Part shown: positions 1 to 33,976 of the stretch, piece after piece | Layout: each line of letters begins with the position of its first letter | How positions within the stretch are numbered: position 1 is the first letter of the stretch | From: a virus | Taxonomy: Duplodnaviria; Caudoviricetes | DNA: 33,976 nt | Direction: 5' to 3' (one strand) | Virus record (IMG/VR): IMGVR_UViG_3300046832_000245 | Location: 1-33,976 of that record | Translations under genes and position numbers: made by a program | Notes under the pieces: model-generated | What the model saw: only the letters and a program-made list of their open reading frames with translations | Database searches by the model: none | What the model was told of the DNA's origin: nothing

Positions 1-2
1 CA

Positions 3-149
3 TCACCACCAACCCGTGAGCCTATAACTGGCAAAGAGATATCAAACGGGTTTAAAGCTGATGATGATGCCACACATCCCTACAGTTATTGGGCAGGTGT
101 TGAATTTGCTGAGAAGCATCACGGCATTGGAGGTGGATGCGATGAGTAG
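3..149 (+). CDS. C-terminal fragment of a phage protein ending REPIT...AEKHHGIGGGCDE (5' truncated by window edge)
   Basis: Manual translation from base 3: SPPTREPITGKEISNGFKADDDATHPYSYWAGVEFAEKHHGIGGGCDE*. Similar to the C-terminal part of the ORF at 33547-33976. Confidence 0.75.
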   Translation, partial: SPPTREPITGKEISNGFKADDDATHPYSYWAGVEFAEKHHGIGGGCDE

Positions 150-158
150 GGAAAGCAT

Positions 159-458
159 ATGAATATCTATGAAGCTAGATGGAACAATGTTTTGAGCTGG
201 GCAAAGAAAGTCAAGGAATATTACGATACTGGCAAGTATATGATTAAATGGGATTGGGATTTTTATCCCAATGAATTTGACTTTGTTATCGATGAAGAAA
301 ACAGATTAATTTCCATCGATTCAAAAGATGGAACAACTGGAAATCAGATATACGAATATGATTTAAATTGGGATCACGGCTCTTATACATCTATCACTGA
401 AACCAATAAAATATTATCAGAAATTAATTTATATAGGATGGAAAAGGTGAAGATATGA
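159..458 (+). CDS. Hypothetical protein (99 aa)
   Basis: ORF track; purine-rich stretch upstream; co-oriented with neighbours. Confidence 0.75.
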   Translation: MNIYEARWNNVLSWAKKVKEYYDTGKYMIKWDWDFYPNEFDFVIDEENRLISIDSKDGTTGNQIYEYDLNWDHGSYTSITETNKILSEINLYRMEKVKI

Positions 459-497
459 CCGAACAAGGGGCGTTAAAAGCAAAACAGATGAGGCTAT

Positions 498-731
498 ATG
501 ATATTTGAAGAAGAACCAACGCTAAAAGAATTTTCCGATAAATTTAATGAGTATGTAAATGACCTCATGACGACTGACGGAAATATAGCAAGTCATACCT
601 TTCCTGCCGCAATCTATTTTGAAGTGGAGGGTTCAGATCATCAATATTCTATAAAAGAATTGGAATTAGGTTATATGGGTGGGTGTGGTTGTCCACAGAG
701 TATTACCATCGTTATTAAGCAGGATTACTAA
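498..731 (+). CDS. Hypothetical acidic protein (77 aa, GCGCP motif)
   Basis: ORF track; GAGG upstream; abuts the next gene. Confidence 0.75.
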   Translation: MIFEEEPTLKEFSDKFNEYVNDLMTTDGNIASHTFPAAIYFEVEGSDHQYSIKELELGYMGGCGCPQSITIVIKQDY

Positions 732-965
732 ATGATGGGTTTATTTAATAAAAATGCTGAGGCATACAAATTGGACTTAAAAGACATTGTGAAAAAGCAA
801 GAAGAAGAAACAGCGTCCTATTACATGGGAGCTGGTGCTAACGGATCAATAAAATTCCTCATCAATACAAAAATTGGCGTAACTGAACTGATATTTACTA
901 GAGAGAAAGCCAAATTTTTAGTCGAGCAGTTTCAGTTTTATATGGGGGAATATGATGAAAAGTGA
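732..965 (+). CDS. Hypothetical protein (77 aa)
   Basis: ORF track; AGGA upstream; starts directly after the previous stop. Confidence 0.75.
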   Translation: MMGLFNKNAEAYKLDLKDIVKKQEEETASYYMGAGANGSIKFLINTKIGVTELIFTREKAKFLVEQFQFYMGEYDEK

Positions 966-1098
966 AAAAGAAATAGAAGAATACATAAATTCATTAAGAT
1001 CATCAACCGTTAGTGAGGAATACTATTCTGAAGAATGGGAAGAAGGTTTTGAAGATGGTGTACGATGGTTAGAAAAACAACTGGAGAATAAACAATGA
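952..1098 (+). CDS. Small acidic hypothetical protein (48 aa)
   Basis: Manual translation MMKSEKEIEEYINSLRSSTVSEEYYSEEWEEGFEDGVRWLEKQLENKQ*; GGGGG upstream; ATGA overlap with the next ORF. Confidence 0.65.
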   Translation: MMKSEKEIEEYINSLRSSTVSEEYYSEEWEEGFEDGVRWLEKQLENKQ

Positions 1099-1193
1099 GT
1101 AAAGGTAGCAAACAAAGACCAACAGATCAAAAAAAGTACAACGACAATTGGGAACAAATATTCGGTAAAAACAAAAAAGAGGAAAAGAAATGA
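1095..1193 (+). CDS. Small basic phage protein (32 aa)
   Basis: Manual translation MSKGSKQRPTDQKKYNDNWEQIFGKNKKEEKK*; GGAG upstream; ATGA overlaps on both sides. Resembles a recurrent small phage ORF type (from memory). Confidence 0.7.
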   Translation: MSKGSKQRPTDQKKYNDNWEQIFGKNKKEEKK

Positions 1194-1531
1194 ACTTTTA
1201 TAATTGTGAAGAAACTGAAACTAAACTTTATAAATCTAAATCAATAAATGTAGTTTTAATGGTGTTGTTAATAATATCATTAATGTTTAATTTTAAAGAT
1301 GCATTTGCAGTTGGCTTATATGCAAAAGATGGAACTTATCTCGGTGAGATGACATCTAATCCTTACGATGCCAATTCAATTAATAATCCGTATGGCAAAT
1401 ATGGCTCACCATACTCGCCTTCTAGCATTAAGAACCCATATAGCAAATATGGATCACCGTATAGCACAGAAAGTGTAAATAATCCTTATCTTACGCCAAC
1501 AGCAGAGCAGCTTCCTTCTGTCTACGAATAG
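1190..1531 (+). CDS. Exported or membrane protein with NPYxKYGSPYS repeats
   Basis: Hydrophobic segment VVLMVLLIISLMF followed by AFA, then about 2.5 copies of a 16-aa repeat; GAGG upstream. Confidence 0.75.
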   Translation: MNFYNCEETETKLYKSKSINVVLMVLLIISLMFNFKDAFAVGLYAKDGTYLGEMTSNPYDANSINNPYGKYGSPYSPSSIKNPYSKYGSPYSTESVNNPYLTPTAEQLPSVYE

Positions 1532-1922
1532 TAAGACCTTTCAAAACTTTACCAGCAGCTTTATTCCATTTTTTAATTTCAGATGAGGCTGCTATCCAAT
1601 CTCCAGCATCAACTTTCTTTTTTAATGTTGATGATGAATAATTACCAATACCTAAATTATAGATAAAATCTGCTATTGCAGCTTGTTTCTCCATATTAGC
1701 ATCTGCTAGTATTGGTGAAGCTTTAATCGCTCTGTTAAGCACTTCTAATGCCGTTTTAATTAAGTCTTCATCAGCTTGTTGTTGTGTCCATACCATTCCT
1801 TCTTTTATTCCTTTGGTTTGTCCATAACCTATAGTCCAAACACCAGCAGGGCATTTATAGGATTTTAAAGAACAACCTTCTGATTCTTTAATAAGCTTCA
1901 TTAATATTTCTAATGCACTCAT
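1491..1922 (-). CDS. Endolysin, GH24 phage lysozyme
   Basis: EG...YKCPAGVWTIGYGQT gives an E15-x8-C24-x5-T30 triad; FIYNLG and GLTIRRQKE motifs typical of GH24. Confidence 0.95.
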   Translation of the reverse strand: MSALEILMKLIKESEGCSLKSYKCPAGVWTIGYGQTKGIKEGMVWTQQQADEDLIKTALEVLNRAIKASPILADANMEKQAAIADFIYNLGIGNYSSSTLKKKVDAGDWIAASSEIKKWNKAAGKVLKGLTIRRQKEAALLLA

Positions 1923-2152
1923 TAGCCACCTTTGCCAAATATATAAGCTATAACCGCAAAGATAGCGCCGACAGAAAATACCACACCGCCAAAAAAACCT
2001 TTATTGTTTGCTGATTCTTTTTTAAGTTCATCTAAAATCATAAATATTCTATCTGATCTTCTTCTTGAGTCTTCAAGCTCTTTGTGAAGCTCTTGCGTAA
2101 GTCCTTCAATTTTTTGTTCCACTTTTGCAACTCTACAATTAAGGTCTGTCAC
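1922..2152 (-). CDS. Lysis-cassette membrane protein (coiled coil plus C-terminal TM; holin/antiholin-like)
   Basis: N-terminal heptad-like charged helix, C-terminal GFFGGVVFSVGAIFAVIAYIF; coupled to the endolysin start. Confidence 0.65.
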   Translation of the reverse strand: MTDLNCRVAKVEQKIEGLTQELHKELEDSRRRSDRIFMILDELKKESANNKGFFGGVVFSVGAIFAVIAYIFGKGG

Positions 2153-2615
2153 GATTTAATCCTTTTATAAAATTTTGGCATAATATAGCATATGTTGCTA
2201 CTTGATCTGCTCTGTATGCTTCTGACTTGAGAAATCCTGCAAGTTCTTCTGAAAGTTCGCTTCCATTTTCATCTGATCTAGTAATTTCTGTGGTATCACC
2301 AGTTTTGGCTGTGGTGCAACCACCACTTTTCCTGCCGTTGTCGTACATGCGCTGAGACTTAAAAGAATCACGCTGACTATTAATAGCATTGATCGCTGAT
2401 ACATTTGCGTCCTCTAGTTCTTTATTAAGCTGTATAGCCTTTATATTGGCTTTATTTGCTTCTTCAGTAAGAATTGCAAGTTGAAGTTCTGCTTCTTTAT
2501 TCATACTTGCAATACTGTCCGACATCTCAATGATTTCAGCCTTGTCTATCTTATGAGAAATAAAATATCCAGAGCTAAAACCAACAGCAAAAACAATAGC
2601 TAATAAATATGGCAT
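2139..2615 (-). CDS. Rz: Inner-membrane spanin (Rz-like)
   Basis: N-terminal TM, long coiled coil, C-terminal AYRAD...LCQ; contains an embedded lipoprotein ORF; located in the lysis cassette. Confidence 0.85.
   Translation of the reverse strand: MPYLLAIVFAVGFSSGYFISHKIDKAEIIEMSDSIASMNKEAELQLAILTEEANKANIKAIQLNKELEDANVSAINAINSQRDSFKSQRMYDNGRKSGGCTTAKTGDTTEITRSDENGSELSEELAGFLKSEAYRADQVATYAILCQNFIKGLNRDRP
2198..2404 (-). CDS. Rz1: Outer-membrane spanin lipoprotein (Rz1-like), embedded in Rz in another frame
   Basis: Signal peptide with lipobox LSAC followed by a Pro-containing segment; lies entirely within the Rz-like gene. Confidence 0.85.
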   Translation of the reverse strand: MYQRSMLLIVSVILLSLSACTTTAGKVVVAPQPKLVIPQKLLDQMKMEANFQKNLQDFSSQKHTEQIK

Positions 2616-2776
2616 TAGTCTTTCAACATAACGCCAAGACCGCCTGCAACTCCACCTGCTAATAATAGAAGTTGATCTACTGGCTTATCTAAAAATATAA
2701 GCACAGAACCTATAATTGCTGTAACAACCCAGATTAAACCACGTTTAGTTGATGCTTCTGACCAATCTATTTTCAT
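2615..2776 (-). CDS. Putative holin (53 aa, two hydrophobic segments)
   Basis: Manual translation MKIDWSEASTKRGLIWVVTAIIGSVLIFLDKPVDQLLLLAGGVAGGLGVMLKD*; overlaps both neighbours (ATGA, TAATG). Confidence 0.75.
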   Translation of the reverse strand: MKIDWSEASTKRGLIWVVTAIIGSVLIFLDKPVDQLLLLAGGVAGGLGVMLKD

Positions 2777-4911
2777 CTTGATACACCCATACCAAGTAAG
2801 CCGCCCATCACAGGAAGCGCTTGTTTAATGCTATTAGATAATGAATATTGCTCTGGAAACATCATCTTTGATGTTGGAACTTCTGCTTGTAATGCGTTTG
2901 CACCTGCTTTATATCTTGAGCCGAGATCAAATGCTCCTTTTGCTATTGAAGCGCCAGGTATTGATCCAAGCATCTTTCCTATTGCTGGTGCATTTTGCAT
3001 TAACATAACTCCAGTATTAGAAGCATTAACTGTACTTGCAGCAGGTGGTTTATTAATATAAGCGCCAACCTTTGCCATGCTATACAGCTTTTCTATTTCA
3101 TCTGTATTATAAAATGCTGATAATTTTTCAGTACCAAACTTATCTAATGCTTTCTTAAATGCATCAGGTCTAAATTCAGCATCACCAGCAGGATTAACTC
3201 CAAGTGCTGCATCTTCTAAATGTTGACCAACTTGCGCTTTAGCTTGTTGAAATGCATCAGGAGCTTTATCTTGCAAGAAAGCCGTTAATCCTTTTACTTG
3301 ATCTGTGTCGCTGTTTGATAATATGTGTTTCTTAACAAAAGTATCATTGACAGCGTTATTATTAACAACATCATCAAGAGCTGGTATCCTTCTTAATGTT
3401 GCAAAATGATCTGCTGCTGCTTTTCTTGCAGTATCAAATAATGCTTTTGTATCTTGACCAGAGCCTTCAACAATATCTGCATTGTTTAAAGCATCACGAA
3501 CATGGCTAATTGCTAATGCTGCGTTCTTATTGCCTGCTGCATTTGCTGTTCTTTGTGCGTTACTAAACACCGTATCAGCTTGAACTAAATTATTAACATT
3601 TAATGGAATCTTACCAGATGATATGTCATTCAACATGTTTCTAATGTCATTAGGTAACTGACCACCAAGCATTTCTTGATCTAGCTTATCATTAGCCATT
3701 TGGCTAAACTGTTGCGTATTAACTTGAGCATAGCGACCTTCAGAATTTCTTGCTGCTTTGTACAAGTTATCAATAACAGCCTTTTGCTCATTATGATATT
3801 GCTCTAATGGTGACATTATAGATTTACCAGCAGCATAAGGCTCTTGAGATCCAGATGATAGTTCATCTAATAAACCACGCATCTTTTGACCTTGCTCAAC
3901 AAAACGATTACTTATTGATGGAATAAGACCACGCAAGTTTCTTTCTTGTGAGAACTGCTCAGGAGTTCTTGTAATCTGACCTAGTGTTGGTTTTATACCT
4001 AAATTTTCAAATTCTGTTTTTCTTACTAATGCAGCAGCATCTGGTTTAACACCAGTTTTTATGGAACTCATTATTGATGATTTTAAACCAGATAATGTTT
4101 CTGGTGACATTCCAGTTATATCAATTCCGCTATCTTGTATTGTTTTTAAGATTGCTTCATCTGTCATTTCATTAGCAGTTCTTTGTACAACTTCTTCTGA
4201 TGCAGGTTTTAGCAATCTTGCAAATGGTGCTGCTAATGGCTTTAATACCTTACCAACTAAAACACCACCTGCCCCACCAGCATACCCTTCTAATCCTGAT
4301 ATTGAGCGTTGATTTGCATTGCCTGGTGTTGTTAAATAGTTTTGTAATCCTCCTAACAATGCAGCACCTCCAACAGTGGCACTTGCTTCTGGTGCAACCA
4401 TAGCTGCTGGAAGTGCATTGATTACATTACCTGTAAACTCACCAACCTTTGAACTTGTTGGAGCATTTTTCATCCACTCTTGTTCTGCTGCAACTTGTTC
4501 TCGTTGATTTTTTAACCATTGTGCATCTTTAGTAAATGGCAAAAGTTCATTAAGACCAAGCATTGCTTTATTACCAGTGGCTTCAATACCTCTCGCAAAG
4601 TTAAGCAATGGACTGTCTGTATTCTGTGGTTCAGGTTGACTAGCTTGGATAATCTTATCTTTTGTACCGCTAAAAGAACCTTTAGCAACTTGACGATCAA
4701 GTTCTGCTTGCAGTGCATCAGCGTTTTGTATATCACCACTCTTACGCAACTTATCTATCTCAGCAGTCAATTGATCTGGTGTTGAGAATGTTGACTGTAA
4801 TGTTGGAGCTAATGAATCTATTTTTTTGTAGATCCTTAATGCTAGGTCTTTATCACCAAGCTGATAAGCACGTTCAGCATCTGCTTTTAATTCTTCAATA
4901 TTATCCATCAT
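2773..4911 (-). CDS. Large internal virion / DNA ejection protein (712 aa)
   Basis: Helical Ala/Gln-rich protein with Gly/Ala hydrophobic segments; last of the ejection-type cluster. Assignment by composition and position. Confidence 0.65.
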   Translation of the reverse strand: MMDNIEELKADAERAYQLGDKDLALRIYKKIDSLAPTLQSTFSTPDQLTAEIDKLRKSGDIQNADALQAELDRQVAKGSFSGTKDKIIQASQPEPQNTDSPLLNFARGIEATGNKAMLGLNELLPFTKDAQWLKNQREQVAAEQEWMKNAPTSSKVGEFTGNVINALPAAMVAPEASATVGGAALLGGLQNYLTTPGNANQRSISGLEGYAGGAGGVLVGKVLKPLAAPFARLLKPASEEVVQRTANEMTDEAILKTIQDSGIDITGMSPETLSGLKSSIMSSIKTGVKPDAAALVRKTEFENLGIKPTLGQITRTPEQFSQERNLRGLIPSISNRFVEQGQKMRGLLDELSSGSQEPYAAGKSIMSPLEQYHNEQKAVIDNLYKAARNSEGRYAQVNTQQFSQMANDKLDQEMLGGQLPNDIRNMLNDISSGKIPLNVNNLVQADTVFSNAQRTANAAGNKNAALAISHVRDALNNADIVEGSGQDTKALFDTARKAAADHFATLRRIPALDDVVNNNAVNDTFVKKHILSNSDTDQVKGLTAFLQDKAPDAFQQAKAQVGQHLEDAALGVNPAGDAEFRPDAFKKALDKFGTEKLSAFYNTDEIEKLYSMAKVGAYINKPPAASTVNASNTGVMLMQNAPAIGKMLGSIPGASIAKGAFDLGSRYKAGANALQAEVPTSKMMFPEQYSLSNSIKQALPVMGGLLGMGVSR

Positions 4912-5987
4912 TAACCACCATGTTTTTTGCGTAATGCTTCTAACTCAGACCCTGGAGATAATGGTAATTCACCTTTATATCCGTAATCTTTTATGTATGT
5001 TTTACGACGCTCATTATTAATATCAAGAACTTGTTTTTTTAATGCTTCAAGCTTTTGTTTTGCAATTGGTGCTTCATCTTTTGATGAAGGTAAAAATGGT
5101 TTTAGCTTTTCATCTTCCTGTATTGATACAGCAGCACCACTTAAGTCATGTCTTTTTTGAGAAGCAATTTCAGAAGCAGCACCTCTTGCAGAAACACCTT
5201 CTGGATCGTATCGTTGCATAATTGCATCAGGCAAATAGTTTTGCAATCCAAATGATTCTGGGTTTTTATCTATCTCAGCAATTGCATTATCTATTTTATT
5301 AATTAATGCATTATTGGCAACTTGTGCTTCAAATTGTTTTTCTGGTATTGGTCTATATTTAGCAGCTTCTTCTTTTAATATGTCTTGCTCTTCTTTTCTT
5401 ACCGCTCTATCTGCTGCTTCTTGCGCTCTATTTTCTGCATTTTGTTGTATTGGCGTTAAATACTGAGATTTTGCAAGATTAGCTTGATACATATTAGTAA
5501 TATCTGGACTACCAGGAATACTAACAGGAACAGGAACTAATGCGCCATTTGGTCCATACATCCAGCCAGAAGGAGCATCAGCTCCCTTGCTTGCTTGTTT
5601 GATAAGATCAAAAGCTTTTTCAGTCAATCCTAATTCACCAAGTTTTGATGCAAGTTCTTTTGGTGGCAATGACCAATCAACAGTCTTTAGTTTTTCCTGA
5701 GCAATAGCTTCTTGCTCTAATTTTTTTTTCTTAAGTTCTGCTTCCTGCATCTGAACCTGTCGTAAGATATCAGTTTGTTGGTTTTCTAGTTGACTTTGGT
5801 TGTATGCAACTCCTTGACCTACACCAGTATTAAATCCTTGTAATCCTTGTCCAAGTACGCTTCCTAATGAAACTCCTCTTGGTTGATTATTAGATGCTTG
5901 TAACATGCTTGCTCCAGCATTTAATAACCCTAAACTCATAGGAGTAGGTTTAAATTCAATATTTGACAAAGAGTCTAGTAAGCCCAT
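4911..5987 (-). CDS. Internal virion / DNA ejection protein (358 aa)
   Basis: N-terminal MGLLD...LGLLNAGASML...LGQGLQGF followed by coiled coils; position in the cluster. Confidence 0.65.
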   Translation of the reverse strand: MGLLDSLSNIEFKPTPMSLGLLNAGASMLQASNNQPRGVSLGSVLGQGLQGFNTGVGQGVAYNQSQLENQQTDILRQVQMQEAELKKKKLEQEAIAQEKLKTVDWSLPPKELASKLGELGLTEKAFDLIKQASKGADAPSGWMYGPNGALVPVPVSIPGSPDITNMYQANLAKSQYLTPIQQNAENRAQEAADRAVRKEEQDILKEEAAKYRPIPEKQFEAQVANNALINKIDNAIAEIDKNPESFGLQNYLPDAIMQRYDPEGVSARGAASEIASQKRHDLSGAAVSIQEDEKLKPFLPSSKDEAPIAKQKLEALKKQVLDINNERRKTYIKDYGYKGELPLSPGSELEALRKKHGG

Positions 5988-5991
5988 GATA

Positions 5992-6660
5992 TTAACCCAT
6001 TCTTTGTAGTGGTGCTGCGCCTTGCATTGTCCGCATACGCATAGATGACAACTGCATCGGAGTAAATTGATTGTTACTTCTTATTGGCATAGGAGCAGGA
6101 GGAGCCATAGATTGTTGCTGTTGTTGATCTTTACCAGCTAATTGACTTCCAAACTCCATAAATTTAGATGCTTTGTTTAAAACATCACCAGAAGGTAATT
6201 TGTTTGCTAATGATGATAATAGACCAGGATTTGCTGATTGATAAGCACCCATGCTTCCTAATGCTGGTGTAGATAATGAGCCAGCAGAACCACCACTTCC
6301 ACCAAGCGCAGAATTTAATGTTCCCATACCAGCAGAACCCATCATAGGTGTTGATAAGCTTCCTGCGCTTCCTATCGATGGAGCTAATGCTGAATTTAAT
6401 GCAGCAGCGCCAGGCTGTGCAATTCCGCCCATATTAGCAATTGCAGAGCCTCCAGCGCCTTCTAAACTAGCAGCTCCACCTAATGCACCACTTCCACCTA
6501 AAGCACCAATAGCAGGACCAACAGCTCCTCCTATTCCTCCCATCAATCCACCCATAAGAGCGCCCTTCCCAGCATTTTTATTAGTTGCAGCGCCTAATCC
6601 AGCTCCAAGCATTGCACTACCTAAGATAGCGCCTGTTGTACCGCCAATTATAAATGTCAT
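5992..6660 (-). CDS. Gly/Ala-rich ejection protein (P22 gp7-like role)
   Basis: Hydrophobic Gly-rich N-terminus, internal GSAGSLSTP repeat, Gln/Pro/Met-rich tail. Confidence 0.65.
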   Translation of the reverse strand: MTFIIGGTTGAILGSAMLGAGLGAATNKNAGKGALMGGLMGGIGGAVGPAIGALGGSGALGGAASLEGAGGSAIANMGGIAQPGAAALNSALAPSIGSAGSLSTPMMGSAGMGTLNSALGGSGGSAGSLSTPALGSMGAYQSANPGLLSSLANKLPSGDVLNKASKFMEFGSQLAGKDQQQQQSMAPPAPMPIRSNNQFTPMQLSSMRMRTMQGAAPLQRMG

Positions 6661-7076
6661 GATATTACCTCAAGTTTTTTAGTTTCATATTCTTCAAATG
6701 TTGCTGATACTAATTGTTCTTCAATATCAGGAACTTCTTTTTTGTCCGTTTTATGAACAGTTATAAATGTTACGTCAGTTACTGCATATCCTATTCGCTT
6801 AATGCCAGGATTATCAATCATTATTGCTGGTGCGGTTATTTCATAAGCATCATCGCCATTAGCAATCTTAATAGTTCCTTGCGCTAAGATTGCTATACTT
6901 TCAAAATTGTGTATCTTTCCAGTCAATACGGTATCAGCAGGAATAAATAGTGAGCGAACATATACGCCATCAATGTGATAATGGCTAACAGGCATTTCAA
7001 CTTGCTCACAAGATAATATAAGCTTTTCAATTTCAATTATCTCTGGCATGTTGCCGTTAAAAACTAAATTACTCAT
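6657..7076 (-). CDS. Cupin-fold (double-stranded beta-helix) protein
   Basis: GVYVRSLFIPADTVLTGKIH...ILAQGTI...APAIMIDNPGIKRIGYAVTDVTFITVH fits the two cupin motifs. Confidence 0.7.
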   Translation of the reverse strand: MSNLVFNGNMPEIIEIEKLILSCEQVEMPVSHYHIDGVYVRSLFIPADTVLTGKIHNFESIAILAQGTIKIANGDDAYEITAPAIMIDNPGIKRIGYAVTDVTFITVHKTDKKEVPDIEEQLVSATFEEYETKKLEVIS

Positions 7077-7077
7077 T

Positions 7078-8457
7078 TTATCCTTTAAACATACTTAACA
7101 AACCAGTTGCTCCAGATAAACCACCTAATATATTTCCCATTGTACTGCTACTTCCACCGCCTCCAGTATTTGTTGCTGTTGATGATCCACCAAGTCCTGA
7201 AGCGCCTCCATAAACACCTTGTTGAATATTTAACATATCTAAGTACCGTTGCATTTGTGTTTTCTCAGCATCAGTTTGAGCGCCATACAAAGCATCTTGA
7301 GCTGAAGTAACATCTGCATAGGTTGCTTTTCCAGTGTTGTAAGCTTGTAGTGCATTGTTAAGATTGTTTTGCGCTTGCTCCATGCTCATTGATCTATTTT
7401 TTAGCCCTAAATCAGCGTTATATTGAGCATTTTGCAGTGAGTTAGTAGCATTAAACTGTCCCATGTTATTTAACGCTTGCATATTAGCTAAATTAACAGC
7501 TTGTTGATTATCAGCATTAAACTGTCTCATATTATTTAATGCTCCAGCATTAAATTTACTAATATCATTTAATGATGAAGCATTAAATTGCTCATTTTGT
7601 GCAGCCTGAGCATTAAGATCGCCTGCTGCTGCCGCCATTCTTTGTTGAGCATTTTCAAAAGCACCGCCATAAAGTTGTGCGCCAGTATCCATTGCTCTTT
7701 GTCCTAAATCCCTAGCGTTAATTCCTAACTGCTGACCTAGTATTCCTTCAGCAATTCCTTGTCTTGATCCGCCATATTGGCCAGATGCAAAAGCATCTTG
7801 TTTAATCTGTGGCAATAAAGTCTGATTAGCATTTTGTAGAGCGTCATTATATCCTTGCATAGCTTGATTAATGCTTGCTTGATTCATCTGTGCTAAATAA
7901 GGATTAGTTGTTGGATCACCTTTTAATATTTGTGATAAAGAACTTGTAGGATCAAGAACGCCTTGTGCTGATCTTGCATTTATTAAGTCACTTAATGTAG
8001 CTTCTGCTTGTGCTGCTTCTGCTTGTGCTGCTTCTGCTTTTGCTGCATCTATATTTGAATAATCAGTATTTCCAACATCACTAAAATTAGTATTATATCT
8101 TCCGCTGGTTAAATCATTTTGTAAGTTTGAACCCAAACCTTGCATATTTTCAATCCCAACATCACGTCCACCTAATGTAGTTTGATAATCGCTTAATAGT
8201 TGTTGTTCTTGTGGACTAAGATTTTTATATTGATTTGCAAAATTAGATGTTTGTTGTAACAATCCTAATGGTCCATTTGCATTTTTATTTAATTTATATA
8301 GCCCAGTTTTTGGATCATAAGTTCCTTTATTCCAGAAACTTTTAGTTGGACCCCACGGAGCAGTATTTGTAGTTGTTGTAGATGGAGAAGAACCTCCACC
8401 TCCTCCGCTAAAATTAAAAGTAATTGGATTTAAAAGTCTATTTAATATTTGTTTCAT
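7078..8457 (-). CDS. DNA pilot / ejection protein (459 aa)
   Basis: SGGGGGSS-TTTT-APW N-terminal motif, NPY and YGGSRQGIAEG motifs, Gln/Asn/Ala-rich 11-residue repeats, hydrophobic Gly-rich C-terminus. Confidence 0.7.
   Translation of the reverse strand: MKQILNRLLNPITFNFSGGGGGSSPSTTTTNTAPWGPTKSFWNKGTYDPKTGLYKLNKNANGPLGLLQQTSNFANQYKNLSPQEQQLLSDYQTTLGGRDVGIENMQGLGSNLQNDLTSGRYNTNFSDVGNTDYSNIDAAKAEAAQAEAAQAEATLSDLINARSAQGVLDPTSSLSQILKGDPTTNPYLAQMNQASINQAMQGYNDALQNANQTLLPQIKQDAFASGQYGGSRQGIAEGILGQQLGINARDLGQRAMDTGAQLYGGAFENAQQRMAAAAGDLNAQAAQNEQFNASSLNDISKFNAGALNNMRQFNADNQQAVNLANMQALNNMGQFNATNSLQNAQYNADLGLKNRSMSMEQAQNNLNNALQAYNTGKATYADVTSAQDALYGAQTDAEKTQMQRYLDMLNIQQGVYGGASGLGGSSTATNTGGGGSSSTMGNILGGLSGATGLLSMFKG
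8000..8046. repeat. 15-bp tandem repeat, about 3 copies (GCTTCTGCTTGTGCT), encoding AKAEAAQAEAAQAEA
   Basis: Read directly from the sequence; third copy has one mismatch. Confidence 0.85.
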
Positions 8458-8900
8458 GATAGATGTTCCTTTTTATAATCGTCAAATCTTTCAAAAAAAA
8501 CCTCTTTCCACATAAGTGGAACAAGCTCTTTTGACTTTTCAATGCCAACACATTGAATAATTGCATAAGCAATAATATGTCCAGCTGCATAACGTAAAGA
8601 ATGGCTTATTTCAATTCCATGCTCATCTTTTTCTTTTTCAAACTTATTTGCAGTTACATAAGCAGACATAACAACTTCAAGCATTGGTGAGATAGCTGGA
8701 AATATATGGTTGTACAGTGGATTCGTTGGCAACCCAATTAAGCATATTCTAAATGCTTCATTAATTTGATCTTCACTAACTTCAACATCTTTATCAACTA
8801 AATCGTCCCATGTATGCAGTAATGTTCTAAACATTTCAAAGATATCTTCTCCATGTTTATTACCTCCAAATAAATCTATTATTTTCATATTAGTTAGCAC
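8454..8900 (-). CDS. Helical protein with DDxxD motif; putative isoprenoid-synthase/prenyltransferase fold
   Basis: HTWDDLVDKD at the end of a hydrophobic helix; apparently all-alpha; later ANKFEKE and LRY. The ORF is solid, the function is inferred. Confidence 0.55.
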   Translation of the reverse strand: MLTNMKIIDLFGGNKHGEDIFEMFRTLLHTWDDLVDKDVEVSEDQINEAFRICLIGLPTNPLYNHIFPAISPMLEVVMSAYVTANKFEKEKDEHGIEISHSLRYAAGHIIAYAIIQCVGIEKSKELVPLMWKEVFFERFDDYKKEHLS

Positions 8901-9345
8901 ACATTATAACCCAGTTAGTCCCATCACTTACCAATGTTGCACATTTACCAGCTGTAGCTGCAAGTATAGCCGTTCCAGCAGTTGCAGAAGCTATAGGAAC
9001 AACATTAGAAGATGCAGAAATAACAGTGAAAGCAGCTATTGTTTTTATTATTATTTCACGTCCCGTGTAAGATGATGCAGTTGGAAGTGTAACTGTTACT
9101 GAAGCTGCGCCATTAACAATAATATGGTTTTCAGTTGCACCCAAAGTAAATGCAGTTGTCTTTGTAACAGGTGCGCCACGACCAAACCCATTAACAATCT
9201 TAATTGTTGAATCTGTATTGAAAGCGCTAACTAATTGTGTTGGTGTAACTTTTGTAGTAATACCGCCAGAAACTAATGGCAACAAATCAGATGATGGAAC
9301 AACTGTGGTTACGACTGGTAAATTACTTATTGATACTGAAGCCAT
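8890..9345 (-). CDS. Short fibre/spike-like virion protein
   Basis: N-terminal ISNLP...DLLPLVSGGITTKVT and C-terminal TVTLPTA...GREIIIK...LVSDGTNW beta domain, both typical of phage fibre proteins. Confidence 0.7.
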   Translation of the reverse strand: MASVSISNLPVVTTVVPSSDLLPLVSGGITTKVTPTQLVSAFNTDSTIKIVNGFGRGAPVTKTTAFTLGATENHIIVNGAASVTVTLPTASSYTGREIIIKTIAAFTVISASSNVVPIASATAGTAILAATAGKCATLVSDGTNWVIMCAN

Positions 9346-9355
9346 TTTATATCCT

Positions 9356-9976
9356 TTAAATTAAAACTGCTGTAACTATAACACTTGGTGTTACAGGTAT
9401 TGCTAATGGTGGAGGTGATTCAGCAGGGAACGTTTCTAACATAATATTAGTATCATCTGCGTGCCATGCTAATTGTATATAATCACCAGATTTTAATGTA
9501 ATAATAAAATTCAATGCTGCAATCATTGCTCCATGATTACCACCATGAGACGATGTTATCGAGTATTTACTATTTGATGCTGGAATATCAACGCCGTTCT
9601 TTCTAAACCATATGTCTGCATCATTTATCTGAACAGAACCATTTGAGAACTGTATACTAAACTGTATGTTGTATGTGCCAGCATTGGCAAATGTTATTTT
9701 AGAGCCATCAACAATAGAAACACCATTTGATGAATCTGTTGATCCTATTTTAACAACATATGTATCATTAACGCTTGTTATTGTTTGGTTGGTTGTGTCA
9801 TAAAAAGAACCATAGTACGTTAATGATGAACTCTTGGAGTTATCATATAACAGTTGAAGCGCTGCCTGAATTTGTATAAATTCCTGCTCTAAATAACGTT
9901 TTAAATCAATAATTTCATTAGGAACTGGAGCTGGTGCGTATTCTAATGAGGTTGATCCACTTATTAATGTTGTCAT
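9356..9976 (-). CDS. Tail needle/fibre-like protein with C1q/TNF-like beta domain
   Basis: Short N-terminal helix (LKRYLEQEFIQIQAAL), then YGSFYDTT...ITFANAGTYNIQFSIQF...IWFRKNG...GDYIQL. Confidence 0.65.
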   Translation of the reverse strand: MTTLISGSTSLEYAPAPVPNEIIDLKRYLEQEFIQIQAALQLLYDNSKSSSLTYYGSFYDTTNQTITSVNDTYVVKIGSTDSSNGVSIVDGSKITFANAGTYNIQFSIQFSNGSVQINDADIWFRKNGVDIPASNSKYSITSSHGGNHGAMIAALNFIITLKSGDYIQLAWHADDTNIMLETFPAESPPPLAIPVTPSVIVTAVLI

Positions 9977-10125
9977 TATTTAAGAGATTTTAATAAGCCA
10001 AGTTTCTTATCTTCTGTTATAAATTCATTAGCAACCGACATAGGTATATCAACCTTTTTTGCAAACTTTTTATTATGTGCAACTGCAAGCATAAGTTTTT
10101 GTTGTTTCTTTGATTTTGTTGGCAT
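9976..10125 (-). CDS. Small basic phage protein (49 aa)
   Basis: Manual translation MPTKSKKQQKLMLAVAHNKKFAKKVDIPMSVANEFITEDKKLGLLKSLK*; GGAG upstream; TAATG coupling on both sides. Confidence 0.75.
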   Translation of the reverse strand: MPTKSKKQQKLMLAVAHNKKFAKKVDIPMSVANEFITEDKKLGLLKSLK

Positions 10126-10190
10126 TATCTTATTTCTCCAATGTTTCGTAAATAATCTTGAACAGTACCACCTTCATTAACACATGCCAT
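10125..10190 (-). CDS. Micro-ORF (21 aa)
   Basis: MACVNEGGTVQDYLRNIGEIR*; start overlaps the nozzle stop (TGATG), stop overlaps the next start (TAATG). Confidence 0.4.
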   Translation of the reverse strand: MACVNEGGTVQDYLRNIGEIR

Positions 10191-11821
10191 CACCAACCCC
10201 CAGTTTGATCTACTTCAATATCAAAAGAATCTAAACGCCATTGATATGCAGTACCAGTTAAGAATTTAATAGAAATGTATCTACCAGACACTAAACAATC
10301 ATTAGCAATTGTAGTTCCTATTGTATGCGTCATAGTATCCGAATAGGTAGGATTTCCCCACGGATCATCTTGAGAACCTACCTGTATAAGCACTGTGTCG
10401 CCTGTATTGCCTGTTATTCTTGGTCTAATACCTTTTATCAACTTTATGTTTTCAGGCATCTCAAACGATAATCCTCTACGTTCTAAGTATGCTTGTGGAA
10501 GCACACCATCAAACGATGCTGAAGCATCAAGCATATATAGTTTAACATCAGAACTTCCAGCAATAACCCTAGCATTACTTGGAACAAAGTCTGGACCGTT
10601 CCACAATGTTAAGTCAGAAGCCCACGGCTGAGAATCTTGCGCCCAATTGCCTGTTAATCCATTATCAACAGGACCATATCCTGCATGGTTAATATTAGGC
10701 ATTTGACGAGTTGATACAGTTTTATCTTTGTAATTATATACAAGTGATGTGTCACAAGATGTTGCTCCTATGGATGGGAAGCATACATATACTTCATTAA
10801 AGAATGGGTTGGTAAATACAAAACATTTACTTACATTATCAACATCTATGTTTTGAAATAACCAACGCCTTGTTGCCTTATCAAGTACAGATTGTGCTGT
10901 GCTTCCGTCATGAATAATAACGTCATTATTGGTTAATACAACATGGAAACCATCAATATCAGTAACACAGTTACGGTTCATGATTCCTGATTTATTAAAC
11001 ACCTTTGATGATTTGAATATGTAATTACCACCAACATAGTCCAATCTCCATGTACTGTTCTCTTTATACACAATAAATGAGTCACGCAACTGCATACCAT
11101 CAATAACAACGTCATAACCTTCAGCAAGGTCAAACTCACCTGATAGGTTAGTTGGATCAGTTTCGTCCCATGTTGATGGTAATCCACCAGGATCTGCTGG
11201 TTGTGACCACTTCACCATATATGGATAAGTAGCTGTTGATTTGGTGACATTTAAAGCAATTAAAAAGTTTTTATAAGCCCTAATTGACTTGCAATACATA
11301 TTGCTATGCCAGTTTGGTAAACTTATAAACTTTGATGTATTACTAAGATTCCACGCCATCGGTGGAAAGTTACTATCTGCTGCATTAATGACTGGAACGC
11401 CTGACAACAAAGCAGATGTCCAACTCATTGGATTTCCAACACCACCGTTAATTAATGTTTCACCGCTTTCAGCAGTAAGTGTTAATCCAGATTCTGTAAC
11501 AAGGTCAAGATAATAACCATTCCATAATGGATTGGTAATATCTGTATGCTGTGAGCCTGTTGGTGTATTAGTAACTGAAAATTGTTTGTAGTTAGATAAA
11601 TAAACCCAATAACGATTTCCTTGAACATTACAAGGCAATACATGAAGTGGCGCATAAGAAGGCGTATTATAGACTTCACCATGCCCTAAATACTGCAAAG
11701 CATAGCCATCTAAAAACCTAATATTCTTTGCGTCACTCCATGCGTTAATTGGCATTTCAGACTGTGATAGGTCACGATTAAGACCTATCTGTCCAGTTCC
11801 TTTTACCTTAACCAGTGGCAT
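10190..11821 (-). CDS. Tail nozzle / DNA stabilisation protein (P22 gp10-like beta-propeller)
   Basis: GLNRD...AKNIRF N-terminus, VKWS...P.TW, LVYNY and C-terminal GRYISIKF...WRL patterns; size and position. Confidence 0.8.
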   Translation of the reverse strand: MPLVKVKGTGQIGLNRDLSQSEMPINAWSDAKNIRFLDGYALQYLGHGEVYNTPSYAPLHVLPCNVQGNRYWVYLSNYKQFSVTNTPTGSQHTDITNPLWNGYYLDLVTESGLTLTAESGETLINGGVGNPMSWTSALLSGVPVINAADSNFPPMAWNLSNTSKFISLPNWHSNMYCKSIRAYKNFLIALNVTKSTATYPYMVKWSQPADPGGLPSTWDETDPTNLSGEFDLAEGYDVVIDGMQLRDSFIVYKENSTWRLDYVGGNYIFKSSKVFNKSGIMNRNCVTDIDGFHVVLTNNDVIIHDGSTAQSVLDKATRRWLFQNIDVDNVSKCFVFTNPFFNEVYVCFPSIGATSCDTSLVYNYKDKTVSTRQMPNINHAGYGPVDNGLTGNWAQDSQPWASDLTLWNGPDFVPSNARVIAGSSDVKLYMLDASASFDGVLPQAYLERRGLSFEMPENIKLIKGIRPRITGNTGDTVLIQVGSQDDPWGNPTYSDTMTHTIGTTIANDCLVSGRYISIKFLTGTAYQWRLDSFDIEVDQTGGW

Positions 11822-12289
11822 TTATATAGCCTTACCTGTCAATATTTGAGCTTTACGACCTGCCGCCAAATAAGGTGCAGGAGGTGTTAAAGCTGGATCA
11901 ACATTAGTTGCTGATAAATAATCAAGAGTTTGACTCATAGAATCAAGTGCAAGATTAACTTCAGTCACTCTAATATCTTGAAAACGAGTCCAAAACACTT
12001 TTACTATAGGATCAGTTGAGTTTTGAATGTACGCTTGTTCCTGTGGATAAAATAGCATCATAAACTGCACTGCTGTTACTATCGGAGGCACAGGCACAGG
12101 TGTTGGAGGCACAGGAGGAGGTGGAGGCGCACTCCACTTCTTAGTTGTTTCATTGTACAACCATCCGTTTTCAACATCTGCTGGCACAACAATAAATTCA
12201 GCGGCAACTGTTGGATAGTAAATAGTGGTTGGATCAGTAGTTGTTACATCAACAGCTACGTCATTAACATTTCTTGCATAATTTGTCAT
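11822..12289 (-). CDS. Tail-fibre-associated protein with proline-rich linker
   Basis: VPADVENGWLY...WSAPPPPPVPPTPVPVPP; directly downstream of the Gly-rich fibre gene. Confidence 0.65.
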   Translation of the reverse strand: MTNYARNVNDVAVDVTTTDPTTIYYPTVAAEFIVVPADVENGWLYNETTKKWSAPPPPPVPPTPVPVPPIVTAVQFMMLFYPQEQAYIQNSTDPIVKVFWTRFQDIRVTEVNLALDSMSQTLDYLSATNVDPALTPPAPYLAAGRKAQILTGKAI

Positions 12290-12290
12290 T

Positions 12291-13313
12291 TTAGTAACCT
12301 TCTGTCCAATACAATATTACTGCGCCTGTTCCACCAGAGCCTGCTTGAGTAGTAGTATTACCACCACCACCACCACCACCAAAGCCACCATCTCCTCCAG
12401 TGCTAGCAGCACCTCCACCACCACCAAAACCACCATTACCCGCAGTAGCTCCTCCACCGCCAAAACCACCACTGCCACCACTACTACTGCCAGTACCACC
12501 CCCACCTCCGCCTGTTGCGCCTACACCGCCAAAACTGCTGCCATAACCACCGCCACCGCCAAATGTTTTGGTAATTAATTGTAAAAATGGAGAGCTTAAA
12601 TTGTTGCTTGTAGCTGCTGTTGTTGAAGTTCCTCCTTGTCCATTTAGCCCTGCGCCTCCATTAGAACCAGAACTAGCTGTTCCTCCTCCCACCGTACTAC
12701 CAGTTGTACCAACAATTGATCCTGCAAACCCAACGCCAGCGCCACCACTATAGTATCCTGTTGCTGTTAATCCACAGTTACCTCCTCCTAATCCACCACC
12801 ACCCGCATTACCACCTGTTGACGAACCACCATAACCACCAACACCATAAAAAGAGCCAGCCGCACCACCACCTCCTTTTCCTGCTGTTGTAGCTGTGCCA
12901 CCAACACCGCCAGAAGCTGTCATAAACCCACGTAATAACGGTGAGCCAGAACCAGAACCACCTGCTCCGCCTGTTCCTGCACTTCCGCTTGTACCGCCTG
13001 TTGCAGATAACAATGTACCAAATGATGAAGTACCTGCTGATGCACCTATTGTAATGGTTGGTAATAATTGACCTGGTATTACATCGACAATACCAAATGC
13101 AAAACCACCGCCACCACCGCCACCAGCAAGTGTGCTATTACCAGCACCATTGCCACCACCGCCAAAAACAGCTACGCCTATTTGAAACACATTTTGTGGG
13201 ACAGTTTCGGTTGATGTAGTTGTAGTGATTAATTTATATTGCCTCCATTCAGCAGGAGCAACACGAACAAAACCATTAGGCGGTAAAGGATAGCCATACG
13301 AACCTTTATTCAT
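12291..13313 (-). CDS. Glycine-rich tail fibre tip / adhesin
   Basis: TVPQNV...VAVFGGGGNG, many GGGG runs, C-terminal GGTGAVILYW. Confidence 0.8.
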   Translation of the reverse strand: MNKGSYGYPLPPNGFVRVAPAEWRQYKLITTTTSTETVPQNVFQIGVAVFGGGGNGAGNSTLAGGGGGGGFAFGIVDVIPGQLLPTITIGASAGTSSFGTLLSATGGTSGSAGTGGAGGSGSGSPLLRGFMTASGGVGGTATTAGKGGGGAAGSFYGVGGYGGSSTGGNAGGGGLGGGNCGLTATGYYSGGAGVGFAGSIVGTTGSTVGGGTASSGSNGGAGLNGQGGTSTTAATSNNLSSPFLQLITKTFGGGGGYGSSFGGVGATGGGGGGTGSSSGGSGGFGGGGATAGNGGFGGGGGAASTGGDGGFGGGGGGGNTTTQAGSGGTGAVILYWTEGY

Positions 13314-13714
13314 TAGAAGTTACCTCCATAAGCAATAACTTTTACGCCAGTTTGAGCAATAGTGGTTGTTGCTCTTAATGAATAACCAGTCGGTATAATC
13401 ATCGGCATAACATTTGGCGAATTGTTAGTTGATGTTATTGCGTTAAATGCAACAGCAGTTGTGCTTGATGTGACAGCATTAATTGGTATTTGTTGACACA
13501 AATGATAGGTTGTTCCATCGTAAATAAATAAATTAACAATACCTGCCACTGTGTTTGCTACACCTTGAATATCAATAAAATCAATACGAGTGCCATTCGA
13601 ACCAGCCGTTAAAACTGTTCCGACTGTTGTAGGAGCAGTCAATGAAGTATCTGCGGTTGTTAGTAGTGCCGCTCCAAATACGGGAGTTGAGGCATATTGT
13701 GCTGTAGTTGACAT
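13313..13714 (-). CDS. Tail-fibre module protein (133 aa)
   Basis: Thr/Ala/Val-rich beta protein between the fibre and adhesin genes; translationally coupled. Confidence 0.6.
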   Translation of the reverse strand: MSTTAQYASTPVFGAALLTTADTSLTAPTTVGTVLTAGSNGTRIDFIDIQGVANTVAGIVNLFIYDGTTYHLCQQIPINAVTSSTTAVAFNAITSTNNSPNVMPMIIPTGYSLRATTTIAQTGVKVIAYGGNF

Positions 13715-13715
13715 A

Positions 13716-14552
13716 TTAAATTATCCCTTGAGCCATTAATAAATAAGATGGAATAACAAGCTCTGCCCAACTTGCATTAGTGCCATCAGTTGTGACAAAC
13801 TTTCCTGCGTTTCCTGCTTGTGCGGGTAGTGCTGCGTTAAATGCTGTTGCAGTAACAAAAGCGCAGGTTGCTATTTGATTCGTACTTGTACCAGTTGATG
13901 CAGTTGTCGACGTTGGTGTTCCAGTTAATGCAGGAGAAGCTAAAGGAGCTAATAAGTCTGCTGTATTTTTTACAAATTCTGTTGTTGCAAGGTTTGTTGT
14001 ATTATCACCAACAGTTCTTGTTAAACCAACAGCTTCATTTAATGTTGTTTTACCAGTTACACCAAGCGTACCTGTCACCAACTCATTACCATCAACAGTA
14101 AAGTTACCTGTTAACTTTTGATTACCTGTCTTGCTTAAAAACTCCGATCCACCTAACGTAACAAAATTAGTTCCGTCGTACATTAACAACATTGGATAAC
14201 CAGCTACAATGTCACCAGCCGTAGGATCAGCACCAGCCATCGTTTTGATTGATTTAACACCTAAACCAGACACATTGACGGTTAATGCACCTGTATTGGT
14301 TACTGCTGCTTTATATAGCAAGCACAACATAGGCGTGTAGCCAATTAGAGCAGTGCTAGGCGTTAATATGTGACCTGTTGCTGTACCTGTATCGGTTGCA
14401 GTCACTAAAATAGCGCCAGTAAAGCCATTAAGCGTTTCTTTTAATACTGTCTTAAGTAGTCTTAAATGATCGTCGCCTTGACTCTTTGGATCAGATGACG
14501 TTGGATTTGTAATAGCCAAGTCATTAATATAATTTCCGCTTTCTAATGCCAT
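13716..14552 (-). CDS. Tail fibre protein (virion-anchoring subunit)
   Basis: N-terminal MALESGNYINDL...NP...D.KSQGDDHLRLLK anchor; NTGALTVNV, YDGTNF, LATTEFV, SPALTGTPT and GNAGKFVTTDG fibre motifs. Confidence 0.85.
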   Translation of the reverse strand: MALESGNYINDLAITNPTSSDPKSQGDDHLRLLKTVLKETLNGFTGAILVTATDTGTATGHILTPSTALIGYTPMLCLLYKAAVTNTGALTVNVSGLGVKSIKTMAGADPTAGDIVAGYPMLLMYDGTNFVTLGGSEFLSKTGNQKLTGNFTVDGNELVTGTLGVTGKTTLNEAVGLTRTVGDNTTNLATTEFVKNTADLLAPLASPALTGTPTSTTASTGTSTNQIATCAFVTATAFNAALPAQAGNAGKFVTTDGTNASWAELVIPSYLLMAQGII

Positions 14553-14555
14553 TTC

Positions 14556-15164
14556 TTACCCCTGTTTGGTAGCCATAGCTGCATCTTGATTCCAGTTTGC
14601 GATATTAGCTCGTTCTTTGTCTGCATTATACAATGATTCCATTGCTCCAACCATTTCTGCATCTCTAATAAACGTTGCTGCGTATATCAAACAGCAATGT
14701 AAATACATGTCAGGATAAGCAGTTAATAAATCATTAGTTGGATTGCTATCACTTAATGAAGGAACTGTGCAGTTATACTCTAAAACAATATCATAGTCAC
14801 CATTAGGAATAGGTCCTAACTTTAGCTTAGTGTTTAATATACTATAACTTTGTGGAATATTGCTTGTGTAACTACCCCATCTATTTCTCAATAATTGCGC
14901 TGGCATTTTATCAAGAACATACATAACACTACCCATAGTAATAGTAGCATCAACCATGCTTCTAAAATCAGAAGGTAATGGAACTGTATCACTGCCAGAA
15001 ACAGTTGTTATTGTTGTTGATTTTTGAAGTTGGTCAACATCTAATTCTAAAGACATTCTGCTTTCAGCCAGCGTTATAAAGTCTGGTATAACAGCAGATA
15101 AATCGTTGCGATGAATCCAGTTAGCTATTGAGCTTTTAAGTTCTGTAAAATTAGATAATGCCAT
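14556..15164 (-). CDS. Head-to-tail adaptor
   Basis: ELKSSIANWIHRNDL...IPDFITLAE...LPSDF...PIPNGDY...TNDLLTAYPDMYL pattern; position after the capsid genes. Confidence 0.8.
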   Translation of the reverse strand: MALSNFTELKSSIANWIHRNDLSAVIPDFITLAESRMSLELDVDQLQKSTTITTVSGSDTVPLPSDFRSMVDATITMGSVMYVLDKMPAQLLRNRWGSYTSNIPQSYSILNTKLKLGPIPNGDYDIVLEYNCTVPSLSDSNPTNDLLTAYPDMYLHCCLIYAATFIRDAEMVGAMESLYNADKERANIANWNQDAAMATKQG

Positions 15165-15451
15165 TACACTTTACCTTTCCAGATTCTAAAACCTTCTAAA
15201 CTTTTATCGTTTAAAAGAGTTTTTATATGTTCTTTATTACGCATAAACTCGGTGAACGTTATCCCAGTCCTATTGATATAAGACTCAATAATCACCATAG
15301 GAATAGTTGCAGCGTGTTTCATCTCATGACTGCCAGTATTTCCTTGCTCAACACTTTCTTTTACATTATCAAGAATCTGAGTAGTATCTTGAAAAGATTG
15401 AACAATTACTTTGTCATCTTGATTAACAAAACGAGTTTGCATTTCCATCAA
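15164..15451 (-). CDS. Conserved-type phage protein (95 aa)
   Basis: QD...IL...MKHAATIPMVIIE...LND...FRIWKG; coupled to both neighbours. Confidence 0.75.
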   Translation of the reverse strand: MMEMQTRFVNQDDKVIVQSFQDTTQILDNVKESVEQGNTGSHEMKHAATIPMVIIESYINRTGITFTEFMRNKEHIKTLLNDKSLEGFRIWKGKV

Positions 15452-15750
15452 ACATTATCCAACGGGATCACGTTTACTTTACCTGCTGCTGTATCTTGTA
15501 TTGCTGCAACATGCGTATTACCACTAACAACAATATATAACTCTTCATTCGGCTGTAGAAGTATATCATTACCAGTTGCTGTAACTGATGAATCACCTAT
15601 CTTTACAAACGCATAAGCTGTTGATGCAATTCTTAAATAACTAGGTTTTTGAGCTGCTGCGTTAGTTGGTATTGTAATTCTTGTAGATGTTGCGCCAGTT
15701 GTAATTGTACTGCCAACTGCGCCAATCTGTAGTGCATCACTAAACGACAT
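15448..15750 (-). CDS. Putative capsid decoration / small structural protein
   Basis: Small beta-rich protein directly after the major capsid gene; AAGGA upstream. Confidence 0.55.
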   Translation of the reverse strand: MSFSDALQIGAVGSTITTGATSTRITIPTNAAAQKPSYLRIASTAYAFVKIGDSSVTATGNDILLQPNEELYIVVSGNTHVAAIQDTAAGKVNVIPLDNV

Positions 15751-15765
15751 AATATTTTTCCTTTA

Positions 15766-15793
15766 AAAGGCGAGTGGGATTTTACACCCACTC
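15766..15793 (-). terminator. Hairpin after the major capsid gene (weak terminator or mRNA stabiliser)
   Basis: GAGTGGG (15772-15778) pairs with CCCACTC (15787-15793); on the minus strand it is followed by GCCTTTT. Confidence 0.6.
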
Positions 15794-15803
15794 TATTTTA
15801 ATC

Positions 15804-16787
15804 TTACAACAAGTCTTTTACTGCACCAGAAGCTTTCTCTTGACGAGATTCTAATGTGTATTCAACTGTGATAAGTTTTTTATCAGCATCACCAGTTTTA
15901 GCTAAATCAACTGTTTCAAAAGGACGTAAAGTTGCCAATGCCCATTTATCAGTTTCCAAAATAAATGCAGTTCTTGCACGTTGGAATCTGTTTGGCATGA
16001 TTTGTAAAGTACCAAAGTCACTTACATAAACATCAACAGCAGCTGTTACTGATTTGTCTTCTGACTTGTCGAAACGAGTAGAGCCACCAGTAAAGGTTGA
16101 GAATGTTTGTTTTTGACTTGGACCGACCATAATCATGTCGGGTTCGCCACCTTGCGCATAGATGCTTTGTAATACTGATTTTACTTGAGATTCCAAGAAA
16201 GCACGTTGAGTACCGTCAGTTGGAGGCGCCCAAGAACCCATAGTATAAACAGGAGCAACACCAGAAGCACCTAAGTCTACGTTAGTTGCAATCCAACCTT
16301 CAAGACCACGCAAATAACGAGCAGCAGATGTAGAACCTGCGCAAGTTGCAGTATTTGCAGCGTTAGAAACAGCTCCAGCAGTACCGTTAGCAGCCGAACA
16401 CAATGCAGCTTCCATATCTCTTTTAAGCTCAGAAGCTTTCATAGAGATTTGATAACCTAGTTCATTGTTACGACCAGCAGCCTTAACTGATTGGTTAGTA
16501 CCTGAAATAACAACGTTTTTAGTTGAGATTTGAGTGTAGTTACCTAAACGAGTTGTTGGTGTTACAGTGCCGAAAGTTGAAACGTCATCACCCTCGATTT
16601 GAGCATTAGAAGTTACCGCTGCTAAATCTTGAGTTTGCCATTCATGAAAAGTGTTAGTTGCTTTTACTTTAGGAATTGCCGACATAAATGGAGTTTTAGT
16701 CGGAGTGATTTGATAAATCATATTTGTCAAATCTTCACGAATACCTTTAGCTTGAAAAGTCTGATATGTACCAGATACAATTGCCAT
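15804..16787 (-). CDS. Major capsid protein (DUF5309/SU10-like)
   Basis: GIREDL...I.P..TPF...HEWQTQDL...GNYTQI...ELKRDME...YVSDFG.L.I.PNRF...LAKTGD pattern; follows the scaffold gene. Confidence 0.92.
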   Translation of the reverse strand: MAIVSGTYQTFQAKGIREDLTNMIYQITPTKTPFMSAIPKVKATNTFHEWQTQDLAAVTSNAQIEGDDVSTFGTVTPTTRLGNYTQISTKNVVISGTNQSVKAAGRNNELGYQISMKASELKRDMEAALCSAANGTAGAVSNAANTATCAGSTSAARYLRGLEGWIATNVDLGASGVAPVYTMGSWAPPTDGTQRAFLESQVKSVLQSIYAQGGEPDMIMVGPSQKQTFSTFTGGSTRFDKSEDKSVTAAVDVYVSDFGTLQIMPNRFQRARTAFILETDKWALATLRPFETVDLAKTGDADKKLITVEYTLESRQEKASGAVKDLL

Positions 16788-16806
16788 CTTAATTACCTAC
16801 TATAAT

Positions 16807-17748
16807 TTAATTACCAAACATGACAGCAAACGCTGCTGCCGCATCATTAAGTGATCCAGATTTTGCCAACCTAGATTTAGCTTCATCAAGTCCAGATTTT
16901 TGTATATTACTGTTACCTGATCGCTCAATTCTCGGTGGTAAATTCTCAACCTTTTTATTAGAACTTCTAGCTTGATTAACAAGTTTGTCATATCTCATAG
17001 CATTTAACGCCAATTTGATATTAGCTGCTCTTGATTCATTCAAGTTCAACAAGTCTTGCTTAGAGTATCCCTGATTTGTAAGATAGCTTATTAGCTCTTG
17101 CTCTTCAGATGTTCTCTTAGTTTTGTCATGCCATTCTGGAATAATATCAAGTAAGCGCTTGCCTTCTTGCTCCAAGTGCTGGCTTAAATATTCTCGCTCT
17201 TGAACTTGTTGTTGTTGCATAAGGTATTGCTGAGTTGCGTTTGCCTTATTAACTTCAACCTGTCTAGCTTCGAATAATTCCTTTTGCCTCAAGTATTCGT
17301 GTGGGTTGTTCTCTAACAAATCTTTCCAGTTGGGTTGGCTTTGTTGCGCCCATTGCTGTGCTACATTTTGAAAGTGTTGTACCGCATTACTTAATACTTG
17401 TTGCTGTTGTAGATAAGCTTCTCTTTGAGATTCTGCTTCTTTTCTTATCGCTGCTGCTTCCTCAAAACGTTGAGTTGAAGCTTTATTGATTTGATAATTA
17501 GCAATTAATTCATCTCTATCGACTTGCTTTTCTACACCATCTACCTTAACAGTAAAAATATCATTAGCAGGCTTTTGAGTATCTTGCTCTTGTCCTTGAT
17601 CGGAGGAGCCTTCATCATCAGACTGATAACCTTGTTCTTCTTGCGTTAAGTATGCACTGAGCAACTCTGCATCTGAGTCACTGGTTGATTGTCCAGTATC
17701 CGATTGCTCAATTGGTTCAGCGCCATAATTGGTAGCTTCATTTTCCAT
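16807..17748 (-). CDS. Capsid scaffolding protein
   Basis: Acidic disordered N-terminus, FTVKVDGVEKQV..DEL...YQ motif, Gln-rich coiled coil, C-terminal KSGSLNDAAAAF. Confidence 0.88.
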   Translation of the reverse strand: MENEATNYGAEPIEQSDTGQSTSDSDAELLSAYLTQEEQGYQSDDEGSSDQGQEQDTQKPANDIFTVKVDGVEKQVDRDELIANYQINKASTQRFEEAAAIRKEAESQREAYLQQQQVLSNAVQHFQNVAQQWAQQSQPNWKDLLENNPHEYLRQKELFEARQVEVNKANATQQYLMQQQQVQEREYLSQHLEQEGKRLLDIIPEWHDKTKRTSEEQELISYLTNQGYSKQDLLNLNESRAANIKLALNAMRYDKLVNQARSSNKKVENLPPRIERSGNSNIQKSGLDEAKSRLAKSGSLNDAAAAFAVMFGN

Positions 17749-17782
17749 TGTTTTTCTCTTTTAAATTAAATTACAAAAGCGG

Positions 17783-17830
17783 TTAGCATTTTTTGCCACC
17801 GCCTCCTTTACCTTTTCCTTTACCTTTCAT
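17783..17830 (-). CDS. Micro-ORF, basic peptide MKGKGKGKGGGGKKC (15 aa)
   Basis: Manual translation; starts just after the upstream stop; strongly non-random Lys/Gly content. Confidence 0.5.
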   Translation of the reverse strand: MKGKGKGKGGGGKKC

Positions 17831-17836
17831 AGTATC

Positions 17837-18157
17837 TTACTCGTAAGGAATGAATGTATCGCCAGCAGTTTCTATTCCTGCTAATGGACCTTTTATAACT
17901 TTTGGGTGACTATATCTTACATGATAATGCTCAATGTCAACCAATGTTGGTGTAATTATATGCTTAATTCTAAGATTTTCATCTTTTAATTCTAAACTTA
18001 ACACCCACTCTATGAACGCATTGAAGTCAAAGTTAGGTTTGCGAGTTCTCCGCTTACTATCAGATTCTTCAATAATTGTTGATGGTGTTGCATCGCCTTC
18101 AATTGTCGCCATATTTCTTCTCGCTCTTGTCTTGTTAGTCCTTCGCCATTTAGCCAC
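17837..18157 (-). CDS. Hypothetical protein (start may be the internal Met at 18112)
   Basis: ORF track; fills the gap before the scaffold gene; overlaps the upstream gene. Confidence 0.55.
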   Translation of the reverse strand: MAKWRRTNKTRARRNMATIEGDATPSTIIEESDSKRRTRKPNFDFNAFIEWVLSLELKDENLRIKHIITPTLVDIEHYHVRYSHPKVIKGPLAGIETAGDTFIPYE

Positions 18158-18276
18158 TTGTCGAAATACATATCTTCAAGCTTTCTAAATGCTTCATTAA
18201 ATAATGGGTGGCTGATTAACCATTCCGCCTGTTGCTGTCTGGTAATTGCCTGGTTGGCTTGCTGTTCCAAATCCAT
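18010..18276 (-). CDS. Small helical protein between portal and scaffold
   Basis: QAEWLISHPLFNEAF..LE......W...REEIW...KAM pattern typical of the post-portal gene of P22-like head modules. Confidence 0.75.
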   Translation of the reverse strand: MDLEQQANQAITRQQQAEWLISHPLFNEAFRKLEDMYFDKWLNGEGLTRQEREEIWRQLKAMQHHQQLLKNLIVSGELANLTLTSMRS

Positions 18277-20290
18277 TCATCATGTCCCGTTCAATCATAT
18301 TATTGTTTAACTCTTCTTGCTTCATGCCAATCTTTGCAGCTATTTCTTCACGCTTCAGCATGATATCAGCTTCCAGCTTCATTTTATCATGAGCAATCTT
18401 AGCCATTAGTTCTTTATCTCTTAACTGCAATGTTGCAACAGCTTCTCTTTCCTTTAGTTGCATTGTACGCTCATTAATCTGAATCGCAGCTTGTATTTGC
18501 ATAGTCGTTGGATCAGGAGGAGGCTGTTGTTCTGGTTGTTGCTGTTGTTCAGCAGGATTTTTAAAGAACTGCTCAGGATTAGCAAATCCTAATACCTCTG
18601 CCATCTTTATAGCGCCATTATAGAACTCTTGTGGTCCAGTCAATCCATATTCAGCCGTACCTTTCATTAATAAACCTAATGTATTTAACTTTTGCTCTAT
18701 CTGATCCTTGTTTCCAGTTCCTAATCCAACCGACACATTAAGATTAAATTGGTTTTTCCATTCTCTAGGATCAATATCAACCCATTTGCCATTAGTTGCT
18801 TTTATGCGCTCAACATTGTCTTGGTATTTACTAACAAGCTCTAATACTTTTAAGAATAAGTTTCTGACACCAGTTTCAGCAAAGTTTCTGGCAATCAATT
18901 CTAATCGACTGTCTGCTCGATTAGTTATGATGTTCATTCCTGTTGCAGTTTGGTTCAATGCGTCAGGATTTGTTCCTTGACTATATCTAGTAAATCCAGT
19001 CCTATTCTCTTTTGCTTGCTCTACAATCTCAAGTAAACTTGTAGCTCCAGACATATCCCCATTGCCAGACTGCAATGCACCAACAGCATTAGGAGTCTTG
19101 ACCCTTACGATACCACCAGGTCTTGATGTTAATAGATCATCCATGTTTACTTGACCTTCAAGCGCCCATGAACGACCATTGACTGATAAATATAAATTAT
19201 CAATCATTGCACGCATTAAGGAAGTCTTTGTGCGTTGTGATTCCATTGCAAGGTCAGCAACACTCAATCCAAAAAACTGATGTGGCATTGGAATTGGTGT
19301 AATAGTTACAAAAGGATTTCCATCACATTCAATATTATCTAATAAACTATTTCCACAGCGTGTAATCTTGCGCCATTCTGGTATGCCATCTCCATTGACA
19401 TCAACCTTCATGTAGCATTCTGTCACCCAGACAACTCTGCTTGTTTTGTCGCTTGTTTGTGAGCTATTTCCACCATCAGTGTAAGGCATATCATCGTAGA
19501 AAGTACGACGTTCAACACGCTCTTGCTGAAATGCTCCATCTAATTCATCACTAGACAACTCATCAACGTTTTTATATCCAGCTTCACGCAATTGACCAAT
19601 TGTACGTTCAAATCTATGTGCAACAAAGTCAGCATCTTGTATATTCTTTGCACGTCTGCTAATTAAAAACTCTTCTGGTGGAACGTTCTCGATGCGTGTA
19701 AATCCTTTTGTCTTCTTACGTTTAACAGCAACGTTATATAACATTGCTCCAGTTTCATTATCAATAAACGTTGAGTTTTCAATTGGCTCAACTGTTGTAT
19801 CGCTAAGAAGCATTGTTAATTCAATCTCATCAAGACCGTTATAATCTTCTCTTGCTTCATCTTCAATTGTGTCCCACCAAAGCTTTAATACACCTACCTT
19901 GCTAAGCAAAGCATCTTTAAACCATGTATGAAATACTGTAAATCCGTTGTTCTGAACTCTTAAGACATAATCGTTTATGTAAGTTGTAGCGCATCTTGCT
20001 TGTTCTTCATACTGCTCTGCTTTTGCTTCAAACTCAACAACCTTATCAGTTCCAACAAACATCTTTAACAATGATGGCAACATCCATTCAACTGTATCTA
20101 ATACATCTGTCGAAACAACGCTTGACCTACCGTCAATTGCAGGTGGAGCAAGATCACGAATAGGCTTAGCCATATAATAATCAAGCGCCCTCATTCTTTG
20201 GTCACTAAGTTCGCCAGAGCCATAACCAAGCGACTGCTTAATCTCTTGATCTGTTAGCGCCTTAAGTTCATCATCTGTCATCATTGCCAT
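18197..20290 (-). CDS. Portal protein (P22-like, C-terminal coiled-coil barrel)
   Basis: RSSVVSTDVLDTVEWMLPSL, DALLSKVG, ENVPPEEF, RPGGIVR, IARNFAE, VSVGLGTG motifs; follows TerL. Confidence 0.93.
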   Translation of the reverse strand: MAMMTDDELKALTDQEIKQSLGYGSGELSDQRMRALDYYMAKPIRDLAPPAIDGRSSVVSTDVLDTVEWMLPSLLKMFVGTDKVVEFEAKAEQYEEQARCATTYINDYVLRVQNNGFTVFHTWFKDALLSKVGVLKLWWDTIEDEAREDYNGLDEIELTMLLSDTTVEPIENSTFIDNETGAMLYNVAVKRKKTKGFTRIENVPPEEFLISRRAKNIQDADFVAHRFERTIGQLREAGYKNVDELSSDELDGAFQQERVERRTFYDDMPYTDGGNSSQTSDKTSRVVWVTECYMKVDVNGDGIPEWRKITRCGNSLLDNIECDGNPFVTITPIPMPHQFFGLSVADLAMESQRTKTSLMRAMIDNLYLSVNGRSWALEGQVNMDDLLTSRPGGIVRVKTPNAVGALQSGNGDMSGATSLLEIVEQAKENRTGFTRYSQGTNPDALNQTATGMNIITNRADSRLELIARNFAETGVRNLFLKVLELVSKYQDNVERIKATNGKWVDIDPREWKNQFNLNVSVGLGTGNKDQIEQKLNTLGLLMKGTAEYGLTGPQEFYNGAIKMAEVLGFANPEQFFKNPAEQQQQPEQQPPPDPTTMQIQAAIQINERTMQLKEREAVATLQLRDKELMAKIAHDKMKLEADIMLKREEIAAKIGMKQEELNNNMIERDMMNGFGTASQPGNYQTATGGMVNQPPII

Positions 20291-20317
20291 TTTAATTAGC
20301 CTTTTATATGTGTATGC

Positions 20318-21574
20318 TTAATTATAACCTAAACTTAAATATTTTAACTTTCCACCCCATGTTTCATTATTCATTTGTTGTTCAGCCATTGCTATGTATC
20401 TGAAACAGTCAGCTCCATGACTGCTCTCATCATGCAACGGAGCGCCAAATTCACCAGTAGATTGATTCTGTGTTCTTCTATAACGCTTCAATCTATTGAC
20501 TATTTCTTGTGCTTTTTCATCAATCCATACACGGCTGAACATCATTCTTGAAGCTCTAATTCCTTCTTCAATGTCATTCCTTCCCAATACAATAACCGTT
20601 CGTCCCATAGCTTGCAATATTTCTTCTGTTGACTTTCCTGACTTAAAATCTTTATTGCGCCCATCGTGAGGTATAAAATCAGTTCCCCAGTTCAATGCTT
20701 TGTTTTTTATCTCATCAACGTAACTATCCAATGTCCTGTGACTGTCTTCGATATAATCAATAATTCTTATCTCACCAGAACCAGATCGCTGTACAAATCC
20801 TATACTCATTGAATCGTTCCAACCTAAATCCCATACTGTATGAACTTTTAATAGTGGATCGTATGGTGCTTTTCCTAATCTTTTCTCAGATTGCATACGT
20901 GTTATTTCAAGTGCATAAATAGCACCCTCGACAGCAGGACGACATTCTCCTTCCCATACTGTTTTATAACCTTCAGGATCACGCCTTAACCAATTAACAC
21001 GCTCCTTCTCAAGCTCATCAGGAAACCACGGATTATCAGAGTAGTTGCACTTTATAATAATTGCTTCGTCATTATCTGACAAAACAAATCTTTTATACGT
21101 TTCATCAGTATCTAACTCAGGATTAAATGTAATCCATATTTCACTTCCAGGCTTTCTAATCGTCGGTATTAAAACATCCCATGATTTTTTAGTACAAACT
21201 TGAGCTTCCTCAACCCAACATATGTCCACACCTTCAAATGACTTTAAGTTTGTAATGCCTTGTTGACGAATACCTGCAAAACTAAACTCAGAGCCATTGA
21301 TGCCAACTATCTTTGTTTCAAGAACAGTAAACATGTGCTGTAAACCAAGCATATCAATCTGATCTTTCAGTAACTTATGTACTGATTCTTGTATTGACTT
21401 CTGTGTTTCACGAGCGCAAAGAACTCTTATAGGTTCATTAACAGACTTAATAATTAATGCTCTTGCAACACTCCAACTTTTACCTGATCCACGTCCACCA
21501 TAAATGACTTTATATCGTTTTTGCTTAAATATATCTTTAAGACTTGGAGGAAACTTTGCCTTAATCGTCGCCAA
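20318..21574 (-). CDS. terL: Terminase large subunit (PBSX-like)
   Basis: Walker A GGRGSGKS, Walker B WVEEA, TFNP, nuclease WDLG and SHGADCFRY. Confidence 0.96.
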   Translation of the reverse strand: MATIKAKFPPSLKDIFKQKRYKVIYGGRGSGKSWSVARALIIKSVNEPIRVLCARETQKSIQESVHKLLKDQIDMLGLQHMFTVLETKIVGINGSEFSFAGIRQQGITNLKSFEGVDICWVEEAQVCTKKSWDVLIPTIRKPGSEIWITFNPELDTDETYKRFVLSDNDEAIIIKCNYSDNPWFPDELEKERVNWLRRDPEGYKTVWEGECRPAVEGAIYALEITRMQSEKRLGKAPYDPLLKVHTVWDLGWNDSMSIGFVQRSGSGEIRIIDYIEDSHRTLDSYVDEIKNKALNWGTDFIPHDGRNKDFKSGKSTEEILQAMGRTVIVLGRNDIEEGIRASRMMFSRVWIDEKAQEIVNRLKRYRRTQNQSTGEFGAPLHDESSHGADCFRYIAMAEQQMNNETWGGKLKYLSLGYN

Positions 21575-21863
21575 ATGAAACCTCTATCCTGTGGACTATT
21601 GCTCCACCATCTGCACCAGTTACAGTATTGTCACTTCTTGCTAGCTTTGGAACATGATATTCAATAACACTTTGAAATAACTGAAACGCACGCTCTGGAT
21701 TTGTTTCAGCCACTTGGTCAAGCCATCCTGTTAATCTGTGAGCATTTCCATCAACAAAATCTGCAATAGCCTCTCTTGCTTGTGCTGTTGCCTTGTTTGG
21801 AGTTCCTTTTACTCGTCCAAGCCCTCTATTTCCTGCTCTATTTTTTTCTGTATTATCTTCCAT
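21561..21863 (-). CDS. terS: Terminase small subunit
   Basis: GRVKGTPNK...PKLAR...VTGADGG motifs; overlaps the TerL start. Confidence 0.8.
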   Translation of the reverse strand: MEDNTEKNRAGNRGLGRVKGTPNKATAQAREAIADFVDGNAHRLTGWLDQVAETNPERAFQLFQSVIEYHVPKLARSDNTVTGADGGAIVHRIEVSFGDD

Positions 21864-21892
21864 AGATAAACCTACTTTACGAAATATTTATT

Positions 21893-22021
21893 TTAAAAAT
21901 ACTGCGATTTCCAATTAATAAACGCCACCTTTGGTGACTCACCATAAGCAACTCTATCAGCACTATAACATTTCCAGTAATTGCCAACCCATTTAATCTT
22001 TGGTTTTGTAGCTTTGTTCAT
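21893..22021 (-). CDS. Small hypothetical protein (42 aa)
   Basis: Manual translation MNKATKPKIKWVGNYWKCYSADRVAYGESPKVAFINWKSQYF*; AAGG upstream. Confidence 0.6.
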   Translation of the reverse strand: MNKATKPKIKWVGNYWKCYSADRVAYGESPKVAFINWKSQYF

Positions 22022-22198
22022 CTGCCTTAAACCTCATTACTTTTTTCTTTCTATTCTTGTTGCTTGTCTTTAATGCCATTAATTATTACCTTGTATGTAC
22101 TGGCATATCATTCTTCAAGCTATACAACATCATCCAATTTGTATGTTTACATATAGCAATTTGTTTTGGCGCACTGAATAAGTTAATTGGTGGAAATC

Positions 22199-22423
22199 TC
22201 ATTTTAGTTCATCCTCTTCCATCATATCCTGCCAACGTCCTAAAGCATCAATAGCTTCTTGTACATCTTGTTCAATGTCCTTTGCTCCTCTATCACCAGC
22301 ACATAAAAGTTTTTTAATTGCATGTTGCAGACATGGATCAGTAACACCGTACAATGAAAGTACACGGTAAACATCAACAGCATTTAAATGAACTGTATTT
22401 TTAAAATAATGATTGTGCTTCAT
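22199..22423 (-). CDS. Conserved-type phage protein (DUF3310/SaV-like)
   Basis: HY...DVYRVL......PCLQHAIKKLLCAGDRGAKD..QD..EA pattern. Confidence 0.7.
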   Translation of the reverse strand: MKHNHYFKNTVHLNAVDVYRVLSLYGVTDPCLQHAIKKLLCAGDRGAKDIEQDVQEAIDALGRWQDMMEEDELK

Positions 22424-22563
22424 TACAGCCTCATCACAAGGACAAAAGCTTTTATCCTGCTCATAGTATTAACTGCTTCTAAAAACGCCTCTAATTGCGC
22501 TTCAGTTGGCATTTTATTCATTTTATCTGCCATGTCATAAAAATATTCAACATCATCCATCAT
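22423..22563 (-). CDS. Small hypothetical protein (46 aa)
   Basis: Manual translation MMDDVEYFYDMADKMNKMPTEAQLEAFLEAVNTMSRIKAFVLVMRL*; TAATG coupling to the next gene. Confidence 0.55.
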   Translation of the reverse strand: MMDDVEYFYDMADKMNKMPTEAQLEAFLEAVNTMSRIKAFVLVMRL

Positions 22564-22602
22564 TTCTTCTCATAATTAAATATAAACCATACAAAACAGC
22601 AA

Positions 22603-22704
22603 TCATCTAAACACCAACCTAACAATGCCAGCTAACAATATAAAAAAATATACCAACAAAACAAATGGTAGCAAATACCAACGTATTACATAATCTTTTT
22701 TCAT
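22603..22704 (-). CDS. Small single-TM protein (33 aa)
   Basis: Manual translation MKKDYVIRWYLLPFVLLVYFFILLAGIVRLVFR*; AAGGA/GGAG upstream. Preferred over the overlapping 62-aa track ORF. Confidence 0.45.
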   Translation of the reverse strand: MKKDYVIRWYLLPFVLLVYFFILLAGIVRLVFR

Positions 22705-22830
22705 AACTCCAATTCCTTTCTTTCTTGTTGAAATTTACCATCGTGTAACACCACCTCGTCATTAATCTTAATTGCTTTTGCTTGTACTGTTCCAAAAACT
22801 TCTTCAACCTCTTTTATAAGCTCTAAAATT

Positions 22831-23064
22831 TCATTCAATAGATTCTCTCAATTTTTGTCGTAATCTTCTTTCGCATCTTTCTTTGTTTAATCTTTCTTTA
22901 TTAGCAAAATAAAACAAAGATTTTTTTTCTTTTATTTTTTCTTTATTTTTTTCTTCATAAACTTTATCCCTATCATTTCCAATTTCTTTATTTTTTAAAC
23001 GATAAATTCTTTTTGCTAATTTTTGTTTATTTAATCTTTCTTCATTATCCATTTCAAAACTCAC
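22831..23064 (-). CDS. Lys/Arg/Glu-rich helical protein (77 aa)
   Basis: ORF track; very A-rich coding strand; repeats of the YxxxNKEK type. Confidence 0.55.
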   Translation of the reverse strand: MSFEMDNEERLNKQKLAKRIYRLKNKEIGNDRDKVYEEKNKEKIKEKKSLFYFANKERLNKERCERRLRQKLRESIE

Positions 23065-23134
23065 TTAGTTATATTAAAAATTAATATAACATAATTAGTC
23101 CTTCATGTCTTTTAATTTTATCCATACAATTCCT

Positions 23135-23469
23135 TGTCCGAGATTTGTGTCCACTGTCCACCCCCTTAAGGGGGTGTGGACAGTACGTACACTTTTATTA
23201 ATCCTGTACAGGCTGTACAAAACTGTCCAATTAGGACAACTGGACAGTCTATAATATCCAACTATAATCTCCATCAACACCTATAAGCTCTTGTTTTATC
23301 AAATCTTTTCTACACTCAGAAAAGTTTTGTCTCCTTGAAGCAAGCTCTTTATCCTCATTAAAAAATGGTTTCCATTCGGACAGTGAAACAATTATCTGTC
23401 CAGAACCTAAAATGGACAGTTCTGGACGCTCTTTTCCAATAGTTTCTGATGCTAAAACTAAACTGTCCA
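23135..23469. repeat. Palindrome and ACTGTCCA/TGGACAGT repeat cluster; putative replication origin
   Basis: ACTGTCCA at 23153, 23222, 23462; TGGACAGT at 23177, 23241, 23413; perfect palindrome CACCCCCTTAAGGGGGTG at 23159-23176; located at the 3' end of the primase-helicase gene. Confidence 0.7.
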
Positions 23470-25135
23470 TAGCTTTTTGTAACTTTTTTGACAATACTTT
23501 TTCTTTAGTAGCTACACCTTGATACTCTAAATAAACACTGGTGATCTGCTTATCATCATCTTCATCATAAAATACTTCACCTTCTAACTCTACTTCTTTA
23601 ATGACAAAACTCATATCAGTACCAAAGCCAAAATCTTTTGATTTAGTGCATGAAAAAGTAATTGCATCTCCATTCTTGGCGACACAAAACTCTGCGTCCA
23701 TAGCTGCCTTAATTGATGATGATCCTCTTGATCTTCCTTTATCACCATGTCCACTATGGTGAACAGTTACAATTGCAGCATCTAAACGTCTGGCAAGTAA
23801 TTCTATAGACTTAAAATACAACGCCATATCTTCAGAGCTATTTTCATCTCCAACCATATTACGATGCAAAGTATCAATAATAATAATATCAGGTTTAAAA
23901 TCTAACTCTGCTACTATTTTTAATATTTCATCAGCTTCTTTACTATCTAATAGATTAATTGATCGTCTGCTTAATCTAATATTCTTTGGTGGTTCTCCAT
24001 ATTTTTGTGATAATGCTTTAAAGCGCATTGAAGCACCACGCAAACCTTCACCCATAATGATTAAAGTTTTTAATTCTTCTTTTATCTTATGACCATGCCA
24101 GTTTCTACCTGTTGCAGCACAAAATGCCCAATCCATTGCAAAAAGACTTTTACCTGCACCTGACTCACCAAAAAGAAGATTCATTGATCCACGTTCAAGT
24201 ATTCCCTTTATTAACCAATTAGGCTTCTTTATGCTTGCCATCATATCTTCAATGGTGATAAACAAACCTTCCTGCTTTACCTTACCAAAGACAATGTCAC
24301 GAACTGCATCAATACCTTTTTCTGACATCATGTCGTTAAAGTCACCATCAATGGTTGGTAATACAATATCAACTCCACATTCTTTTGCTTTGCTCATGCC
24401 AATACCAGAACTGTCATTGTCTGCACAAATAACTATTTTCTTACCAATGTATTGGCTTGCTAACATTTGCGTTACTGGCTTAAGATTTCCAGCGTTAAAT
24501 GCTATACAGACAGCAAGATTGGTGGCTTGGTTTAAACTATCCGCAGTTGCAAATCCCTCTGCAACTAAAAGAGTTTCAGACTCAGAAGGATCACCAATCC
24601 AGCAATGACCTCCTGCCATCTTACCGCCAGAATGAAACCTCTTTGCTCCATCACTAAATATTGACTGTACTGACTGAATTTCTCCGTCTGCACCATATAC
24701 AGGTATGATAAGTTTTCCGCCAAACATACGCGCCATATTAGGACGTATGCCCTTATTAGTCAGATAGTCATGGCTTACCACTGGAACTGCATTATCAAAT
24801 AATACCTGTGCTTCCTTTGCTGCTATAGCATAAGCAGCATCACGTTCAGCTATTGCTTTACGTTTGGCTTCTTCAAACTGCTGACGCATGGCTTCTTGTT
24901 CGTGTATATCTGGAACATAATCACGTTTCTCATGCCATTGGTGTTGCTCTCCACTGCGCCAACAACCAAATACAGCACCACGAGCATCATCAAATACATG
25001 AACCCAACCTGACCTATCATTTCTTTTTCCATTGGTTGAAAATCTTGTTACCTTACCAACAGCAATATTAGGAGGAGGTTCATAACCAACTGCTCTAATT
25101 GCATCACATAACTCAGGCAACATTGAAATAGTCAC
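23249..25135 (-). CDS. Primase-helicase (TOPRIM plus AAA_25/RepA-like helicase)
   Basis: TOPRIM VAEGFATA...CADND; Walker A GESGAGKS; Walker B IIIIDT; VHHSG...RGSS. Alternative ATG start at 25123. Confidence 0.92.
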   Translation of the reverse strand: MTISMLPELCDAIRAVGYEPPPNIAVGKVTRFSTNGKRNDRSGWVHVFDDARGAVFGCWRSGEQHQWHEKRDYVPDIHEQEAMRQQFEEAKRKAIAERDAAYAIAAKEAQVLFDNAVPVVSHDYLTNKGIRPNMARMFGGKLIIPVYGADGEIQSVQSIFSDGAKRFHSGGKMAGGHCWIGDPSESETLLVAEGFATADSLNQATNLAVCIAFNAGNLKPVTQMLASQYIGKKIVICADNDSSGIGMSKAKECGVDIVLPTIDGDFNDMMSEKGIDAVRDIVFGKVKQEGLFITIEDMMASIKKPNWLIKGILERGSMNLLFGESGAGKSLFAMDWAFCAATGRNWHGHKIKEELKTLIIMGEGLRGASMRFKALSQKYGEPPKNIRLSRRSINLLDSKEADEILKIVAELDFKPDIIIIDTLHRNMVGDENSSEDMALYFKSIELLARRLDAAIVTVHHSGHGDKGRSRGSSSIKAAMDAEFCVAKNGDAITFSCTKSKDFGFGTDMSFVIKEVELEGEVFYDEDDDKQITSVYLEYQGVATKEKVLSKKLQKAMDSLVLASETIGKERPELSILGSGQIIVSLSEWKPFFNEDKELASRRQNFSECRKDLIKQELIGVDGDYSWIL

Positions 25136-25289
25136 TCAGTCTTTTAATTAAATCATAAGGAATTACTTTTAATTTCCCATGAGCAAGTTTCCACAGCGTC
25201 ATATATCCGATACCTACTTCCCTAGATAAATAAGATAGGTTAAAAGAAGGATGTATTAATTTAGCTTTGATTTCTTCTGGTGTTAGCAT
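25113..25289 (-). CDS. Cro-like HTH regulator (58 aa)
   Basis: Manual translation MLTPEEIKAKLIHPSFNLSYLSREVGIGYMTLWKLAHGKLKVIPYDLIKRLSDYFNVA*; GAGG upstream; first gene of the leftward block. Confidence 0.8.
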   Translation of the reverse strand: MLTPEEIKAKLIHPSFNLSYLSREVGIGYMTLWKLAHGKLKVIPYDLIKRLSDYFNVA

Positions 25290-25328
25290 TGTTTTTTTCC
25301 TCTTGTTTAAAAAAATATTTGTTTAGGT

Positions 25329-25364
25329 GTTGCAATTCTAATTTATATCGGTAAAATGTGCAAC
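25329..25364. promoter_or_regulatory. Overlapping divergent sigma70-like promoters
   Basis: Minus strand: TTGCAC-17 bp-TAGAAT (25363 to 25335). Plus strand: TTGCAA-16 bp-TAAAAT (25330-25357). Bounded by the inverted repeat GTTGCA/TGCAAC. Confidence 0.7.
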
Positions 25365-25405
25365 GGAATTAGAGAAAAAGATTTTTAACCGTAAGGAGAA
25401 ATACC

Positions 25406-26164
25406 ATGAGCATACTAAGCTCTATTGCTAAACCAGATGATCGTTCGATCATTTGCACTATAACAGGTGATGCTGGACTTGGAAAAACAAGTTTAGCTGC
25501 CACATTTCCAAAACCTATATTTATCAGAGCTGAAGATGGTTTGCAAGCCATACCAACAGCAACAAGACCTGATGCTTTTCCATTATTATCAAATGTTGAT
25601 ATGTTGTGGGAACAACTAACTGCATTAATCAAGGAAGATCATGATTATAAAACATTGGTTATTGATAGTGTCACTCAGCTTGATAATTTGTTCACAAATC
25701 ACATTGTTGATACTGATCCTAAAAAGCCCAGAACGATTGCCCAAGCACTTGGCGGTTATGGTGCTGGCTTTCAAGCATTGTCAAGTTTGCATGGCAGGGT
25801 TCGCAAAGCTGCTGGCATACTTAATGAAGTCAAGGGTATGAACATTGTGTTCATTGCTCATTCAGAAACAGAAACAATCGAATTACCAGACCAAGATCCA
25901 TACACACGTTATAACATCCGTATGCAGAAGAAGTCTGTAAGTCATTTTATAGATAATGTCGATATGGTTTGTTATCTTAAGCTAGAAACTCATACATTTG
26001 GGGATGGCGAACGTAAAAAAGCAATTAGTGATGGAACTAGAATATTAGTTTCCTATGCAACTGCTGCAAATATAAGTAAAAACCGTTTTGGAATAAACGA
26101 GGACATAGTAGTTGTCAACGGCATAAACCCACTTTTAAATTTAATCCCAAGCATCGGAGCATAA
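25406..26164 (+). CDS. Sak4-like ssDNA-annealing ATPase (AAA_24)
   Basis: Walker A GDAGLGKT, YKTLVIDS, GGYGAG, FIAH, SKNRF; AAGGAG RBS; followed by SSB and exonuclease genes. Confidence 0.88.
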   Translation: MSILSSIAKPDDRSIICTITGDAGLGKTSLAATFPKPIFIRAEDGLQAIPTATRPDAFPLLSNVDMLWEQLTALIKEDHDYKTLVIDSVTQLDNLFTNHIVDTDPKKPRTIAQALGGYGAGFQALSSLHGRVRKAAGILNEVKGMNIVFIAHSETETIELPDQDPYTRYNIRMQKKSVSHFIDNVDMVCYLKLETHTFGDGERKKAISDGTRILVSYATAANISKNRFGINEDIVVVNGINPLLNLIPSIGA

Positions 26165-26168
26165 ACAA

Positions 26169-26681
26169 ATGGCAAACTTTTGGACTACAAGCGACAACAA
26201 AGTAATTACTACAACTGGTGAGTTTTCTTCTGGCGGTACTATTGAAAACATTCCTGACAACACAACTTGCCTAGCATTGATTGATGAAGCTGGATGGGCA
26301 GAATATCAAGGTGATGAATACATTAGTTTACGTTGGGTAATAGCAGAACCTGCTATTTACAAAGGACGTAAAATCTTTCAAAAATTGCGCGTCAATGATA
26401 TTAATACCAAAAAAGCAGATAAAGCTAAGGAAATGTTAATGGCTATAGATGCAAACTGTGGCGGTAAGTTAGCGCAGTCTGATGAAACGCCAAACGATAC
26501 GGCAATGGCTAAAGCTATATTAGAAAAATTAATGTTAATCAAAATTATGATTTGGGATTTAGAAGGCAGAACTGGAAATTGGATTGCTAAAGTTGCTCCA
26601 CGCAAAGGAGCATCTGCACCAGTTAAAGAAGAAGTATCTGCTGAACCAAGCATTGTTGAAATTGATTCAATCCCCTGGTAA
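26169..26681 (+). CDS. Single-stranded DNA-binding protein (DUF669-like)
   Basis: YKGRKIFQKL core and acidic tail ending EIDSIPW; follows the Sak4-like gene. Confidence 0.8.
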   Translation: MANFWTTSDNKVITTTGEFSSGGTIENIPDNTTCLALIDEAGWAEYQGDEYISLRWVIAEPAIYKGRKIFQKLRVNDINTKKADKAKEMLMAIDANCGGKLAQSDETPNDTAMAKAILEKLMLIKIMIWDLEGRTGNWIAKVAPRKGASAPVKEEVSAEPSIVEIDSIPW

Positions 26682-26690
26682 ACAACTAAC

Positions 26691-26710
26691 GCACATGGAT
26701 GTGCATTTTT
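26691..26710 (+). terminator. Short hairpin plus T tract after SSB
   Basis: GCACA-TGGA-TGTGC followed by ATTTTT. Confidence 0.55.
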
Positions 26711-26736
26711 AACTATAACTATAAGAGTAAATAATA

Positions 26737-27600
26737 ATGGAACAACAAAGAACAGAAGAATGGTTTGAAAAACGCAAAGGTCGTATAACTGGTAGTAATG
26801 TTGGTGCAATCTTAGGGTTATCTCCCTTTATGAAACGTGAAGATGTTATGCGTAACATGGTTCGTGATTATCATAATTATCCTAGTGAATTTACTGGTAA
26901 TCCAGCGACTAACTATGGTACTTATCACGAGCCTATTGCGCTGGCTGACTATGAGTTAAAATTTAATAGAAAAGTGGAGCTTACTGGTTTTCACACATAT
27001 GAAGATTGGCTTGGAGCATCACCAGATGGTTTGATTAATGATGATGGTTTGATTGAGATTAAATGCCCCTATGGTCAACGTGATAAAAACCCACCAGAAT
27101 TTAAGTCTATAGATTATCAAACTCATTACTGGCTACAGATACAAATCCAATTATTTGTTACTGGCAGGAAATGGTGTCATTTTTATCAATGGTCTGCACA
27201 CGGTTACATGCTTGAAACAGTGCAATTTAATCCATTAGCTATTGAAGAATATTTACCAAAATTAAAAGACTTCTACAATGAATATCTTGTTGAGCGTGAA
27301 CTTCCACAAGCACAAAAGTATCTTGATGAAAAACGCCAACAGGTAAGATGTGAAGGTCAAGTTGAGCGTTATTTAATGATTGCAGAGCAGATAAAAGAAC
27401 TTGAAGCAGAAAAGAAAAGATTATTGGATGAAATAGTTAAATTAGCTGATGGTAAAGATAGTGAAATTAATGGTCACAAATTAACACAAGTACACCGTGA
27501 AGGCGCTATATCCTACGCTAAAGCCATAAAAGAGCTAATGCCTGATGCAGACCTAACTAAATACCAGTCTGCTCCTAGTAGTTATTGGAGATTGACATGA
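26737..27600 (+). CDS. YqaJ/lambda-exonuclease-family recombination nuclease
   Basis: QRTEEWFEKRKGRITGS, GASPDG, EIKCP, Y..QIQ.Q motifs. Confidence 0.93.
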   Translation: MEQQRTEEWFEKRKGRITGSNVGAILGLSPFMKREDVMRNMVRDYHNYPSEFTGNPATNYGTYHEPIALADYELKFNRKVELTGFHTYEDWLGASPDGLINDDGLIEIKCPYGQRDKNPPEFKSIDYQTHYWLQIQIQLFVTGRKWCHFYQWSAHGYMLETVQFNPLAIEEYLPKLKDFYNEYLVERELPQAQKYLDEKRQQVRCEGQVERYLMIAEQIKELEAEKKRLLDEIVKLADGKDSEINGHKLTQVHREGAISYAKAIKELMPDADLTKYQSAPSSYWRLT

Positions 27601-29081
27601 GTGAATTAATTGAAATATTAATAAAAAGTATAAATGAACTTGATTTAGAAAAAAAAATAATTGCAATAAATGAAGTTAGAGAAAAAATACATTTAATAAG
27701 TCCTTTTAAAAATGAACCTGTTGATTTTGTTAAATGGGTTAAAAATGAAAACGTATATCAAAATGATTACAATCCAAATAGTGTTGCTCCACCAGAAATG
27801 GAGTTACTTAGATTATCTATTTCAGAAGATGGATATACACAACCTATAGTTTCTATGCCCGATGAAAGTGAAAAATATGAAGTTATTGACGGTTTTCATA
27901 GGCATAGAGTTGGAAAAGAATGTAAAGACATACAAGAAAAAATACTTGGATATCTTCCTATTGTACAAATAAGAGAAGATCAAAAAGATAAAACAGACAG
28001 AATGGCATCAACTATTAGGCATAACAGAGCAAGAGGAAAACATAAAGTTGAATCTATGTCTGACATTGTTATTGAGCTTAGTAGAAGAAACTGGTCTGAT
28101 GAAAAAATAGCTAAAAATCTTGGAATGGATTCTGATGAAGTTTTAAGATTAAAACAAATAAGCGGATTAGCTGAAATGTTTTTAGATGAAGATTTTTCTG
28201 AAGCATGGGATGAAGAAAAAAAAGATATATGGGTAAGGCAAAAGCCAAAACTTGCTGCTAAATGTGAAGATTATCCATTTTATCAGCCAAATATGGAATT
28301 CGAAGAATTAACTGTTTTGTTTGGATTATGGTATGCACAAGGAAAAACATGCGCTGGATTAATTGGGATAAGAGCAGATGAAAGTTTAAATAGATATAGA
28401 ACTGTTGCTGTATTTGATAAAAAAATGCATGGAAATAATAGATATACAACTTATATAGGCGACAATTTGTTTAATGTTTATCCAATTTATGATTGGAAAA
28501 CAGAAGATATATGGAGATTTCATTCTAAGTTTAAAAACTTACCAAGCAATAAAATATATAACCATATGCACAAAGCTGGTGTTCCAATAAGCCAGCAAAG
28601 ACTTTGTCAACCTTATGGAGATGATCAAAAAAAAGGATTATGGTTGTATCACATCCTTGAGCCTGAAACTTGGTTTAAATTAATAGCTAGAGTAAATGGA
28701 GCTAATTCAGGCGCACTTTATGTTCAAGAATCAGGCAATATAACTGGAAGAAATAAAATATCTAAACCTGAAAATCATACTTGGAAAAGTTTTTGTAATT
28801 TATTATTAAAGTCTTTGCCTAAAAAAAATAGAGATCATTATATAAAGCGATTTAGAGTTTTTATTAAAGGATGGAAACTAAGAGGATATAACGAAATACC
28901 TGATTTTGCTCCAAAGACTCTTGAAGATAAACAATGGGCGCCATCATATAGAAGATTATGCAAAGTTTTGTTAAGAAATGATTATTGGTGCAAAGATCTT
29001 GGATTAACTCAACCAAAAAGTGATGCTTATGGAAAATACTTGCAGTTAAAAAAACAAAAAATAGTTGGCATTGAAGCATGA
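27597..29081 (+). CDS. Fusion of complete IbrB/YbdM-like ParB domain to the C-terminal part of an IbrA/YbdN-like (PAPS reductase family, DUF3440) protein
   Basis: NDYNPNSVAPPEM, DGYTQPIV, VIDGFHR, STIRHNRARGKH (IbrB); then GIRADESLNR, YPIYDW, QRLCQPYG, EPETW, LLRNDYWC (IbrA). ATGA coupling suggests the start is 27597. Confidence 0.85.
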   Translation: MSELIEILIKSINELDLEKKIIAINEVREKIHLISPFKNEPVDFVKWVKNENVYQNDYNPNSVAPPEMELLRLSISEDGYTQPIVSMPDESEKYEVIDGFHRHRVGKECKDIQEKILGYLPIVQIREDQKDKTDRMASTIRHNRARGKHKVESMSDIVIELSRRNWSDEKIAKNLGMDSDEVLRLKQISGLAEMFLDEDFSEAWDEEKKDIWVRQKPKLAAKCEDYPFYQPNMEFEELTVLFGLWYAQGKTCAGLIGIRADESLNRYRTVAVFDKKMHGNNRYTTYIGDNLFNVYPIYDWKTEDIWRFHSKFKNLPSNKIYNHMHKAGVPISQQRLCQPYGDDQKKGLWLYHILEPETWFKLIARVNGANSGALYVQESGNITGRNKISKPENHTWKSFCNLLLKSLPKKNRDHYIKRFRVFIKGWKLRGYNEIPDFAPKTLEDKQWAPSYRRLCKVLLRNDYWCKDLGLTQPKSDAYGKYLQLKKQKIVGIEA

Positions 29082-30856
29082 AACTCCGCCCATACCAACA
29101 ACAAGCACATGATGCAGCTATAGATTGGATAAAGAAATGTACTGATCCTTGCGTATTAGAATTGCCAACAGGGAGTGGCAAATCTTTAATTGTTGCAGCA
29201 ATAGCCAACACATTGCACCAAGTTAGTGGTGGCAAACATATATTATGCCTTGTCCCATCAAAAGAGCTGTTAGAACAAAATGCAGAAAAATATAGAGATA
29301 CTGGCAATCAATGCAGTTTGTTTAGTGCCAGTGTTGGTGAAACTTGTTTAAAACATCCAGTTGTTTTTGGAACACCAGTTAGTGTTAAAAATAAAATTCA
29401 TCGTTTTGGTTCTAAATTCTGTGCGGTTGTACTTGATGAAGCACATCGTATCACACCAACAGTTAAAAGTATTATTGAATCTTTAGTTGCTTGTAATCCT
29501 AATCTGCGTGTAATAGGTCTTAGTGCTACTCCATACAGACTTGGTGATGGATATATATATAGAATGGATGAGAATGGCAATGCTTATGGAAATGATAAAA
29601 CTAAGAACCCTTATTTTACTGCAAGAGTATTTACCGTTTACGCTCGTGATCTGATCCAGCAAGGATATTTAACACAGCCTGTTATTGGTGCAATTAATTC
29701 AGGTCATTATGAAACATTAGATATGCAGCTTAATAGCATGGGTAAGTTTGCAAAGGCAGACGTTGATAGAGCCTATCATGGTCAAGGAAGGCTAACCAGT
29801 GCGATTGTAGGTGATATTGTTTCGCAAGCAGTAAATAGACAAGGTGTGATGATTTTTGCTGCTACAGTGCAACATGCTCACGAGGTTATGCAGTCTTTAC
29901 CACCAAGTTTATCTTGCATAGTTACAGGAGAAACACCTAAGTTGGAACGTGAACAAATACTGCGAAAATTCAAGTCTAAGCAATTAAAATATTTAGTTAA
30001 TGTTTCTGTGCTTTGTGTTGGCTTTGACTGTGTACACGTTGATTTAATAGCTATTTTAAGAGCTACAGAGTCAGTTAGTTTACTTCAACAAATAATAGGA
30101 AGAGGACTTAGAATTGATAACAACAAAGATGACTGTCTGATTCTTGATTATGCAGAAAATATTAGTCGTCATTGTACTGATGGGGATTTGTTTAATCCAG
30201 AAATTGAAGCATCAAGTAATTGTGGAGCTGGTGAAGCAATAGAAGCACAATGTCCAGAGTGCAGAGCAATAAATCAGTTTGCACCAGTAATTAATGAAGC
30301 AAAACATGAGATTGACATTAATGGATATTTTATTGATCTTGAAGGAATACGACTAGAAACAGAATATGGAGATATGCCAGCCCATCATGGCAGAAGATGC
30401 TTTGGTCAAGTAATGAACAAAATAATTAGAAAGCAAGTTAGATGCCCATATAGATGGACTTTTAAACCATGCCCACATTGTGAAGAAGAGAATGACATTA
30501 CTGCACGTTATTGCTGTAGTTGCAAAGGTGAATTGATTGATCCAAACAGTAAGTTAATTGCAGACTTCCAAATGAAAAAGAAAGACCCAACGCAAATACA
30601 GACTGACAAAGTTGTTGCAATGCGTGCAACACCTACACTAAGCAAAGCAGGTAACGAGTGCATAAGAGTTGATTTTATAACTGAATATAGATCATTCCCT
30701 GTTTGGTTTACGATGAAAATGCAGAGTAGCTATGATGCTTTTATGAAGTTTACAGATAATGGTTTTACAACACCAAATACTATCACTTATAAAAAGAGTG
30801 GTGATTTTTTTAGGATATACGATTACAACAGGACAGCCGATGAAGTTCCACAGTGA
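29078..30856 (+). CDS. SF2 DNA helicase (RadD/YejH-like) with C-terminal CxxC motifs
   Basis: LRPYQ, LPTGSGKS, DEAH, SATP, QIIGRGLR; CPEC, CPHC, CCSC. Confidence 0.93.
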   Translation: MKLRPYQQQAHDAAIDWIKKCTDPCVLELPTGSGKSLIVAAIANTLHQVSGGKHILCLVPSKELLEQNAEKYRDTGNQCSLFSASVGETCLKHPVVFGTPVSVKNKIHRFGSKFCAVVLDEAHRITPTVKSIIESLVACNPNLRVIGLSATPYRLGDGYIYRMDENGNAYGNDKTKNPYFTARVFTVYARDLIQQGYLTQPVIGAINSGHYETLDMQLNSMGKFAKADVDRAYHGQGRLTSAIVGDIVSQAVNRQGVMIFAATVQHAHEVMQSLPPSLSCIVTGETPKLEREQILRKFKSKQLKYLVNVSVLCVGFDCVHVDLIAILRATESVSLLQQIIGRGLRIDNNKDDCLILDYAENISRHCTDGDLFNPEIEASSNCGAGEAIEAQCPECRAINQFAPVINEAKHEIDINGYFIDLEGIRLETEYGDMPAHHGRRCFGQVMNKIIRKQVRCPYRWTFKPCPHCEEENDITARYCCSCKGELIDPNSKLIADFQMKKKDPTQIQTDKVVAMRATPTLSKAGNECIRVDFITEYRSFPVWFTMKMQSSYDAFMKFTDNGFTTPNTITYKKSGDFFRIYDYNRTADEVPQ

Positions 30857-31262
30857 TATACAAGTTTTTGGTGATATTGAATTTAGAGGTGAATGTCCTT
30901 CTGAAGCTGCTGAAGCAGTAACATTCTTTGCAAAGTTAAGGAGAGAATATCCTGATAGTTATGGAAAGATTGCTACGCACATTAGGAATGAAGGATTGCG
31001 AACTTTCTACCAGGCAACTAAACAAAAGAGTGAAGGAATGGTGAAAGGCGCACCAGATATTATTATTCCAGCAAGCGTTGCGTTCGTCTGTGAATTAAAA
31101 CGACAAGATCATACACGTTCAAAATGGCAAGATGGACAGGTTGAATACCTGCTGGAAGCCCAGAAACAGGGAGCTTTTGTCTGTATTGGTCTAGGTTATG
31201 TTGGCGCATATGAAGCATTTATTTTCTGGAAAGATAAAAAATATTTGCAAAACGATAAATAA
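30840..31262 (+). CDS. VRR-NUC (PD-D/ExK) nuclease
   Basis: H.RNEG...EGMVKGAPDIII...ELKR...Q pattern; likely start at MKFHSD (30840). Confidence 0.85.
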   Translation: MKFHSDIQVFGDIEFRGECPSEAAEAVTFFAKLRREYPDSYGKIATHIRNEGLRTFYQATKQKSEGMVKGAPDIIIPASVAFVCELKRQDHTRSKWQDGQVEYLLEAQKQGAFVCIGLGYVGAYEAFIFWKDKKYLQNDK

Positions 31263-31273
31263 TTGATTAATCT
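31245..31273 (+). promoter_or_regulatory. sigma70-like early promoter
   Basis: TTGCAA-17 bp-TAATCT preceded by an A-rich tract; same -35 hexamer as at 25330. Confidence 0.6.
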
Positions 31274-31311
31274 ATGCCCAACTTAACAAGAAATACAAAG
31301 GGGTAAATAAG

Positions 31312-31929
31312 ATGAGAATTAAAATATTAAAATCCGAAGCGTATAGTTACGAAGACTGCGATATTATCGCAGGTAAGTTTACAGCTTTTGGATGGGTTAC
31401 TACCATCCAGATCATGGATGATCATCGTGCTGTAATATCGCACGGCAACCGAGACACAGCGGTTATGGGAGACGCTGGTAAAATCTACGAGTTGGGAAAC
31501 TCTAGGTATACAGAACAACCTGAACTCATGTTCAGTTTGTTTTTGGGTGGTGAAAAAATGCCACTCGAAATTGTGTCGGAAGTTTTAAATCTGACACAAC
31601 ACACCGCAACCGAAGAACAGGGTTGCATTGAACCCATTAACAAGGGAGCAGTACAATCTGCTCTAACTTTTGACGCTATACCAAGCGTTGAAGAGATGGA
31701 AGATAGGGCTTCCTTTTTAGTAAAAATTTGCAAGGAAGCAAATGTTACAAGTGCTATGATTGGTGGCGCACCTTTTTTTATGTCAACACTTGAAAAAGCG
31801 TTGTTGTCTAACGGCATACAGCCTTTGTATGCTTTTTCTGAACGTGTTTCAGAAGAAGTTATTAGTGCTGACGGCACTGTAACTAAAACTAACGTGTTTA
31901 AGCACGTTGGATTTGTAAAAATTAAATAA
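31312..31929 (+). CDS. Two-part hypothetical protein; C-terminal Rossmann-like NLTQH domain
   Basis: ORF track; C-terminal LNLTQH...LTFD...AMIGGAPF...LYAFSER...VFKHVGF; possible internal start at 31558. Confidence 0.75.
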   Translation: MRIKILKSEAYSYEDCDIIAGKFTAFGWVTTIQIMDDHRAVISHGNRDTAVMGDAGKIYELGNSRYTEQPELMFSLFLGGEKMPLEIVSEVLNLTQHTATEEQGCIEPINKGAVQSALTFDAIPSVEEMEDRASFLVKICKEANVTSAMIGGAPFFMSTLEKALLSNGIQPLYAFSERVSEEVISADGTVTKTNVFKHVGFVKIK

Positions 31930-31977
31930 CCGCCCCAAGGATTGGGCATTAACTACAACTATAAAGAGAAGAACGAC

Positions 31978-32199
31978 ATGAACAATAAAACAGCAATTAT
32001 ATTAATACTATCAGCCTTTACAATAGGTGGTTTTATTGGCGCAACATACACCAATAACGACAAATCTAGCGTAATCCACAAAACCAGATCAGGTGCATTT
32101 ATTATTCAAAAGAATATAAAAGGTGAAGAGCAGATTTACCAAGTGCTAGAGTTACCTAGCAATGTTCCTTCATTTGTAACCCCAAGAGGTGAGTTCTAA
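31978..32199 (+). CDS. Small membrane-anchored protein
   Basis: MNNKTAIILILSAFTIGGFIGA N-terminal TM; ATG at 31978 with GAG upstream. Confidence 0.65.
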   Translation: MNNKTAIILILSAFTIGGFIGATYTNNDKSSVIHKTRSGAFIIQKNIKGEEQIYQVLELPSNVPSFVTPRGEF

Positions 32200-32534
32200 T
32201 GGAAGGTCCAGTAACATACGATTGCATGGCAGAAGAGTTTGAGTATGAGTATGATGATGATCAAATTGGCATACAACTTCAAGTAGATGATCTGGTTGAT
32301 AACATGCTAACCGATTGTGAAATTGGTGGTACTATGATCGCACAATCTTTTGTTGATTATTGCCAAGCATTAATTAATGGCGAGATCATCGACAGCGATG
32401 GTTCAGAGTTTTTTCAAATCATAGAACATGCGGTTATTTCGCCAAGATTTGAAGATCGCCATGAGCCAATCAACCAACTTATTCAAACTGCTATGCACTG
32501 GCAGGCATTGAAAACAGTTACATCCTTAGGGTAG
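32199..32534 (+). CDS. Highly acidic protein (111 aa)
   Basis: Hand count 23 Asp/Glu against 3 Lys/Arg; GAGGTGA upstream. Confidence 0.75.
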   Translation: MEGPVTYDCMAEEFEYEYDDDQIGIQLQVDDLVDNMLTDCEIGGTMIAQSFVDYCQALINGEIIDSDGSEFFQIIEHAVISPRFEDRHEPINQLIQTAMHWQALKTVTSLG

Positions 32535-32543
32535 AAACCACTC

Positions 32544-32570
32544 GCCCAGCTTATGACTGGGCATTTTTTT
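32544..32570 (+). terminator. Rho-independent terminator
   Basis: GCCCAG-7 nt-CTGGGC followed by ATTTTTTT. Confidence 0.8.
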
Positions 32571-32580
32571 GGATAAGATT

Positions 32581-32694
32581 ATGAAAGACTATAAAAATAA
32601 ACCAGTACACACATTTACCAAACATCAAGAAATACAAATCTGGTGTTTGATTGCAGCAGGAATTATTTTAGCTATTGAGGCATGGTTACAATGA
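32581..32694 (+). CDS. Small TM protein (37 aa)
   Basis: Manual translation MKDYKNKPVHTFTKHQEIQIWCLIAAGIILAIEAWLQ*; ATGA overlap with the next gene. Confidence 0.55.
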   Translation: MKDYKNKPVHTFTKHQEIQIWCLIAAGIILAIEAWLQ

Positions 32695-33137
32695 CACCAG
32701 AAGAACGCAAAGAAAAGCAAAGAGTTAGAATGTTGGAATATTATCACAGGAATAAGAAAGCTATAAATGTAAGAGTTGTTGCAAAACGTAAGTCAGATAA
32801 ATTGAAAGAACTAAATGTTGTTGTGAAAATAAATCAAAAAAACATAACCAAGAAAGAAATAATGGCATTAATTGGTGTTACAGCGTTAGTGTTGGATAGA
32901 ATTAGCAAAGATAAGAAGTATTGTATGCCAAAACAGGTTGCCACGCATATTGATGGCACTGTGTTGTTTAACAGAGCTGAAATAATGGAATGGTTGCCAT
33001 ACGCCCGTGAAGCTTGTGCTTTTATTAAAAAAACTAAACCAATCAAATTAACTGGCATGGCAGCGCAGATTGTTGAGTTTATGCGTAAAAATAAGGAGAT
33101 AGAGTTATATTGCAATGAACTAAGGAGAAAGTTGTGA
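32691..33137 (+). CDS. DNA-binding protein with AlpA/Xis-like winged HTH
   Basis: ITKKEIMALIGVT....DRI......MPK.........LFNRAEIMEW fits the AlpA/excisionase pattern; basic N-terminal helix. Confidence 0.6.
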   Translation: MTPEERKEKQRVRMLEYYHRNKKAINVRVVAKRKSDKLKELNVVVKINQKNITKKEIMALIGVTALVLDRISKDKKYCMPKQVATHIDGTVLFNRAEIMEWLPYAREACAFIKKTKPIKLTGMAAQIVEFMRKNKEIELYCNELRRKL

Positions 33138-33382
33138 AGAGGGATTTTGATTGGGCAATAATGATAATAAAACTTGAGCAAGAAGGTTTATCACAAATAG
33201 AAATATCAAGATTAACAGGCGTATCAACAGGTACATTGTCACCCATAAAAACAGAGTCTAAAGACGCTCCAAAGGCTTGGAATGACGCAATAAATCTGCT
33301 TGATTTATATATTAAATATTTTGGAAGTAATGTTCCTAGAATTGGTGACTATTATGAAAATGAGATATCCACTGCCGAATGA
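33134..33382 (+). CDS. XRE/Cro-like HTH protein
   Basis: GLSQIEISRLTGVSTGTLS; AAGGAG RBS; GTGA overlap with the previous gene. Confidence 0.75.
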   Translation: MKRDFDWAIMIIKLEQEGLSQIEISRLTGVSTGTLSPIKTESKDAPKAWNDAINLLDLYIKYFGSNVPRIGDYYENEISTAE

Positions 33383-33557
33383 AAACGCACGTTGCTTAGG
33401 TAGCAACTGCGATAAAAAAGAAAATTGTGCAAGGTATTTAAGTATAGAAATTGACACCAAAGATTATTTTTGGCATGGAGATTTTAAAAAAGAATTAAAA
33501 CAACATGAATGTGATTTTTTTATAGATTTTAGAAATGGTAATTATTATGAAAACTAA
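33354..33557 (+). CDS. Small Cys-containing hypothetical protein
   Basis: ARCLGSNCDKKENCARY...CDFF, four Cys, possible metal binding; start at 33354 or 33360. Confidence 0.65.
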   Translation: MKMRYPLPNENARCLGSNCDKKENCARYLSIEIDTKDYFWHGDFKKELKQHECDFFIDFRNGNYYEN

Positions 33558-33976
33558 AGAAAGAGAGTTGTTGGAAAAGATTTTAAATACAGGTTGGTTA
33601 GATCACGAGCTAAGTTGTGAAGCACAAGAACTCCTCGCTCAACCTGAGCAAAATAAACCAGCGGCTATTATGCCTAATGGTGTTTGTGTTAGTAATGTCT
33701 ATGATGCTTATGAAGAAGGTAGAAAGTCTTTAATGTCTGAGCAAGAGCCTGTGGCTTGGATGTGGAAAAAACACACGGCTGGAGGGTGGTTAGATGTTGT
33801 TAGTATAGATAAACCTACTGCTAATGCACATCAAATAAACATTAGACCACTCTACTACACAGCACCGCAAAAACGTGATCCTTTAACCGATGAAGCCGTC
33901 TGCGAGATATTATTAAAGAAAGAATGGAAAGGGTTTGTTAATTTAGTGCGAATTATAGAAAAAGCACACGGCATAA
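33547..33976 (+). CDS. Modular phage protein (QEPVAW...PLY...RDPLTDE...EKAHGI), 3' truncated by window edge
   Basis: Manual translation is open from ATG 33547 to the end: MKTKERELL...LAQPEQ...EQEPVAW...RPLYYTAPQKRDPLTDE...IEKAHGI. Confidence 0.8.
   Translation, partial: MKTKERELLEKILNTGWLDHELSCEAQELLAQPEQNKPAAIMPNGVCVSNVYDAYEEGRKSLMSEQEPVAWMWKKHTAGGWLDVVSIDKPTANAHQINIRPLYYTAPQKRDPLTDEAVCEILLKKEWKGFVNLVRIIEKAHGI

Follow-up and report, generated by a model that had tools for sequence, protein, structure and literature searches.

A small viral protein with a near-invariant DDxxDxD motif, encoded next to the gene of a likely DNA-ejection (pilot) protein, is predicted to be a minimal class I prenyltransferase, and on balance we favour the view that it prenylates the matured N-terminus of its neighbour, in this genome at Phe16. 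The evidence comes from the conservation of the motif, from predicted structures, from the residue at the end of the pilot leader, which follows the enzyme from locus to locus, and from the exchange of the gene with GNAT-like genes in the same genomic slot.

Gene organization

The window, that is the whole stretch of 33,976 nucleotides under analysis, is an entire viral record that is 81% complete; it encodes an SU10-type portal, capsid and adaptor, and its tail protein is ~31-33% identical to the counterparts of PaP3-like phages. The DDxxD gene is located after the tail genes and ahead of four Ala/Gly/Gln-rich or helical ORFs and a cupin-like gene. The features relevant to this work are the following:

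8454..8888 (-): 144-aa DDxxDxD protein of PHROG 21390 (function unknown), its predicted fold resembling a minimal class I prenyltransferase
8787..8816 (-): HTWDDLVDKD motif (D28, D29, D32, D34), predicted Mg2+/diphosphate site from its sequence, its conservation and a D/D+4/D+6 spacing as in StheQ D85/D89/D91
8454..8457 (-): ATGA stop/start overlap seen in the sequence, coupling the DDxxD and pilot genes; most related loci have gaps between -32 and +8
7078..8457 (-): 459-aa pilot (IVP-B-like), probably the first protein ejected and the predicted substrate; PHROG 7477, with homologues in PaP3 (orf16) and Mel-JY34
8413..8457 (-): residues 1-15 of the pilot, a leader predicted to be removable on the basis of leader families, sister pilots that lack one and the precedent of P22 gp7
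8410..8412 (-): Phe16, which by prediction becomes the N-terminus of the mature pilot and the acceptor; assigned by eye from the leader-end pattern, as this leader falls outside the regular expressions
8392..8409 (-): Ser-Gly5 linker in the sequence behind the predicted acceptor Phe16

A sequence-only reading of this DNA had pointed out the ORF, its HTWDDLVDKD motif, the ATGA overlap and a pilot (ORF 7078-8457) with Trp at positions 35 and 42 only and no Cys, all of which are present as described. It had also given the DDxxD protein 148 aa, a length that does result when ORF 8454-8900 (-) is read from a GTG; this GTG falls within the upstream gene, whose stop is at 8890-8892, whereas the ATG at 8888 yields 144 aa, equal in length to the nearest homologues, and is the likelier start as judged from the sequence.

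Distribution and conservation of the DDxxD family

The family is large and almost purely viral: 204 close homologues were found, clustering at 50% gives 484 representatives, at least 520 IMG/VR stretches carry a member, and viral sequences make up 82-100% of the three nearest Atlas clusters. The one cultured carrier found is Achromobacter phage CF418P1 (1 in 50,697 GenBank phage records, three queries), and among 401 genomes of one order only the seed genome itself was positive. In the literature covered, consisting mostly of papers outside subscription, no account of the family or of pilot lipidation was found.

Conservation was calculated on 127 distant relatives of 135-180 aa, taken from 150 listed. 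D28 and D32 are 100% conserved, D29 96%, D34 and W27 94%, N56 98%, E84 86% and R99 98%, and the full DDxxDxD is kept in 115 of the 127, so the motif picked out from the single sequence is indeed a property of the homologues. W27, D28, D29, D32, D34 and R99 reach 100% in all three clades, with E84 at 85-100% and E133 at 96-100%, at a mean identity across the family of ~27%. When the window protein was shuffled 20,000 times, DDxxD appeared in 3.2% of the shuffles and DDxxDxD in 0.2%; being this rare by chance and near-invariant at D28, D29, D32 and D34 among relatives, the motif is more than a coincidence.

SAM methyltransferase genes are found just upstream of, or fused to, the DDxxD domain, along with one Stf0 sulfotransferase fusion and one tandem duplicate of the domain (L007, L067, L087, L101, L109; P0173, P0255, P0240, P0136); both the methyltransferases and the sulfotransferase are modifying enzymes. 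An S-adenosylmethionine decarboxylase gene is located upstream of one further member (L161:5471-5977).

The partner protein

The 459-aa ORF matches PHROG 7477 at E 8e-5, and PaP3 orf16, a member of this PHROG that aligns locally with it, matches the DNA-ejection PHROG 4287 at E 3e-10; the label "pilot protein" is thereby an indirect one. We collected 193 distinct DDxxD loci, 3 of which end without downstream DNA. A coupled ORF with a pilot-like start, as judged by eye, follows the gene in 189 of the other 190 (the identity of the partner family was checked for the window, one pilot family and L173), a conserved linkage to ejection genes that the earlier reading had anticipated. The lone exception is L106, in which the gene behind the DDxxD member encodes a short protein unlike a pilot.

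Two ejection proteins from model phages are useful for comparison. According to the available portion of PMC8402733, P22 gp7 loses 20 residues to OpdA, the new N-terminus having been sequenced as KGGKG, and this leader is largely dispensable, with about 60% burst in its absence. T7 gp14 forms an outer-membrane pore, as stated in the part of PMC8954989 that was available. Modification of a pilot was not reported in the literature found.

The residue ending the leader follows the enzyme

We labelled 175 loci according to how the pilot begins, dropping L106 and 17 loci that had no near ATG call, and reduced them to 118 at 85% identity. On an enzyme tree obtained by a quick search the pilot starts fall into groups (leader plus hydrophobic residue, Cys, or Pro), with 10 tag changes against 56.7 when shuffled. 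Since kinship alone could yield such grouping, the comparison was made within three leader families common to all enzyme types, comprising 72 distinct leaders; 84 pilots, including that of the window, lie outside these patterns. The position preceding the Gly-rich linker holds F/M/I/L/V in 43 of 44 pilots paired with a window clade enzyme, Cys in 10/10 of those paired with the Cys clade, and small or polar (G/S/A/D/K) in 18/18 paired with GNATs; the first anchor used on Arg-Arg leaders had given 34/43, 8/10 and 18/18 and was corrected afterwards. The positions flanking the tag are hydrophobic in only 9/44 and 2/44. Although the Cys label is taken from the pilot itself, it is independent of this label that the Cys-clade enzymes group with the enzymes of leaderless Met-Cys-Asp partners (support 98), apart from the window clade, a grouping that also fixes the register of the leader end.

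The pilot tree requires at least 18 changes of enzyme type, and different enzyme-plus-tag cassettes occur with pilots that share 94%, 88% and 86% identity over 200 residues. Additional window-clade loci mostly repeat the hydrophobic pattern, and the tag is also hydrophobic in those loci read in which a DDxxD and a GNAT-like gene are both present. No leader is found in 58 of the 118 partner proteins (MC, MGC, MP and MG starts), while in the window clade it is nearly universal, as would be expected because Met removal by methionine aminopeptidase cannot expose a bulky first residue. In L173:2995-6723, from a long-tailed phage, a DDxxD member is located between tail genes I and J of lambda type, and the J protein starts with MCC and a Gly run. 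Because tag and enzyme are encoded side by side, they can move as one unit, and we regard their co-variation as strong and not as conclusive. The partners of an intermediate enzyme group (L447, L464, L473) have a very short leader plus Phe (NPF or SIF) at their start, and Lys/Pro-rich linkers after it.

The earlier reading had instead proposed Trp35 or Trp42 as the prenylated residue, by analogy with ComQ. ComQ and StheQ are class I enzymes that prenylate a Trp of the neighbouring gene product (as far as the available text on StheQ goes), and a Trp does occupy the tag position in three related pilots (L158, L163, L253). Yet only 59 of the 118 pilots have a Trp within their first 60 residues (32/53 in the window clade), Trp alternates with Tyr in the one conserved pilot motif, and neither an NDxxx pseudo-second motif nor a C-terminal Trp is found. 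As Trp is not conserved in the pilots, a ComQ-like Trp target is unsupported; the residue tracking the enzyme is the one ending the leader, and we consider indole prenylation of either Trp very unlikely.

Exchange with GNAT-like genes in the upstream slot

A motif derived from the pilots of DDxxD loci retrieved 556 relatives. In the best 80 of these 556, which were not de-duplicated, the slot upstream of the pilot holds a GNAT-like gene in 71 cases, a DDxxD gene in 7 and neither (unrelated genes) in 2. The 71 GNAT-like genes form seven clusters: representatives of three (30 loci) match GNAT families directly, and for the remaining four (41 loci) the GNAT-like label comes from profile links, with one member above a Pfam GNAT cut-off. 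DDxxD and GNAT-like families are dissimilar, with hhalign probabilities of at most 8.5 between the DDxxD family and the seven clusters. No DDxxD gene was found within 4 kb in the 73 loci with a non-DDxxD slot, nor did the seven GNAT-like profiles detect a GNAT-like ORF among the 297 ORFs of the window. With profiles of these seven clusters only, 9 of the 193 DDxxD loci also have a GNAT-like gene upstream, adjacent in 8 of them. The suggestion that the DDxxD gene replaces a GNAT at this locus thus stands as an exchange within the same slot, while strict exclusivity had to be dropped. One of the pilots with neither enzyme has a HINT-domain gene upstream (L380:1208-2071).

This slot is that of IVP-A. 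In the accessible part of PMC4819975, T7 IVP-A is described as non-structural, needed for morphogenesis and absent from virions, and IVP-A as matching acetyltransferases by HHpred, replaceable by another protein and with syntenic homologues in P22 and epsilon15. The resemblance to the IVP-A/IVP-B pairs T7 gp13-gp14, P22 gp14-gp7 and PaP3 orf15-orf16 lies in a small gene directly before the first ejection gene; moreover, P22 gp7 has a cleaved leader ahead of a Gly-rich start and T7 gp14 begins Met-Cys. The difference is that the slot here holds an all-helical DDxxDxD protein and not a GNAT. In PaP3, a cultured Pseudomonas phage, the GNAT-like gene (PHROG 7642) overlaps a leader-bearing homologue of the window pilot (orf15-orf16, L381:12955-14314). 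The published alternative IVP-A, phiRIO-1 gp39, was considered as a member of the DDxxD family and rejected (hhalign probability 0.1).

The description of T7 IVP-A as a non-structural morphogenesis factor (PMC4819975, same part) would also suit an assembly factor without catalytic activity, one that attaches to the N-terminus of the pilot and brings it into the procapsid. P22 gp14 is annotated as head morphogenesis, the N-terminus of P22 gp7 is readable, and a binder would likewise co-vary with the tag. Against this, an invariant acidic cluster plus Arg at the low mean identity of the family is the pattern of an active site, unrelated enzyme folds (GNAT, DDxxD) fill the slot, and the DDxxD domain is fused to other modifying enzymes; we find such a factor distinctly unlikely.

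Predicted fold and relation to isoprenoid synthases

As claimed in the earlier reading, the model of the window protein is all-helical (pLDDT 97.1), and so is that of a second member at about 30% identity (pLDDT 96.6). Using VIA-align, 23 of the top 50 rows for the window model align at least 128 residues and all 23 are isoprenoid-synthase or prenyltransferase entries (best match: Z 7.8, rmsd 3.8, 134 residues aligned); the remaining 27 align at most 109 residues, two of them at Z 7.2. The second model gave class I enzymes in 49 of 50 rows (best Z 9.7, rmsd 3.6, 141 aligned) and a single unrelated row at Z 6.8. These Z values are middling for helical proteins, the unrelated partial matches at Z 7.2 being level with the best of the window model. 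D28-D32 are placed at the end of helix 11-32, and the aligned ranges, which carry no residue-level register, are compatible with the DDxxD lying on the first Asp motif of solved enzymes. They cover a trimmed synthase core that begins ahead of the first Asp motif and reaches roughly to where the second lies, and not one half of a synthase, as the size of the protein had suggested.

The Foldseek comparison advised at the outset returned no PDB match for either model; against viral structures it retrieved four members of the family and, beyond these, no more than a weak row for a trans-prenyltransferase (E 2.7, TM 0.46). Sequence and profile searches of Pfam, NCBIfam and PDB gave no match for the DDxxD protein, and 140 family members had none in Pfam. 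Atlas leads for the family were polyprenyl_synt, HEPPP_synt_1, HexPS-like and DUF2600, all under 0.8, and the best hhalign result against 34 proteobacterial IspA/IspB was P 0.05, on the motif helix and not significant. A second DDxxD motif was not found, one conserved acidic residue (E133) being near that place, nor was the Arg-Arg loop after the first Asp motif found in the family. The full-length matches of the two models make a class I isoprenoid-synthase-like fold likely, as was first proposed, while homology of the family to isoprenoid synthases is unproven.

According to the available part of its report (bioRxiv 10.64898/2026.08.29.745113), the ComQ homologue StheQ binds the donor via D85/D89/D91, D153 and K174 and has a single metal site; in our reading D28/D32/D34, E84 and R99 may parallel this set in the same order. 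The DDxxD protein shares with ComQ/StheQ, as far as that text describes them, the predicted class I fold, a DDxxD motif like their first one, a predicted single Mg2+ site and a putative substrate encoded next door. It is about half their length and its conserved columns lack the pseudo-second motif NDxxx or GDxxx; its predicted substrate is a 459-aa virion protein and not a short peptide, and its predicted acceptor is N-terminal (Phe/Leu/Met/Ile/Val, Cys or Pro), whereas theirs is a Trp near the C-terminus. It is ComQ-like in predicted fold and gene logic, IVP-A-like in position and a member of neither family.

The best full-length matches were trans-isoprenyl diphosphate synthases, the heptaprenyl synthase small subunit (5h9d_D, 9kp1_A) and MoeN5 (Z 7.7-9.7, rmsd 3.6-3.8), although the DDxxD protein is 4-15% identical to them and lacks the second DDxxD, the Arg-Arg loop and detectable profile homology. 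As the top structural rows are 188- and 236-residue chains of heptaprenyl diphosphate synthases, and the Atlas leads include HexPS-like and HEPPP_synt_1, the protein could mimic the small subunit of a heterodimeric prenyl synthase, docking on the host enzyme and redirecting its isoprenoid supply, with adjacency to the pilot reflecting linkage only. Such small subunits are non-catalytic, which as the best structural match speaks against a prenyltransferase; to our knowledge they also have no Asp motif and are encoded alongside a large-subunit gene, whereas the DDxxD family keeps its Asp motif invariant; no PF00348 match was found in its own record (81% complete). Moreover, mimicry leaves unexplained both a tag that follows the enzyme across swaps and the J-protein case, and we rate it as highly improbable.

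The middling fold match and the missing second Asp motif would also fit a metal-dependent enzyme that uses the same scaffold for other chemistry at the N-terminus, either transfer of another diphosphate-activated group or processing of the leader; a conserved Asp cluster and co-variation with the tag suit any N-terminal enzyme. Every full-length structural match is nevertheless a prenyl-diphosphate enzyme, and for leader processing 58 of the 118 partners have no leader to cut, so other chemistry seems unlikely to us.

Prenyl transfer to peptide side chains or termini is also known from eukaryotic Cys prenylation and from cyanobactin ABBA prenyltransferases, which differ in their folds and in their C-terminal CaaX or cyclic-peptide substrates. 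Cyanobactin enzymes are capable of N-terminal prenylation as well. A 2017 review, in the part accessible, gives Cys isoprenylation as undetected in prokaryotes (PMC5331326).

Proposed mechanism and implications

In the prenylation scheme that we favour, a minimal phage-made class I prenyltransferase, predicted to have one Mg2+/diphosphate site, would take a host prenyl diphosphate as donor and transfer its isoprenyl group to the pilot. A peptidase would remove pilot residues 1-15, as OpdA does on P22 gp7, exposing Phe16, whose alpha-amine would be alkylated, while sister clades would act on an N-terminal Cys or Pro. The lipid may help the first-ejected protein to enter the outer membrane or to load into the head, a membrane-anchor role suggested by analogy with the T7 gp14 outer-membrane pore. 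The readable N-terminus of P22 gp7 beside a GNAT-like gene indicates that a blocked alpha-amine is not general, or at least not full, and in MGC-type pilots the Cys would be second after Met removal, so a single acceptor chemistry may not fit all clades.

A broader proposal, which could well hold although we stop just short of favouring it, is that tailed phages put a lipid on the N-terminus of whichever protein is pushed first into the host envelope, by means of swappable enzyme-plus-tag cassettes. The DDxxD family would then be the minimal class I prenyltransferase of such a cassette, prenylating a virion protein at its N-terminus (at Cys or Pro in other clades), and the GNATs of T7 gp13/P22 gp14 type would be the acyl version of this step.

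A second enzyme-plus-tag pair was seen in the window at 6657-7076 (-) and 5992-6660 (-), where the gene that we take, from a familiar motif, to encode a cupin (PHROG 12032/24280, labelled tail fibre) overlaps the start of the next gene, whose product begins MTFII. The gene after the cupin-like gene starts M[S/T/A][F/W] in 20/20 distinct loci with a readable next gene (24 loci in all) and in 6/7 of another set; under the broader proposal this would be a third such cassette. Elsewhere in the window, in the replication arm, 27585-29081 (+) encodes a fusion of ParB_N, PAPS-reductase-like and DUF3440 parts, possibly a DNA-modification enzyme.

If the DDxxD protein does prenylate the pilot, phages would possess a virion-protein prenylation system, built on a peptide prenyltransferase of very small size whose N-terminal acceptors differ by clade and which may be usable as a lipidation tool. 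Achromobacter phage CF418P1 is a cultured carrier at hand, and the PaP3 orf15-orf16 pair is a ready case for the acylation question. If unrelated transferase folds, two in number, do replace each other and the pilot changes its first residue along with them, the slot is probably for the chemical tagging of an outer-membrane pore protein, the role given to T7 gp14 in the available part of PMC8954989, which would provide a testable answer to the role of the IVP-A gene (T7 gp13, P22 gp14).
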